From the IMG/VR virus record IMGVR_UViG_3300011223_000001, positions 1 to 64,000 of that record: a DNA stretch of 64,000 nt, one strand, 5' to 3'. This document shows, piece after piece, positions 1 through 64,000 of the stretch. Within the stretch, counting starts at the first letter, position 1; each line of letters opens with the position of its first letter. Source of the DNA: an uncultured virus (IMG/VR IMGVR_UViG_3300011223_000001) (lineage: Duplodnaviria; Heunggongvirae; Uroviricota; Caudoviricetes). Position numbers and translations under genes: made by a program. The notes beneath the pieces were generated by a model. It had not been told where the DNA came from. It ran no database searches and worked only from the letters and a program-made list of their open reading frames with translations.

Positions 1-1207
1 CGTACTCGATGTGCTCACGGAAGCCCACCAGGTTCTCGGTGATATTCTGGAGGTGCCAGAACGATTCGGTATCGCCGTACTTCTCTTCCATCTGGTTGTA
101 GATCGGGTCGCTACCTTCCCACTTCGAGATGTTCACGCCACCCACAGTTGGACGGTGGAACATCTCGAACCAGCCGGCTTTCTTGAACGGTGACTGCTTG
201 AGGATGTCACGCAGCAGCAGTACCGTCTTGGCTGCTTCGACCACACCTTCAGCATCGAGCGTAGGAACCTTGGCAGTGGCAGGGTCTTTGGACTTGTAGG
301 TCCAGTCCTTGAAGGTCACTTGCAACGGCAGTTCACTCCACTTGTTGTCGTGGAAGTCCTTGATCTTGGCTGGATCTTTCCAGGCATCGCTGTCGAGGAA
401 CGCGATGATCGGCTTGGCCTTGTTCAACAGGCCGGTCAGGATCGGGGTGTTGGAATGCCAGCAGGCCTGAGCCGCTTGGACTATCTTCTTCATTTCGCCT
501 TTCCAATCACCCACCAGCACGCTACCGATGTTGAGGATGGTAGGTTCACCCTTTACCATGCGGCGCTTCGCTACCCAGGCTGGGTTGGCGTAAGTGCGGT
601 TGATGGTATCGGCCCCATGCTGACTGTCGTTGCTGATATCGAACTCGCTGGGTTTCTTACCCTTGGTGGCGTTACGGATGATATCACCCGCGAACTCTAG
701 GAAGCCCTCTTGCGATACGATCTGCTCCATGCTGGTTTTGTCAGCCGTACCAGCCACGGTTTGCGTAAGCCATTCTTCGAGGCTGGATTTCTCTTCCTTG
801 AATTCCGACTTGATCATCGAATTAATGGCGTCTTCCGGAAGGTTTTTATCTTCACCGAACTTACGAATACGTTCGATGTCTTCGCCGATCTCTTTGGGGT
901 CTTTCTCTTCGGTGCTCACTGTGGCGGCCTTATTCAGTTTTTCAATATCTGCCGGCGTGATGAACCGGGCCTTAATGGTCTTACGACCTTCTTTCCATGC
1001 TTTGTACGTGCGGTGAAACCCGTCAAGGGTAACGAGTGTGCCATCAGTGCGACGGGTCACAATGATCGGAAACCCATCGATCACAATACCCGCCAGACGC
1101 TTCTTACTGATGCGGTCATGGGGGTACATCCAGGTGAGTTCGTTGATGTTCACATCGGTAATGGGTTTGGTATCAGCGTACTTAATAAGTTGGTCTACTG
1201 TGTACAT
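1..1207 (-). CDS. Probable internal head protein with N-terminal ParB/Srx-like domain; runs off the left edge (>400 aa)
   Basis: Not in the ORF track. Translated by hand from ATG 1207, which overlaps the upstream TAA: MYTVDQLIKY...PIIVTRRTDGTLVTLDGFHRTYKA...SMEQIVSQEGFLEF...YANPAWV. Paralogous to 1207..2133. Confidence 0.75.
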   Translation of the reverse strand, partial: MYTVDQLIKYADTKPITDVNINELTWMYPHDRISKKRLAGIVIDGFPIIVTRRTDGTLVTLDGFHRTYKAWKEGRKTIKARFITPADIEKLNKAATVSTEEKDPKEIGEDIERIRKFGEDKNLPEDAINSMIKSEFKEEKSSLEEWLTQTVAGTADKTSMEQIVSQEGFLEFAGDIIRNATKGKKPSEFDISNDSQHGADTINRTYANPAWVAKRRMVKGEPTILNIGSVLVGDWKGEMKKIVQAAQACWHSNTPILTGLLNKAKPIIAFLDSDAWKDPAKIKDFHDNKWSELPLQVTFKDWTYKSKDPATAKVPTLDAEGVVEAAKTVLLLRDILKQSPFKKAGWFEMFHRPTVGGVNISKWEGSDPIYNQMEEKYGDTESFWHLQNITENLVGFREHIEY

Positions 1208-2133
1208 TAACGGATACTCCGATCGATCCAGCGACAGGCTGCCAATACCACGTCACCAAAGAAGCGGCGGGTGATGGCAAATTCTTCAGAGCTCCAGTAG
1301 GTGTGCGGCACGTCCAGCCGACGGGACAGTAGTTCCCACTCAGACAACGGTCGTTTAGAGCCTTTAGGTACTTTGGGGTTCTTCGAATGGGAGAGTTGGA
1401 TCAACTCACGGGTAGAGACATCACCCACCACCGCGTAACCTGCCCGGAAGATATCGTCACCGATCTGTACAAGCTCCTCCAGCTTCGCTACAAGCGCTTT
1501 GACGCTAAGCTCTACATCACGCTTGCTCAGCGCTTTAATCTCACGTGGGGTCACTACAGGTGGCTTAATGAGGCTGAACTGCGTGGGGATCTGTCTCTCC
1601 CCCACCGGGAATACCCGAGACGCACGATCAAGGTAGGTCGATGGGTCAGGGATACTCCGCATCCGGGTCAAAGCGACTTTGAGGTTCTCATCGGTAAGCC
1701 CTGTCTTGATCGCACGAACCACAGGACGCATGTTCTCAAAGTAGGTGCTAACGCCTTTTAACCAGGCTTTGTGCACCTCGATGGTAAAGTCAGCCGCTTC
1801 GTTCAGTGTCTTGACCAGAGCCTCGGGGCTGATGTCTTCCAGGTACGCGACGATATCACCACCCTCAACCTTACCGGAGTTCCAACGTTGGTTACCCAGC
1901 CACTGTGGATTACCATACTGACGACTGATCGCAGTGATGGTGGCTTTAAAGTTGTAAGTGTGCTCGAGCTTGACGGGCTTGTAATCATCACCCTTCATTG
2001 ACTTACCCGAACCGAAGAAGAATTCTTTGGCCTTATCGAAGAAACCCTCTTGCGACAACACCAGCTGCTCCATGGGCACCCGGCTGTCACTCTGTAAGGC
2101 GGTGTTCCTACTCAACCAGTTATCAATGTCCAT
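1207..2133 (-). CDS. Probable internal head (virion) protein with S-X-E maturation site
   Basis: 308 aa; MEQLVLSQEGFFDK matches the S/A/G-X-E cleavage motif of phiKZ prohead-protease substrates; AAGGAG RBS upstream. Confidence 0.65.
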   Translation of the reverse strand: MDIDNWLSRNTALQSDSRVPMEQLVLSQEGFFDKAKEFFFGSGKSMKGDDYKPVKLEHTYNFKATITAISRQYGNPQWLGNQRWNSGKVEGGDIVAYLEDISPEALVKTLNEAADFTIEVHKAWLKGVSTYFENMRPVVRAIKTGLTDENLKVALTRMRSIPDPSTYLDRASRVFPVGERQIPTQFSLIKPPVVTPREIKALSKRDVELSVKALVAKLEELVQIGDDIFRAGYAVVGDVSTRELIQLSHSKNPKVPKGSKRPLSEWELLSRRLDVPHTYWSSEEFAITRRFFGDVVLAACRWIDRSIR

Positions 2134-2166
2134 AACCGCTCCTTGACTAAATACAAATGATTAAGA

Positions 2167-2201
2167 CGGCATAAAACCCAGCCCGAAGGCTGGGTTATTT
2201 T
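2167..2201. terminator. CATA-hairpin element downstream of the tRNAs
   Basis: CGGCATAA-AACCCAGC-CCGAAG-GCTGGGTT; reads hairpin-TTTTATGCCG on the minus strand. Confidence 0.7.
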
Positions 2202-2205
2202 AATA

Positions 2206-2282
2206 TGGCTCACCCTCCTGGACTCGAACCAGGGACACCTCGGTTAACAGCCGAGTGCAACTACCAACTGTGCTAAGGGTGA
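2206..2282 (-). tRNA. tRNA-Asn(GTT)
   Basis: Reverse complement TCACCCT...CTCGG-CTGTTAA-CCGAG...GGTTCGAGTCC...AGGGTGAGCCA folds to a cloverleaf; CCA encoded. Confidence 0.95.
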
Positions 2283-2283
2283 A

Positions 2284-2368
2284 TGGTGGGCAGGGAAGGA
2301 TTTGAACCTTCGAAGGCTGAGCCGTCGGATTTACAGTCCGATCCCTTTAACCACTCGGGAACCTACCC
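2284..2368 (-). tRNA. tRNA-Tyr(GTA)
   Basis: Reverse complement GGGTAGG...TCGGA-CTGTAAA-TCCGA, long variable arm, GGTTCAAATCC, CCTGCCCACCA. Confidence 0.95.
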
Positions 2369-2477
2369 ATTTGACAGAAGATGTGCCTCCGTTCTGTCAG
2401 CGGAGGCGTAGGGTGCAGCCGAAGCCACAGTAGACGCCCGCTCTGGCGATCCCGAAGGAAGAAGCCACCAACCCCAC
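2369..2477 (-). ncRNA. Candidate structured RNA (3-way junction plus H-type pseudoknot) in the tRNA leader
   Basis: Hand-folded: GUGGGGU/ACCCUAC closes two C(UUCG)G hairpins; GCCUCCG/CGGAGGC and UGACAGAA/UUCUGUCA interlock. Confidence 0.5.
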
Positions 2478-2524
2478 ATTACGGCAATTACTTCCGTATA
2501 CTATTACACACACTGTAAAACATT

Positions 2525-2557
2525 GCATAAAGCAGGGCGTGGCCCTGCTTTATGTTG
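2525..2557. terminator. CATA-hairpin-TATG element after nrdB
   Basis: GCATAAAGCAGGGC-GTG-GCCCTGCTTTATGT. Confidence 0.75.
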
Positions 2558-2570
2558 ATACTTATTTCGG

Positions 2571-3743
2571 TTAGGCCGCAGCACGACCTGGCAGAGCGTA
2601 CGCCAGGGTATTGCGTGGGCGGTGAAGTTGGAACGGGAACACCAGACCGTTGTCGTCGTGGCGAACCACGTTGACACGATACTGACCATTGTCCTGTTCT
2701 TGTGGGGAGGCTTGGGTAGCCGCCACGTCCAGCCACTTGGTCATGTACTTCAGTGGCATTTCCAACGGCGCCTTGAAGTCCACAGGGCGCTCCAGTACAT
2801 CCAAGGCATCGGCCACGTTGAAGTTGATGTAGCTGCCGATCTCGTCCCAACCTACGTCCGGTACAATCGAACCGGAGTCGCGTTGGAAATTCCGCCAGCG
2901 CATTTCGGAGGCACGGACTTCCAGACCCATCTCATCGATGAGGTTGCGGTTAGCTTTCCAGCAACGACGACCGCGCTCGGTTTTGAGCTCGTTCTCGATG
3001 ACGTACTTGCCAACGTTAACATGGATCTCGGATTCGTCCTGCGCGATGCGCTGCACCGCTTTGCAGATCGGCATGTAATCGCCCGTCTGTGCAATCGCGC
3101 CAGTTACGGCGAAGGAACCCATGAAGTTCACACGCTCCAGCAGGAACAGTGCAACGGTGAACATGAAGGCGCCTTCGTAGGCTTCATCCGAGTTACGGGC
3201 GATGTCGCCCAACGATACACGCAGGCCGATGCGGTAGGACCTGGCCATCACACGGGAGATGGTGTCCATCCGCGCCATGGCTTCTTTCACGCCCAAGACG
3301 TCGTTCAATACATCGTTAGGCGAGTCGAAGCTGTAGCGTACAATTTCGGAATAGGTCGTGGCGTGCAGGTTCTCGTTGGCCACGATCTGGTCCCACACCA
3401 CTTTCAGTGCGGAGTTGGTCACGTAGTGGTTACCCACCGCCATGATGCTGTTCGCGGCGATGGAGTCGCCTTCCCACTGCCAGCCCAAGTTCTGGATCAT
3501 GGCTTGGGCGACGCCTGGGCTCTTGGTTTTGAACTCCAGCAGACACGGACTGAAGTCAAACTCGTTGGTGTCCCAGTCCAGGCCGCGCAGTGAGCGCCAG
3601 AAGTCCCAGAGCTTGGGGTGAGGGTCGTTCACGGTGTCGAGCAGGCCCTTGGGTTCACCCAAGAACAGACGCGTGTCACCGTAATCGCCTTTATGCTGGT
3701 TGAAGATTACATTGTCAAGCGAGGGAACGATTATTTCCGACAT
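2571..3743 (-). CDS. nrdB: Ribonucleotide reductase class Ia beta subunit
   Basis: Di-iron motifs ENLHATTY and QDESEIH; C-terminal SPQE; adjacent to nrdA. Confidence 0.93.
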   Translation of the reverse strand: MSEIIVPSLDNVIFNQHKGDYGDTRLFLGEPKGLLDTVNDPHPKLWDFWRSLRGLDWDTNEFDFSPCLLEFKTKSPGVAQAMIQNLGWQWEGDSIAANSIMAVGNHYVTNSALKVVWDQIVANENLHATTYSEIVRYSFDSPNDVLNDVLGVKEAMARMDTISRVMARSYRIGLRVSLGDIARNSDEAYEGAFMFTVALFLLERVNFMGSFAVTGAIAQTGDYMPICKAVQRIAQDESEIHVNVGKYVIENELKTERGRRCWKANRNLIDEMGLEVRASEMRWRNFQRDSGSIVPDVGWDEIGSYINFNVADALDVLERPVDFKAPLEMPLKYMTKWLDVAATQASPQEQDNGQYRVNVVRHDDNGLVFPFQLHRPRNTLAYALPGRAAA

Positions 3744-3802
3744 GGGTATTCACATTACTTAAAGGAAGAGATAGGCCGGGTGTTACCCCGGCCACCAGCA
3801 AC

Positions 3803-6289
3803 TTAGATCGAGCAGCCACCTGAAGTGCAGACAGGACCAGACATATCCAGGCCGTCATCTTCATCGGCGACATCGCGACGTACCTTGCGGGTCATCACGG
3901 CGGCGAGTGCCTCTTTGTCGGAAGTCTCGCAGTTGGTGTAGTAGACAGACTTACGGCCCATGTAGGCCATGTAGTTGGTCTCTTCGATCAGTTCGCTACT
4001 GGAGATCTTTTCATCGCCTTTGAAGGACTGGTAATCGTCAGCGGAGATCGACATATCGCTGAACTTTTGAACCACGGCGTAAAGATTGGTGAAATCTTTA
4101 CGGGTCATGTCCCAGGCGATGGTGTACCATTCTTTCAGCGTGTCGGCTTCAGGGGCGACCCAGATCATCGAGTTATCGCCGTCAGTCTTGAGGATCGACA
4201 GGTAACGCAGTGGCATCAGGCTGTTGGTCGCGGCCGAGTACTTGGAGCTTGACTCACCCGGCATGTGCGCGATCAGGCTGGAGAAGCGACCACCACCTTG
4301 GGCGATCAGATCCAGCGAGACTTGGTGCCAGTTGTATTGATACTCAAATGGCGCCAGCGTATCGACGTTTTGGTTGTAGGTGTGCAGTGGGGTCCAACCA
4401 CGCGGCCAGTCGGTCTTGTGAATCCACTCGGCATTACCACGCTCTTGACCCAGGCGGATCGACGCACGAATCAAGTGGTAAGCATGGCGCTCAGCCACCC
4501 GGTGGATTTCCATCAGGCCTTCTTGCGAGGTATAGGATAGCTTCTTGCGCGCCATGTGGTGCGCCAAGTCCATGATACCCACACCGGCGTTACGACGTGC
4601 CTGAGCGGTGAGCTTCATGTGTGGCAGGGCGTAATGGTTGTTGTCGATGCAATAGTCGATCATGTACAGAGCGTTGTACGCACACTCGGCGTACTGCTCT
4701 TCAGTTTCGCAGTTGGTCACGATGATTGCGGCCAGGGCACACAGCGAAACTTCAGGTTCACGTCGCGATTCGATCACGCGGGTAACGCGCTGGTAAGTGA
4801 CGCAGCCCTTCTTACGGAACTCCATGCCTTCTTTCAGTTCGATCGCCGCTACAGCGCCGACGATGCCGCGGATCTCGACCGGTTCGTTCGAGTCGAGCAG
4901 CATGCCTTCTTTCTCTTCGGTGTCGAAGGTAATGAAGCCCAGGAACTTCTCTGAGTACAGCTCGGTGAGGTGATCGTAGTAGTGCGTCGGCTGGGTGATC
5001 TCCACACACAGGTTCGACGACAGGATCGGATCGCGGTGCGGGGTGTGGTAGTTGACTTCGTCAATCAACAGCAGGTAGAAGCGACCGGTCTCGAAACCTT
5101 CGGAACGCGCATTGACTACCAGCTTACGCGCCGAGACATAGGTCTTCTCGAAGGACTCGTCAGCCTCGTATTGTTCATACAGACGCACGAACTCATCGAT
5201 CGACTTGCCGTACATCGCAGCGTACAGGTCGGGCGCTGTGAATGCGTTGAAGAGGTAGATCTCTTCGTCTGCCGAGGACTTGGCCAGGAGCCAGTTGTTC
5301 AGCATCATGGTGTAATCGATGCTGCGGTTGCGCTTGTTGATCGGCGTACGTGGGTTCTTGAGCACCATCAGCTCAGCGACTTCTGGATCGTAGGCGCTGA
5401 AGAACTCGTTCAGGCTGCCGCCACGACTGCCTTGCTTGTTCGACTTGACGACACCGGTCTGCTTGCCGTAGTACGGAATCTTACCGGAGTGGATGATCGA
5501 ACCACCACGGATCGGGTCACCCAGGGAACGCACCTGCATGTTCTCGCCAAGACCGGCCGACATGTAGGTCATGACTTCTGCGATAACGGTAGCCGCAGTG
5601 ATGGATTCTTTGGTGTCGCCACACGTGAACAGGCAGCATGAGAAGAAGCCGTTGTGCCCCGTACCCATGTTGTTGTGGTTCGGGGTCGGTGCAGACAGCC
5701 GCTCGTGCGACAGGTCAGAGAACATCGACTCCAGGCGAGCCATACGGGTGATCGGGTCGTGTTGTTCACAGACCACCATCGCCACACGCATCAGTGCGTG
5801 TTGACGGGTTTCGTATACACGCTTGGTGATACGGTTGCGCAGGGCATATTTGTCGCGCCCCTGCTTGAGCTGGTAATGGGCGCAGTGGAAATCGCGCTCA
5901 TGATCAATCCAGGTCTCAATTTGGGCGTATTCTTCGTCAGAGTAGTTCAACGTCACCATGACGTTGGATGCCTGCATGATGTTGTGCACTTCGCGCAGGG
6001 TACGGCGCTTCTTACCACCGAAGACTTCTTTGTGAATGTCTGCGGCGTAGATACGACCTCCCATCAGCTGACCGGCCCAGGTGTCTTCGTTCAGGGCATT
6101 ACGGATCAGGCCGTCGTTGAAGTCCTTCGCTTTGCATCGCTCGGGCATCTGAGCAACGGTTTGGACAACGATCTTTTGCCAGTCGATAAACTTGGCAAAG
6201 CCTTTGGCGCTCCACTTACCCCAGCCAAGGGCTTTGCTGGCATCGAACGGCACTACGGTACCGTCGCGTTTAATGAATTCTCTGATCAT
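3803..6289 (-). CDS. nrdA: Ribonucleotide reductase class Ia alpha subunit
   Basis: N-terminal IKRDG ATP-cone start, PTP, SCC, SNLCVEI, SLCAL, and C-terminal CTSGGC redox pair. Confidence 0.95.
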   Translation of the reverse strand: MIREFIKRDGTVVPFDASKALGWGKWSAKGFAKFIDWQKIVVQTVAQMPERCKAKDFNDGLIRNALNEDTWAGQLMGGRIYAADIHKEVFGGKKRRTLREVHNIMQASNVMVTLNYSDEEYAQIETWIDHERDFHCAHYQLKQGRDKYALRNRITKRVYETRQHALMRVAMVVCEQHDPITRMARLESMFSDLSHERLSAPTPNHNNMGTGHNGFFSCCLFTCGDTKESITAATVIAEVMTYMSAGLGENMQVRSLGDPIRGGSIIHSGKIPYYGKQTGVVKSNKQGSRGGSLNEFFSAYDPEVAELMVLKNPRTPINKRNRSIDYTMMLNNWLLAKSSADEEIYLFNAFTAPDLYAAMYGKSIDEFVRLYEQYEADESFEKTYVSARKLVVNARSEGFETGRFYLLLIDEVNYHTPHRDPILSSNLCVEITQPTHYYDHLTELYSEKFLGFITFDTEEKEGMLLDSNEPVEIRGIVGAVAAIELKEGMEFRKKGCVTYQRVTRVIESRREPEVSLCALAAIIVTNCETEEQYAECAYNALYMIDYCIDNNHYALPHMKLTAQARRNAGVGIMDLAHHMARKKLSYTSQEGLMEIHRVAERHAYHLIRASIRLGQERGNAEWIHKTDWPRGWTPLHTYNQNVDTLAPFEYQYNWHQVSLDLIAQGGGRFSSLIAHMPGESSSKYSAATNSLMPLRYLSILKTDGDNSMIWVAPEADTLKEWYTIAWDMTRKDFTNLYAVVQKFSDMSISADDYQSFKGDEKISSSELIEETNYMAYMGRKSVYYTNCETSDKEALAAVMTRKVRRDVADEDDGLDMSGPVCTSGGCSI

Positions 6290-6527
6290 GGAAGTCTGAT
6301 GCCTATCTGAAGCATTAAGTGTTTTAGTCTTTTCTCAATCACTGGATTGAAATCCAAATTCATAAGAAAAACCCTTTGAGTAAAATTATCACGCGCAGGT
6401 TCCGCTACACTCTTAGAAAGCGAGCCGAACCTTAGAATATTTTTTCGAGCATAGAATAGTTCCATGAGGAAGTTACCAAAATACCCTACCGTATGGGTAG
6501 TATAATTCATTATAAAAGGGTGGGGCG

Positions 6528-7013
6528 ATGGCACAGGTTTGCATGATTGTGGCGGCAAATAAGGAAGGTATTATTGGCAAGGACAACAAGCTGCCCTGGT
6601 ACCTCCCTGAAGACCTTGCGTACTTTAAACGTATCACCATGGGCCACCCGGTAATCATGGGTCGTAAGACCTTTGAATCCATTGGTCGCGTGTTGCCAGG
6701 ACGCCAGAACATAGTCCTGACCAGCCGTAAAGAACCGATCGTCGGTGTCACAGTCATCAACGAACCCATCGTTCCCGCTAATCTTACAGACGAAAAGGTC
6801 TTTATCATCGGTGGTGCGGAGGTTTACAAAGCCTATGAGTCGCAGATCGATCGGATCTATCTGACCGTGGTTGACTTACCGGTAGAGGGCGATGCTTACC
6901 TGCCGTTTGCGATCCAGTCGCCTAAGTGGATGCCGCTTTCCTCCGAGTACCTCACAACCTGTGACGGAACGCGGCTCTGCTTCCAACAGTGGTTCAGGAG
7001 CAAGCATGAGTAG
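6528..7013 (+). CDS. folA: Dihydrofolate reductase
   Basis: IIGKDNKLPWYLPEDL, MGRKTFESIGR-LPGRQNIVLT, IIGGAEVY, GDAY. Confidence 0.97.
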   Translation: MAQVCMIVAANKEGIIGKDNKLPWYLPEDLAYFKRITMGHPVIMGRKTFESIGRVLPGRQNIVLTSRKEPIVGVTVINEPIVPANLTDEKVFIIGGAEVYKAYESQIDRIYLTVVDLPVEGDAYLPFAIQSPKWMPLSSEYLTTCDGTRLCFQQWFRSKHE

Positions 7014-7497
7014 TTTCACCAAAGCCCACGCGGCAATTGTTTACGACCCACTGGCATCCCGGGAGTTGGGTAAAGACCACTGGCGCAACCTTGGGATGTT
7101 TCGTTATTACATCGGCGAGAAGAACAGCGACGAGTGGGTGACGGTCAATGCAGGTGCGCTTTCGGATGGGGCGTCAGTACCGTTCCCCTGTAACGCCCTC
7201 ATACCTGCTTGGGGCTCTTACTCCCAAGCAGTGCTGCTGCATGATGTGTTGTGCAACACGTACTACAAATTCAAAATGATCGGTGGTGTGGCCCAACAGG
7301 TCCCAATCACCCGCACTGAGATCGATGCCATCTTGGCAGAGGCCATGGCGGTGCTGAATGTTCACCCAGCACGTCGTAACCTGATCAATGCCGGTGTTTC
7401 ACTGTACCGTTGGTTACGTAATCCTAAACGTCCGGTACCCAACCCAGCACGCGTTCGTTTGGAAGCCATGTACGACCCAACCGACTTTGACTACTGA
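7006..7497 (+). CDS. DUF1353-like phage protein
   Basis: SDGASVP...AVLLHD motif; probable start MSSFT at 7006, overlapping the DHFR stop. Confidence 0.7.
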   Translation: MSSFTKAHAAIVYDPLASRELGKDHWRNLGMFRYYIGEKNSDEWVTVNAGALSDGASVPFPCNALIPAWGSYSQAVLLHDVLCNTYYKFKMIGGVAQQVPITRTEIDAILAEAMAVLNVHPARRNLINAGVSLYRWLRNPKRPVPNPARVRLEAMYDPTDFDY

Positions 7498-7536
7498 CGA
7501 CATAAAGCCCCTCCCCAACGGGAGGGGCTTATGCCG
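7498..7536. terminator. Bidirectional CATA-hairpin-TATG element
   Basis: CGACATAAAGCCCCTCCC-CAAC-GGGAGGGGCTTATGCCG between convergent genes. Confidence 0.8.
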
Positions 7537-7537
7537 C

Positions 7538-9718
7538 TTAGACGGCCCGGCGGAAACTGCCGTAACCAGGCTGTGCCCCGAAACGGGACATCCGCATTTG
7601 GCGAGCGCGTTCGTCAGTTGCCTGCTTGATCATGGCGTCGATACCTACGCCGCCGGTGTCTTCACCGAAATCGATCTCTTGGGACAGGCGACGCAGCTGC
7701 ATCTCGATCCGAGAGATAGACATCTGGTCTTTGGTGGTCTTAAGCAGATCCAAGAGGTTGTTGAAGACCTCACGCAGTTCTGCGTTACGGGCCTGGCGGC
7801 GCCGTTCAGTGGGGGTGTAGTTTTCTTCAGTGTAGCGAGCACGTACCAAGACAGAGCCTGGGGCGATGCCATAGTGGTTGAGGTTCTGGCCCTTGGTGAC
7901 GAACCAGTGGGCAAGCAGGTAAGAGATAACCAAGTCATCGTGCGCGCCTTTAGCGTGGTCCACACGACCGTCTTTAACGACCAGTGTGAAGAACTCGTTG
8001 ATGAGTTCTTTATCCCGCACCACATGACCGCCGTAACGCACTGCCGACATCATGGTCTCACCGTACAGGCTGTCACGAGAATGACGACCCGAGGAGGAGG
8101 TGTTGAAGCCGAAGTAGCGTTTGTATGGCGTGTAGAAGCTGATCTGGCGCTGCGACACTGGGGTTTGCAGGCGACGATACTCGTCCTGGAACTCATCACG
8201 CTCATCGACGATGCGGTTGTAGATCCGGCGGAATGGATCGATACCCATGGTGTTGAGGATAATGATCAGGCTGTCGAGGATCGACAGGCCCGTCGACTTA
8301 CGTTCGAACATGAACGTAATGTTCGGGTACTTGACAAGCAGGTCTGCAATGAAGTTTGCGTAGACCTCGATGTTGGTCTCGTTGACGCGGCAGGCCATCA
8401 GAATCTCGGCCGTCTCCACGTCATACAGCGTCATACCCATGGCATCGTTGTCACCACCCAGGCCTTCAGATGGGTCGAGTGCGAGCACCGTGCGGCTGTT
8501 AGCCATGCGCTCAGCCAGGTCTTCTTCACGCACGTACCAACGCAGTACATAGCGGTAGTCGTTGATTTGCGTGTAGAGTGGTTCCCACTCAGACTTGGCA
8601 ATCCGAGCACGGGTCTCTTCATCGAACGGCGAACCGGTGGAGTCAGCTGTCCAGATGTTGAAATAGTCTCGGTCAGCCAGCTCACCCGAGGACGCCGAAT
8701 CACGAAGCTTACCCAGCAACCATTCGTCCGACTTACCGAGCTGCCGGTGGTTGAACGCACCGTAGATCAGTGGCTTCAGGCCTGTCGCACCTTTGTCCAC
8801 GACTTCGTGTAGGGCCTCTTCGTTAGGCAGGTCGAAGTAGTGTTCGGACCACACTGCGCCCGAGGTCAGGAACTGGTGCGCCCAACGACCGTCACGGGTC
8901 AGAATCGAACCTGGTGTCGTGGTGAAGATGTTGCCGTAAGGCTGGTTGGCCTCTTTGGCCTGGTCGCGCGCAGCACCTGCCGATGCTAGGGCTACTGGCA
9001 GTGATACACCGATCAGGTTGATGTAAGGTACTTCGTCGAACTGCATGATCGGTACCGTCATACCACGGCCGAGTTTGTCGGCAGCGATTTTGTCGTTTCG
9101 ACCTACAGCGGTTTTGTACTTGTTACCCAGTCGAATGCAGGTCAGCAGGTCGCTGTTATCAGCATCGTTCGGGTTATGCGGGTGAATGTAGTCGGGCAGC
9201 AGGTTACGGATTTCCTTCAGACGCTCCACGTTGGAGTTCTTCAGTTTCGTATCCTTCGTGATCAGGTTGATCGTGGTGTTCGAAGACCAGATGTAGGTAA
9301 GGCCTACGGTCAGGGAGTCAGTGGAGCCCGACTTACCCGTCTGACGTGGCTGGATCAGGGCGAAGTCAACGTGGTTGAAGAAGCTCCAATACAGCGCGAT
9401 GTTACCCCGGTTGGCCTTAAAGCGGATCGGTACGTCACCGGCGTTAGAAGGCAGTCGCGCTACTTCGCGGAAGTAATACCACGGGTTGTACTTACACTCC
9501 ATGGCAATCTTCATTTTGATCTCGGCTGTGAGATCATCCGCATACGGGTCGATGCCTGAGAGTTCCGGCTGAAGCAGCGTCAGGGGGAATTCACAGTTAT
9601 CTACACCCATACGCTTGTAAAGTTTTACAAGACGCAGAAAGGAGGTATTGCTTGTGTTATAGTCGACAACTGCCGTTGGGAAGCGTGCCCAATCGGACTT
9701 AAAGAGTACAACATCCAA
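7538..9718 (-). CDS. terL: Terminase large subunit (phiKZ gp25-like)
   Basis: NPWYYFRE, Walker A QPRQTGKS, Walker B MQFDE, nuclease LALDPSEG and HDDLVIS. Confidence 0.92.
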   Translation of the reverse strand: MDVVLFKSDWARFPTAVVDYNTSNTSFLRLVKLYKRMGVDNCEFPLTLLQPELSGIDPYADDLTAEIKMKIAMECKYNPWYYFREVARLPSNAGDVPIRFKANRGNIALYWSFFNHVDFALIQPRQTGKSGSTDSLTVGLTYIWSSNTTINLITKDTKLKNSNVERLKEIRNLLPDYIHPHNPNDADNSDLLTCIRLGNKYKTAVGRNDKIAADKLGRGMTVPIMQFDEVPYINLIGVSLPVALASAGAARDQAKEANQPYGNIFTTTPGSILTRDGRWAHQFLTSGAVWSEHYFDLPNEEALHEVVDKGATGLKPLIYGAFNHRQLGKSDEWLLGKLRDSASSGELADRDYFNIWTADSTGSPFDEETRARIAKSEWEPLYTQINDYRYVLRWYVREEDLAERMANSRTVLALDPSEGLGGDNDAMGMTLYDVETAEILMACRVNETNIEVYANFIADLLVKYPNITFMFERKSTGLSILDSLIIILNTMGIDPFRRIYNRIVDERDEFQDEYRRLQTPVSQRQISFYTPYKRYFGFNTSSSGRHSRDSLYGETMMSAVRYGGHVVRDKELINEFFTLVVKDGRVDHAKGAHDDLVISYLLAHWFVTKGQNLNHYGIAPGSVLVRARYTEENYTPTERRRQARNAELREVFNNLLDLLKTTKDQMSISRIEMQLRRLSQEIDFGEDTGGVGIDAMIKQATDERARQMRMSRFGAQPGYGSFRRAV

Positions 9719-9828
9719 GGTCTTATCCCTCGTAAATTCACATAGGTGCCTGAGACGGAATAAAGTTAAATCAGGCAGTTATACACCATACCATTATAAA
9801 AATACTTGAATGCATTGTTTTTAAGACC

Positions 9829-9843
9829 TATATTGTCTTTGTG
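9829..9843 (+). promoter_or_regulatory. Putative early promoter (TATATTG-N6-TG variant)
   Basis: AT-rich divergent intergenic region; motif recurs before other + strand units. Confidence 0.55.
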
Positions 9844-9901
9844 AATATGAAGAATAATCTTCATAGACCGTCCTTTATCGGGTCCTACCCAAGGAGTCAC
9901 C

Positions 9902-9988
9902 ATGCGCAGTATCATTCGTTTGATCGTCGTTACGGTGGTTGTAACCATTACCGTTCGAGCGACGGTTGCTGTCATCGATAACGTTTAA
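9902..9988 (+). CDS. 28-aa hydrophobic peptide MRSIIRLIVVTVVVTITVRATVAVIDNV
   Basis: AAGGAG RBS upstream; first ORF after the promoter motif. Confidence 0.55.
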   Translation: MRSIIRLIVVTVVVTITVRATVAVIDNV

Positions 9989-10029
9989 TTCCTACTGCTT
10001 TACCACCACCCCTTTTAAGGAGTAACGCC

Positions 10030-10650
10030 ATGTTCGTTAAAGCTCAATTGCTCGACCTGCAAGCCGCCATCCAGGAGTTCCACCTCGACGGCACTGTTGT
10101 CGTGAGTGATGACACCTGCCTGCTGGCGTATGGCATGCTGGACTCGGCAGTCGAAGTTCACTTCGATGTGAACGCGACGCTGTTCCAGGCCATCGTGGCG
10201 GCTACCGGCATCACTGTTGGTGGTCATGCGCTTCACCGTGAAGCGCAGTACTCCCATGGGGTGTTTATCCATGAGGGTGTGTACGCCGGTAAGACCAAGG
10301 TAGACGAGCTGTACGTCTATGACCTGGAAAACCTGCGTGTACGTTTGGAACGGCGTGGCCGGAAGAATCTGAAGGCATGTATTGCCGCAGAGTCTGGGGC
10401 TAAGTTCCAAGCCGAGCTGGCAGCACCTGCTCCAGTAGCACCGGTTCCAGCCGGTCCTACTTGGGGTGAACTCAACGAAGCCGAACAGGCCTACGAGTTG
10501 CGCTGCCAGAAGGCCGACTGGTATTACGGCTTCAGCGATTACCTGCCTGCTTATAAAGCAGGTAAGGCTGATTGCGAAGCGCTGGAGGCTGAGGCTAAGA
10601 AGCAAGGCGGTAACTACGCCCTGCTTTACAAGCACTACAGCTCCAAGTAA
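10030..10650 (+). CDS. Hypothetical early protein
   Basis: 206 aa; TAAGGAG RBS. Confidence 0.8.
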   Translation: MFVKAQLLDLQAAIQEFHLDGTVVVSDDTCLLAYGMLDSAVEVHFDVNATLFQAIVAATGITVGGHALHREAQYSHGVFIHEGVYAGKTKVDELYVYDLENLRVRLERRGRKNLKACIAAESGAKFQAELAAPAPVAPVPAGPTWGELNEAEQAYELRCQKADWYYGFSDYLPAYKAGKADCEALEAEAKKQGGNYALLYKHYSSK

Positions 10651-10704
10651 TATACCACCCCGGGGGCAGGCGCCCCCATCCACTACTCCTTTTAAGGAAT
10701 AACC

Positions 10705-11148
10705 ATGAAATTTGCACACTCCAAAGCAGCACTGGCTTTCTTCAACTTGGCCATGACTGAGCTCAACCACCGTGAACACCTCGACCACCACTCGATGCGT
10801 CGCTATGACGTAGCGATTGGTGGTAAGGCGGCCGTGGTGCTCACCGGTCTGTCCGGTGACATCTTCATCTTCACTGGTGTGTACAAGAAGGGCACTACCA
10901 AACCCGTTGGCTTCCATCTGCAAATTGATGGAGCAGTGCACGACAATGCAGGTCCTGAGGCGTTGACCAAGAGGGCGACGGAATTGCTGGAACGCTCAGT
11001 GTTCCATGGCTGGTTCCCAGCTGCCTTCATCACCGCGATCAATGAGCATCGTATCTGCGGCCTTGCACCCGAAGAGTGCGATCCGTTTGATGAAGCGTAT
11101 AACGAGGAAATGGATCAGCTCACTGAGATGCTGAACCTTCTTCGTTAA
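10705..11148 (+). CDS. Hypothetical early protein
   Basis: 147 aa; TAAGGA RBS; followed by a hairpin and U-tract. Confidence 0.8.
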   Translation: MKFAHSKAALAFFNLAMTELNHREHLDHHSMRRYDVAIGGKAAVVLTGLSGDIFIFTGVYKKGTTKPVGFHLQIDGAVHDNAGPEALTKRATELLERSVFHGWFPAAFITAINEHRICGLAPEECDPFDEAYNEEMDQLTEMLNLLR

Positions 11149-11152
11149 TACC

Positions 11153-11176
11153 AGGGCCTTCGGGCCCTTTTCTTTT
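11153..11176 (+). terminator. Intrinsic terminator
   Basis: AGGGCC-TTCG-GGCCCT-TTTCTTTT. Confidence 0.8.
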
Positions 11177-11358
11177 AGGTGTATGGGACGAGTATGGCAA
11201 CACTACCAGAGCTGTGGGTGCCGCTGCCGGTGTACCACAGCGTCCTGTGCGTGACGACAGCCGTGACTATGCGGCTGCGGGTGAAGCCATCGCCCGTATC
11301 TTCGGCGCCGCTTTGGTGGTTTGGTCGGCGCGTCGTTAATCGAAATACCCTTGACGTC

Positions 11359-11373
11359 TATATCACTGACATG
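11359..11373 (+). promoter_or_regulatory. Putative early promoter TATATCA-N6-TG
   Basis: CTATATCACTGACATGAAT, identical to the copy at 30927. Confidence 0.65.
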
Positions 11374-11401
11374 AATAACCAACCCCTTTAAGGATTATCC
11401 C

Positions 11402-11815
11402 ATGACTGTTGCTTCTATCTGTAAAGCCTGTGCCGATCGCCCTAAAACTTGGCAGGGTACAGACCCTAAGTGTGGTTTCCAGAATGGTCAGTTCGACGGC
11501 CTGGAAAACTGGAACTGCGCTACGGCAAACCTGATTCGACACCTCGCAGACCGGCGCGGTAATGCAGACATCAAACTGCATCAACAGGAGAATCAGAGTT
11601 ATGCCACCCTCGATCTCTACGGTGTTGATGTCATGCCTGAAGAAGACGACAAGGGCATGATGAATCTTCAACCCCTGTGCCTTTGGGTAACCTGGTATAA
11701 AAGCCGCGGTCGTACCGAAGGACTGTGGTTGATGTTTGATAACCAACCACCACGCCCACCTACCGAAGAGGAGTGCGTGCGCATCATTGAGCATTACGCT
11801 CAAGCCAGTAAGTAA
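11402..11815 (+). CDS. Hypothetical Cys-containing protein
   Basis: 137 aa; CKAC..KCGF..NWNC; RBS. Confidence 0.75.
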   Translation: MTVASICKACADRPKTWQGTDPKCGFQNGQFDGLENWNCATANLIRHLADRRGNADIKLHQQENQSYATLDLYGVDVMPEEDDKGMMNLQPLCLWVTWYKSRGRTEGLWLMFDNQPPRPPTEEECVRIIEHYAQASK

Positions 11816-11847
11816 CAACAACCCACCATCCCTTTAAGGAATAACGT

Positions 11848-12144
11848 ATGAACCTTGGTAAAAACATTCTGCAAGACTTTCAACCGTTCGTGGATGCGGT
11901 ACTGGCCGATGCCATGGAACACCAAGACTGGCCGGACGATGCGGAGTTCAAAGTGAGCTACCGCACCAAGGCTTGGCCGTGTGGCTACGACGACACCCGC
12001 CATGTGTACTTCACCGAACGCGAAGCACTTCAGGCATGGGAAGCGTCCTACGCCAAGTGGGCAGGACAAGACGGTAATAGCGTCGAGTTCACCGTCTACC
12101 AATGGGACCTCGGTCCTCAAGTCCTCAAACACGACTGGTTCTAA
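11848..12144 (+). CDS. Hypothetical protein
   Basis: 98 aa; TAAGGA RBS. Confidence 0.75.
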   Translation: MNLGKNILQDFQPFVDAVLADAMEHQDWPDDAEFKVSYRTKAWPCGYDDTRHVYFTEREALQAWEASYAKWAGQDGNSVEFTVYQWDLGPQVLKHDWF

Positions 12145-12154
12145 GGAACTCCAC

Positions 12155-12499
12155 ATGTCCGAGTCATTAGCTAACATCGTTGCACCTACCGATCTGGGCC
12201 TGACCGACGACGGTCAGCTTTTTGTCTACATCAGTGACGCACTGACCGACATCGAGAGTGCCAGCAAGTCGGCGCTCGAGTGGGCTTGCGGCGCCGTGAA
12301 CGACGAGGGTGTTAAAGAACACAACCTTGCGCTTACGTTCAACCTGCCTGAAGCCGTGGATGAACTTCTGGAGTTCTACAACGAGGGTGCCGAGGATGAA
12401 AAACAAATCCCGGTAGACAAGAAACCTAAGTTCGACTCCCTACGTGCACAGCTCATCGAGGCTGTAGCGCTCCTCGACCGTGTACAGTACAAGTACTAG
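12155..12499 (+). CDS. Hypothetical acidic protein
   Basis: Probable start MSESLAN at 12155 after TAAGGA. Confidence 0.75.
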   Translation: MSESLANIVAPTDLGLTDDGQLFVYISDALTDIESASKSALEWACGAVNDEGVKEHNLALTFNLPEAVDELLEFYNEGAEDEKQIPVDKKPKFDSLRAQLIEAVALLDRVQYKY

Positions 12500-12565
12500 G
12501 CCGACATAAGTCTGCCCTTCGGGGCAGGTCTTCTATTTTCTTTACTTTGTCTTTAGGATAATACC

Positions 12566-12988
12566 ATGAACGATGTATCACGTCTGAACAAAATGCTCAA
12601 CTACTCTTCGGGTGAAGGTACACTGTCGCTCGCCCAAGGGTTGGTTATCGGTACTCGCCGACATGGTGGGGATTACTATGCCGTGTTGATCCATAACGAA
12701 GATGCTTTCAGCGAAGTCCGCGATCGTTTCGCCGAAGACTGGGGCTGGGAGTGTTTCCTGAAACGACGTGATTGGTACCCATTCCGTACTGGCCGCACCG
12801 CAGAAGAAGCGTTAGGTAAGTTGCTCGACTTCCTGAACAACACCCTCACCCACGATCGTCAAAAGCTGATCAACTGGTCGAGCAACTGTTCCATGTTGGA
12901 GCAGGAGATCATCAAGGGTGATGAAGGTAACTACGATCTTTGCAACATCCCCAACAACTGGATAACGTCTCTGGCCGAGGCTTACTAA
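12566..12988 (+). CDS. Hypothetical protein
   Basis: 140 aa; RBS. Confidence 0.75.
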   Translation: MNDVSRLNKMLNYSSGEGTLSLAQGLVIGTRRHGGDYYAVLIHNEDAFSEVRDRFAEDWGWECFLKRRDWYPFRTGRTAEEALGKLLDFLNNTLTHDRQKLINWSSNCSMLEQEIIKGDEGNYDLCNIPNNWITSLAEAY

Positions 12989-13004
12989 AACTGAGACGTT
13001 TACC

Positions 13005-13862
13005 ATGAAAGACAAAAAGTTCATAGTCGCCACCCCAGGCCATCTGCCGGTTATCCCAACCTACATCGAGAAGAACACCATGACCAAGCAAGAATACTAC
13101 CGCAACTGGTTCGAAGCGAAACGTAAGTTCATCATGGAAACGCAGGCGTGCAACGAGGAAGATATCTCAGCACTGGGGGTCGTAGCACAGATCTTCGATA
13201 TCAACACCTACGACGACGAAGTCGATCGTCACTTTGCTCGCATGATCATGCGAGTGTTCGTGGCCATCGTCGAAGGCCGAGGTACTGCGTTCCAAGACGA
13301 GTCGCACCAAAACTACCTCGACTACCTGACCGTGATGAATCTGCGTAACATTCAGTCGCTGTTCTCCTGGGGTACGTCGATTCGTGGGGCATGGTTCTCA
13401 CCGGATCGTGACAAGGGTTGGAAGGCGGACAAGTACATCGGGGTGTGTGACGGTGAGGCGTACCTTTATATCAACGACCGTGACGACTTCAAGGAGTGTG
13501 TGTTGGCAATCCAAGCCGTCATCGATAACGAAGAAGCCAAACCAATCGACCTCGACGAGCTCAACAAGGTTTACGAGAACGATCCTGCGGCAATCAAGCA
13601 GCTCCAAGCCAGCAAGATCGTGACCGAAATCAACAATGCCATCGCTACAGCCATGGAAGACAAGGTCATCCAGTCGGCTGAACAAGCTGAAGAGCTCTTC
13701 TCCAGAGTCATCGACGACCGGCTCATGCCATTGGTCGCGGGTGGGTTGAAAGATACCTGGTGGGGGTTCATTCGTCAAGAACCTACACCACTGCAACCTT
13801 CGTTGTCGTGGCTGATCACCATCAGAGTCGAAGGTGTTGAAGGCCAGATCACGCTCGGTTAA
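13005..13862 (+). CDS. Hypothetical protein
   Basis: 285 aa; includes WGTSIRGAWF. Confidence 0.75.
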   Translation: MKDKKFIVATPGHLPVIPTYIEKNTMTKQEYYRNWFEAKRKFIMETQACNEEDISALGVVAQIFDINTYDDEVDRHFARMIMRVFVAIVEGRGTAFQDESHQNYLDYLTVMNLRNIQSLFSWGTSIRGAWFSPDRDKGWKADKYIGVCDGEAYLYINDRDDFKECVLAIQAVIDNEEAKPIDLDELNKVYENDPAAIKQLQASKIVTEINNAIATAMEDKVIQSAEQAEELFSRVIDDRLMPLVAGGLKDTWWGFIRQEPTPLQPSLSWLITIRVEGVEGQITLG

Positions 13863-13911
13863 TTCCACTCGGTCCGGGCAATCGGACCCACTTTGCCTCT
13901 GAGGTAAAACA

Positions 13912-14457
13912 ATGACTTTTCCTAAACATGCACTCGACAAACTCGACAACAGTCTCTTCCAGCATTATCCAGCGCCAACTCATGTCGCGCACGGTGATGC
14001 TAAAATCGACACGGTCAAACTGCAATCGTTGTTGACTGAGTTCGGTCTGACGACGTTGGTGGATTACGACAAGGTTGTACTGGCTTACTACTACCCAGGT
14101 ATCCACGCTGACAAAAGGACCTGTGCTCAACTCGGTATTGTCACGGATACCGCTTACCTACATGTCAACGTTGGTCATGAACCCTTCCGGGATGTGTTGT
14201 TCGAACGCTGGCCGCTTATCATGGACCAAGCGACGTTTCACCAGTACCCTGGGCACAGCAATAATCCGAATCCACCGATGACGTGGCCATCGGTGCAAGC
14301 AAAGTTCTATCTGAGCCATGTCGGCCACCGTGAACTACGTTGGACCAACGACAAAGATGACGCGAATCTTCAAGTCGTGCTGCGCCGTGAAGAACCTGTA
14401 CATTTCACCGAAATCGATATTTTTCTAACCACCGTTTCCGAGGAAACCGCAGAATGA
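13912..14457 (+). CDS. Hypothetical protein
   Basis: 181 aa; GAGG RBS. Confidence 0.7.
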   Translation: MTFPKHALDKLDNSLFQHYPAPTHVAHGDAKIDTVKLQSLLTEFGLTTLVDYDKVVLAYYYPGIHADKRTCAQLGIVTDTAYLHVNVGHEPFRDVLFERWPLIMDQATFHQYPGHSNNPNPPMTWPSVQAKFYLSHVGHRELRWTNDKDDANLQVVLRREEPVHFTEIDIFLTTVSEETAE

Positions 14458-15440
14458 ACACCCCATTCGTAACCGTCGACACCATCACCTACACCACGGT
14501 CAAATGCAAGTGCCCGTTGTGTGGTAAGCACGAGTGGACTGTCAGTCACCTGTTTGCCGATGCGGCTAAGCGTTCCGAAGGCTACTACCCGGTGTACTGG
14601 GACTGTGCGGAATGCTTCGCGAAATTCGACATCCGCATCTACGCAGACCAGCACGTCGAGTTCTCGCAAACCGGCACCAACGAAAACCCGTTTATCGAAT
14701 CGATCGTGTTATTGCGGTCATCGTTGGTGGGTGAGGGTGGCACACCGATTTATGCCGTCCTCAATACACGTTCCTTTAAGGACCAATTGGAGAAGGAAAA
14801 AGCAGAGCCATTCAGTAGCTCGCTGGATTACTACTACAACGACGGAACCTGTCCAACGAACTGGCTCCGTGATGTAATCGCATTGGTTCAGGATGGTGAT
14901 CCTGACCCACACGGTTGCTTCGAGTTCGTCGGTGCTCGTCCTCGTGCTGAGTTGCTGGAGCTGCTCAATAAGCGCCCCGATGCAGAACGTCACAATGCCA
15001 ATAACCCGAAAGACTTTATCACCGACAATCTTGGACTGATCTTCCCAGAACTCTTCAGTGACGGTGAAGTCATCGACGGTGAACAGGCGGTGGAACCCAA
15101 GGTGATCGCTCAAGGCAGCATGGACAAGCTCGATGACGATGGCATGTGGCCGAAATCACAGGAACAGATTCAACAGGAAAACGAGCAAGCCTGGAAGGAG
15201 TTTTTCTTGCGGATCGAGCGGCGTGGGTTGGTGGATGCCTTCTGCGAAGCAGCCCAGCTGACAGAAGGACAATATAAGACACTACTTAGAGCCCACGGTT
15301 TCATGTTAGCACCCAGGGAAGCTCCTCTGGTCGTCGAGTTCATGCAGTGCCACCAGATCCCATCACTTACCACGCCTGACCCACTGGCACCCCTTGACAT
15401 CCCTAAACTTCCCGATATAGGGCGTGGTCTAATTTACTAA
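14454..15440 (+). CDS. Hypothetical protein with N-terminal Zn-ribbon
   Basis: CPLC...CAEC; ATGA overlap with the upstream gene. Confidence 0.7.
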   Translation: MNTPFVTVDTITYTTVKCKCPLCGKHEWTVSHLFADAAKRSEGYYPVYWDCAECFAKFDIRIYADQHVEFSQTGTNENPFIESIVLLRSSLVGEGGTPIYAVLNTRSFKDQLEKEKAEPFSSSLDYYYNDGTCPTNWLRDVIALVQDGDPDPHGCFEFVGARPRAELLELLNKRPDAERHNANNPKDFITDNLGLIFPELFSDGEVIDGEQAVEPKVIAQGSMDKLDDDGMWPKSQEQIQQENEQAWKEFFLRIERRGLVDAFCEAAQLTEGQYKTLLRAHGFMLAPREAPLVVEFMQCHQIPSLTTPDPLAPLDIPKLPDIGRGLIY

Positions 15441-15466
15441 CGTCAAGCACAACAAGGAGTAATGCA

Positions 15467-15736
15467 ATGCCTCGCGAAGGTCAAACAATGTCTGCTGTGC
15501 AGCGTGAACACGTTCGTCAGGCAGCTACCCGTCGTGAATCCACCATCCGCCAAAAAGTATCGGTAAACGGTGTGGTTTACGACAATTACTCCCAAGCTGC
15601 GGCAGCTACGGGCATCAGTATCCGTAGCATACGCCGCTATGCCAACCATGGGGTTCCGCCCCAAGCCACCCGCAACAAACTACTAACGCCCGAGCGCCAT
15701 GCCTTGGCACTTACTATCAAACTACACAACGACTAA
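15467..15736 (+). CDS. Small NUMOD1-like HTH DNA-binding protein
   Basis: VSVNGVVYDNYSQAAAATGISIRSIRRY; AAGGAG RBS. Confidence 0.6.
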   Translation: MPREGQTMSAVQREHVRQAATRRESTIRQKVSVNGVVYDNYSQAAAATGISIRSIRRYANHGVPPQATRNKLLTPERHALALTIKLHND

Positions 15737-15745
15737 GGATGTCCA

Positions 15746-16213
15746 ATGAACCCGCTGAACAACACTAAACTGAAAGGCCGCAACACCGCAGCACTGGAAC
15801 TGCTGGCCAACGGTTACGCTGAAGACGTACGAGAAGAGGACCGTGGTGAGGTCTATGTGCTGCGCGCAATGGTCTTTCTGATGCTTCTAGACATCAGCCT
15901 GCTTGGCGGCCAGTTCAAAATGCCCGGCATGGAGTTTGAATCATCACACTACACCGGTCCACAAGACACAGGCTGGCGTTACGTGATCCGATTGACGTTG
16001 GACCGCGAACACAGCCACGGCTCGCCGAGCAATGTCATCACCTTCTTCTACAAGGATGTGTTAGAATACCCAAGCCTGTGGTACTACGGTGAAGAGACAC
16101 CGGAGAACAAAAACGGTGATCTGATCTCGGCTCATGAGACGTGCATGTTGTATGACCTCGCTTGGGCCTACGATCATTATTTCGGCACGAAGCTTCTGGC
16201 CGGTAAATGTTGA
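15746..16213 (+). CDS. Hypothetical protein
   Basis: 155 aa; RBS. Confidence 0.7.
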   Translation: MNPLNNTKLKGRNTAALELLANGYAEDVREEDRGEVYVLRAMVFLMLLDISLLGGQFKMPGMEFESSHYTGPQDTGWRYVIRLTLDREHSHGSPSNVITFFYKDVLEYPSLWYYGEETPENKNGDLISAHETCMLYDLAWAYDHYFGTKLLAGKC

Positions 16214-16309
16214 TCTAACCGACATAAGCCCCTCCCACGCGGGAGGGGCTTATGCCTTTTTCTTTTTTCGAGCGGTATTGTTTAGAACAAGTTCAGGGTG
16301 AGATAGACC

Positions 16310-17035
16310 ATGTTAGAAACAATGCTAATGACGCCCTCTGTAGAGGCAGGTCCAGTCGGACAAGTAGAGTGGAGGCAGCCTGGCACGTATACATGGACGG
16401 TGCCGGAGGGTGTTTACAGTGTTTCTGCTGCTCTGGTAGGGGCAGGTGAATCCACAATAATGCCTGCCGGTAGCAGTTCCGGGACATCGGGCGCAGGGGG
16501 TGCGGTGTTATACCGCAATGACATCGCAGTTACCCCGGGTAATACGGTAACGGTTGTTGTGGGTTCTGGTGCCGACAATAGAAGTTCGAGTGTGCGGGCA
16601 ACCGCACTATCTAAGATTGACGCATTCGGGTTGGCCGCAGGCTATGGCACTACGGTAACGGCTAATAACACTAGCTTAAAGAGGGTAGGTTTTACTGGTG
16701 GTACGGGGGTTTCCTTAAGCGCAAGTAGCGTACCGTCAACGACATACATTTCGGGTGGTCATGCGGCAACGTATACCGGCAATGGCACTGGTGGTAAGGT
16801 AATTCAAGATAGTTATGCAAACGCACTGAAAGAAATGTCGAAGGGTTTCAATCTGAAGACAGGACAACAAGTGCAAGCCGGTGGTAGCAGTGGTCTTCTT
16901 AACGGACCAGGTGCGGGCGGTAACATCGAAATGTCAGGATCAACGCGATGGTATTACCCTGCCGGTAACGGGATGGTTCGTATTATCTGGGGTAAGAATC
17001 GAGCCTTTCCTGACAAGGGTATTGGCGACCTATAA
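16310..17035 (+). CDS. Glycine-rich, probably tail/fibre-associated protein
   Basis: PGTYTWTVPEGV..GAGG..VTPG..VVVG..GNGMVRIIWG Gly-rich domain; hairpin elements on both sides. Confidence 0.55.
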   Translation: MLETMLMTPSVEAGPVGQVEWRQPGTYTWTVPEGVYSVSAALVGAGESTIMPAGSSSGTSGAGGAVLYRNDIAVTPGNTVTVVVGSGADNRSSSVRATALSKIDAFGLAAGYGTTVTANNTSLKRVGFTGGTGVSLSASSVPSTTYISGGHAATYTGNGTGGKVIQDSYANALKEMSKGFNLKTGQQVQAGGSSGLLNGPGAGGNIEMSGSTRWYYPAGNGMVRIIWGKNRAFPDKGIGDL

Positions 17036-17072
17036 GGACATAGGCCTGCCCTACTGGGCAGGCTTTATGCCG

Positions 17073-18713
17073 TTAGGCGCGCATGACAGGAAGTGCTGTC
17101 GTTGCCAGCTGAAGGTCGTTGTCATACGTTCGGCGAATCCACCGGATGTACAGCAGCTCACCGTTCTTAAGGTCGTTGTTGACAATCTGATCCTTGTTCC
17201 AATCCGCCACAGGGATCTCGTAGGCGTTGTTGAGGAACTGGAGGATGAAGTGAGTTGGGACAGGGGCTGACGACTCAATGTCGATGCTGTACAGCGGTTC
17301 GGCTGCGTAGAACAACTGCTTGAGCCATGCTTCTTGGGTGGTGTTACCCATCCCAAGGTTCAGGCGCCAGTTGTTAACACTGAGGTAACGACAGCTTGCG
17401 ATCAAACCTCGGCCGTAACCGTTAACCTGGTTCGGGGTGAACAACATTTCCCAGTTCGCAGGCTGGTTGTCGCCGCTGTTGAGCAGGGCGATACGCACGT
17501 TCTGCACATGGCGGAACTGTGCAAAGCGCCCATCGACCTTGTTGATGTCCAGTGCGTACGTGACTTCTTGCACCACGCCGTAGGCTTTGGGGTTGAATGG
17601 GTTGGAACTGGTGCCCAGCTCGACGTACGGGGTGACGTTGTAATACGTCTGGCGGTCGAGGTTGTACATCCAGAATTCCAAACGATAACCCACCGCTGCA
17701 CTGACCCACACGGGGTAAACGAACAGCTTGACCTCGTAAGCACCATCAGCGGTCACGGTGCGGGCGATGTAGTCCACCACCAGCGTACGGTTCAGCGACG
17801 GCGTCATGTTGAAGCTGACTTCGTCAGCGGCCAAGTTGTAATTGAGCACCAGTGGGAACTGTTGCCCAACTTCGGTGGCGATGTAGTTACGCAGCCCCAG
17901 CAGGTTGAACTGGTTGCCGTTGATCGCCAAACGGTTCTGGGTACCATCACTGTAGGAAACCACCGCATCAAGCGGCAAGGATTCGACGGTGACGTTGAGG
18001 GGGAACTCGATCACCTGTGGGTCAGCGGCCGAAATGAACGGCGAATCCAAGTGGATGCCCTGCACGTATTTCTTACTGGCATCGGCACGACGTACCGCTT
18101 TGGAATTCACCACCAACAACTGGGCTTTGGACACCTGGTTGTTCTGCTCCCCGTAGAACACCACGGTAAGCGTCTGACCGTTCTCGAACGCTTGGTTGGT
18201 GTACCCAGGCGCTGGTGCCTTACACACCCGCTGACGCACCGGGTCCCAAGACTCTTCCATGGGGACTGCGTACCCCAGGTAGTTGTTGGACGAGTCGTAC
18301 ATCGACGAGACAATGGTGCCTGTGGCTTCATCGATGTCCTCACCCAGGAACGCCACCCAGTGCTGAATTTCCATGTGGTAGCTGTGCAGACGAAAGTCTG
18401 GCGTGAGGGTATGGGGTGTGACGCTGGTATCCAAGAAAATACGGAATGATTCCGAACTGTAACCTGGACCGACGCCGACGAGTTTAGCATCGCCGTCGTT
18501 GCTGTCTACCGGTAGCTTCACCGGTTTGAGTACCGAGTAACCGGTGGTGATGTCCACCGACACCACCTCACGCCAACCGTTGGCGGTGCCAAACACCAGG
18601 TCGTATTTGTTCGGGACCCAGCGACCGGGGCTTCCGACGGCAACGATTTCAGTCTCGTGCCAGATTTTAAACCCCCGGTCGGGGTCGCGGTAACCAGAGT
18701 TGTCCTGAGCCAT
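17073..18713 (-). CDS. Virion structural protein (phiKZ gp26-like, baseplate region)
   Basis: 546 aa; position and size within the terminase-to-sheath block. Confidence 0.65.
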   Translation of the reverse strand: MAQDNSGYRDPDRGFKIWHETEIVAVGSPGRWVPNKYDLVFGTANGWREVVSVDITTGYSVLKPVKLPVDSNDGDAKLVGVGPGYSSESFRIFLDTSVTPHTLTPDFRLHSYHMEIQHWVAFLGEDIDEATGTIVSSMYDSSNNYLGYAVPMEESWDPVRQRVCKAPAPGYTNQAFENGQTLTVVFYGEQNNQVSKAQLLVVNSKAVRRADASKKYVQGIHLDSPFISAADPQVIEFPLNVTVESLPLDAVVSYSDGTQNRLAINGNQFNLLGLRNYIATEVGQQFPLVLNYNLAADEVSFNMTPSLNRTLVVDYIARTVTADGAYEVKLFVYPVWVSAAVGYRLEFWMYNLDRQTYYNVTPYVELGTSSNPFNPKAYGVVQEVTYALDINKVDGRFAQFRHVQNVRIALLNSGDNQPANWEMLFTPNQVNGYGRGLIASCRYLSVNNWRLNLGMGNTTQEAWLKQLFYAAEPLYSIDIESSAPVPTHFILQFLNNAYEIPVADWNKDQIVNNDLKNGELLYIRWIRRTYDNDLQLATTALPVMRA

Positions 18714-18716
18714 CTC

Positions 18717-21401
18717 TTAAATCCCGTTGTCGATGTAAACGAAGGACGCAATGTCAGGCGGTACCCGAAGGTAGGTAGCCAATGCGCGTTTGAAGAAACT
18801 GTACTTTTGAATCGGCAGCCCAACCGGAGCGCCAAACCAGTGCGGCCAAACCTGCACGTGGTTCTCGTTGTAAGTGCGGTTACACAGGTCATGCTCCAGC
18901 AGCCATTCGTAGCTTTTGAGCCACATTCGGATATCGTTATCCGAGTAATGGTCCATGATCCCGGCCGGATCGAGGTTGCCATTGAGCAGGTCATGCAGGA
19001 TTTTGTTGGCAAAGCAACTCACCACGTGATACTGGATCAGGATGGTGTCGAGATAGTTGCGGTTACGTTTAGGGTACAGGTTACCCATGTACGCGGATAC
19101 CGCCTTATCCCGAGCGTCATCCTCGCGGCGCGCTTTGTAGTCAAACTCAAAGACGTCGCGGAACACCATGGGGGGTGTCTGTATCGAATAGGGTGCACCA
19201 TTGCGCTCATCGGTTACCACAGCCGAACCCCAGTCTTCTTCGAAACGAAGTGTTTTGGGATCACGGTAATGACCGTCGACAATCATGCGCTGTACTTTGT
19301 GGGTATGGATGTTGTACGTCGGGTCATTGGACAATACGCCGTACTCAATGAACCCAAACTCACTCATCGCAGGGCGTGACAAGTCAGACTCACAGAACCC
19401 ATACGCACGAATCAAGAACCGTTGGGTGGGTCCGCTGTTCAGGTACTCGATGTTGTGGATGACGAACTCAGGCCATTTAACGGTGTAGTCAAGCCCTTCG
19501 ATCAGTGCCCGACCTTCGACGAAGACATCTACTTGGGCTGGGGGCACTTCAAGGATCTTGTACTCGGCAAGGCCTTGGTGGGTTTCGTAGCTACCCACAC
19601 TGAACCGCAGATGACCATCGTCCTTGGACAACGTCAGGCCATAGCACAAGAACGCATTGTCCTGGCGCACACAACCGTACCACTTCGACGCATCGTACGT
19701 CCAGACCCACTTTGGCACCGAACCGCTAGTGTCCAAGTAACCCCAGTCACTGCGGTTCTTAAGTTCAGTGATGTCCTGCCATACCCCGCGCTGAACACCC
19801 CCAAAGACTGGGACGACGTACAAGCGGTAGTTGTACTGAAGATCCAGTTCAACATCGACCTTGTCGTAAACAGTGTTAAGGGAATTACCCCCTTTACCGA
19901 CGATGGCTTCAACCCGGGCAGTGAGTGCATTGCGTGGGGTATAGCGCCGACCCGCAGCGTGGTAGTGCCATTCCAACAACACGCCTTTGGCATCGAACTC
20001 AAAGACCGTGGCGTTGTACCAGTAGGCGTAGCTGAGTTCCACTTCACGCCGACCGTTGACCACCTTAACGTCAGATGGAGTAGCCGCCAAGAGACTAGCC
20101 GCGGCATGGTACCCAAACACACGGCCAGCGAACTCCTGTGCCGCGGTCTTCTGCTCGCTGGTGACGTCAGGGTCGTTAAAGCCGATGGGGTTAACCAGGC
20201 TCGGTTTGGCACCCATGAACTGTGGGTACGCCGCTTTCTCAAGGTTAGCGGCTTTCCACAGATCCAGCGTCGAATCAATCCCCGTCAGAGCCCGCACTAC
20301 CCGGGTGTCGGACATGCGGTAAAGCTCGTGAATGCGCGAGGCTTCGGGTTGCAGCGGACGGTCATAACCAGACTGCCGGAAGTAAACCCGCAGTTTGAGG
20401 TCGGCCAAGCTCTCCCATTTGTCCTCAGTGAATTTCACCGAATCCAAAATAAACCGGGGGTCGGTGGGATGAGATTGCACGAAGGTGTTAAGACGGGGGA
20501 TCGAAACACTGTAGTCCTTGTGAGTCAACTGCCGAACCCACTTACCCTCGTTGCGGTGATACGACACGCCCAAGAAGCGTCCGTTACCACCCCCTTCCTT
20601 AATGAGGAACAAATCCAGGTCATCGTAAAACTGAATGGACTTGACCTTAGGGTCGTTGTAATGCAGCAGGTACTTGGTTTCTTTGTCCAGCGTGGACAAG
20701 AAGGTAGGTAGCGACTTCAGCGGGAAATCGATGTAACGATCGATCGAGGAATCGATGACCATCTCCATCGAGTCCCCGGGGGTTGCGTTCATCAACGTCA
20801 GGGTGTTAGTAAACCGCCCGTTGACGTAGTAGTACGGCACACCCCCGCGTGCTTTGAGTTGGCGATCCATTTCGATCTGCAAGCTGACCAGCTCTTGCGG
20901 TCCCTTAGGGGTGCCCCCCATCACAAACACGGTACGGCGATTGGCCGCATCGGCGCGGCTGGTCGCATAGTACGCGTTGCTGTAAAACCGCAGGTACACC
21001 TCTTGGCGGTCTAAGGGATAGACGCGGTCATTAAGCTTGACAGCAATCACCAGGTTCTTGGTCCCGGTGAGCATGAGGTAAACTTCATGCCGGGGGAACT
21101 GGATGCCGCACTCGACATAAAGCTCGGTGTACAATGCGGTCTCGTTAGCGATCTCGGCTAACGACATCCATTTGTTGTAGCGTTTGGGTACGCCCAGCAA
21201 GGTCGGTTCAACTTTGCCGATTTGGTAGATGTGGTAATAGTCGCGCGGAGTCGGCAACAGGTACCGTTCGAAATCGATCGCATACGACGTGTGTACACCC
21301 CAGCGTGGTGATAGCGGCACGAGTCGGTACACGTGCTGCCGATCCATCGATGGGTTACACCAGACCGTACTGATCGCATGGCGCAGAAGGTACTCGTTCA
21401 T
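18717..21401 (-). CDS. Virion structural protein (phiKZ gp27-like)
   Basis: 894 aa; VWCNP N-terminus; synteny. Confidence 0.65.
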   Translation of the reverse strand: MNEYLLRHAISTVWCNPSMDRQHVYRLVPLSPRWGVHTSYAIDFERYLLPTPRDYYHIYQIGKVEPTLLGVPKRYNKWMSLAEIANETALYTELYVECGIQFPRHEVYLMLTGTKNLVIAVKLNDRVYPLDRQEVYLRFYSNAYYATSRADAANRRTVFVMGGTPKGPQELVSLQIEMDRQLKARGGVPYYYVNGRFTNTLTLMNATPGDSMEMVIDSSIDRYIDFPLKSLPTFLSTLDKETKYLLHYNDPKVKSIQFYDDLDLFLIKEGGGNGRFLGVSYHRNEGKWVRQLTHKDYSVSIPRLNTFVQSHPTDPRFILDSVKFTEDKWESLADLKLRVYFRQSGYDRPLQPEASRIHELYRMSDTRVVRALTGIDSTLDLWKAANLEKAAYPQFMGAKPSLVNPIGFNDPDVTSEQKTAAQEFAGRVFGYHAAASLLAATPSDVKVVNGRREVELSYAYWYNATVFEFDAKGVLLEWHYHAAGRRYTPRNALTARVEAIVGKGGNSLNTVYDKVDVELDLQYNYRLYVVPVFGGVQRGVWQDITELKNRSDWGYLDTSGSVPKWVWTYDASKWYGCVRQDNAFLCYGLTLSKDDGHLRFSVGSYETHQGLAEYKILEVPPAQVDVFVEGRALIEGLDYTVKWPEFVIHNIEYLNSGPTQRFLIRAYGFCESDLSRPAMSEFGFIEYGVLSNDPTYNIHTHKVQRMIVDGHYRDPKTLRFEEDWGSAVVTDERNGAPYSIQTPPMVFRDVFEFDYKARREDDARDKAVSAYMGNLYPKRNRNYLDTILIQYHVVSCFANKILHDLLNGNLDPAGIMDHYSDNDIRMWLKSYEWLLEHDLCNRTYNENHVQVWPHWFGAPVGLPIQKYSFFKRALATYLRVPPDIASFVYIDNGI

Positions 21402-21534
21402 TTAGGCTACCTGTGAACAGAGGTGTCAAATTTTACTGGCATGCTTAGTTAAAGCTCATAACATCCAGTGTTTTGCAAGTCGTCATAAGACCCTCCCTGT
21501 CACGGGAGGGCTATATGTCGGTTTATCAGTAGAA

Positions 21535-22464
21535 TTATTTGAACTGTTCGGCGACTTGGCGGTAAACCAAATCAGTGAAAGCCCGCAGTTCATTTGGACG
21601 ACCTGCCGTCAGTGCACGGGAAGCCAGTGTTGTCTTTTTATACGAACGGTCCATGATCACATTATAGACCAGCGCAATGAAGGTCGGCATGTGCTCCAGT
21701 GCCACCCCGACGTTTTCACGGGCATTGACACCGAAGTACGAGCTTTGCACCAAGGTGATGATGTCAGCCGCGGAAAGGTCACCCATCCGAATACTACCCA
21801 AATCCTGGCTAATGGTCTTGGCCAAGTCCTCAAGAGTCTTCAGACTTTTGATGGAATCGGAGATCTCGAGAATGGTGCGGTTCTCGGGCATGTTGGTTAC
21901 ATTGCGTACAATGTTGACCATCGCGGCACGTGCTTCAGGATCTGTCGCCAGCTCCTCATTGATCATCGCCAGGTAGTAGTACGCACAAACCACTGAGATT
22001 TTCAGCTCCGTACCACCGTCTAAGTTGAACTTACCAACGATGGCCCGGGTAATCCATTTGATGAACGTAATCATCGGCACGTTGCCTAGGCGGCGCAGCG
22101 TGGTCGGTCCTTTGGTGGGGTCCATGGCGTTGAGCGTTAGAGCCCCACGCACACACTGAAACATCCAGTCGTTCTCAGTAGTAAGACGGTATGTGCCTGT
22201 TCGGCGATCGAGTCGCATAAACGGTCGCCCGTCTAGGACCAACCTGGGTGCCTGATCAGTACCCAGATTTACAAATTGGGTGAATGCCTTGACGTCCTCA
22301 TGTTCCTCGTTCGGTGCAACAAAGAACAGGTTCTTGATGGTGTTACCACCGGGCGTTACGACCTCAGGAAGAGGGAGATCGATCTGGGCGCTTTTGATCT
22401 TGCTGACAATCGAGTCCACCTGGTACATGCGCCCTTGGGTGGTGTCGTATGGCATGAGTAGCAT
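21535..22464 (-). CDS. Conserved virion protein (phiKZ gp28-like)
   Basis: 309 aa; divergent from the sheath gene; synteny. Confidence 0.6.
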   Translation of the reverse strand: MLLMPYDTTQGRMYQVDSIVSKIKSAQIDLPLPEVVTPGGNTIKNLFFVAPNEEHEDVKAFTQFVNLGTDQAPRLVLDGRPFMRLDRRTGTYRLTTENDWMFQCVRGALTLNAMDPTKGPTTLRRLGNVPMITFIKWITRAIVGKFNLDGGTELKISVVCAYYYLAMINEELATDPEARAAMVNIVRNVTNMPENRTILEISDSIKSLKTLEDLAKTISQDLGSIRMGDLSAADIITLVQSSYFGVNARENVGVALEHMPTFIALVYNVIMDRSYKKTTLASRALTAGRPNELRAFTDLVYRQVAEQFK

Positions 22465-22605
22465 GCGGCGACTCCATTTTATGTCGATTAAAAATACATT
22501 TGTGTCTTAATGGCCCAAATGCTGTTTAATATTTATGGATTGAATTGGGTTAACGCTCATAACATCGAGTCATCAGTGCATCAAGCCCTCCTAGGAGACA
22601 AATAG

Positions 22606-24678
22606 ATGTCAAACGTCAACTCGACGCCGCGTATCATCTACGGCGGTATCAACGATAAGTCCCGTGGGGTTGCAACTCGGGCGCCAATCACCTATCCGCA
22701 GCATGCCCCACTGCTGCGTCTTTGGGGTCAGACCGGTACCGACAAGACCACCTTCGTCGGTCACGAGAACAGTGACTTCAATGCCATGTACGGCATCGAG
22801 ACCCTCGCTCGCCGTGGCAAGTTCTTCAACCTGCAATCGCTGCTGGCCGAAACCCTGCTGGGCGCCGGTAACGGCTTCTTCGTCAAGCGTCTGATTCCAC
22901 AAGACGCCAAGAAGTCGCGCATGATCGTCGGCATCGAAATGGTCCGCGACATGATCCCTGCCGTGCTGGAGCGCCTGTCTGGCTTCAACTACAACGGCCA
23001 GATCAATCCAGACCAAGCTTCGGAGCTGCCACCGGTTGACGGCTACCTCTCGCGCATCGTGCTGATCCCAGCCGAAGGCGAAGTCGGTACGGCCAAGGCA
23101 CAGCCTGGTACTCTCGAGGCCAAAGCCGGTGGCGGCCAATCGACGGTGTTCCCACTGTTCGAACTGCCAGCTTCCTACTTCGGTGAAGCGGGCGACAACC
23201 TCGGCATTCGCTGCTGGGCACCGAACGACAACACCAACGAAGTCTACGACGAAGCGGCCGCTGACGCGTTCAAGACGCGCATGTACCGTTTCCAGTTCAT
23301 GCAGAAGGTGGCCAACACCAACATCCCGGCCATCGTGCTGACCGCCAACGGCGAAGACTACGTTGACGTGTGCTTCACCGAAGGTGCCTACAGCGCATCG
23401 AGCGACCGCGAGTACTACATCGGCGACACGCTGATCAAAGCGTACACCGACGATGGCATCGAGTCGAACCTGGCGCCGCTGCACAGCCCGTTCTCGCAGA
23501 TCCATGTGTACAGCGATAACATCAAAACCGTCCAGGACATGATCTACGCCCGTGAGCTGGATCTGAACCCGGCCATCGAAGCGACGATCTCGCAAGCCAG
23601 CCAGATCGACTTCCTGACCGGCGCTGGTAAAGACGGCGACCTGTACCAGTCTCTGTACCTGCTGGGTGCATTGAACGGTGGTATCCTGTTCAACGACGGT
23701 ACCACCGTGTACGCCACTGGCGGTAGCGACGGCACCATGGGCCACAAAGCCTACGAAGAACTGGTCACCGTTGAGAACACCGCGTTCGGTCAACTGGGCG
23801 ATCTGTACGAGAACGACGCGCTGTATCCGTTCTCGCACATCTACGACACCGGCCTCAGCATGGATGGCAAGATCGCCATGATGAACGTACTGGGTCAGCG
23901 TCGTGACCTCAAGTGCGTCTTCACCACCTACGTGGAAGCCGAAGGCCGGGCGCCAACCCTGTCTGAAGAGCTCTCGCGTGCCGAAGTGCTGATGACCCGC
24001 CTGAAGGCCTACCCGGAGTCCACCCTGTACGGGACCGGCGTCTGCCGTGCCGAAGTGGTTTACCAAACCGGCGAGTTGATGGGTGGTGGCTACAGCAAGC
24101 CCGTGCCACAGATCCTGGACTACGCGCTGAAGTGGGCCAACTTCGCGGGTGCCTCGACCGGCATTCTGCGTGACGGTGCTGACATCGATCAGGACCCGAA
24201 CAACGAAGTCAGCCTGGTGAAAAACCTGAACGTGCCGTACTTCCCAGCACGGGCACAGTCCAGCGCCTGGGCGTCGGGTGGTATCTACTCGCTGACCAGC
24301 GACGTGCGTACCAACTACTACCCATGTGTGCGTTCGGTTTACCAAGACGCCACGTCGGTTCTGTTGTCGCCGATCACCACCAACATCGCCTGCGACATCG
24401 TGCGCCTGATCAAACGGGTCCACAAGAAGGTTGCTGGTAATGCCAAGCTGACCAAAGAGCAGATCATCGAGCGCTGCAACAAAGAAATCACCAAGCTGGT
24501 GGAAGGTCGTTACGCCGGCCGCGTTCAGATCGTACCCGAAACCTTCTTCACGGCCGACGACGATAACAACGGGTTTACTTGGCATTGCCGCGTGAAGCTC
24601 TACGCGAACAATCCGAAGACCACGATGTTCTTCGAACTCGAAACCTACCGCATGGACGCCCTGGCCGCTGCTGCGTAA
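22606..24678 (+). CDS. Tail sheath protein (phiKZ gp29-like)
   Basis: 690 aa; GINDKS, PQHAP, IYDTG, C-terminal TADD..GFTW..NNPKT; strong codon bias. Confidence 0.85.
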   Translation: MSNVNSTPRIIYGGINDKSRGVATRAPITYPQHAPLLRLWGQTGTDKTTFVGHENSDFNAMYGIETLARRGKFFNLQSLLAETLLGAGNGFFVKRLIPQDAKKSRMIVGIEMVRDMIPAVLERLSGFNYNGQINPDQASELPPVDGYLSRIVLIPAEGEVGTAKAQPGTLEAKAGGGQSTVFPLFELPASYFGEAGDNLGIRCWAPNDNTNEVYDEAAADAFKTRMYRFQFMQKVANTNIPAIVLTANGEDYVDVCFTEGAYSASSDREYYIGDTLIKAYTDDGIESNLAPLHSPFSQIHVYSDNIKTVQDMIYARELDLNPAIEATISQASQIDFLTGAGKDGDLYQSLYLLGALNGGILFNDGTTVYATGGSDGTMGHKAYEELVTVENTAFGQLGDLYENDALYPFSHIYDTGLSMDGKIAMMNVLGQRRDLKCVFTTYVEAEGRAPTLSEELSRAEVLMTRLKAYPESTLYGTGVCRAEVVYQTGELMGGGYSKPVPQILDYALKWANFAGASTGILRDGADIDQDPNNEVSLVKNLNVPYFPARAQSSAWASGGIYSLTSDVRTNYYPCVRSVYQDATSVLLSPITTNIACDIVRLIKRVHKKVAGNAKLTKEQIIERCNKEITKLVEGRYAGRVQIVPETFFTADDDNNGFTWHCRVKLYANNPKTTMFFELETYRMDALAAAA

Positions 24679-24715
24679 GCAGCGGTTCGTCCGTTCTTCA
24701 CAAGGGTATAGATAA

Positions 24716-25582
24716 ATGGATCGTTACAGCTCTCCGTTCATCGGTCAGGTGGGCTACGGCCGGGCACAGTCCCCCGGCACCATCAACCTGGCCCAGGCAG
24801 GTACGCACACCTTGGCACCGGACCTGGCGAACATCGCCAGCAACACGCCACTGGTTCAGCGTAACCTGATCCCGTTCCTCATCGAAGCCCCACGCTTCTT
24901 TGAGTTCTTGCCGAACCGCGATCTGGCAGTGCGCTGCTTGAAAGCGTTCATCGAGAAGCACACCCGGACCATCAACGGTCTGAACCAGCAAATCTCGGTT
25001 GATACCGCGGACAACCAATACGGTGGTTCCGGTGAATCGATCAAGGTGGCTACCAACGTCACTCGCGCCACGTCCAGCCCAACCTTCGGTGGGTGGGAAC
25101 TGCAAGGCCGTGCTGTCACCCGCTTCATCAAGTGGTGGATTCAGTATGGCATTGGCGACGAAAACACCAAGATCCCATTGGTGGTTTCTGATGGTCAAGT
25201 AGCCGCTGCTGACTACGACGCCTCGTTCTACGGCGCGACCATCCTGTTCGTTGAACCGGACGCCTCGGTGACCGAGCCGATCTCGGCGTGGTTGGGCACC
25301 AACATGTTCCCACTGGCTACCCCTGCGTGGGAAGGGCGTAAAGACGCCAGCCAGCTGGGTCAGAACCTGGAGTTCGACATCGAGTTCTCCATGGTGTCGG
25401 ACGTTTCCATTGGCACCACCATGTTTGCGCGGGAAATGCTGAAATCGCTAAACCTGCGTGGCATGAACCCCAACGACCGTCGTCTGTGGTTCACCGGCGT
25501 TAGCGCTGATGTGGCTGCGGCTGACAACGGTCTGAAGAAGCAGCTGATGGAAGGCGCTGCTGCTCGTCAGAACGTGGGTTAA
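24716..25582 (+). CDS. Tail tube protein (phiKZ gp30-like)
   Basis: 288 aa directly after the sheath gene; TILFVEPD, AWLGTNMFP. Confidence 0.8.
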   Translation: MDRYSSPFIGQVGYGRAQSPGTINLAQAGTHTLAPDLANIASNTPLVQRNLIPFLIEAPRFFEFLPNRDLAVRCLKAFIEKHTRTINGLNQQISVDTADNQYGGSGESIKVATNVTRATSSPTFGGWELQGRAVTRFIKWWIQYGIGDENTKIPLVVSDGQVAAADYDASFYGATILFVEPDASVTEPISAWLGTNMFPLATPAWEGRKDASQLGQNLEFDIEFSMVSDVSIGTTMFAREMLKSLNLRGMNPNDRRLWFTGVSADVAAADNGLKKQLMEGAAARQNVG

Positions 25583-25595
25583 GGGGTAACCTCCC

Positions 25596-25772
25596 ATGGC
25601 AGGCGTGCAGAATCAGTCCACTCCGTCACAAGCCAGGACTCCAGGCCAGCCTCAGGCAACTGAGCGCAAACCTCAGAGTCAACTGGTGTCCCCGGACATC
25701 GCGGCTGCCACCAACGGCCTCGCTGGGGATTTGGAAGCATCGGCGAAAGCCCGCATCCAGTACACTCAGTAA
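25596..25772 (+). CDS. 58-aa protein whose C-terminus resembles the tail-tube C-terminus
   Basis: Translated by hand: MAGVQNQSTP...VSPDIAAATNGLAGDLEASAKARIQYTQ; lies before the operon's hairpin element. Confidence 0.6.
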   Translation: MAGVQNQSTPSQARTPGQPQATERKPQSQLVSPDIAAATNGLAGDLEASAKARIQYTQ

Positions 25773-25836
25773 AAACATACGACCCTTCCCTTTATGGGAG
25801 GGGTCTATGTCCGCTTAGTGGAAAAGATCTCAGGTC

Positions 25837-25851
25837 TATATCACTTCGATG
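25837..25851 (+). promoter_or_regulatory. Putative early promoter
   Basis: TATATCA-CTTCGA-TG. Confidence 0.6.
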
Positions 25852-25879
25852 ATAAACCTACCCCGTTAAAGGAATAATC

Positions 25880-26158
25880 ATGCGCAACATACTCGCGGTA
25901 CTGGTGTTGACCACCTTGGGTTCGACCGCTCAAGCAGACACGACTCTTTTTGAAGAGATGTACCGTAATAGCTTCGTCTCTTATTGCGACGGTCGCTATT
26001 GCACCGACACCGACACAGGACAGCGCTACGAGGTTGAAGGACCTCCTGTGGCGCCAGGTTACCTGCTGAACTTCTCACAACCCTACACGGACGATCAAAT
26101 CGCGATGGCTCGCACCTACATCCTTGATCGTTACGCTAATGAGGAACCCCATGACTAA
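25880..26158 (+). CDS. Small exported protein
   Basis: Signal peptide MRNILAVLVLTTLGSTAQA; AAGGA RBS. Confidence 0.65.
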   Translation: MRNILAVLVLTTLGSTAQADTTLFEEMYRNSFVSYCDGRYCTDTDTGQRYEVEGPPVAPGYLLNFSQPYTDDQIAMARTYILDRYANEEPHD

Positions 26159-26795
26159 CGTCAGCCAGTTGATCCCAACCGTTACCGAAGGCGTCGACGG
26201 CCTCGGTAGTGTGTTCGATATCCACCTAGTGGGTATGACCCCGCTAGGTTTGGACTGCGTAAGTCAAATCCCGAATCTGTATTTTCATCATCCCGAATCG
26301 GGATTTACGTATTTCATCCGTCTGGTGTTTAAAGACGATGTAGTGGCGACTCGCCAAAAGCTAGAAGGGCATGACTTTAACCTGATCGTCGGTATGTATT
26401 CGGCGTTGCTGGCGCGCTATGTGCGCCGCACCGGAATGCACGTGCCGGACGGGGTTGAAGTGTGTGGCCTAGCTGAGCTTCTGTACGGTTTTATTCGTGA
26501 CGTGGACTATACCTCCGAATGCACCTACAATGTGAACGATGATACCTTCATGTTTGTGATGGGGGTGTTGTCTTTGCTGGTGTTTCCAGGGAAGGCCACA
26601 ACGCGATCAGTTTCGGTCTTGGTCAATGGTGATTTGTATCAGTGCGAGGTGGTCGTACCTGTACTGTCGCTGTACTTAGATCCTTGGTCGGTGTTTCACA
26701 TGTCTGCCGCGGTGATCACCCAACTGGAACGTCGGCTCAATACTACGGTGGCAAAATCCAAGCACCTGAAAGCCGAATTCAGAATACCCAGCTAA
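26151..26795 (+). CDS. Hypothetical protein
   Basis: Start MTNVS after GAGGA. Confidence 0.65.
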   Translation: MTNVSQLIPTVTEGVDGLGSVFDIHLVGMTPLGLDCVSQIPNLYFHHPESGFTYFIRLVFKDDVVATRQKLEGHDFNLIVGMYSALLARYVRRTGMHVPDGVEVCGLAELLYGFIRDVDYTSECTYNVNDDTFMFVMGVLSLLVFPGKATTRSVSVLVNGDLYQCEVVVPVLSLYLDPWSVFHMSAAVITQLERRLNTTVAKSKHLKAEFRIPS

Positions 26796-26831
26796 GGCGG
26801 CATAAGGAGGGGTGATCCCCTCCTTAGCTTT

Positions 26832-28064
26832 TTATTTTGCGTAATGGTCACGGCACAGTGTGCGAAGGACCACGTACAGAAGCACCCCTGTTCGTACTGC
26901 GGCGATCTGCGCTTCGTAACGGTTCTTACCCGTGGCGGCCCGTACCAGTTTTTCAGTTTCGGTGCGCAAGATGAGAACCGAGGGATCGGTAGAACGCGAT
27001 GCCGTGAGCAGCGCTTTAAGCTTAGCCAAGTTGGTGGCTAGATCGTTTCGCTGTACCGCAGGCAGTCGGTTAACGTACAGGTGATCGAAGCAATACAGCA
27101 ACACTTCTTTCACGATCTCCTGCATGTAACCATGGTGTGGCGCGAAGTAGTTATTGGAGAGGTAACGCAGGGTTGTCACGAGCAACGGCTTGGGCATGGT
27201 GTTCATGGCCGATGCTACGACGTCTACGAGCTCGTCACGGATGAAACTACGTTCGGTCGGTATGATGTCATTGATGTAGCGCATAAACGACGCATAGCCG
27301 TTCTTACGGTCTTTGAGCACCAACTCGCCATCGGTGTTGATAGCAGTGTCAGATGCTGTCTTAACTCGCACGCCAGTATCACTGAAGTGTTTGTGGATCG
27401 CGTAGATCTTCTTGATCAATTCACGGATACGCGACTGGGTGTCGGTTACCGTACGGATCAACATGCCGTCAGGTTGGAATTCCTGCAAACAGCGGTAGTA
27501 GATCGACTTCGAGCTGACAATGTCTTCAGCCCGTGCACGAATCAGGTCACGCCACGAACCGTACTTACGGATGTCGAAACGTCCGTTCAGTGCCAAGTAC
27601 ACAGCCGTCGCCACTTCTTTGTCAGCTGGGTACTGGAAACGCTTAACCAGCAGCGAGGTGATAAAGCGGTAGTGGAGGATCATGTACGCGTGAACCATGG
27701 CTTCTTGTTTGAGCGAAGCCGGGACACCGGTGACCTGCATCAGTCGATGCACGATGTAGGCCGGGGTGTAGTTGAAGGCATCCGACATGACGTTGAATTC
27801 GTGGTTGATCGAGGTGATCTTTTTGAAATCGGCAAGGAACAGGTCCTCATCGATTTGCAATACCTCCTCATACCACGCGTCGCGGTCGCTGTCGAAGAAC
27901 TTAACGGGGTTTACCCCCAGAAGCACACCCCCGAAGAACGCAGAGTGGTCTTCGTTTCGATTCATGAAACGGATGGAATACTGAATCACCCGCTTACAGA
28001 AATCGGCATCGAATTTGACGTGGTCGAACTGACGATCGAACACTTCTTTGATAGTGACTGCCAT
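26832..28064 (-). CDS. Conserved core protein (phiKZ gp32-like)
   Basis: 410 aa; FFGGVLLGV, KYGSW; synteny. Confidence 0.6.
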   Translation of the reverse strand: MAVTIKEVFDRQFDHVKFDADFCKRVIQYSIRFMNRNEDHSAFFGGVLLGVNPVKFFDSDRDAWYEEVLQIDEDLFLADFKKITSINHEFNVMSDAFNYTPAYIVHRLMQVTGVPASLKQEAMVHAYMILHYRFITSLLVKRFQYPADKEVATAVYLALNGRFDIRKYGSWRDLIRARAEDIVSSKSIYYRCLQEFQPDGMLIRTVTDTQSRIRELIKKIYAIHKHFSDTGVRVKTASDTAINTDGELVLKDRKNGYASFMRYINDIIPTERSFIRDELVDVVASAMNTMPKPLLVTTLRYLSNNYFAPHHGYMQEIVKEVLLYCFDHLYVNRLPAVQRNDLATNLAKLKALLTASRSTDPSVLILRTETEKLVRAATGKNRYEAQIAAVRTGVLLYVVLRTLCRDHYAK

Positions 28065-28161
28065 GACTCTGTCCGATGGTAGTTGAAATTCACAAGATTG
28101 GGTTAAAACAAACTACAGACCTAGATTATAACAATGAGTAACCTAATCCAGGAGTACTTAG

Positions 28162-28422
28162 GTGGACCTGTTTGATATCGAGCGCGAGGTCGCTCACCAC
28201 GAAGGTATACGTATTGCCTTCACCCGCAAAAAGAAAGCCTTAGTCCTCAAACGCGGCTATGTAGAGACCCACCCTATTCGAATGCCAGATGACTGCACAA
28301 TCGACGAACTCGTCGAGCGTGTGGTCGAGGTGGTCGGCCATGATTGCCCGTTCTTGGTTATCCTAGATGCGGGTATGAATGTCTCGATATATAACACCCA
28401 ACCCATGGAATCCCTCAATTAA
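28162..28422 (+). CDS. Hypothetical protein
   Basis: GTG start with AGGAG RBS; promoter variant at 28122. Confidence 0.6.
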   Translation: MDLFDIEREVAHHEGIRIAFTRKKKALVLKRGYVETHPIRMPDDCTIDELVERVVEVVGHDCPFLVILDAGMNVSIYNTQPMESLN

Positions 28423-28431
28423 GGAAAACCG

Positions 28432-29235
28432 ATGTCGACTAAGAAAAAGATTTTGATCCCATGGTCAGGTGGTGCGGACTCCACGGCGCTGATTTCTATG
28501 GCGATTGATTTTGGCCATACGGCAGTCTGCGCAAGCTTTACCTGTGGCCAACCCCATACGCAGATCAAAGCCGAAGAGAAAGCGCGTCAGCGTCTCTTTC
28601 CGCTTTTGGAAGAACTCAAGCGTGACGGTGCTATGTTGTACTACGCCTACTCTTACCTGGAAGTGGACACCTGTCGAACCAAAAGCCCAGCCAAACAACT
28701 ACCGGCTTGGTTCTTCCATCTGGCTTGCATGATGGAAGTGGATGACGACAAACACATCTACGACGAGATCCACCTGGGCTACGTGTTAAACGACGATGCG
28801 GCCTACACCGTCACTCACTTATCGATGGCTTGGAACCATTTATGCCGTGCTATGTACGGCATTGATATCGATCCACCGAAACTGAAGTTCCCATTGTTGC
28901 AGTACCGTAAAGGGACTGTTCTTCAATACCTTCAGAAAAAGGGATTACTGGAACACGTTCATTTCTGCGAGCTCCCACAGCTGTATGACGATGGATGGCG
29001 GCATTGTGATCAGTGTCCTTCCTGTGATCGTCATAACGGTGCCATCGCCAACTTGCAAATGCATAACAAAGCCCGCTACCTCGGCGATCTACTCGTTGAC
29101 TACGATCACACCAGCGAGGCCATCGCCCGTAAAGAAGCAGACCGTCTTTCTAGTCTAGGAAAATCCAATGAAGCAACTGAACAAACGCCTCAACATGATG
29201 ACGACGTTAGCGAGCTTGTTGACGTTACGGGGTGA
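28432..29235 (+). CDS. QueC-like PP-loop ATPase
   Basis: WSGGADST PP-loop, FPLLQYRK, FC...CDQCPSC Zn site. Confidence 0.75.
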   Translation: MSTKKKILIPWSGGADSTALISMAIDFGHTAVCASFTCGQPHTQIKAEEKARQRLFPLLEELKRDGAMLYYAYSYLEVDTCRTKSPAKQLPAWFFHLACMMEVDDDKHIYDEIHLGYVLNDDAAYTVTHLSMAWNHLCRAMYGIDIDPPKLKFPLLQYRKGTVLQYLQKKGLLEHVHFCELPQLYDDGWRHCDQCPSCDRHNGAIANLQMHNKARYLGDLLVDYDHTSEAIARKEADRLSSLGKSNEATEQTPQHDDDVSELVDVTG

Positions 29236-30532
29236 AGACCTAGCTAAGGGAACGTGGGGCTGGCCGAGGCAGGACTTCGACAACCCGTTAGAGAAGAATC
29301 CGAATCCAAGGCTGGAACTCAACCGACAGCGGTCGAAGATGTGGCCGCAATTTTCGGTCCACGGGAACAACACGGACATCAACCTCAAGATCCATTGTGG
29401 GCAACTGATCGTGGGGGAAGTCAAGCTGTTCGATCCGCGTAGCGATTGCGAGCCCGACAACTTCAACATCCTGCCTAGTGGTGAAGACGCAGACCTGATC
29501 CATGATGACCCAACGTGGCCGCAAGCAATTCAACAGATCCCCCATAAGGACCTGAAGAACCCGATAGACTTCTGGGCAACGCTTGACATCATCTACATGA
29601 TGGCCATGCAGGGTTTCAAGATTCGTGCTTGGGGCTACAACGGTCGCTGCGTGTTTGTCAACGGTACATTGCTACCGGACTCGAGTGATCGGTACGGTCG
29701 CTTCCGTTTCCACATGGATGTCACCACACGTCAATGGCATAACAGTGATCTGATCGCACCTACATTCGACATCGAAGGTATTGACACCTCAGCGCCTACC
29801 CCGAAGCTTGAGGATGGTAATCCCATGGAGCGGGGTATTGGTCGTTTTGTCCGTCGTCCACCTACTTGGGCAGGTGCCTGTGAGGAAACACCACTGCCCT
29901 GTGGCACGGATGAGGTTACATTCCTCGCGTTCGGTTCGAACCACCCTAATCCAGGTACACCGTCACATATTCCTGTTGTTAAGGACGGTATTCCATTCGA
30001 AGGTGATGCAATCAAATCCCCACGTAAGCGGTTATACGCAGATGACGATCGACCGGGCATATCCATGGAGTTACTCCGTGGAGAGTCCATCATCGATCAC
30101 GGGACTGACTATCCACACCTACGTCACTTGAACCGCCAGCAGCTTGAAGCGTATCTTGCCAAAGAGACAGGTGTTTACAAGGATACGGGTATCGGTGTGA
30201 CCCGGAGTGATGGCGGAGCGGGCTGGACAGGCCCGAAAGTCGATGCCGCTTTCGATGCGTACAAGCAAATGGTGGTGAACGGCATGCGTGAGCGCATTCT
30301 GGATCACGGGGCTATCGAAGGGAAGGTCGTTACGGTCGACAAGCGGGATGCCGCCGGCAACGTTATCGGACACGAGGAGATCCCAGGCGATCACGTACTG
30401 CTGGAAGACCCGGTATACGACGTCCCCACCACGGATCTAGACCTAGAGGCCGATCCCGCTAATTGGGACGGTTTCCTGGATGACGATTCGGCCGGCTCGC
30501 CGCGCTCCGAAGACGGGGATACCAGCAAGTAG
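29168..30532 (+). CDS. Hypothetical protein with acidic C-terminus
   Basis: 454 aa ORF; start may be ~29195. Confidence 0.65.
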   Translation: MKQLNKRLNMMTTLASLLTLRGEDLAKGTWGWPRQDFDNPLEKNPNPRLELNRQRSKMWPQFSVHGNNTDINLKIHCGQLIVGEVKLFDPRSDCEPDNFNILPSGEDADLIHDDPTWPQAIQQIPHKDLKNPIDFWATLDIIYMMAMQGFKIRAWGYNGRCVFVNGTLLPDSSDRYGRFRFHMDVTTRQWHNSDLIAPTFDIEGIDTSAPTPKLEDGNPMERGIGRFVRRPPTWAGACEETPLPCGTDEVTFLAFGSNHPNPGTPSHIPVVKDGIPFEGDAIKSPRKRLYADDDRPGISMELLRGESIIDHGTDYPHLRHLNRQQLEAYLAKETGVYKDTGIGVTRSDGGAGWTGPKVDAAFDAYKQMVVNGMRERILDHGAIEGKVVTVDKRDAAGNVIGHEEIPGDHVLLEDPVYDVPTTDLDLEADPANWDGFLDDDSAGSPRSEDGDTSK

Positions 30533-30539
30533 GTCTAGC

Positions 30540-30930
30540 GACAGCTAAGAGTGAATTCTTTAATTATTCGCTTTTCCTTGTAGGTATTTCATTTACAAAC
30601 ATAACCGAGGGACTCTGTCCCTCGCTCTTATGTTGTTTTTAAATAGATTTTTAAAAAGAAAATACTGGTTAAAAGAATTTATAGGGGGAGGGAGTCGGTA
30701 GACGACCGACCCCTATAAATATCCTTATTCTTTAGTAAGGGGGTATACCCCCCTCAAATGGGGTACCCCCCCCCCCGAATGAGACGGCATAAGAGCCCCT
30801 CACCAGGAGGGGCGATAACGCAGCGGGTTATGCAAACAACCACAACCCAAGTGTTCCCAACCAAAGAAACATAACATAGGACGAAACCATGCGTACCATC
30901 GTTAACTATTGAAGATAAGTTAAGAACTAT
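30540..30930. other. AT-rich intergenic region dense in inverted repeats
   Basis: ATTTATAGGG..GTCGGT/ACCGAC-CCCTATAAAT, GGGGGTATACCCCC, GGGGTACCCC, two CATA-hairpins. Confidence 0.6.
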
Positions 30931-30999
30931 ATCACTGACATGAATCATCCTACGTTGGGGACACAACGACTAACATCCATTGCTTTCGGAGCTTTTCTC

Positions 31000-31371
31000 A
31001 TGCAGCAAAAAACCGAAATCCCCTTCGAAGACCTGACCATGGAATACCGGGGTGAAGTGACGCGGGTCATTCGCCTCTTTATCCTGCCGCATCCGGCAAC
31101 CTGGTCAGATCGTGTACGGGAGCAATTTGTTGAAGCTACCCGTGGTACGTACCAGATCAACTACGTGACCGAACACCTACGCCCACCGTACGTGGAGGTG
31201 ACGTTTGAAGGTGGTATGACGTACATCTTCCACCTGCACCAGTACAACTGCACGCTGGATGAAGCAGCGCGCCTGTTCAATGACTTTATCGAGAAGAACC
31301 TCGATATAGCCAGCGAGTTTTTTATCGACCACATCGAGTGGGACGGTATCGACTTTTCCGAAAAACAGTAA
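31000..31371 (+). CDS. Hypothetical protein
   Basis: GGAG RBS before ATG 31000; the track's 30940 start coincides with the promoter motif. Confidence 0.65.
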   Translation: MQQKTEIPFEDLTMEYRGEVTRVIRLFILPHPATWSDRVREQFVEATRGTYQINYVTEHLRPPYVEVTFEGGMTYIFHLHQYNCTLDEAARLFNDFIEKNLDIASEFFIDHIEWDGIDFSEKQ

Positions 31372-31398
31372 CACCACTTTTCTAACCTGGAGCTACAC

Positions 31399-32442
31399 AT
31401 GAACGACGCAATCCACCCAGCCAAACTGCACGCCCCTGCTCCCTACAACAAGGGCACGCCGCCGAAGCTGGCGATCTACTGCGCCGGTGCCTTTGGTATC
31501 AAGAGCGGTACACGCACCCCAGGCAGAAATGCCGACACCCGCATCACCTACATCGACACCAGCGAGGCCAACCTCACCACGGACATCGATGAGTCCAAGG
31601 TTTACCGCATCCCGATCCCAGCCCAAAACGGTCAGGTTCAGCGCGGGGGTGCCGGCCAAGACCGTCGTCGTGCGACCCAGGCGGCGCTGCCACACATGAA
31701 GCCATTGTTGGAACAATTCGTTCCAGGTGAATTCAACATTCTGATCGCCTCGTCGTCGGGTGCATCGGGTTCCTCGGTCATGGCGCTGCTTGCCCGTGAA
31801 ATGATCCGTCGCGATCAGTCCTTCATGATCATCACGGTCGGTGAGCTCAGCACCCCGAAGTACCTGATCAACACCAAGGACACCTTCGCATCGCTGGAAA
31901 ACCTGTGCATCTCGCTCAAGCGTCCGATCGTCATGTCCTACTTCGAAAACGCCCCGGGTGTGTTGCCGTCGCGGGTCGATGAAGACGTACAGTTCGTGAT
32001 CGAAGCGATCCAGGCGCTGACCACCCAGTTCAACGAAGACCTGGATGCCACCGACATCCACAACTGGCTGAACTACCAGAACGTCACCCACATCCCTCCG
32101 CAGCTCTCCACCGTCACCATCGCCGACACGGCCAAGGCGGCCAGCGCTGTGCTGGAGCCGATCACCACGTTGTCGCTGTTCACCAACCGCGATGATTACC
32201 GCGTCATCGGTACCCCGATCTACACCAAGGCCGGCTACCCAGCCGAACCCCTGGTGGCCGATCACAACCACAACGAGCTGCACTACGTGATCAACACCAT
32301 TTCGGTGGATGAGATCTCCAAGCGCATCAAAGAAGTCGAAACCACCCAGAAACAAACCCATGGCCAGTACCGCCAGCGTCAGGCACTGACTGACGTGCGC
32401 GACCTGAGCGATGACGAAGATGGCTTCTTGGTCGTCAGCTAA
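31399..32442 (+). CDS. phuZ: PhuZ tubulin-like spindle protein
   Basis: IYCAGAFG, YIDTSEAN, GAGQDRR, SGASGS, LDATDIHNW, acidic tail DEDGFLVVS. Confidence 0.85.
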   Translation: MNDAIHPAKLHAPAPYNKGTPPKLAIYCAGAFGIKSGTRTPGRNADTRITYIDTSEANLTTDIDESKVYRIPIPAQNGQVQRGGAGQDRRRATQAALPHMKPLLEQFVPGEFNILIASSSGASGSSVMALLAREMIRRDQSFMIITVGELSTPKYLINTKDTFASLENLCISLKRPIVMSYFENAPGVLPSRVDEDVQFVIEAIQALTTQFNEDLDATDIHNWLNYQNVTHIPPQLSTVTIADTAKAASAVLEPITTLSLFTNRDDYRVIGTPIYTKAGYPAEPLVADHNHNELHYVINTISVDEISKRIKEVETTQKQTHGQYRQRQALTDVRDLSDDEDGFLVVS

Positions 32443-32545
32443 GTAACCGACCACAAATAAGGGAGCCACCAGGCTCCCTTATCTTGTAGTTACACCTAAC
32501 GCTTTTCTTTTTGCGAGGTACGTATCGTGCTTATGTCCTAAGGAG

Positions 32546-33043
32546 TTGCCAATGGGCAAGTCATCAGCCAACCAAATAGACGAGGTTATCGCAAGTCACC
32601 TTGAGTTAACACTGTTTAAATATCAACTGACCATCAAACATACCCTGACCCTTAACCGGATCTTGCGAGGGTTTATCTTTGCCTACAGCAAAGACGGTAT
32701 CGTCCACTACGACACCGCGCCGCTTATCACCGAATGCAACGGTCAGCGCATCCGCCTACCTAAGTTTGCGATCCATCCAGCGATCAGTAAACGCATCACA
32801 TCCCATCACTACCATCGTTGGTATGTGTACGATGACGATACCCTCTACCCTTTACAGATGGCCAAGCCCAGCGTGTTTGAAAATACCTTCCCTTTCAAGG
32901 TAAATGACGATGTCCTTTACCGAACAAAAACCGCGTACACCGAGGAGACTATGTTCCTACGCAAAAAACCACTGCTGGCGCACCGACCACCAACCCCGGG
33001 CTGGGGTGTTACATTGCACTACCCCTTGTTGGAAACAGCATAG
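32546..33043 (+). CDS. Hypothetical protein
   Basis: 165 aa; AAGGAG RBS suggests start at 32552. Confidence 0.55.
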   Translation: MPMGKSSANQIDEVIASHLELTLFKYQLTIKHTLTLNRILRGFIFAYSKDGIVHYDTAPLITECNGQRIRLPKFAIHPAISKRITSHHYHRWYVYDDDTLYPLQMAKPSVFENTFPFKVNDDVLYRTKTAYTEETMFLRKKPLLAHRPPTPGWGVTLHYPLLETA

Positions 33044-33129
33044 ACCCCTCCCTTAACCGGGAGGGGCTTATGTCGCTTTTTACTTTTGTGCTGGATCATG
33101 CATTACCGACTGATCGACCCAACGCCCCG

Positions 33130-33936
33130 TCATATCGACCCTACGACGGTGCGCATCATCCGGCGACGGGCTTCAGGGTCGTTGAAGTTTTGAGCCACGT
33201 TCTTCCAGACCTTGAGTTTGGCACGGTATTCTGTCCACTTGTCGCTCCACTGGTTGACCCGGTCACCGAAGGCCCCCAGCTCTTGACCGCCGGACAGGTA
33301 CGCCTGACCGATGGCAATTTGATGCTGGCTGTAGATGTAGGCTTGGGTTGCCAGCAAGCACAGTTCTGCAAAGTCGAGAATCGCCTGTGGGCGGATAAAC
33401 GTCAAGGCTTCATCATTGCCCAACCGGCAACGCAAGAACGCGTTGGTAAAAGGCAAGTAGGTGTACTTGACGATGAAGGTGTTGTGGTTGATCAGGTTGA
33501 TGTAAGACGTTGCCGCAGGTGGCGTACGCAGCGCCGAATCCATCACCTTGCGCAGCTCACCGCCTAGTGCCGATTCCGGTGAGCGCAATACACCGGTTGC
33601 GACCGAGTAGTTGAGGATACCAAAATGCACCGAATAGATCTGCCGGATCGGACGGTTCTGCGTCATCTCGCTTGGCACCTGGTACATGGTGGTCAAGTGA
33701 TCGATGGCCTCCACCGTAACCGAGGGATGGTCTAACGGAATGTACGCCTCAGTGCCACCGACGATGTCCATGTCGACCAACACCCGACGTTCAATGATTT
33801 CCTCTTGAATCCGGGTGCGCATGTTGACAGGACTGGAGCACAGGTAAAAATCGGCCTTTTCGAAAAAGGCTTTGAGAATCTGTGGGCCGATCTCATCCTC
33901 GATATCATCGAGGGCCTTGACCATGGGGTTTGACAT
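33130..33936 (-). CDS. Conserved core protein, possibly virion/neck
   Basis: 268 aa; AGGAGG RBS; LSGGQELG motif. Confidence 0.55.
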   Translation of the reverse strand: MSNPMVKALDDIEDEIGPQILKAFFEKADFYLCSSPVNMRTRIQEEIIERRVLVDMDIVGGTEAYIPLDHPSVTVEAIDHLTTMYQVPSEMTQNRPIRQIYSVHFGILNYSVATGVLRSPESALGGELRKVMDSALRTPPAATSYINLINHNTFIVKYTYLPFTNAFLRCRLGNDEALTFIRPQAILDFAELCLLATQAYIYSQHQIAIGQAYLSGGQELGAFGDRVNQWSDKWTEYRAKLKVWKNVAQNFNDPEARRRMMRTVVGSI

Positions 33937-34078
33937 CAGGACCTCCTAATTTGCCGCTGGTGACGTTTTAAACAAAAGAAGTACCCCAGTACTAGATAGT
34001 ATACTAGAGGGGGCATATACGTGATTTGACGAGCTTTTAGAACTACATCATAGACGTAGTTACCCACGGAAACCGATC

Positions 34079-34414
34079 ATGAACACACCCCGTCGAGCCC
34101 AAGCGTATAAGTACGACATCTCGGAGGTGATCAACCACATTCGCAATGTACCGCCAATGCTCAATGGGTACTTGGTCGATGCAGACACACTGGTTGACAT
34201 ATTCATACTGCGCTCGCTCAACTCCTTTGAGCTCTGCACCGTCTACCCCATACCACCGGTAGTCACTGACCCTACCGTGTTGGCTTGGTTTAGCAATCTC
34301 GAACCAGCCAAGCAGTTACTGTACCGATTGGTTCGAGTCCCTCCAGAACACTCCGGCACCGAAGTATCCTTTATACGTCAGGGCGAGAGCATCTGGCTAT
34401 TCTACATCATTTAA
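34079..34414 (+). CDS. Hypothetical protein
   Basis: 111 aa. Confidence 0.6.
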   Translation: MNTPRRAQAYKYDISEVINHIRNVPPMLNGYLVDADTLVDIFILRSLNSFELCTVYPIPPVVTDPTVLAWFSNLEPAKQLLYRLVRVPPEHSGTEVSFIRQGESIWLFYII

Positions 34415-34429
34415 CGGAATACGAAAGAC

Positions 34430-35524
34430 ATGAGCGGCAAACTCTATAGCCTGACTACCCGTTGCTACACCACCTTGCTCAAACTGGTGTCGACCAACTA
34501 CGCCAACTACCACAACCAACTGGTGGGCACCCCTAAAGCCGAACGCATGCATGCCGCGCTTGCGATGACCCCATTGCAACCGATGGATGAACACCGTGCC
34601 GTGGCGTTTGTACACGCCTTGCTTAAGTCGCAGGTCAGTGCGTATCTTGCGTATGCGAAGACCGATACGCAAAACGATGTACTGGCAGGGTTGTTGTTTG
34701 GTCCTGGCATCCGTCTTACGCCATCGCACTACGCGTTCGTCAATGACTTCCTCACGGTCGATGAAATTGATGAGATGTACATTGAGCTGGACCTGCAACT
34801 TAGCCGCATTCTCAAACGCGACACTTGGGCCATTGTCGATGTGATCGACATGGGTAAGTCGCTCAGCATCGTGGTGCAGGAAGACCTGCGCATTCGTGAG
34901 TGGCGTGAAATGAAAGGTCGGTCTAAAGGCTCCATGTTGCCGACCATGGAGCTGGACCTGTCCGAGATGTTCGCTTACCTGCGCAGCCGCAGTAACCAGC
35001 TGCTGGGCGAAGTCACGTTCCAAGCCCCCGACCAAACAACCCACAGCTTCTTTGTCGGGGATGAACTGGACTTTCGATCCATCACGCTCGACATGCTGGT
35101 GGCTCGCTTCCCTTTCCTGCGCGCGGACAGTCAATTGGGTCCCTTCACGGGTAAACAGGGTAGCGGTAGTCCACGTAATGCCGAGCTGCTGATCGCAGCC
35201 GGGTTGTTGCCAGCCGGTAGCTATCTGGCTGAAGTGAACGACTCACAGATCCTGTCGGTTGAGCACTTCTTGGACCGCTTAGTAGAACCTGTGGTGGAGA
35301 GCCATGCGGTCAAACGGTACGTCAACACCCTAGACCCTCTATTGATCTACACCGTGGCGATCGGCAACGATAACGTGCTGCGCATCACCCGTCAGGAAGA
35401 AACCACCGTAAAGATCAACCCAGATGCTCAAATTAAAGAGCTGGTTGAGTCCTACCTGCGTGGTGACTGGCTTCCACCTAAGGACCGCGAGAAAGCCGAA
35501 CGCTGGGTTCAAGACAACCAATAA
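34430..35524 (+). CDS. Hypothetical protein
   Basis: 364 aa. Confidence 0.75.
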   Translation: MSGKLYSLTTRCYTTLLKLVSTNYANYHNQLVGTPKAERMHAALAMTPLQPMDEHRAVAFVHALLKSQVSAYLAYAKTDTQNDVLAGLLFGPGIRLTPSHYAFVNDFLTVDEIDEMYIELDLQLSRILKRDTWAIVDVIDMGKSLSIVVQEDLRIREWREMKGRSKGSMLPTMELDLSEMFAYLRSRSNQLLGEVTFQAPDQTTHSFFVGDELDFRSITLDMLVARFPFLRADSQLGPFTGKQGSGSPRNAELLIAAGLLPAGSYLAEVNDSQILSVEHFLDRLVEPVVESHAVKRYVNTLDPLLIYTVAIGNDNVLRITRQEETTVKINPDAQIKELVESYLRGDWLPPKDREKAERWVQDNQ

Positions 35525-35569
35525 TCGCTAGGCTCTGGGGTCACCCAGGGCTTATGCCCGAGAGCGACC

Positions 35570-35947
35570 ATGAGCAAAACAACCCTCATTACATTCGATC
35601 CTCGCATCATCTTGCCGGAAGACCCCATGTACTTCCGCGACCTGATGAGCAACGACACCTATTATAACGTCATGGGGTTCATGGCCTCGTCCATCCGTGA
35701 CTTGTATTCTGATGTAAGTATTTACCAAGGTGACGATATTAGTGACACCATTGAGGAATACCTCAGTGAGTGCAAAGACATGTACACGCAAGACTACTAC
35801 TGTCGCCACACCGACGAAATGATGCGTAAAGCCACCACCATGCACCAGCTAATGCCGCCCGGCATCTTTGAGCGGTTAGACTTTTGGGAACAACACCCAA
35901 GAGCGATCTACTTCAGTGGTATATTGCATGCCATAGACTACCGGTAA
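35570..35947 (+). CDS. Hypothetical protein
   Basis: 125 aa. Confidence 0.65.
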   Translation: MSKTTLITFDPRIILPEDPMYFRDLMSNDTYYNVMGFMASSIRDLYSDVSIYQGDDISDTIEEYLSECKDMYTQDYYCRHTDEMMRKATTMHQLMPPGIFERLDFWEQHPRAIYFSGILHAIDYR

Positions 35948-35954
35948 TTTTCCC

Positions 35955-36359
35955 ATGCGCAGAACCTTCGTGATTTGTTATGAGCCGATGCGTCTGCTCC
36001 CACCTTCGCAAAAAGACCAGTGGACACGCTACTGGAATAGCGACTACATCGGGGCCTTGGCGACGGTGGTCCTGTTGATGCGCATGCGTGAACTGGAAAT
36101 AGACAGGTTACATAAGCGGTATGAGTCGAATACGATCACCACGGAGTCTTTGAGTAAAGGACTTGCCGTCATCGAGCACCACGTCGATTTAGAGGTGGAG
36201 AAAGTCATCGGCCCAGTCTTGTTAAACGACAGCACCCACGATGAGGTGATTGCCATTGGCGACGCCATGCAAAAGCTGATGCCGGCGGGTGAATTAGAAG
36301 CGGTGGAGTTAGCATTCTTCCACCGTCGGGGTATGTGGTTTACGGGGGTCGTCAAATGA
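35955..36359 (+). CDS. Hypothetical protein
   Basis: 134 aa. Confidence 0.65.
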   Translation: MRRTFVICYEPMRLLPPSQKDQWTRYWNSDYIGALATVVLLMRMRELEIDRLHKRYESNTITTESLSKGLAVIEHHVDLEVEKVIGPVLLNDSTHDEVIAIGDAMQKLMPAGELEAVELAFFHRRGMWFTGVVK

Positions 36360-36730
36360 AGGTACTGGTGGTCATGCCGACAACAGTTAAAACGAATCTG
36401 TACGCCATCCGGCTTGACGACCTGTTCACCGCAGCCGAACTTAAAGTCGCCCAAGCCCGGTTTAAGACGATCACAGCACTCATGGAGTTTGTGGTCGATT
36501 TTTGTGATTGCACCTACATCTTCGGTGAGGATGGCCTGAAGGCGGTGGATGTGGAACTGGGTAAAGAACCCAAAGTGTTCGACACCATCGTTAACGCCAG
36601 CCGCCGGTTGCGTGGCCTCATTGGCCTTGACGACACCCTCCAAATCGACAGTTACAAGATCCAGCGAAAGACGGCTTGGATTACTGTAAGGTACGAGGTA
36701 CCGACCCATGAACGTACTGGTCACCTTTGA
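36356..36730 (+). CDS. Hypothetical protein
   Basis: ATGA overlap start MKVLVV. Confidence 0.65.
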   Translation: MKVLVVMPTTVKTNLYAIRLDDLFTAAELKVAQARFKTITALMEFVVDFCDCTYIFGEDGLKAVDVELGKEPKVFDTIVNASRRLRGLIGLDDTLQIDSYKIQRKTAWITVRYEVPTHERTGHL

Positions 36731-37226
36731 GTCCGCATCGTTAAACTACGGACTCTCCAAATTCGACGACTTAAACGCGGTGAAAGTGACGATCACACTC
36801 GTGCTCCAGTGGCTGCTTAATGCCACTCACCGTAAGCTGACACCTGAGCAGGTTTTAGATAACGTCGCTCAGGTGATCAGCGACACTTACGTTTATGCCG
36901 AGTACATGCTTGGCGATAACAACCTGATTGAGAGCAAAACCGGTGCGGTGTTTCGGCTGAATCACCCCACGGTCTACGTCGAAGAGAAAGACCCATTCAG
37001 GGAATACAGTTCAGCCCATGGCAACTTGTATTTACGCTTCGGTGAGATTGTCGAGCATCTGGTGACCAACTATACACGCTCGGTCATGGGATTTTTACAG
37101 GTACTCGAGGGCGACAAGCACGCCAATTCCATTTCATGCCTTGAGTTCACTGACCGCTACATCGCCGCGTTAATCTATTGTCAAAACCTTATCGAGTATA
37201 ACCATGAACCCGATCACCCGCAGTGA
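36708..37226 (+). CDS. Hypothetical protein
   Basis: 172 aa; GAGG RBS. Confidence 0.65.
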   Translation: MNVLVTFESASLNYGLSKFDDLNAVKVTITLVLQWLLNATHRKLTPEQVLDNVAQVISDTYVYAEYMLGDNNLIESKTGAVFRLNHPTVYVEEKDPFREYSSAHGNLYLRFGEIVEHLVTNYTRSVMGFLQVLEGDKHANSISCLEFTDRYIAALIYCQNLIEYNHEPDHPQ

Positions 37227-37707
37227 ACCTTTCCGTGCCCATGTGACGGTCCCCACCCATTTCATGGTTGACCAGTTCAGGCCGATCATCCTCTACATGG
37301 AAGCACTGATCTCAAACGCCGACTCGACCGCCTATCGTGCATTCGATGCGCAGGGCATGCTGGCCCGGCTGTTTGAAGCAGCCGATTACCACGTCTGTTT
37401 TGAACTGGCTCGACGCGGCGGCAATATTGGCATCGAGTACTACATCCAAGAGTACGCCGGTCAGTTCGCACGGTACCTGTTGCCTGAGCCTGAGTTCATG
37501 CGCATGGCGGGGATTCACTTTGCCAACGCCGTGGGTTACTTGGCGCGGATGTTGAGCCTGGCCCAAACCACCGCCGAAGAGATGGGTGCGCACGTTACCG
37601 AGGTCGAAGGAACGTCCCACGTAGGGTGGGACCTCTTCACGTATTTGGTCACGGCGGAGTTTGACAACCACGCTTACGACCACCCCCAGACAGGCATCGC
37701 TTATTAA
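37204..37707 (+). CDS. Hypothetical protein
   Basis: 167 aa. Confidence 0.65.
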   Translation: MNPITRSEPFRAHVTVPTHFMVDQFRPIILYMEALISNADSTAYRAFDAQGMLARLFEAADYHVCFELARRGGNIGIEYYIQEYAGQFARYLLPEPEFMRMAGIHFANAVGYLARMLSLAQTTAEEMGAHVTEVEGTSHVGWDLFTYLVTAEFDNHAYDHPQTGIAY

Positions 37708-37773
37708 TGGTTTGTATCTGCACTTCATACAAACAGGCCAGCGCTTGCAGTTGCCAAGGTCAGGAGCACCACC

Positions 37774-38223
37774 ATGAACATCGCTATTTGCTTTCATAGC
37801 GACAAATACAAAGAGTATGTCGACGCCCTGACAACGGCGATGTATGAGCCACCCGAAGACCACTACGACGTGGAGGCTTGCCGGGAACAGGGTGAGATCG
37901 ATGGTTTTGTATTTGTAGAAGCTGAAGAACCTGTGTTTGATCCCGTGCGGTTGCTGCAAGACATCGCCCGCAACATGACGTTACGTTTCTACGACTACTT
38001 GATCCCCAACAGCATCGATCGAGACGACCTGCTCAAGGATGAAGATCCGATATTGCGGTTGCTCACAGAGCTGCTTATCCACATCGAGAAAGCCTATCCG
38101 ACAGCCGATGTCATCGGGTTTTATCCGGTTAACCTCAAAGGCCAGATGATGGTGGTGTTGGATATTCCACCAGAGGACCGTACGGACGGCGATCTTTCGA
38201 ATATAACCGTTTACCATTTCTGA
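37774..38223 (+). CDS. Hypothetical acidic protein
   Basis: 149 aa; AGGAG RBS. Confidence 0.65.
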   Translation: MNIAICFHSDKYKEYVDALTTAMYEPPEDHYDVEACREQGEIDGFVFVEAEEPVFDPVRLLQDIARNMTLRFYDYLIPNSIDRDDLLKDEDPILRLLTELLIHIEKAYPTADVIGFYPVNLKGQMMVVLDIPPEDRTDGDLSNITVYHF

Positions 38224-38230
38224 GGTCTTT

Positions 38231-38644
38231 ATGACGTCCTTGCAAGAGATTCAAATTGGCCAGCGTTTCAGCTTTGAGGTTTACCCCTCGGCAATCCTGG
38301 GCAACAGTTACAAAGACGTGATCCTGGAGGGGTTCATCTCCCCCAGCATGGCCCAAGCGTTTGGCCAGGACATCGCGGCGCTTCACGCCAACGTCTACCG
38401 AACCCTGCCGGCCTCGACCCCCAACGATCCCCTCAAGTACAACTGGATGCGGGTCAAACATCCCAATGGCTCGTTCAGCACCCTCGGCGTTCCGTACGTG
38501 CGTCCTGAGAGTGTTGTAGTGGCCACCACCGGGGTCTTGGATTTGCGCATCCTGGACGTCTCCCCGGCGGATCAGACGCGCATCTTGCAGATGCTTTCGG
38601 CCAATGGGTTCACTCCCAGTATCAACTTACTCACCCAACAATAA
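38231..38644 (+). CDS. Conserved protein upstream of DNA polymerase (phiKZ gp49-like)
   Basis: 137 aa; FEVYPSAILG, HANVY..LP; synteny. Confidence 0.6.
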   Translation: MTSLQEIQIGQRFSFEVYPSAILGNSYKDVILEGFISPSMAQAFGQDIAALHANVYRTLPASTPNDPLKYNWMRVKHPNGSFSTLGVPYVRPESVVVATTGVLDLRILDVSPADQTRILQMLSANGFTPSINLLTQQ

Positions 38645-38741
38645 TACCCCTGTCTATTATGTAGTGTCATAGGTCTGACCTATGGTATCTCCTCCTTTTG
38701 GCTCCCCGCAAGGGGAGTCTTTTGTTTTGACAGGACCGCTC

Positions 38742-40913
38742 ATGGGTATTCGAAACGCGTTTGTACTTCCGGATGCAGAATACATCCGGGACTTGAATAT
38801 CATCGACGGCACCATCGACGATAATGCGCGCTACATTTCGTTGATGACACAAGACCCTTACGACGAGTGTCGTAGTTTTGTGAAAGACGCCCTTATGCCA
38901 GGCGGCGAATTCGCACTTAGAAACCCAAAGGCTTTGATCCTTGACAAAGACCTCAATGGGGATCGCACCGCTGTGACCGGAACAGTCATGGGGTTTATCA
39001 AACGGGTAGAGCAGCAGGGCCTTCTCCTGTCGCCGTCGATGACGGCCTATATGCCGGAGACTGAACGCCAGTCCACCCACGCCCTCTACATTGAAGAGGG
39101 TGTAAAGAACCGCTCGGTTGTAAAGAAGGAAATGATCGAGGCTGAACGTCAAGCTGAAAACACCGAAGAGCAGATGGCCAAGGCCCGATTCAAAGAAACA
39201 GCGTTGATGAAAAAGGGTGCGCAAAACAACCTGAAAATCAACAATAACTCCTATTCAGGAGCCACTGTTTCTGTTGCCACCATCCTTCACTACAAGTCCA
39301 CCCACTCGTCTTTGACCTCCACTTGTCGCAGTGCGACGTCTTATGCCAACGCCTCGAACGAGAAGTTCATTCAAGGCAACCGCCATTACTACACCCCTGA
39401 GGTGGTTAAGGCCAACCTGATCTCGATCATCAACCTGGCCCCGCTGGACACGATCCAACAGGCCGTCGAGAAACACGGGTTGGTATACCCAACCCCAGAC
39501 CAGGTCATGGACATGGTCCACGAGTCCAGTAAGAACTACTGGCAAGATACCCCGCAGATGAACCGTCTGCGTATCTTGGTAACAAACATGACTCCGGTGC
39601 AGCGTGCTGCGGTGATGTACGTGGGAGACATGTACCACCTGTACCTGCTGAATAAAACAGTCATTCGCACTTTCTTGTTGCAAATGGCGCAGGTGGGTGA
39701 CCCAACCAAGACGCCGTTGACCAACGACGAATACCGTAAGGTTGACAGCGACACGAAGTTGCTGGCCACCTTTATTTGCTACCAAGAAATGGCTGGTCGC
39801 AAGATGGACCAGTTGCTGACCGATGCACCGGGCGAACACGCCAAGGTATTGGCCACAGCCGGAAATGCGTTGCAGACACTGGAACAGTACGAACTGATAC
39901 TCAAGGCCTTCTTCCTCACCAAGTGCTTGCCGTCTTCGATCCATGCGTTCCCGTCCATCCGCCGTAAAGCTGTACCCATCTCCGACACTGACTCGACGAT
40001 GTTTACCTTGATGTGGTGGGTAAACGAACTGTTCCCCAAAGAAGAAGCATTCACCCCTGAAGCCCGTCGCCTGGTGTTTGCCATGGTGTACATGGTGTCT
40101 GAAGTGGTGATGCACATCTTGGCGGTGCTGTCGCGCAACATGGGTGTCTCGGATGCCAAGCTGCGCCTGCTGGCCATGAAGAATGAGTACTACTTTGAAG
40201 TGCTCAGCCTGACCACGCGTTCCAAGCACTACTACGCATCGCAAGATGCACTGGAAGGGGTGATGTTCAGCAAAGCGAAGATGGAAGTCAAAGGCGTAGG
40301 TCTGCGGGACTCTAAGGTGCCGCCGCGTATTCAGGCCCGTGCCAAGAAAATGATGGGTCGGATTATCGACACCATCAAGTCCGGCAAGCGGATCAAAATG
40401 ATCGAGCTGCTCACCGAAGTCGCTGACATCGAGCGCGACATCATCCGCTCGCTTGAAAGCGGTAAGTTCGAGTTCTTGACCACAGCCCAGGTAAAACCGG
40501 CAGACTCGTACAAGTCCGACGACAACGCCACCTTCAAACAGTACGGCCTGTGGCAGGAGGTGTTCGCCCCTTCGTTCGGCGCCACGCAAAGCCCACCGTA
40601 TCAAGCGGTTAAATTGAGCTTGGCCACCCACAACCGTACCGAGATGGAAGCCTGGTGCAATAAGATGCAAAACCCGGTGCTGGCCAACCGCCTGCGTACC
40701 TGGATGATGCGTGAAGGTAAACGTGAGTTGACCACACTGATCATCCCAGTGGCGGTGGTAGAGGGCACAGGCATTCCGAAAGAGATCACCTGCGCCATCG
40801 ATACCCGCCGTGTAATATCCAACGTCATGGGTGCGTTTTACATCATCCTTGAATCGCTGGGGATTATGTTGGTGGAGAAGAACAACATCCGCCTTGTGTC
40901 TGATTACTATTGA
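38742..40913 (+). CDS. Family-B DNA polymerase, polymerase domain (phiKZ gp50-like)
   Basis: KINNNSYSG (region III), ISDTDST (region I), KHYY, EVKGV. No exonuclease domain recognised, consistent with the split polymerase of this group. Confidence 0.85.
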   Translation: MGIRNAFVLPDAEYIRDLNIIDGTIDDNARYISLMTQDPYDECRSFVKDALMPGGEFALRNPKALILDKDLNGDRTAVTGTVMGFIKRVEQQGLLLSPSMTAYMPETERQSTHALYIEEGVKNRSVVKKEMIEAERQAENTEEQMAKARFKETALMKKGAQNNLKINNNSYSGATVSVATILHYKSTHSSLTSTCRSATSYANASNEKFIQGNRHYYTPEVVKANLISIINLAPLDTIQQAVEKHGLVYPTPDQVMDMVHESSKNYWQDTPQMNRLRILVTNMTPVQRAAVMYVGDMYHLYLLNKTVIRTFLLQMAQVGDPTKTPLTNDEYRKVDSDTKLLATFICYQEMAGRKMDQLLTDAPGEHAKVLATAGNALQTLEQYELILKAFFLTKCLPSSIHAFPSIRRKAVPISDTDSTMFTLMWWVNELFPKEEAFTPEARRLVFAMVYMVSEVVMHILAVLSRNMGVSDAKLRLLAMKNEYYFEVLSLTTRSKHYYASQDALEGVMFSKAKMEVKGVGLRDSKVPPRIQARAKKMMGRIIDTIKSGKRIKMIELLTEVADIERDIIRSLESGKFEFLTTAQVKPADSYKSDDNATFKQYGLWQEVFAPSFGATQSPPYQAVKLSLATHNRTEMEAWCNKMQNPVLANRLRTWMMREGKRELTTLIIPVAVVEGTGIPKEITCAIDTRRVISNVMGAFYIILESLGIMLVEKNNIRLVSDYY

Positions 40914-40963
40914 TCCACTTACCCCGGGTAACACCGGGGTTCTTTTATTCCGTTTAGGAGACA

Positions 40964-41359
40964 TTGATGTCCATCGTAATGCCAACACCCACCGAGCGTG
41001 GTTTGATTGAACTGCGGGTTACAGACTTCGAACACGTGCTGAAACCGCTATTTACCCAAGCTGTTAGTACACGCGATTTGCGTTCTTATCTGATCACCGC
41101 AACGCCACCACGCATGGAAGCCGCCAACGAGTGGTTCGGTCAAGGCGTGTACCGCCGGCGCGGTTGGAGCGATCGCTACGCAGTGATTGAGCTTGATGAC
41201 CACTTTCTCATAATCCCGGAGGGGGAGTGTGACACCATCTGGCGCCAAGACAAGTACGGACACAAGCTGCATTATGCCCTGCGGCACAATCGCACCCTCA
41301 CGTTCATGGGCCGCGATTTGATTGACGGACTCACCAAACTGAACGAGAAATACTCATGA
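40964..41359 (+). CDS. Hypothetical protein
   Basis: ~130 aa; AGGAG RBS. Confidence 0.65.
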   Translation: MMSIVMPTPTERGLIELRVTDFEHVLKPLFTQAVSTRDLRSYLITATPPRMEAANEWFGQGVYRRRGWSDRYAVIELDDHFLIIPEGECDTIWRQDKYGHKLHYALRHNRTLTFMGRDLIDGLTKLNEKYS

Positions 41360-42174
41360 CGTATAAAGTAGCAACCCCCGAACAGGCTTATCGCAGCGAC
41401 AACCTTTATGAAAACCGTCTGACTAAAGCCATGGATTACTTGAGTACACTCTTGTCTGCACCCAAGGCCGTGGACTTCCTTAAGTTGGTCGGACATAAGC
41501 CAACGTACGTCATCGAGTACAATATGGCGGGCGGTTGCCCAGAGGGTGTCGATGACCTCATGGCGAACCGTATCGTCGAGTTATTCAGAGAAGCCGGTTG
41601 GCATGAAGCCTATTGGCAAGAACTACCCGCCGAAGCCACCAACCCCTTCAACCCAAAATGGGGTTATGTGTTTTACTTCGAGCGCCCGGTTGAGTCTGTT
41701 CCGTACCAAGTCATGGCGCGGTTGGCTAAGGATGCCGTCGGTACCACGGCCTTCGTCAAAGACGAGTCGGGTAATGTCCGCACCACCACAGCTGAGTTGC
41801 GTACGTTGTGCGAAACTATTGTCAGCCGCGCCGATGGACGGGAGTTTGTTATCCCCTCCCACGACAATGGCTCGATTGACTTCAGGGATGATAGCTTCAA
41901 AGGCTCTGGTGTTTACTTGCTTCATGGGCGTGGGTCGAGGGTACTGTTATTGGACATGGGTGACCTCTACTTGGTCTATGTGGCTGCCAGTGGAGCCATC
42001 TTCTACCGCAGTAAGGAAAACATGCCGCCCGGTATTAATTTTCTGGCACTGCATCCCGGCCATTCTTTGACCGCTGTTGCAATGGGTTGGCGTAGCTTCC
42101 CTATGGGTAGCTTGGTATTCCCGGGTGCTGTTCTCGTAACCGAACTGGACAAACTGGCGAACCAATATGACTAA
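41356..42174 (+). CDS. Hypothetical protein
   Basis: 272 aa; ATGA overlap. Confidence 0.7.
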   Translation: MTYKVATPEQAYRSDNLYENRLTKAMDYLSTLLSAPKAVDFLKLVGHKPTYVIEYNMAGGCPEGVDDLMANRIVELFREAGWHEAYWQELPAEATNPFNPKWGYVFYFERPVESVPYQVMARLAKDAVGTTAFVKDESGNVRTTTAELRTLCETIVSRADGREFVIPSHDNGSIDFRDDSFKGSGVYLLHGRGSRVLLLDMGDLYLVYVAASGAIFYRSKENMPPGINFLALHPGHSLTAVAMGWRSFPMGSLVFPGAVLVTELDKLANQYD

Positions 42175-42916
42175 CGACGCGCGGGGCTATCATCAACCTT
42201 TGTTCAACTTCTTTCCACGGGCACACCACCTGGCGGTTTCGGAGCATATGGCTATGATTGGACACCCAATGTTGACGTTTCCCTCTTTTGAGAAGTACGC
42301 GGGTTTGCGTCGCGGTACGCTGCATTTCACGGCGCAAAGTAAAACCGCACCCAAAGACATCAATCGGCTGTTCAACCGCTACCTAATGGAGCGGTTTGAT
42401 ATGGCTCAACGTGAGATGTGTAGAGCCCTTGGCAACCCAATCAAGTTACGGTTCCAGTCGTGGCCGGGCTATGATCGACTCGATGATGCGTATTATGCGC
42501 GGATTTCGTACAAAGACCAATACCTCCCACTCCTGGGTTCGGTTCTACCGCGACTCACACCACTGATGTTCCTGCGTATGCTGGACAGAACAACCCGGCT
42601 TCATTATCCCAAGGGTAAATCGACGACACCCGGGTTGTACTCACATCTGACACTGCCGTTGGTGCCGATGTATCGTTGGCCTGCGTCTGTGGGCTTGCGC
42701 ATGTCGATGGTCAAACTCCAGTTGGCTGAGCACCGCTACATGCCCTACGACTACATGGACTCGTACTACTACTACCCTGCGTTGAGTCTGGAAGAAGAGA
42801 AGCAAATACAGGCCCTGAAGCACAAGATTCGCGGCGCATCGGGCAAGTCCATCGCGCCTGAGGTTGCCTTCAAGCCTGATATCGAAGCCGACTACAAACG
42901 GTGGGCTTCTCGCTAA
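42167..42916 (+). CDS. Hypothetical basic protein
   Basis: 249 aa. Confidence 0.65.
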   Translation: MTNDARGYHQPLFNFFPRAHHLAVSEHMAMIGHPMLTFPSFEKYAGLRRGTLHFTAQSKTAPKDINRLFNRYLMERFDMAQREMCRALGNPIKLRFQSWPGYDRLDDAYYARISYKDQYLPLLGSVLPRLTPLMFLRMLDRTTRLHYPKGKSTTPGLYSHLTLPLVPMYRWPASVGLRMSMVKLQLAEHRYMPYDYMDSYYYYPALSLEEEKQIQALKHKIRGASGKSIAPEVAFKPDIEADYKRWASR

Positions 42917-42953
42917 ACGGCATAACACCCCTCCCGGTCGGGAGGGGCCTATG

Positions 42954-44030
42954 TCAGCTAACCATTGCCAAGACTTGCTCAACTTGCGTTTTGTAGATCT
43001 TCGCCAGCTCGGGGTCGCCTACCGTACCAACGGTGTTGTCCCATTTGGCCTCCAATAACGCGATCTTGATTTTGCCGAGTGCAGCACGGTCGATGCCCGT
43101 GGGACCGGTCAGTGCTTGGCTTACGAGGTACTTCACGTAAGGTAGGCGTGCAAGGATCACCGCCCATTCGTTCTGACGGGTCACGGGGTCACGTGGGATA
43201 CCTGCGGTTTCAAACAGGTTGTCCTTTGCGATCACAGGAGTCGCCCACGCGAGTTGCTCGATGTCTTTGTTGCGCTGCTTTGATGCCTCATTGACAATCT
43301 TGCAGATGCCCTCGATACGTGGCGACATGTCCGTCAGATAGAACGGGTGTGGGGTTGGGTAGTTGGGTGTACCGATACCTTGGGCAGAACGGGCCAGCCT
43401 GTTAAAGAAGGCAATGTCCAGATAACTGTCGATGGCGTTAGGCAACACATAACCACCAATGAACTTTGCCAGGCTGTCTTTAGCATCGGCTTCGGCGTAC
43501 ATCCGCAACCAGTAGCGATACTGCACCGCCAGCATGGGGATGTTAAGTGTCGCCACCCCGTAGCCTTTACCTGCCGTCTTGTTGTTCATGATCGGTAGGT
43601 TAAGGTCGGTTCGACTGTGGTACAGATATCGAAATGGCGTCAGTTCACGCCAGCGCTGTTTCAAGTCGGTGCAGTCAAAGGTTTCTGAGTTAGCAATGAT
43701 TACTTCACTGGTGGCCTCACCGAGCGTTACCCCTTTGGTAAAGCTCTTACCTCGACTGATGGACGAACAGAAGCCGAAAGACTTAATCAGCGGATCGACC
43801 GTGTCTTCTACCATGGCGGCGAAACTACGGTCATCAAGATCCATCCGGATATGGAGGTGCTTAAGCAACCCTGCGAAGATGTGTTGGCCTTCGACGTGTT
43901 TGGGATAACGACGGTAGTAAGACTTCACATCTTCCAGCATGCATCCATACATCCGCCGGACGTAGATGAGATCAGGGAAAACATAGGCACTCGTCTTTCG
44001 GGACGCTACACCTTTGAAAAGATCGTACAT
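42954..44030 (-). CDS. Conserved core protein (phiKZ gp52-like)
   Basis: 358 aa; divergent from chimallin; NIPMLAVQYR, YVLPN. Confidence 0.6.
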   Translation of the reverse strand: MYDLFKGVASRKTSAYVFPDLIYVRRMYGCMLEDVKSYYRRYPKHVEGQHIFAGLLKHLHIRMDLDDRSFAAMVEDTVDPLIKSFGFCSSISRGKSFTKGVTLGEATSEVIIANSETFDCTDLKQRWRELTPFRYLYHSRTDLNLPIMNNKTAGKGYGVATLNIPMLAVQYRYWLRMYAEADAKDSLAKFIGGYVLPNAIDSYLDIAFFNRLARSAQGIGTPNYPTPHPFYLTDMSPRIEGICKIVNEASKQRNKDIEQLAWATPVIAKDNLFETAGIPRDPVTRQNEWAVILARLPYVKYLVSQALTGPTGIDRAALGKIKIALLEAKWDNTVGTVGDPELAKIYKTQVEQVLAMVS

Positions 44031-44109
44031 GGCTTAATCCCGAATGAAAAAATATTAACCTCTATATCATCTTTGTGATAATGAACCAGTAATGCTAAGG
44101 AGCAACATC

Positions 44110-44262
44110 GTGGGCACCCCTCTGTCTGTAGAAGAACGCGTACAACTGGCTGCTAATAAAGGCGCCAACATTTCCCTGGAAGACTGGCAGGGCGAAGACG
44201 GTCAAGCTGAACTGAGTTCGTTCCTCGACTCGCTCGATGTACCGCGAGAAACAGACGAATAA
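44110..44262 (+). CDS. 50-aa acidic protein
   Basis: GTG after TAAGGAG; MGTPLSVEERVQLAANKG...PRETDE; own TATATCA promoter at 44063. Confidence 0.6.
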   Translation: MGTPLSVEERVQLAANKGANISLEDWQGEDGQAELSSFLDSLDVPRETDE

Positions 44263-44469
44263 AAGAATTACACGCGGTAGTGTATAGTATGTGAACTAGC
44301 GTATGGTTCATCGCACCCTACGGTGTATGTCCCTATGCTGCCGACTATAAAGCCTTTTCTGACATCGTCAGAAATTGTAAAATCAAAAATACTCAAGGTA
44401 TATATCACGTAGTGGCATACCGATCGTGATCGACCTTTATCGCAACACCCAACCAAAAGGAAACAACCG

Positions 44470-46350
44470 ATGTCCTCCATCATCGACGACGAAAACACCG
44501 GCAACAACGGTCAAGCACAACAACCTTCCGGTGGCGCGCCGCTGGGTGGTGCTCACCCGTACCAACAACCAGTAGAACAGGCGAAACGCAACATGCAACT
44601 GGGTGATGTCAACTCCGTCCTGGCCCGTGGTGGCAAGGCCGAAAACACCGAGGGCCGTTCCGGCGAACTGCTCACCGCGCTGACCGCAGCCGGTAAAGCA
44701 GCAGTCGCCAGCCAGAACCTCGATGCCAACTACGATCTGGTCCGCTTCGACCGCGACCAACACCGCGTCGGCGTCGGTGCCATCCTGGTACTGCGTGCCT
44801 TCCGCAAGGGCTCCGAGAGCTACATCGCGGTTCGCCCACTGCTGGTAGAAAACAAGCAGGTCAGCCTCAAGCCGCGCATCCTGAACATCGGTTCTGAGCG
44901 CATCGAGATCCCGACCTACGTGGCCGACACGCTGAGCGACGACTACTGGAACCGTGTGGTCAACCATGTTCGCGATCACGTCTCCAACAAGAACGCCATC
45001 GTGGCCAACGCCGGCTACCTGGAAGTGCCGCACGATTTCGACGTGTCTGAAAAGAACAGCGCCGATGTGTCCAAGCTGCTGACCACTTCGGTCAACCGCT
45101 GCGACGACGTCCTGGCCCGTGTCAACGGCGAGAAGCCTTTCAACATCGGCCAGTTCAAAGCCGAGAACGAACTGCTGACGGCCAAGCTGGACTTCTCCGG
45201 TGTTCCGCGCTACGACCTGTTCGGTCAGCCGTACCGCAATGACATCCAAGTCAGCATGAACCGCTCGATCAAAGGCAGCGCCGACGCCGATCCGTTCTAC
45301 GACGCAGACACCCAGTTCTCCTCGGTGTCCTGCTATGTGAACCTGGAATACGTACTGCCTGCACAGCAGCAAGGCTACGCCCCGACGGCCATGGTCGAAA
45401 CCCAGCTGTTCACCCCGACCATCGTCATCACCGACGTACGTCAAGCCAGCTGGATCGCGGCCAACACGCCAGAGCTGTACTTCCTGGCGCTGAGCAACGC
45501 CTACCGTGTTACTGCTGGCACCGCCTGGGCCGGCAGCCTGTTGCCTGACGTTGCCCGCAAGGACGACCCACGCGACATCGGCGCGCTGACCTACATGACC
45601 CAGGATGGCAAGAAGACCAAGACCAAGACCGAAACCTTCACGCCGCAGCACTTCGGCGAGCTGATGTTCCACCTGGTCCGTCCGAACCCAACCTTCCTGA
45701 TCGACATCAACCCAGTCGGCGAAAACGCTGCCATCGAAAACGTGCTGCTCCTGGCCGCTACCGATGGTCCGGCTCGCGAGAAGGCTGTACAGGTACTGGT
45801 AAACAGCCTGAACAACCTGACCGGCGGCCACTTCAGCCAGCAGTTCGACCACACCAAGCGCCACATCATCCGCATGTACGGCACCGACGTGCACCGTGGT
45901 TTCTACCTGGACGAGCGCGAAGAGCGCCACGACCTGCGTGACCTCGGCACCCTGGAAGCACTGAACGCCTCGGGCGGCAACGTCCAAGAGTTCATCGCCT
46001 ACTACCGCACCATGTGCGATGCCAGCGTCAACGCTGAACTGCGTCTGAAGCAGCGCACTGGCTACGAGCGCCAGTACCTGTCCCAGAACCTGGTGATCCG
46101 CGGCAAGTACCACCGCCTGGTATGGACCCCCGAGTTCATCATCGCTCTGGACAACGCGGTCAAAGCGGCCGGCGTATCGGTCGACGTCGAGAACGTCTCC
46201 ACCGTATACGGCACCCAGCGCTTCACCGGCAACACTGCTGTTACCCAGTTTGCTGTACAACAGCAAGCGCAGTACGGCATGGGCGGCGGTCAAGTCAACG
46301 GTGGCTACGGCGTATCGGTCGGCACCGGTGCGGGCACCATGGCCTACTAA
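44470..46350 (+). CDS. chmA: Chimallin, phage nucleus shell protein
   Basis: 626 aa with very strong codon bias, low-complexity N- and C-tails and PTIVITD; immediately upstream of nvRNAP beta'-N, as phiKZ gp54 is. Confidence 0.85.
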   Translation: MSSIIDDENTGNNGQAQQPSGGAPLGGAHPYQQPVEQAKRNMQLGDVNSVLARGGKAENTEGRSGELLTALTAAGKAAVASQNLDANYDLVRFDRDQHRVGVGAILVLRAFRKGSESYIAVRPLLVENKQVSLKPRILNIGSERIEIPTYVADTLSDDYWNRVVNHVRDHVSNKNAIVANAGYLEVPHDFDVSEKNSADVSKLLTTSVNRCDDVLARVNGEKPFNIGQFKAENELLTAKLDFSGVPRYDLFGQPYRNDIQVSMNRSIKGSADADPFYDADTQFSSVSCYVNLEYVLPAQQQGYAPTAMVETQLFTPTIVITDVRQASWIAANTPELYFLALSNAYRVTAGTAWAGSLLPDVARKDDPRDIGALTYMTQDGKKTKTKTETFTPQHFGELMFHLVRPNPTFLIDINPVGENAAIENVLLLAATDGPAREKAVQVLVNSLNNLTGGHFSQQFDHTKRHIIRMYGTDVHRGFYLDEREERHDLRDLGTLEALNASGGNVQEFIAYYRTMCDASVNAELRLKQRTGYERQYLSQNLVIRGKYHRLVWTPEFIIALDNAVKAAGVSVDVENVSTVYGTQRFTGNTAVTQFAVQQQAQYGMGGGQVNGGYGVSVGTGAGTMAY

Positions 46351-46377
46351 GGTCAGTTGCTGTACCCTGCGGTATAA

Positions 46378-46411
46378 AGAGGGGGCCTTCGGGCTCCCTC
46401 TCTCTTTTTTT
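46378..46411 (+). terminator. Intrinsic terminator after chmA
   Basis: AGAGGGGGCC-TTCG-GGCTCCCTCT-CTCTTTTTTT. Confidence 0.85.
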
Positions 46412-46437
46412 GCCCTCCCACACGGAAAGGACAAGCT

Positions 46438-47685
46438 ATGGGTGTTAGCCTTCAGTGTGTTGACCATGATGAGGTTTTCGATAACCTTCCTTACGAACCC
46501 TTGATGGTGAATTCACTTGACACCAGTACCCCGGAGAAACTGGTAGAGTTCAAGCGTCACATTTATAGCCACTACAACAACAGCGACACGATCGAAGAGT
46601 CAGCTGCCTGTACGTGTAAAAAGATCACCGACGTTGACAAGATCGGCACCTATTGCCCTGACTGTCACACGAAAGTGGAAGGCAGTAATGATCGGCCGAT
46701 CGTGCCAAGCATGTGGATGGAAGCACCCGAGGGTGTGACCAGTCTGATCAGCCCACACCTGTGGATCATCCTCGATCAGAACACCACCACCAAGGAATTC
46801 AATTTCCTGCGGTATCTGACCGATACCAAATGGAAATTTGTGTACGAGCGATTGAGCTCTAAGGAGACCAAGCGTAAAGTAGACCGTCTGCTTGAAAAGA
46901 ACTTTGAGCGTGGTTTGAATGCGTTCATCAAGAACTTCGATGAGATCGTCGAGTTCTTCTTCCAGGCAAACATCATCGACAAGAACAAAGCCGAGCTGGC
47001 AGCGTTCATCGCGAACAACAAGCACTGTTTCTTCCCGCAGGTCTTGCCGTTACCAAGCCGGGTCTGTATGGTGGTCGAATCAACCACCAGCGGCACCTAC
47101 ATCGACAAGCCGATCTTGCTTGCAGTGGATGCGGCCTTGTCGATGGCTTCAATCGGGTCAACCAACTTTAAGTTGAAACCGATGGAAGTGCAGAACATCA
47201 CGGCGCAGTCGATCGCCACCTTGAGTATGTTCCACCAGATCTACGACAAGGAGCGCTTGGCGCGTAAGCCCGGTCTGATTCGTCGGCATGTGCTTGCCAG
47301 TAGTTTGTACCTCACTGGCCGTAACGTGATCACCTCGATTTCCAAGCCACACAACTACGAGCAGATCGAACTGCCGTGGGGTATGGCTGTACAGCTGTTC
47401 AAGTACCACATCATCTCCAAACTGTTCCGCCGTAACTACACGGCAAACGAAGCGTTGGCCGAAGTGTATTCGAACGTGCTGAACGATGTTCCCAACCCAC
47501 TGTTGGTTGAGATCTTCAACGAGTTGATTGCAGAATCCAATGGCGGCCTGGGCCCAGCCTGTATCTTCGGGCGCAACCCGACGTTGCAGCGTGGTTCGAC
47601 GCAGATGTTCTACATCGGCACGATCAAGTCGAACACCCGCGACAACACCATCTCGATGTCAGTGCTCTGCCTTAAAGCACCTAAT
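46438..47685 (+). CDS. Non-virion RNAP beta'-N subunit, exon 1 (phiKZ gp55-like)
   Basis: Zn-binding CTC...CPDC, GRNVITS, GRNPTLQRGS; ends LKAPN. Confidence 0.88.
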
Positions 47686-48068
47686 TTGATTCTATTAACT
47701 GGTTCTCCCAAGGGGTAATCCTTGGGTAGTGTTCTCTCTAATTGCTGGAAACCCCTAAAGCCTGTTCACCACTGCGAGGCGAAAGCCAAAGCCACGGTTT
47801 GAAAACGAACAGGATGTACAATGGGCAATCAGCAGCCAAGCTCCGTCCAGGAGAAGGTTCAACGACTATTACGCCAGCAGGTGCGGCGGCTAACGCAAGT
47901 TAGTGTAGGGCCCAAGTGGGTGGCGCAAGCCTTAAATCGAAATGGGAGACACCCGACTCGCTTAGCGAAGGGTGAAGATATAGTCTCGACATCCAGTGAA
48001 AGCTGGAGCGGTTCCTGGACATCACCACAGGAACGGGGCAGGTCTAACGAACCTGCTTGAAGGCCTCG
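47686..48068 (+). mobile_element. Group I intron, 383 nt, no homing endonuclease ORF
   Basis: P AATTGCTGGAA (47740), Q AATCAGCAG (47827), R GTTCAACGACTA (47857), S AAGATATAGTCT (47975). The 5' exon ends in U and the intron in G; removal restores PN-ADFDGD. Confidence 0.9.
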
Positions 48069-48293
48069 GCTGACTTCGATGGTGACCAACTCAACCTTAC
48101 CTTGCTGACAGACAACCAGCTCACCCAGGCGGCCTCGCGACTCGCGCCCCACCTGTGGGTATGGTCGTTAGGCGCACCGCACCAGATCTCGAACAACTTG
48201 GAAATCCAAGGGCCCGTGATCGAAACGGCAGCAAGCTGGATTACCCGAGCACGTCTGAAAGCTAAGGCCAAACGAGAAGGCGTAAGCACATGA
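48069..48293 (+). CDS. Non-virion RNAP beta'-N subunit, exon 2 (catalytic DFDGD)
   Basis: ADFDGDQLN...APH; spliced product ~490 aa. Confidence 0.88.
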   Translation, partial: ADFDGDQLNLTLLTDNQLTQAASRLAPHLWVWSLGAPHQISNNLEIQGPVIETAASWITRARLKAKAKREGVST

Positions 48294-48901
48294 GTGGACT
48301 CTCGATCGGCAGCGGGGACATTATCGATGTCTTTGCTGGCGGACACCTTAGTCAATCAACCACGCAATGGCTGAGCCAACGGAATGAGTCGTTAATGGGC
48401 ACGGTCACCGCCGCTGCTCAAAACTTCTTCCACCAAGCACAGTCGATGTACAACATGGTGTCCACGTCGGATGCCATGATGCTGCTGCGTAACCTTACCA
48501 CCAAAAGCGAAAACACTTGGTCCTTTAACATCGCCGAAGCGCGCACGCTGACAGAGGTCCAAACAGCCAACCCCTTCATGCAACGTTGGATCATGGCCCA
48601 ACCGGATCTGCGTCAGCGCTACCTGTATCAGGAAGTGGAAGGCTACGGTGATTCGTATGTGAACTACCACGGTGATGCCGTCGGTGAAGCGCACCACGAC
48701 TACCGCCGGGTCATGGATGGTGTGGTAACCCACACCGAGAAAGAGTTCGGATATAAACACTACCATGACCTATTGGGTGAAGGTGAACGTGAACTCACGG
48801 TGTTTGAGAAAGTCGATGTATTGCGCACGTGGGCACGCGTAGCCCATATGCTCGAAGAAGGTGACGACGACCCAACGTCGGTTACTGGCGCCAAACTCTA
48901 A
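48290..48901 (+). CDS. Conserved hypothetical protein
   Basis: 203 aa; WIMAQP, DYRRVMDG, DPTS. Confidence 0.7.
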   Translation: MSGLSIGSGDIIDVFAGGHLSQSTTQWLSQRNESLMGTVTAAAQNFFHQAQSMYNMVSTSDAMMLLRNLTTKSENTWSFNIAEARTLTEVQTANPFMQRWIMAQPDLRQRYLYQEVEGYGDSYVNYHGDAVGEAHHDYRRVMDGVVTHTEKEFGYKHYHDLLGEGERELTVFEKVDVLRTWARVAHMLEEGDDDPTSVTGAKL

Positions 48902-48950
48902 CTAACCCTAGGCCGCTCTTCGGAGCGGCCCTTATACCGAGACTAACATC

Positions 48951-49289
48951 ATGTATTATCTCTTAGAGAAAAACAGCAAAGGTTTCTACGAAGTCGATGG
49001 CCGCGATACGCGGTTGGTCATTGAAACACCCGGTGTTGTTGTTGGTAATGCCAGCGACAGCCCGGTAAACGTCACGTTCCAGATCGGTGAAGATACCTAC
49101 TTCATCGAAGCGGGTACCTGTGAAAACGGACGCATCATGGAAATCAGCCGCCTGATGTTCGACGCCAATGACAACGTAGTCGATCGCCAGCTGCTCGAAG
49201 GGCTGGAGATTATCCGTAACCACCCGGTTCTCGAGTTCATCCAGGTCAGTGGCGCCTCCCTCAAACGCGAACCACTGGTGAAAGAATGA
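48951..49289 (+). CDS. Hypothetical protein
   Basis: 112 aa. Confidence 0.65.
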   Translation: MYYLLEKNSKGFYEVDGRDTRLVIETPGVVVGNASDSPVNVTFQIGEDTYFIEAGTCENGRIMEISRLMFDANDNVVDRQLLEGLEIIRNHPVLEFIQVSGASLKREPLVKE

Positions 49290-49639
49290 TTCGACTGGAA
49301 AGGAAGTTTGTTCAGTATACCTACAACGACCAGCTCGTTGAGGTGCGTATTCAAGCCGGTGATGCGGCGGTTGAACTGCGGGCCGATGACCCACTGGCCA
49401 TCACATTCAAAATGGATGGGGTGCTTTATCGCCTGGGGGTAACCCGCGCCCCTGATGAGAAAACCATGCACGTGTTCTTTGCTGGTGTTGCCGCCGATGC
49501 CAGCGAACTCTACGGCATGGCAGGCACGTCCCCGTTCTACACGCAAGTTGATGCCATCGAAATCCCTGATGATCACGACGTCCTGCAATGGCTGTACGTT
49601 GATAATCAGCCGCTCTACAGTCTGGCCCGTGCTGACTGA
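49286..49639 (+). CDS. Hypothetical protein
   Basis: 117 aa; ATGA overlap. Confidence 0.65.
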   Translation: MIRLERKFVQYTYNDQLVEVRIQAGDAAVELRADDPLAITFKMDGVLYRLGVTRAPDEKTMHVFFAGVAADASELYGMAGTSPFYTQVDAIEIPDDHDVLQWLYVDNQPLYSLARAD

Positions 49640-49682
49640 CGTTTTGTCCAACCTGTAACACCAACCTAAGGAATGCAACAAC

Positions 49683-50573
49683 ATGAAGAAATTGTTCCTG
49701 TCGGCTGTAATGGCCTTCTTTACGGTTTCACTCGCGTATGCTGGTGATCCATTGACCGTTTGCACCGGTGGCCCTGGCGGTGCTTATGAGGCGCTCGGGA
49801 AAGAGATCGGTAAAGCGATCACCGACAAAGTCAAGGTGACCGCCCCAACCGAACTCAAGGTGCTCAACACTGGCGGCTCGATCGAAAACGCGCAGCGCCT
49901 GACCAACGGTACTTGCGCCATGGCCATCATGCAAGGCGATGCCGTCGCCAGCCGTGGCCTGCCACGCGATATCAAGGTCACCAACGCTCACGAAGAGGTG
50001 ATCTACTGGATTCACGGTAAGGAAGGTCTGAAAGACTTCGCTGATCTTTCCAAGACCGAGAACAAGAATCTGGGCGTGGCGATCGTCACCGGTTCTGGTG
50101 CACAGATCACCATCGAGAACTTCGGTAACGTGGACGAGGATTACAAAGACCTCAACCTGATTCCATTCGAAGACTGGGAATACGCTGCCGAAGCCACGGC
50201 TAACGGAGCGACTCGCGTTGCAGGTAAAGACGTCAAGATCGCCGGCATGCTTTACGTCGGCCGTGCGGGTTTCATCCCAGGCGCCATTACTAACGATTAC
50301 AGCCAGGACCTGACCGTCGGCGAGGTCGATGAGTCATCCTTCACCAACGCCAAGGACTACAACGGCAATCAGCTGTATACCTCCTGTGCTATCAAAAACG
50401 GTGATACCGGTCCGCTGAAGACCGACACCTGGGGTAAACCTGACACGCTGTGCATGCGTGCTCAAGTGGTGTTCAACAACGAGTTTCTGGCCAGCTACGC
50501 TGAAACTGAACAGCGCGCTCTGCGCAAAGCAGTCATGCAAGGCACCAACCAGATTCTGCGCAACAGCCGCTAA
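49683..50573 (+). CDS. TAXI-family (TRAP) periplasmic solute-binding protein-like
   Basis: Signal peptide ..SLAYA; TGGPGGAY, TGGSIEN, AIMQGD, GSG. Confidence 0.7.
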   Translation: MKKLFLSAVMAFFTVSLAYAGDPLTVCTGGPGGAYEALGKEIGKAITDKVKVTAPTELKVLNTGGSIENAQRLTNGTCAMAIMQGDAVASRGLPRDIKVTNAHEEVIYWIHGKEGLKDFADLSKTENKNLGVAIVTGSGAQITIENFGNVDEDYKDLNLIPFEDWEYAAEATANGATRVAGKDVKIAGMLYVGRAGFIPGAITNDYSQDLTVGEVDESSFTNAKDYNGNQLYTSCAIKNGDTGPLKTDTWGKPDTLCMRAQVVFNNEFLASYAETEQRALRKAVMQGTNQILRNSR

Positions 50574-50672
50574 GGCATCGCCGGTAACGGCATAAGGGAG
50601 CCTTCGGGCTCCCTTTCTTTTTGTTTTTTGGTTTTCGTGAGTAATCGGATGTATTTAACTGGAGGTGCTAAA

Positions 50673-51077
50673 ATGCCCACCTACATCCCGACCATGTCGA
50701 TGATCGGCTGGACCGCCACGCCACACGAGAAAGCGGCGTATATGGTCAGTACGTTCATTGCAGCCAACTACTCACAATCCATCGCGTTGTATGGAAAAAT
50801 CACCACGCTTCAATATCTAGTGAAGAAGTATTCCCAGCGTTTGAATGAGTTGGAGAATGAACTGCGGATATTGTTCGAAGCCAAAGTAACCTCGATGTTT
50901 CCTGGTACCGGTACCTCACAGGTCTACGTCCAGCAAACCGACCCGAGTGACCCTTCGGTCTATTCGATCAAACTGATTTGTGAGATCACCGAAAGTGGTC
51001 GGACTTACACAATCGGTAAGCTTGTTCAATTCAACGACTCGGTCATGGTCAAAATTTCGGATATCGCCAATGGATAA
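50673..51077 (+). CDS. Conserved hypothetical protein
   Basis: GGAGG RBS; IPTMS..GW..NYSQS. Confidence 0.65.
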   Translation: MPTYIPTMSMIGWTATPHEKAAYMVSTFIAANYSQSIALYGKITTLQYLVKKYSQRLNELENELRILFEAKVTSMFPGTGTSQVYVQQTDPSDPSVYSIKLICEITESGRTYTIGKLVQFNDSVMVKISDIANG

Positions 51078-51534
51078 TGTCAAACAACCACAACCTACTC
51101 CTACGGGTACGGACGACCGTTTACTGCGCCTCGAAGAACTGGCGGCAGTGCAAGGTCAGCGTATTGAACAGCTCGAGCAGCTGAACGCGGACCTCAAGCA
51201 ACTTATCCGCAACGAGGCGATGCGCCTGTTGGGCATGACCTTGGGCACCGTCGGTGAGCAACTGCTGCTCGGGGCTACTGCTAAACACACCTACATGGTG
51301 CAAGAGTGCAACGACGAACATCCGATCAACAGCGACACGTTTTATGCCCGCCGGGTTGGTACGGAATGGCTTACTCACATGGTTCGCGAAGACCACGAGA
51401 CACATACCCAGCATAACGTGGCTGTCGAACTGACCAAGCTTCCACCCAACATGGCCACTCAAATCAAATCGTTCTTGGCAGCACTGCCTGCCGGCGTGAG
51501 CGCATTGGCCTTCAACGTATACCGTTCGGAGTAA
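51070..51534 (+). CDS. Hypothetical coiled-coil protein
   Basis: Start MDNVKQ overlapping the upstream stop. Confidence 0.6.
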   Translation: MDNVKQPQPTPTGTDDRLLRLEELAAVQGQRIEQLEQLNADLKQLIRNEAMRLLGMTLGTVGEQLLLGATAKHTYMVQECNDEHPINSDTFYARRVGTEWLTHMVREDHETHTQHNVAVELTKLPPNMATQIKSFLAALPAGVSALAFNVYRSE

Positions 51535-52116
51535 GTGATGTCTGAGCAAAACGATGATAAAAGTTACAGTGAATTGATCCTGGGTTCGTCCATGGAAACC
51601 ATCCTGGCGGCAACCGACCAGGCCATTCCACGGGTACCTGAATCAGTGTTTGTGGCCAGGGTCTTGCCTCTGCTCGAAAAGCCGTTCTACCGCGCCAGCA
51701 TGGCCGGCTACGCCCAGTTCGTCACCGAGCTCACCAACCCACTGCGCGTGGTGGCCGACGGTGACGCTGAGAAGGTGTTGTTCGAAGTGCCCCCACTGAT
51801 TCAAACCACGGGGGTGACGATGCCGGTTCGAGGTGCACCGACCACTGACACCACGCTGCGCGAGCTCTATCAAGAAGCTGAGCGCGGGGTCGATGTTAAC
51901 CGCATGGTCACAAGCATCATGCAGCAGGTCACGGCGCGCCCGAACCTTCAGAAGACTCTGCTCGATCCGCTGCAAGCGATCTTGTCGCGTTACGGTAAGA
52001 CCCTGGACATCACTGACGAAGTGAACAAGTTCGAAGACCTTACCCCCGCGCAAGGCGCCTCGGCTAAACCTGCCGATATTGCAGACGATTCGAGCTATAC
52101 CGGCGAGTTTGAATAA
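51535..52116 (+). CDS. Conserved hypothetical protein
   Basis: 193 aa; VLFEVPPL. Confidence 0.7.
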   Translation: MMSEQNDDKSYSELILGSSMETILAATDQAIPRVPESVFVARVLPLLEKPFYRASMAGYAQFVTELTNPLRVVADGDAEKVLFEVPPLIQTTGVTMPVRGAPTTDTTLRELYQEAERGVDVNRMVTSIMQQVTARPNLQKTLLDPLQAILSRYGKTLDITDEVNKFEDLTPAQGASAKPADIADDSSYTGEFE

Positions 52117-52119
52117 GTC

Positions 52120-53289
52120 ATGAACACAGCCAACTGCAAACGCCCGGGTTGGTTTCGTTGTGCTAGTTTTGGGGATGTCCATTTAGGGCACCCCAACACC
52201 CCAACGGAACACATCATCCGCAACCTCTTGCAATACATCCACGAGGACCTGATCAAGGAACTCGATATGTTGATCTTGGAAGGCGACTTACTCGATCGAC
52301 TGCTGAATGCGGGTGATCCTAACCTGTTTCGGTTCCATGCGTGGGCAACTTGGCTGATGTTCACGTGTGCAAAGCATGGCACCATGCTGGAGATTTTAGA
52401 AGGCACCCCTTCGCATGATTGGTTCCAATCGATGTACTTTGTCGAGCAGAAACAAAATGCTGAGATCCCAGTTGAGATGTTCTATGCCCGTAACCTGACC
52501 ATCCGTTATGTTGAGAAGTTCGACATGCACATCTTGTATGTGCCGGATCACTGTCTGCCTCATCCCGATGACATCCTGCGGGAAACCCGTTTAGAGATGG
52601 CGCGCCTTGGCATCACCCAGGTCGATTTTGCGATCATGCACGGCGCATTCGCGTACCAATACCCTGCGGTAGTTCATGAACCCACCCACGATGAGAAAAC
52701 CTACCTGGACTTGGTGAAGTACTTTATCTTCATCGGCCATGTCCACCAGTCGACTCAGTACGATCGCATTTTAGCCGCCGGCTCTTTCGACCGCCTTAAC
52801 CATGGCGACGAAGGATATAAGGGGTTTTATGACGTCAGTGTACGTGAGAATGGCGAACACCGGATCACCTTTGTTATCAACCACCATGCCAAACGCTACG
52901 ACACGTTAGATTGTCGCGGGCTCGATATCCGTGAAATCAACAGTCTGGTGCAAAAGCATATCAACGGCACAGACAAGCAACTGCGCCATGGCAGCAGCAT
53001 CCGCCTGCGTTGCACCCAGGGCGATCCTGCGGTGGCTTACAACGAGGTCCTGCGTAAAGAGTTCACCGACTACGAGTGGGCCAACCCCGTCGTAGAAGAC
53101 CTGAAAAAGAAAGAGCGTAAGTCAGTGGCCCAAGTATTGGCCGACCTTGACATGAGCGAATTCATCCCTATCACCGAACAGAGTTTCCTGGCGCTGCTGC
53201 GCCCCGAACTGGAAAAGCACAGCCAAGATCCAGCTCAGGTTGAGCGCTGCATGCACCATGCGGACCTACACTTATTAGAGGTGGCCTGA
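52120..53289 (+). CDS. SbcD/Mre11-like metallophosphoesterase nuclease
   Basis: GDVHLG, GDLLD, GTPSHD, MHG, GHVH, GSFDR. Confidence 0.85.
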   Translation: MNTANCKRPGWFRCASFGDVHLGHPNTPTEHIIRNLLQYIHEDLIKELDMLILEGDLLDRLLNAGDPNLFRFHAWATWLMFTCAKHGTMLEILEGTPSHDWFQSMYFVEQKQNAEIPVEMFYARNLTIRYVEKFDMHILYVPDHCLPHPDDILRETRLEMARLGITQVDFAIMHGAFAYQYPAVVHEPTHDEKTYLDLVKYFIFIGHVHQSTQYDRILAAGSFDRLNHGDEGYKGFYDVSVRENGEHRITFVINHHAKRYDTLDCRGLDIREINSLVQKHINGTDKQLRHGSSIRLRCTQGDPAVAYNEVLRKEFTDYEWANPVVEDLKKKERKSVAQVLADLDMSEFIPITEQSFLALLRPELEKHSQDPAQVERCMHHADLHLLEVA

Positions 53290-53290
53290 A

Positions 53291-54121
53291 ATGTCAGTCG
53301 ATCGCGAACTGGGTAAGAAGCTCCCATTGAGCATCGGCACCTCGTTTGGCCTAGAGGGACTGTTGGGTATCCATGAGGGTAACCCCCAACAGCCTGCCGG
53401 TCACCGCGGCATCACCGCCCTTTGGGTGAACATAAGAACGTTGGTGCGCAACTACCGCGAAGCATTTAAGACCGCGGATCGGGATCGCATCAAGTACGAT
53501 GCGGCGGCACTTGATATCTTCAATGAGATGCAGGCCATCCCTGACATCCTGCGACACTACAAGCGCAACATCGAGGTGGTCTTTTACCACCAAGCCATCG
53601 AGGATATCCATCAGCAGTTCCCTCGGGCTAAATACAAAGCGATCAAAACGGATAATCAATCTACTGCCCACACCTATGAGACGTTCACCCTGCGGTTTTT
53701 GCTAGCCGAGTGCCAAAACGCTAAGCTACCGGTACAACAGATCACACGTCAACCGAAGCCATCGCACCACATCGCGGCTTTGCTTACCCACTACCCTAAG
53801 GATTTGTTTTGGAAAGGGTGCTTCCAACGACTGTTCCTCCTAGAGTCGCACACAGGTCGGTTAAAGACCTATGTGGACTGGTACACCAAACTCATCGGAA
53901 TTAAGTCTGATAACCCAGTTCCGATGAACGAGTTCACGATTCAGGTATTTGGTGACAAGTACCTGTTCGACGGCCAAGACGCCAAAATAAAGAATGAACT
54001 CAAACAACTGGCTAAGGTAAAGCGGTGGAATGCAACCACCCCATCTCCAAAAGTCCAGACCGATGTCATGGCAAACGGTAGTGACCTATTGAAGGAAACC
54101 TACCGGTACTTGATGTCCTGA
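53291..54121 (+). CDS. Conserved core protein (phiKZ gp66-like)
   Basis: 276 aa; NIRTLVRN, LLESHTG, QVFGD. Confidence 0.6.
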   Translation: MSVDRELGKKLPLSIGTSFGLEGLLGIHEGNPQQPAGHRGITALWVNIRTLVRNYREAFKTADRDRIKYDAAALDIFNEMQAIPDILRHYKRNIEVVFYHQAIEDIHQQFPRAKYKAIKTDNQSTAHTYETFTLRFLLAECQNAKLPVQQITRQPKPSHHIAALLTHYPKDLFWKGCFQRLFLLESHTGRLKTYVDWYTKLIGIKSDNPVPMNEFTIQVFGDKYLFDGQDAKIKNELKQLAKVKRWNATTPSPKVQTDVMANGSDLLKETYRYLMS

Positions 54122-54209
54122 AATAAATACTTGACCGCACAATAGTACGTGCACATCTACCGCCGACATAACCCTCGCGTATGTCCTCTTGAAGCAAAAG
54201 GATCGATCC

Positions 54210-54962
54210 ATGAGCCAGCAAAACCGTGCGCCGCTTGACCCGAATATTCTCGACGTTATGTCGAACTGGTTGTTCACTGATCCCGTAGCAGGCGCCTCCA
54301 AGCGCCCCAACTTCCGGGTGAAGGTCCTCGGCAACGTTCCACGCATCTCGGTCAAAACCAACGTCGAAAACGACAAGCAGTTCGGCAAGATCGATTTCCA
54401 GACAGACCTCGCGACCTGGGGTACGATCATCGCCCTGGCCAACGACATGGCTGAAGGCCGTGACGACAGCGATGGTTACAACTGGGACTACAAAGACGAT
54501 TTCCTGGCCGGCAAGAAACTCGACCGTGAGATGGTCCTGTCCACCCTGCAAATCGGTCGTGACCGTGAAAGCGGCCGTATGTACATCTCGGTACTGTCCA
54601 GCGACAAGTCCCGCCCACGTATCCAGTTCTGGTTCGGTCCGACCAAGTACCATGACATCCGTCACCGCGACGGTTCGCCGCTGGCGCCGAGGAAACTGTC
54701 CGAGTCGTTTGCTCGCGGTTTCCTGAAGCCGATCAGCGAGTTGGTTTCGCACCTGCTGATCAGCCAGTTCAACCCCGACGCCAAGAACGTCGCCAAGGCT
54801 GGCCCGCAAATGGGTGGCGGTGGTGGCGGTGGCTACAACAACCAGGGCCGCGGCGGCAATGGTGGCGGTGGTGGTAACTACGGCGGTGGTAACAACTACA
54901 ACCGCGGCGGTAGCAATAACAACCACAGCGACGCCGTCGATTTCGACGAGTTCGTGATGTAA
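54210..54962 (+). CDS. chmC: ChmC-like nucleus-associated RNA-binding protein (phiKZ gp67-like)
   Basis: Globular domain plus Gly/Asn-rich disordered tail with acidic end; syntenic position before the gp68-like gene. Confidence 0.65.
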   Translation: MSQQNRAPLDPNILDVMSNWLFTDPVAGASKRPNFRVKVLGNVPRISVKTNVENDKQFGKIDFQTDLATWGTIIALANDMAEGRDDSDGYNWDYKDDFLAGKKLDREMVLSTLQIGRDRESGRMYISVLSSDKSRPRIQFWFGPTKYHDIRHRDGSPLAPRKLSESFARGFLKPISELVSHLLISQFNPDAKNVAKAGPQMGGGGGGGYNNQGRGGNGGGGGNYGGGNNYNRGGSNNNHSDAVDFDEFVM

Positions 54963-55034
54963 AGCGACATAAGCCCAGGGGTAGCTACCCCTGGGCTTTA
55001 TAACTTGTCGATGAATTCAAGTTAATTTAAGACA

Positions 55035-55049
55035 TATATCATCTTCGTG
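55035..55049 (+). promoter_or_regulatory. Putative early promoter
   Basis: TATATCA-TCTTCG-TG. Confidence 0.6.
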
Positions 55050-55079
55050 CATTGGTCCATTTAACTTAAGGGAACTGTA

Positions 55080-56639
55080 ATGCGCCTGGCTGTCAGTAGA
55101 GTAAAAGGCACGGGCTTTGATGAGGTCACGGCCACCCACAAAAACCATGACCCACTGATTTGGGCAGCAGGAGCGTATGGAAAAGTGCGCTTGGCTGACC
55201 CGGTTGGGGTCTTCAATGAAATCAACAGTTACTGGGAGACCTGTCATCCAGACGTCCTTGATGCGATCTGGGATTGCTACGTGGGCATCCACGCGGTAAC
55301 CCGTTCGGTATCGGACAGCTTCTATGTAGCACAATCGATCCGGTTCTACGTCAACAAGATGTACAACCTGATGCCCATGGAATCGTTCAAGCATTGGCTG
55401 CTTCTAAGCGGCCGGTTGCATGTACCGAACGAGATCCAAGACTCCATCACCGAAGGGTCACGCTACACCGATGAAGGCCAGACCTACCTTAAGTCTGACT
55501 ACATCAACTTGGCGATCTTCTCGCTGGGCATCCGACCCATGCTGCCGGTGTGGGGTGCGTACATTGAGCTGATCAATGACAACCAAAAAGGCAAAGAGCT
55601 CGATGCCTTGGGGTTGATCATGGATACCGAGTTGGTTGACTGGCCGACCATAGGTTCGGTGTTCGAGAAGCTGCAACGGTACATCGACGAACGTATCAAC
55701 GACAACAGCATCAGCATGGCATCGACATGGAAGGGCTTAGGTTCTTCTGAGATACCGAAACTGATCTTGGCCAAAGTGATCGTGCGCCGCTTGACCATTG
55801 CCGTGATGTGTGACCCACAGGCCACCAGCATCATCTCCAGTGTGCACTGGTACATCCGCTACTGCTTGAACCCGGCTGATCGTACCACCGCTGAACGGGT
55901 GAACGATAAGAAGATCGACTCCAAGTCCGGTGAGGACGACGACAAGACCAGCTTCATCGACGCCAACAAGATCAAGGTCAAGGTTGTGATTGGTGATGCA
56001 ACCACGTTTGAGGAAGACACGCTGCGCCCCGCACTGCTGGCGCAAAAGGTTGACCCGACGATCGACCTGACGTTACTGGATCAGTGCTTAGCCTGTATCC
56101 CTAACGTTGAGGACTACCCGCTTGAAGTACACCAAAAGCGGTTAGCCCAGTGGGTAATGGCAAAGGCGTTTTCGCCCAAGGCTTACCCGCACATTGAAAA
56201 GCAGTACATCCACAAGCTGGTTGCGGTAACGCAAGCATTGTTGTGGCATTGGGGCATGATCGACGTGGCACTGATCATGCAGGTATCGCGTTACATCGAG
56301 GAAGGGATCACAGGCACCAGCTTGCCGATCGCAACCAAGTCGTGGCCGCGCATCCAACCCAAGTATAAGGAAGCGCTGAACGAAGCGTTCCCTTTCTTGA
56401 AGCCCATGCGTCCCCGTCCTGGTGACACGAACCCCCACGAGCGGCATACTAACTACACTATCATCGCGATCACGAATATCACAACCGAGATCCGATCCGC
56501 TAACTGGGTGTTCCATGGACCTAAGGCACTGTGGAATGTCAGTGACCAGCCAAAAGGTCACAACATCATCGCCATGCCTCAGCAATTCAAGAACCTACTG
56601 ACTGATTTGGCGTTGCATTTGGCAGCGATCAATAAGTAA
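55080..56639 (+). CDS. nvRNAP promoter-specificity (sigma-like) subunit, phiKZ gp68-like
   Basis: 519 aa; size and synteny. Confidence 0.65.
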   Translation: MRLAVSRVKGTGFDEVTATHKNHDPLIWAAGAYGKVRLADPVGVFNEINSYWETCHPDVLDAIWDCYVGIHAVTRSVSDSFYVAQSIRFYVNKMYNLMPMESFKHWLLLSGRLHVPNEIQDSITEGSRYTDEGQTYLKSDYINLAIFSLGIRPMLPVWGAYIELINDNQKGKELDALGLIMDTELVDWPTIGSVFEKLQRYIDERINDNSISMASTWKGLGSSEIPKLILAKVIVRRLTIAVMCDPQATSIISSVHWYIRYCLNPADRTTAERVNDKKIDSKSGEDDDKTSFIDANKIKVKVVIGDATTFEEDTLRPALLAQKVDPTIDLTLLDQCLACIPNVEDYPLEVHQKRLAQWVMAKAFSPKAYPHIEKQYIHKLVAVTQALLWHWGMIDVALIMQVSRYIEEGITGTSLPIATKSWPRIQPKYKEALNEAFPFLKPMRPRPGDTNPHERHTNYTIIAITNITTEIRSANWVFHGPKALWNVSDQPKGHNIIAMPQQFKNLLTDLALHLAAINK

Positions 56640-56655
56640 CACCGGAGAGAGAACC

Positions 56656-58248
56656 ATGCAAAGTTATACCTTTGGCGAAAACACCCAGATCCGTGTTGAG
56701 CTGTTTATCATGGCGCAGACCGGCACGTACCAAGAGCAAACCCTTCGCCCCTTCAAGACTAACTTCTCGGAACGCGTCATCAACCAGCTGAGCGAGGCAA
56801 CCCTACAGGGTAACCGCCTGGGCGTGGCAGCTGTGAATGCGATCGCTTCGGAAGTGATCCAGCCTTCAGCGAACATCGAAGGCTTCGTGGGTATTCCTGA
56901 AGGTTGGGCCAGCCGTCGTTTCCGTTTCGTCATGCGCGTGGTGGAAACTCAGCCATTCATTCCGAATGAGAAGACGATCCGTATCTTGTTCGGGTACAGC
57001 GACCACTCCGACGTCTCCCATGGCGGACTGCTGGACCCAAATACCCGGATCTATTTTAACTCCGAAACCACGATCCGTGACAAGATCGTTGCAGGTGTAA
57101 ACGGCCCACAGCGTCAAGCTTTCGTGCAGGCGGCTAACCAGATCATCACCCCGATGCGCATCCTCAATGCGGGACGGACGGGTGACATCCAGCAAACCCA
57201 CATGATCCGTCCTGAGGACGTGTTCAACCTGCGTGAAGCCAGCATCGTCTCGCAGATGGCTGCACAGAACATTCAAGGGGGTATCGACCTGACGTACGAC
57301 ACCCGTTCGATCTCGGGTGCCGGTTCCTTCCAGCTCTCTCGTCGTCGCGACACGTCGCCGACGCGCTATGTGGCCGACACCCTCGGGTCGCTTCAGCACG
57401 CGGTGCAGGAAAACAAAATGGCCACGCAGGGTTACATCAGTAACAATGCCCTGGGGCCTGCGGTGATGTCGGAAGCGGGTGCACGTGCCGCTAACCAGTC
57501 GATCGGTACGGATCTGTTCTTGGCCAGACTGCGTGACCACGCCGGTTACATGGAGCGCGGGTACGTAGCCCTGCATGACCTGATCCGTCTGTTCCCGGAA
57601 GTAGGTGACTTTAATAACGTCACTCACTACGCTGTTGACAACGGACAAAGCATGCGCCGGGTTTCGCAGACGCACGACAGTGAACACTGGCATGGCGCTG
57701 ATAAAACCAGCATCGCAGCTTCACTGTTGGCACAAGTTGTTCCGGCGGTGATGATGGACAACTTCATCCGGAACATCAGTTTCGCGGTGACCAACTCCAT
57801 GATCCCGGGTCAGTACTCGCTGATGATCGTGCCTGAGCACACGCGCTCGATCGTTGACGAAGTCGAGATGACGCCTTACATTCAGGAATTCGAACGGCGC
57901 TTGACCATCGACGCCCTGAACTCCATCACCTTCGGCGGACAGATCCCGTTCAACATCTCGATGATGTCGGACCTGTCCGGTGACAGCATCATCAACATCA
58001 GTTTGGATGGTGAGCCTGTGGTGCAGTATGTAGCACCTACGTTTACCGACAGCCTGTTCTCGCCGATGGTATCGACGCAGCTCGATGCGGCGAACAAGGT
58101 TTCCAACGACATGATTGCGATTGCAAGCAGCGTGTTGGACCTGGGCCAGGCTAACGTAAACTTTGCGGTGCAAGCACCGACGCCGGTCACATTGAACCCA
58201 CACATTTCAGGAGCAGGAAACTATGCAACAGACTTTGGACTTCTATAA
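56656..58248 (+). CDS. PicA/Imp1-like nuclear import factor (phiKZ gp69-like)
   Basis: 530 aa; TGTY, GW..RRFRF, RPEDVF, PTFTDSL; synteny. Confidence 0.65.
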   Translation: MQSYTFGENTQIRVELFIMAQTGTYQEQTLRPFKTNFSERVINQLSEATLQGNRLGVAAVNAIASEVIQPSANIEGFVGIPEGWASRRFRFVMRVVETQPFIPNEKTIRILFGYSDHSDVSHGGLLDPNTRIYFNSETTIRDKIVAGVNGPQRQAFVQAANQIITPMRILNAGRTGDIQQTHMIRPEDVFNLREASIVSQMAAQNIQGGIDLTYDTRSISGAGSFQLSRRRDTSPTRYVADTLGSLQHAVQENKMATQGYISNNALGPAVMSEAGARAANQSIGTDLFLARLRDHAGYMERGYVALHDLIRLFPEVGDFNNVTHYAVDNGQSMRRVSQTHDSEHWHGADKTSIAASLLAQVVPAVMMDNFIRNISFAVTNSMIPGQYSLMIVPEHTRSIVDEVEMTPYIQEFERRLTIDALNSITFGGQIPFNISMMSDLSGDSIINISLDGEPVVQYVAPTFTDSLFSPMVSTQLDAANKVSNDMIAIASSVLDLGQANVNFAVQAPTPVTLNPHISGAGNYATDFGLL

Positions 58249-59584
58249 GCAGGCCCTCGAATCGATGCGCTACGGCGTCGATGACGAAGGTTTGATCAGT
58301 ATCACCACGGCGTCAGGACAGCTCTCCCCAGCCGAGGTGGAAGGCAAGCGTCTGGTGCTGCCGACCAAGGCATGGCTCAAGAAAGGGTTTGGTGACGACT
58401 ACCAAGCCTGGCACCCCTTGTCTGAAACCATGGCCCGTCGCGGTACCTCGCCTGTGATCCAACACATGCAGCGCAACTGCCGAGCACAGCTGAGTTTCAC
58501 CTACGTGTACCTGGCCTCGCAGTTGCTGCGGGTCGCGGCGGATCGGGAGCTGCACAAAGAACTTCCTCCGACCGATGACTGCAACGAGTTCCTCAAGAAG
58601 ATGCAGGCAGCGGACAACAAACTGGTCGAGATCTTTGACCGGTTGGTTCAGGCGGCCAGTGATAAGCGTCGACTGATCACGCTGTACCTCAAAAACGGCG
58701 GCACCTATGGCGGTAAGAAAGTCAACCGTCTGGCGGTGATCCGCTTCCCGTTGATCGAACTGCTGGAAAACGAAGAAGACAAGGTGTTGGGCATTGTCAT
58801 CAAGCCCAAGCAGCGTCAAGTGTTGTTGACCCTGCTGCGCACCATCCTGCCCAATGGTGATGATCCAGAGCAGTACAGCGCCGGTTCCAACAACCGTGTG
58901 GCGCCGTATTTCCATGCGTTCATGCAAGCTTACCACAAGGTAATCGTGCAGCTGAACAAGATCATCATGCGCTACGGCCAACCGATGGCATTGCCGGTCA
59001 AAGCGTTCCCGATGTTTGATGAGGAATACCTCACCAAGTTCGGTGACATCTACGACCAGATCCCATCGCTGGACGGTAACGAGGGTGGCGTTCACGAAGT
59101 GGACGATGACGACGCAGCGCCAGCGGCTGCTGAACCTGCACCGGCCAAGAAGGTTGCGGTTAAAGCACCCCAGGCGCAAGGCATCGAGGTGGTGAACACC
59201 AAACCCACTACCTCGGCACCAATGCGTGAGAAGGTTGCTCAAGCCACGCGTGTTGTTGAAGAAGACACCATCGACTTCGACACCCTGCGCAAGCAATGGG
59301 CACAACCGGCACAAGCCACGATGATGCCACCTGGCTACCCCAACATGGCTGTCGGGGGTGTACAGATGGCACCCCAAGGGCATGTGGTCATGCCATGGCA
59401 AGCGCAAGCGGCTGCACCCGTAGTCAACAGCAATCCCTTCGCGATGGTTGCGCAACAGCGTACGCTCGAAGCACAACAACCACACAGCCATCCCTACGGC
59501 ATGGGTGGTGGTATGGGCGCGGTCTCTGTGATCTCGCCGGGTGTGGGTTATCAACCAGGCATGGTAGCAAACACGCTACTGTAA
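58223..59584 (+). CDS. Conserved core protein (phiKZ gp70-like)
   Basis: 453 aa; RLVLPT, HPLSE, SLDGNEG; low-complexity tail. Confidence 0.6.
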   Translation: MQQTLDFYKQALESMRYGVDDEGLISITTASGQLSPAEVEGKRLVLPTKAWLKKGFGDDYQAWHPLSETMARRGTSPVIQHMQRNCRAQLSFTYVYLASQLLRVAADRELHKELPPTDDCNEFLKKMQAADNKLVEIFDRLVQAASDKRRLITLYLKNGGTYGGKKVNRLAVIRFPLIELLENEEDKVLGIVIKPKQRQVLLTLLRTILPNGDDPEQYSAGSNNRVAPYFHAFMQAYHKVIVQLNKIIMRYGQPMALPVKAFPMFDEEYLTKFGDIYDQIPSLDGNEGGVHEVDDDDAAPAAAEPAPAKKVAVKAPQAQGIEVVNTKPTTSAPMREKVAQATRVVEEDTIDFDTLRKQWAQPAQATMMPPGYPNMAVGGVQMAPQGHVVMPWQAQAAAPVVNSNPFAMVAQQRTLEAQQPHSHPYGMGGGMGAVSVISPGVGYQPGMVANTLL

Positions 59585-59617
59585 CACGGCATAAGCAGGG
59601 CTCTTACGAGCCCTGCC

Positions 59618-59983
59618 TTACGCTTCTTTTTTGCCGAGATAAAGCGTTCGAATTGAATCGAGTAATCCTTGGTCAGGCAGTAACAATGTATCGCCTTCGC
59701 GTGGCATTGCGATCTCGCGAGGTTTGCGTCCGAATTCCTGGGGGTGGTGCATATTGTTCATGCGCATCACTACCCAATGGTTTTCAGAAACGACATCTTT
59801 CAATGAGAGGTAGCCATAGAGGTTACCCTCAAAGCGCCAAAGGTCGCTGGCCGACACCGCCAGTGTGCGTGGGTTGGTGAACCGTAAGATATTCAGGTGG
59901 CTTTCGAGGTGGTTTCGAAAAGCCCGATCATAAAAGACAGGATCGCCTGGATCGGTAATTGCACTTAAGACCGAAAAGGCCAT
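59618..59983 (-). CDS. Small conserved protein, possibly LysM/T4-gp53-like
   Basis: WVVMRMNNMHHP pattern; GAGGA RBS. Confidence 0.5.
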   Translation of the reverse strand: MAFSVLSAITDPGDPVFYDRAFRNHLESHLNILRFTNPRTLAVSASDLWRFEGNLYGYLSLKDVVSENHWVVMRMNNMHHPQEFGRKPREIAMPREGDTLLLPDQGLLDSIRTLYLGKKEA

Positions 59984-60011
59984 GAGATAATCCTCGAAAA
60001 GAATTTGAACC

Positions 60012-60026
60012 TATATCATGTTCCTG
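60012..60026 (+). promoter_or_regulatory. Putative early promoter
   Basis: TATATCA-TGTTCC-TG. Confidence 0.6.
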
Positions 60027-60054
60027 GATAGACCAAATAAAGAGGCACGTGACA

Positions 60055-62178
60055 ATGAGTAAGCGTGAAATCGATGCTACCCTTTTGGGTCAGCTCGCTA
60101 ACGACCCGTTTTATGGGACGGTGAGTGCTGCTCGTGGGGCGATGTATGCATCGCACCAAGGGCAAGGACCGATCATGGAGGAGAACGAACCTCGCCGCAC
60201 CATGTCCGGCACTGAACCGCACTACGCAAAACACACCTTCGACATTCGTTTCCCGTGTGCTGCTACGATCCTGCATGTTATCCGTAAATACCCGACCAGC
60301 AGCATGGGGGGTGATAGCATACGCCATAACCCTATCACCACGATCATCTACGAGGACTACTACTGTCAGTTCAAAACAGTCGGTGTGATTCAGGTGCCGG
60401 AGTTCAACTCACTGCACCAAGACTTTGGTTACAAATACCAGCGTAACGAGCGGGTGTGGGAAAACCTGGTTCCGGGTGTTGAGATCGATAAAGGCGAGGT
60501 CCTTTGTTCCTCCAGCGCCGTCAAGGGTAACGGGCTGTACGGCACCGGTATTTCAGCCGAAGTCGTGTTTCTCTCAGAACCCGGCACGATCGAAGACGGT
60601 TTTGTGTTTGCCGATGATTTCCTGGAGCGCATGGCGCCAACGGTCTATGGTAAATACATCGGGGGCGCTGGACAGAAATCGATTCTGCTGAACCTCTATG
60701 GCGATGATAAGATCTACAAGCCATTCCCTGATATAGGGGAACGGGTGCGTGAAGACGGTTTGATCATGGCCATGCGCGACATCGACGAGAACCTTGCACC
60801 GGCCGAGATGACGCCGCGGGCCCTGCGTACCGTTGACCATGCTTTCGATCGACGCATCTACGGAAAACCCGGCGCGATCGTAAAGAACGTCACAGTGTAC
60901 CGCGACAGCCGCGTGTTCCCATCGAACGTTCCGATCGGAATGGATACACAGTTGAACAAGTATTACCAGGCCGGTTGCCGGTACTACCAGCAACTGATGA
61001 CTATTTACAATGGACTCAAAAGCCGCCGGGGCAAGGGCCTGCGCATTTCAGCTGAGTTCAACCAGCTGCTGCTCGAAGCACAAATCTACCTGCCGACACC
61101 GGACAACCAGCGTAAGCTGACCCGCATGTACCGGCTGGACCTGTTGGACGAATACCGTGTAGAAATCACCACTGAACACAAGATGATCCCTGACATGGGG
61201 TTCAAGGCCACCGACTGTGTGGGTGGTAAAGGGGTTGTGTGCCGCACGCGTAAACGTGAACACATGCCGCTGACCAAACACGGAGTACGGGCCGACGCAA
61301 TCGTGTACGGTGGTTCCACCATCCGTCGGTCAAACTTCGGGCGGTTCTACGAGCAGTTCTACAACGCCGCCTCACGCGACTTGTTGTTTGAACTGCGCAA
61401 GCAATGTGGACTTGATCCGCAGCAGCGGCCAACCAAGCAACAGTTACAAGCCGTTGCCGGTAACCGCAACCTGGTCCAACACTGCTTCGACCAACTGCAT
61501 GCATACTTCTCGTTGTGGGCCCCCATTCACAATGAGTTGCTAGAGCCCGATGCAGCGAATCCAACGGAGTACGTACTGGCGGTGCTGGAGGATGGTCAAC
61601 ACAAGAACCCAGGCATCACCGTCAATATCCCGGTTGATAACCCCGTGGAAATTCTCGACACGGTGCGGCAGATCCAGGCCAGCCCGTTTGCGCCGCTGTA
61701 CGACAAAGTCTTGATCACTAACGATGCGGGTGAGCAAGTGGAAACTGAAGGCCCGGTGCTGTGTGGTGCGATTCAGTTGTTCCTGCTGGAAAAGATCGGC
61801 GAAGACTGGTCTGGCGTGGCCTCGGCCAAGACCCAGCAGTTTGGCCTGCCAGCTAAGATGGGCAGTAGTGATGCCAACCGCACACCGGGTCGTGAAAACC
61901 CCATGCGGTCCGCAGGTGAATCAGAGACGCGTTCGTACGTGGCCACCATCGGTGCGTGGGCTACCAACGAGTTGTTGGATCAAACCAACAACCCGCAGTC
62001 CCACCGCGCCGTTATCCGCTCGTTCTTGCGTGCGGAGCAACCGACTAACGTCGCCGTCTCGGTGCGCCGTGATGAGATCCCATACGGGGGTTCTCGCCCG
62101 GTGGCCCTGATGCAGCATTTGTTAGAATGCCGCGGGGTACGCTTCATCTACACGCCTGATAACACACCCGTTCACTGA
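60055..62178 (+). CDS. Non-virion RNAP beta-C subunit (phiKZ gp71-73-like), uninterrupted
   Basis: SAARGAM, IEDG, GFKATDCVGGKGVV, RSNFGRFYE, RSAGESETR. Confidence 0.88.
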   Translation: MSKREIDATLLGQLANDPFYGTVSAARGAMYASHQGQGPIMEENEPRRTMSGTEPHYAKHTFDIRFPCAATILHVIRKYPTSSMGGDSIRHNPITTIIYEDYYCQFKTVGVIQVPEFNSLHQDFGYKYQRNERVWENLVPGVEIDKGEVLCSSSAVKGNGLYGTGISAEVVFLSEPGTIEDGFVFADDFLERMAPTVYGKYIGGAGQKSILLNLYGDDKIYKPFPDIGERVREDGLIMAMRDIDENLAPAEMTPRALRTVDHAFDRRIYGKPGAIVKNVTVYRDSRVFPSNVPIGMDTQLNKYYQAGCRYYQQLMTIYNGLKSRRGKGLRISAEFNQLLLEAQIYLPTPDNQRKLTRMYRLDLLDEYRVEITTEHKMIPDMGFKATDCVGGKGVVCRTRKREHMPLTKHGVRADAIVYGGSTIRRSNFGRFYEQFYNAASRDLLFELRKQCGLDPQQRPTKQQLQAVAGNRNLVQHCFDQLHAYFSLWAPIHNELLEPDAANPTEYVLAVLEDGQHKNPGITVNIPVDNPVEILDTVRQIQASPFAPLYDKVLITNDAGEQVETEGPVLCGAIQLFLLEKIGEDWSGVASAKTQQFGLPAKMGSSDANRTPGRENPMRSAGESETRSYVATIGAWATNELLDQTNNPQSHRAVIRSFLRAEQPTNVAVSVRRDEIPYGGSRPVALMQHLLECRGVRFIYTPDNTPVH

Positions 62179-62211
62179 GCGGGTGTTCCACCAATCAAAC
62201 GGAGTTAAGCC

Positions 62212-64000
62212 ATGGGTTGTTTTGTCGCACGGGATCTTTTGGCTTTGTCAGAAGATGATCTTTGGCGTATTCCCCACGACGAATACCATAAGCTGATCTG
62301 CGCTGACGGGGAGTTAGAAATTGTCGGCGCTGACCTCATCAACACAGTACTACTGTGGTACCCGCTGATCGATTACCCTAATGCACCCATCCTCCTGAGC
62401 TACGTCCACAGTTCAGAAATGGAGTTCAAGGGCAGTTCGAACCTGGATGTGCTGAACACCATGCTGTGGGGTGTGCACAGCCACTTCGGCGAGCGGGTAG
62501 ACCCTGAGCTGTTGGCACTGGCAGCCATCCGTACCATGAACCGCTGGTACAACCTAGTCACGGTTCGTTGTGCACCGTCACAATCGACGATGTCGATCAT
62601 TGACGTGTTGGAGGTCATGGATCAACCGGAAATCAAACACGCCAACGCCACCGTCGAGCCGAACCGGCATTCGATCGAGGAAGTGACCTACAAGACCATC
62701 GAGCGGGTCCTCAAAGACCCCAACGCATTGCCCCTGAACCCGATTGCCATGGGTATCCGCTGTGGTACTCAAAAGGTCGACCAGGTCAAGCAGTGCTTCG
62801 GTCCGCGGGGTTACGTCACCGATATCAACTCGGACATCTTCGAGGAACCCATCCTCAAAGGTTACGTGGAAGGTATCTGGGACCTGTATGGGTCTATGAT
62901 CGAATCCCGTTCGGGTACCAAGGCACTGGCCTACAACAAGGAGCTGCTGCGCAACACCGAGTACTTCAACCGAAAGACCCAGCTGATCGCTCAGTACGTG
63001 CGCGGTCTGGCTGAGGGTGATTGCGGTACACCGCACTACCAAGACGTCCCGGTGATCAAGGGCCTGCTCAAGCAGATGGCCGGCAAGTACTACCTCAATC
63101 CACTGACCGGTCAGCTCGACTGGCTGCGGGGCAATGAGGAGCACCTGATCGGTGAAACGATCAAGATGCGTGGTGTGATGACCTGTATCCACCCGGGTAC
63201 TGGCATCATTTGTTCGACATGCTATGGTCGTATGTCGTACAGCATACCACGCCATACCAACATCGGTCAGGTATCGGCCGTACAGGTAGGTGACCAAATC
63301 ACCTCCAACGTACTGTCAACCAAACACACTGACGTCACGTCACGTGTGGACCGACTGCACCTGTCGAAAGTCGAAGGCGACTACCTGCGTTACGGCAAGC
63401 AAGAGGAGGCGCTTTACCTGCGCCAAGAACTGCAAGGTCGCAATGTACGGTTGACCATCGATCGCAACGAGGCCTCGAACCTGGCAGACATCCTGATGCT
63501 CAAGGACCTGTCGGGCTACCCTGTCACCAACGCCACTGAACTCGGGCAGGTGCATATCTCAGCTGAAACAGCTGAGGGAACCGTGTCGGACATACTGACG
63601 GTCTCGCTGTATAACCGTAAGTCCAGTCTGACCACCGAGGTGCTTGAACACCTGCGCAAGCACAAGTGGGAATACGACAACCGCGGTAACATCATCATTG
63701 ATCTGTCAGAGTTTGACATTTCAAAGCCGGTGTTGGTCCTCCCTAACAAACACGTTAACATGTATGAGGTGATGAAGCGCATTCGTTCCTTCCTGCACTC
63801 AGGCAGTGACGACAGCCCTAAATCTACTCTCGATCCGTTGGAATACTCGGGCAAGATCTACCTGAAGAACTTCAAGGACCCAACCACGGGGCTCTTGGTC
63901 TTCGCCAACATGCTCAACGAGAAGTTGAAGATCAACATCGTCCATTGCGAGATTCTGGTCTACGCGATGATGGTGCGCTCGGCTGTAAACCGCGACTACC
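62212..64000 (+). CDS. Non-virion RNAP beta' subunit (phiKZ gp74-like); runs off the right edge
   Basis: Not in the ORF track. Translated by hand: MGCFVARDLL...GPRGYVTDI..ESRSGTKAL..TEYFNRK..GDCGT..CSTCYG..LSTKH. Confidence 0.88.
   Translation, partial: MGCFVARDLLALSEDDLWRIPHDEYHKLICADGELEIVGADLINTVLLWYPLIDYPNAPILLSYVHSSEMEFKGSSNLDVLNTMLWGVHSHFGERVDPELLALAAIRTMNRWYNLVTVRCAPSQSTMSIIDVLEVMDQPEIKHANATVEPNRHSIEEVTYKTIERVLKDPNALPLNPIAMGIRCGTQKVDQVKQCFGPRGYVTDINSDIFEEPILKGYVEGIWDLYGSMIESRSGTKALAYNKELLRNTEYFNRKTQLIAQYVRGLAEGDCGTPHYQDVPVIKGLLKQMAGKYYLNPLTGQLDWLRGNEEHLIGETIKMRGVMTCIHPGTGIICSTCYGRMSYSIPRHTNIGQVSAVQVGDQITSNVLSTKHTDVTSRVDRLHLSKVEGDYLRYGKQEEALYLRQELQGRNVRLTIDRNEASNLADILMLKDLSGYPVTNATELGQVHISAETAEGTVSDILTVSLYNRKSSLTTEVLEHLRKHKWEYDNRGNIIIDLSEFDISKPVLVLPNKHVNMYEVMKRIRSFLHSGSDDSPKSTLDPLEYSGKIYLKNFKDPTTGLLVFANMLNEKLKINIVHCEILVYAMMVRSAVNRDY

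Follow-up and report, generated by a model that had tools for sequence, protein, structure and literature searches.

The window analysed here is a 64,000-nt stretch of DNA, the opening part of a virus record that is 268,693 bp long and was rated as 97% complete. Its minus strand carries a compact unit in which a promoter with the motif GTGTAATnnTATA is followed by a leader of ~18 nt, a structured element of ~110 nt, the genes of tRNA-Tyr and tRNA-Asn, and a terminator. The features of the locus are as follows, in the order in which they would be met on the minus strand:

2571–3743: ORF of the RNR small subunit (phrog_86 match)
2526–2554, minus strand: upstream terminator hairpin at the RNR small-subunit gene, a terminator-like site that delimits the tRNA unit on its 5′ side
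2497–2511, minus strand: phage promoter motif GTGTGTAATAGTATA with the core TGTAATnnTATA, recognized by motif counts and promoter alignment
2478–2495, minus strand: predicted start (~G2495, ±2) and short conserved 5′ leader, by alignment to 201phi2-1 P058
2471–2477, minus strand: P1, 5′ strand, pairing with 2408–2414 (7 bp, one G-U)
2444–2467, minus strand: P2 hairpin (4 bp, internal loop, 3 bp, UUCG loop)
2429–2443, minus strand: J2/3, a conserved 15-nt junction, forming together with P2 the 41-nt core (2429–2469)
2415–2428, minus strand: P3 hairpin (5 bp and UUCG loop)
2408–2414, minus strand: P1, 3′ strand
2385–2407, minus strand: pseudoknot stem S1, 2401–2407 with 2385–2391 (7 Watson–Crick bp)
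2392–2399, minus strand: 5′ strand of S2, contained in the 9-nt loop of S1
2372–2384, minus strand: linker (2380–2384) and 3′ strand of S2 (2372–2379)
2369–2371, minus strand: 3-nt spacer, where the released RNA is predicted to have its 3′ end, judging by its position and a presumed RNase P cut
2284–2368, minus strand: tRNA-Tyr (GTA) with encoded CCA (ARAGORN; 58.4 bits with the Rfam tRNA model)
2206–2282, minus strand: tRNA-Asn (GTT) (ARAGORN; 56.3 bits with the Rfam tRNA model)
2168–2196, minus strand: putative unit terminator, a hairpin (2175–2196) followed by UUUAUGCC

The unit holding tRNA-Tyr and tRNA-Asn is bounded by two terminators, and the pattern of a hairpin plus TTTATGCC also closes the other small RNA units of this phage. 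G2368 is the first base of tRNA-Tyr, which is separated from tRNA-Asn by a single base. No sigma-70-like promoter was found at the tRNA unit. The core TGTAATnnTATA occurs three times in the 268.7-kb genome (0.1 in shuffles). Each time, a non-coding RNA gene follows: the tRNA-Tyr/Asn operon itself, at 200.5 kb a tRNA-like gene of 92 nt, and at 263.4 kb a conserved RNA measuring ~215 nt. The core is invariant among seven aligned promoters including P058 of 201phi2-1. The upstream 38-nt box to which it belongs displays 97% identity to the box preceding tRNA-Tyr of Noxifer, and the same value holds for the leader. In P058, the mapped start coincides with the final base of ...TATATG; alignment to this promoter places the start near G2495 and predicts a leader RNA of ~127 nt. 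Probably, this is a promoter of the “middle” type dedicated to small RNAs and read by the phage’s own RNA polymerase. If so, small stable RNAs would have a promoter of their own in these phages, with three such units in the window phage.

This phage encodes, among others, a terminase, a tail sheath protein, a DNA polymerase, and several beta-like subunits of multisubunit RNA polymerase. In the tail sheath, it shares 83% identity with Pseudomonas phage Noxifer, 82% and 79% with the Noxifer-like IMG/VR genomes designated G001 and G003, respectively, and at most 54% with PA1C, 201phi2-1, PhiPA3, Psa21, Phabio, and phiKZ. Judged by the tail-sheath identities and the gene content, the window phage is a Noxifer-like, phiKZ-type jumbo phage (268.7 kb) of the Pseudomonas type.

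A previous, sequence-only reading of this locus had described a set of helices on the minus strand, all of which were recovered in the sequence exactly where they had been placed. Among them are the two C(UUCG)G hairpins (2467–2444 and 2428–2415) and the H-type pseudoknot of 7+8 bp, whose stem S2 joins 2399–2392 with 2379–2372 by 8 Watson–Crick bp; the distance of 3 nt to tRNA-Tyr is also correct, since bases 2371–2369 precede G2368. The pseudoknot exceeds chance expectation by two measures. The loop–tail duplex of S2 (−10.2 kcal/mol) was equalled in none of 5000 tail shuffles and in one of 5000 loop shuffles, and perfect 7+7 H-type pseudoknots, searched for on both strands of the whole 268.7-kb genome, were encountered at four loci including the element, vs. 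an average of 0.5 in ten Markov simulations. The tRNA-sense strand, named earlier as the structured one, folds to −41.5 vs. −31.6 kcal/mol for the plus strand (z = −0.30). The nested fold of the minus strand (z = −1.30) is non-significant, with 23 of 200 shuffles folding equally well.

The proposed three-way junction stood only in part: its helices are present and yield −35.7 kcal/mol as a nested structure, but the minimum-energy fold (−41.7 kcal/mol) is another one and pairs the 5′ domain differently. The junction is favoured only because the Noxifer copy shares that fold. RNAalifold favours a different pairing of the 5′ domain, a long hairpin with consistent changes of its own, which is poor on the window sequence (−19.7 kcal/mol). 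S1 occurs in all low-energy folds of both phages. Overall, S1, the tip of P2, P3, and the S2 of the window can be regarded as solid, and the three-way junction as the best, still provisional model common to both phages.

The element has exactly one homolog, residing in Noxifer, as found by blastn and with a covariance model (R1) built from the window–Noxifer pair, which gives 138.6 bits for the window copy and 119.6 bits for that of Noxifer. The Noxifer operon consists of the promoter, the leader, tRNA-Tyr, tRNA-Asp, 107 unrelated bases, the element, ~5 bases, and tRNA-Asn; the element is located there inside the operon, directly 5′ of tRNA-Asn. Both copies abut the 5′ end of a tRNA at a distance of 3–5 nt, each of a different tRNA. 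Conservation between the copies is strikingly uneven: identity amounts to 38/41 in the core (P2 and J2/3), 9/16 in the tail, 4/9 in the pseudoknot loop, and 4/14 in P3. As a neutral yardstick, the tail-sheath gene has identical bases at 169 of its 295 four-fold degenerate sites (57%); therefore, conservation of the core far exceeds the neutral level (P = 6e-7), and the identity of the drifting parts of the element is near the neutral level.

The structure displays a comparable pattern of constraint and turnover. All seven P2 pairs are invariant in Noxifer, where P3 is fully swapped for a different stem of 3–4 bp with a GAAA loop in the same place; despite the sequence turnover, both phages thus have a tetraloop hairpin as P3. 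S1 keeps its seven pairs via one U-A to G-U double change, and S2 differs by three two-sided changes; in Noxifer, S2 is a bulged duplex of 7 bp whose −4.4 kcal/mol is matched in 26% of the tail shuffles and 29% of the loop shuffles, and P1 has just 3+3 bp with a 2-nt bulge. In total, four two-sided pair changes were observed vs. 0–1 in slid controls, along with 90.6% of paired cells vs. 33–53%; at the same time, 31 of 500 shuffles matched the observed counts, the covariation being thin because only two sequences exist. The nested fold of the Noxifer copy has z = −0.90. Collectively, these sequence comparisons support the view that the element is a real non-coding structured RNA in the tRNA sense which is kept by selection in one relative and has a narrow distribution.

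Searches beyond this pair revealed how narrow the distribution is. The model R1 detected no copy in the whole genomes of 12 relatives (G001, G003, pPa_SNUABM_DT01, PA1C, Viktualia, 201phi2-1, PhiPA3, Psa21, Phabio, D6, RVTF4, and phiKZ), where the best match, away from any tRNA, reached 11.3 bits; hence, two of the 14 related genomes searched are carriers. With both copies as queries, blastn against 50,697 phage records returned Noxifer and chance matches only, and exact-pattern scans of viral contigs gave either Noxifer or chance matches of ≤8.3 bits. In metagenomes, the promoter–leader pattern had no matches, and the core pattern was found in 102 stretches, 80 of which were scored with R1, all at ≤14.2 bits; the pattern scan of contigs from genomes of bacteria and archaea produced 68 stretches, all at ≤15.8 bits. 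The genome of the window phage contains one copy.

The operons of the relatives are informative in this respect. G003 represents a natural empty site, with the promoter, the leader, tRNA-Tyr, and tRNA-Asn and without an insert, and the operon of G001 is composed of the promoter, the leader, and tRNA-Asn. Other operon spacers are phage-specific (107 nt in Noxifer, 257 nt in G001, and 412 nt in DT01). The empty site, the absence from sister phages, and the different tRNA in Noxifer thus speak for an accessory and portable module inserted into a variable slot. On these comparisons, the element is, by all appearances, accessory, dispensable, and portable, and phage tRNA operons would represent slots for variable non-coding cargo.

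The RNA had been described as unannotated, and Infernal searches against Rfam bear this out, placing it in no family at the gathering score or at E ≤ 10. For the window, the Rfam 15 hits at the gathering score are confined to the two tRNAs and one group I intron; at E ≤ 10 in the region 2000–2900, the only minus-strand hit over the element is sX4 with 12 bits (gathering score 70), and the Noxifer copy has no match at E ≤ 1. A tRNA-like identity found no support either: ARAGORN and RF00005 call only 2206–2282 and 2284–2368 in the region. A 38-aa ORF spans the element (2363–2479), but gaps of 1 and 4 nt relative to Noxifer cause its frame to differ there, and no ribosome-binding site precedes it, so a small protein or leader peptide was rejected. 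An RNA resembling type III antitoxins was rejected as well (no tandem repeat in 2100–2700, a single genome copy, and neighbours other than an endoribonuclease toxin gene, as listed below). In the literature on Noxifer tRNAs and phiKZ non-coding RNA, no description of the element was found; a link to CsrA/Rsm was dropped, since the paper naming Noxifer only cites the Noxifer genome note.

Known ribozymes fit the element poorly. The hammerhead is made up of three helices round the core CUGANGA ... GAAA together with a defined cleavage triplet. The earlier reading, which had recognised no hammerhead, agrees with the lack of a hammerhead match in Rfam and with its junctions of 2–3, 15, and 0 nt; a CUGA in the pseudoknot loop is lost in Noxifer, and the hammerhead was discarded as a candidate. 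The same reading had set the element apart from theta ribozymes, rightly so: there is no match to the HDV family, the element is situated 5′ of the tRNA, and the order of its helices is unfit. An HDV/theta fold, a nested double pseudoknot (P1, P1.1, P2, P3, P4) that cleaves at its own 5′ end, was hence rejected for an architecture in which P1 surrounds two hairpins and a simple H-type knot comes next. The suggestion of a self-cleaving 5′-processing element found no support, as no ribozyme model matches and the hammerhead-like letters are not kept in Noxifer.

The closest precedent is sRNA009 of 201phi2-1. According to the supplementary tables of PMC11512511, P058 is the middle promoter of tRNA-Leu with the start at 300438, and sRNA009 (300438–300350) is a 5′UTR-derived RNA associated with tRNA-Leu; the text of that paper, in the part drawn on here, refers to one such RNA directly upstream of a tRNA. 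The tRNA-Leu gene occupies 300266–300349, so this 88-nt RNA stops exactly at the tRNA 5′ end; in the same source, that end is recorded as a termination site and is not a proven RNase P product (PMC11512511). The two units share the host genus, the phage group, and the promoter motif GTGTAATnnTATA, the leaders start with similar bases, and the position fits, the element ending 3 nt before tRNA-Tyr. The bodies, in contrast, are non-homologous (R1 has no hit in 201phi2-1 at E ≤ 10): unlike the element, sRNA009 comprises three plain hairpins (z = −2.69) and lacks the three-way junction and the pseudoknot. Furthermore, sRNA009 was mapped by RNA evidence, whereas the element is known here from its sequence. 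The arrangement of a middle-type promoter, a structured leader, and a tRNA has an experimental precedent in sRNA009. The label of a “new ncRNA class”, given to the element previously, is too strong for a family of two members.

Similar cases are known from more distant phages. The genes for RNA C and RNA D of phage T4 are situated in its tRNA gene region. These RNAs are listed, in the portion of PMC9697503 consulted, as RNAs of as yet unknown function. The predicted product of the element resembles them as a small stable phage RNA expressed beside phage tRNAs, but there is no sequence similarity (blastn), and the phage lineage and the polymerase are different. Theta ribozymes, which are HDV-like, flank phage tRNAs and have been proposed, in the sections of PMC10879173 used here, to process 3′ trailers. 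They are likewise compact pseudoknotted RNAs abutting phage tRNA genes; unlike the element, they lie 3′ of the tRNA and form a nested double pseudoknot instead of a simple H-type knot. Against this background, the element would be an uncatalogued structural variant among the small stable RNAs processed from phage tRNA transcripts. To our knowledge, the mapping of small RNAs in jumbo phages has just begun, and none of them has a known function.

The preferred reading is that of an accessory stable RNA which is encoded in a tRNA operon, transcribed by the phage polymerase, released by RNase P, and functional through its core; taken as a whole, it stands about evenly balanced between right and wrong. 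The phage RNA polymerase would copy the element together with tRNA-Tyr and tRNA-Asn from GTGTAATnnTATA, beginning near 2495. RNase P generates the 5′ ends of tRNAs (PMC10879173, in the part consulted), and the host enzyme would cut between 2369 and 2368, setting free an RNA of ~127 nt. The 3′ end of this RNA, tucked in the pseudoknot with three unpaired bases, may be shielded from 3′-to-5′ exonucleases; we infer that the released RNA would persist because its 3′ end is locked in this way. The P2 hairpin and the 15-nt junction would constitute the working part, and P3 and the pseudoknot a scaffolding whose sequence is free to drift. As a best guess, the product would be a trans-acting, protein-binding small RNA. 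Of 339 ORFs, 25 are common to the window phage and Noxifer and absent in G001 and G003; in a Pfam scan of 15 ORFs chosen from these co-occurring 25, no family scored above the threshold.

Among the alternatives, the one surviving best, albeit unlikely, is a leader or spacer acting only in cis, which would aid the adjacent pre-tRNA (e.g., by preventing misfolding with flanking RNA, by offering a helix end a few bases upstream in the manner of a preceding tRNA, or by slowing nucleases) and have no role after cutting. Its attraction is the position of the element 3–5 nt ahead of the tRNA 5′ end in both phages, a spacing resembling the gap between tRNA-Tyr and tRNA-Asn (ACCA plus 1 nt), as well as the presence of structured RNA 5′ of a tRNA also in pPa_SNUABM_DT01 (z −3.49) and 201phi2-1 (z −2.69). 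However, the same promoter drives these tRNAs in G003 and G001, both of which lack the element, and the element precedes different tRNAs in the two carriers. Moreover, the strongest constraint falls on the 41-nt core far from the tRNA, and the tRNA-proximal part drifts neutrally; a specific ligand or partner therefore fits this pattern better than a generic insulator does.

A further, rather doubtful reading presents the element as a portable anti-defence decoy RNA whose core soaks up or misleads a host protein. The tRNA operon would then provide the module with a promoter of high strength and with processing by RNase P at no cost, and the target might be, e.g., a nuclease attacking the tRNAs Tyr, Asn, and Asp which these phages re-supply. 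ToxI-like type III antitoxin RNAs are organized as tandem pseudoknot repeats beside an endoribonuclease toxin gene, and phage-borne mimics of them exist. The element, too, is a small pseudoknotted RNA, and a phage could use such an RNA as a nuclease decoy, but unlike the tandem repeats of ToxI it is single-copy. Should the decoy idea be true, the lineage-specific non-coding cassettes in the tRNA operons of the sister phages would represent other cargo of this type.

A different trans role, that of a base-pairing small RNA with the single-stranded J2/3 as the seed and the mRNA of a phage dCTP-deaminase-like protein as the target, is quite improbable. It was suggested by a perfect 15-nt antisense match to the core in a plus-strand gene at ~217,010 of the genome, the target being unchanged in Noxifer and carrying one and three changes in the element-less G001 and G003, respectively. 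Still, 18% of random 132-nt genome segments have a 15-mer match, and 4% have two; the Noxifer element pairs with only 13 nt of the site, and no compensating change has occurred. In the genome-wide duplex scan, the site is about the fifth-best distinct one in the window phage and falls outside the eight best windows in Noxifer. It also encodes a conserved protein motif, which accounts for the conservation of the target site.

No better a prospect is the absence of any function, with the element as a remnant that recombination has left behind in a variable spacer and its complementarity as a product of chance. Its patchy distribution (2/14 related genomes searched), the lineage-specific operon spacers, and the weak thermodynamic z-scores are all compatible with such an origin. 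The conservation of the core (38/41 vs. 57% neutral, P = 6e-7) argues against it, as do the hairpins kept through sequence turnover and the perfect 7+8 pseudoknot, which is rare by chance.

A new self-cleaving ribozyme trimming the tRNA precursor is scarcely credible: the element is compact, pseudoknotted, adjacent to a tRNA, and endowed with a sequence-conserved junction, and HDV-like theta ribozymes flank phage tRNAs (PMC10879173, in the part consulted), but it has no ribozyme-family match at E ≤ 10 (the window) or E ≤ 1 (the Noxifer copy), its strand order is unfit for the HDV topology, the theta types act, by the same portion of that source, on 3′ trailers and the element is on the 5′ side, the nucleotides beside the would-be cleavage site are not conserved, the 5′ ends of tRNAs are already made by RNase P, and the sister phages do without the element.

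The accessory RNA favoured here is a useful case owing to its clean bounds (promoter, structured module, tRNA, and terminator). Noxifer, its other carrier, is a cultured phage of P. fluorescens SBW25, a harmless host for laboratory work, in which the question is directly testable; the natural empty-site relatives allow comparison, and the conservation pattern indicates a working core of 41 nt. If the cargo counters host defences or tunes phage gene expression, it would open up a class of accessory genes new to phages; otherwise, the element would be one more orphan structured RNA.

DNA nearly identical to the locus is present in contigs from phyllosphere and freshwater runs. Among the 24 runs listed, four with contigs stored were compared; these (X6, X8, X9, and X10) hold identical DNA copies and offer no variants for covariation, X10 spanning only 2436–2650 of the locus. 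In the other three, the element occurs without any difference. Its neighbours are the ribonucleotide reductase genes and a 308-aa ORF without assignment, and the base composition near the element is unremarkable.

The promoter motif TGTAATAGTATA, which precedes the tRNA unit carrying the element (the folded RNA directly 5' of tRNA-Tyr), occurs three times in the whole genome of the phage (G000), and both of the other copies lie outside the window, in front of small RNA units of their own:

G000 about 263,440-263,680 (locus L230), plus strand: second small RNA unit, with the TGTAATAGTATA promoter, ~215 non-coding bases and a hairpin-plus-TTTATGCC terminator
G000 200,484-200,606 (locus L229, 1470-1592), plus strand: tRNA-like gene of 92 nt under the third copy of the motif, scoring 36.3 bits with the Rfam tRNA model

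The former is 82% identical to its homolog in Pseudomonas phage Noxifer (locus L231), and a search against Rfam at E<=1 gave no hit for it. The latter, which received no ARAGORN call and is followed by a tRNA-Lys 1.7 kb further on, may represent an intron-containing or otherwise unusual tRNA.

The terminators of the phage share a common pattern: a GC-rich hairpin, frequently capped by UUCG, and behind it TTTATGCC in place of a long T run, so that some of the phage terminators escape a generic terminator scan. The pattern was found at the following sites:

window 2168-2196
window 2520-2554
L229 1395-1425
L230 350-380

In the sequencing run X10, a contig of which covers this region, the three loop bases of the upstream terminator hairpin (window 2539-2541) are present as their reverse complement, CAC in place of GTG, an apparent flip of the loop in a closely related phage variant.

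Non-coding stretches were also encountered in the tRNA operons of related phages, including G001, a Noxifer-like genome devoid of the element:

L148 1370-1500, Pseudomonas phage pPa_SNUABM_DT01: structured stretch of ~130 nt, fold -68.8 kcal/mol, z = -3.49
L007 1624-1880, G001: 257-nt cassette after tRNA-Asn, fold not significant (z = -0.60)
L001 3202-3308, Noxifer: 107-nt cassette between tRNA-Asp and the element, fold not significant (z = +0.59)

The first, unrelated to the element, folds strongly into a 14-bp outer stem around two hairpins; the stretch resides within a 412-nt unannotated gap and ends 9 nt 5' of tRNA-Asn. The two cassettes are lineage-specific and lie within the same tRNA operons; neither matches anything in the four remaining genomes.

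Two further ARAGORN calls in the window are probably false positives, since both fall below the Rfam tRNA gathering score and each is located within a long ORF:

22009-22096, minus strand: "tRNA-???" with a two-base anticodon
33827-33922, plus strand: tRNA-Ser (CGA)

Besides the element, the genome-wide scan of G000 returned three perfect 7+7 H-type pseudoknot candidates, all outside the window:

G000 about 185,600, minus strand
G000 102,943-102,983, both strands
G000 231,241, minus strand

Finally, the window harbors a group I intron:

47684-48008, plus strand: Rfam group I intron model, E = 6e-19, score 80.7 bits

The intron begins just before the 3' terminus of an ORF at 46438-47718 that matches an RNA polymerase beta-subunit family; hence, a self-splicing intron appears to interrupt this polymerase gene.
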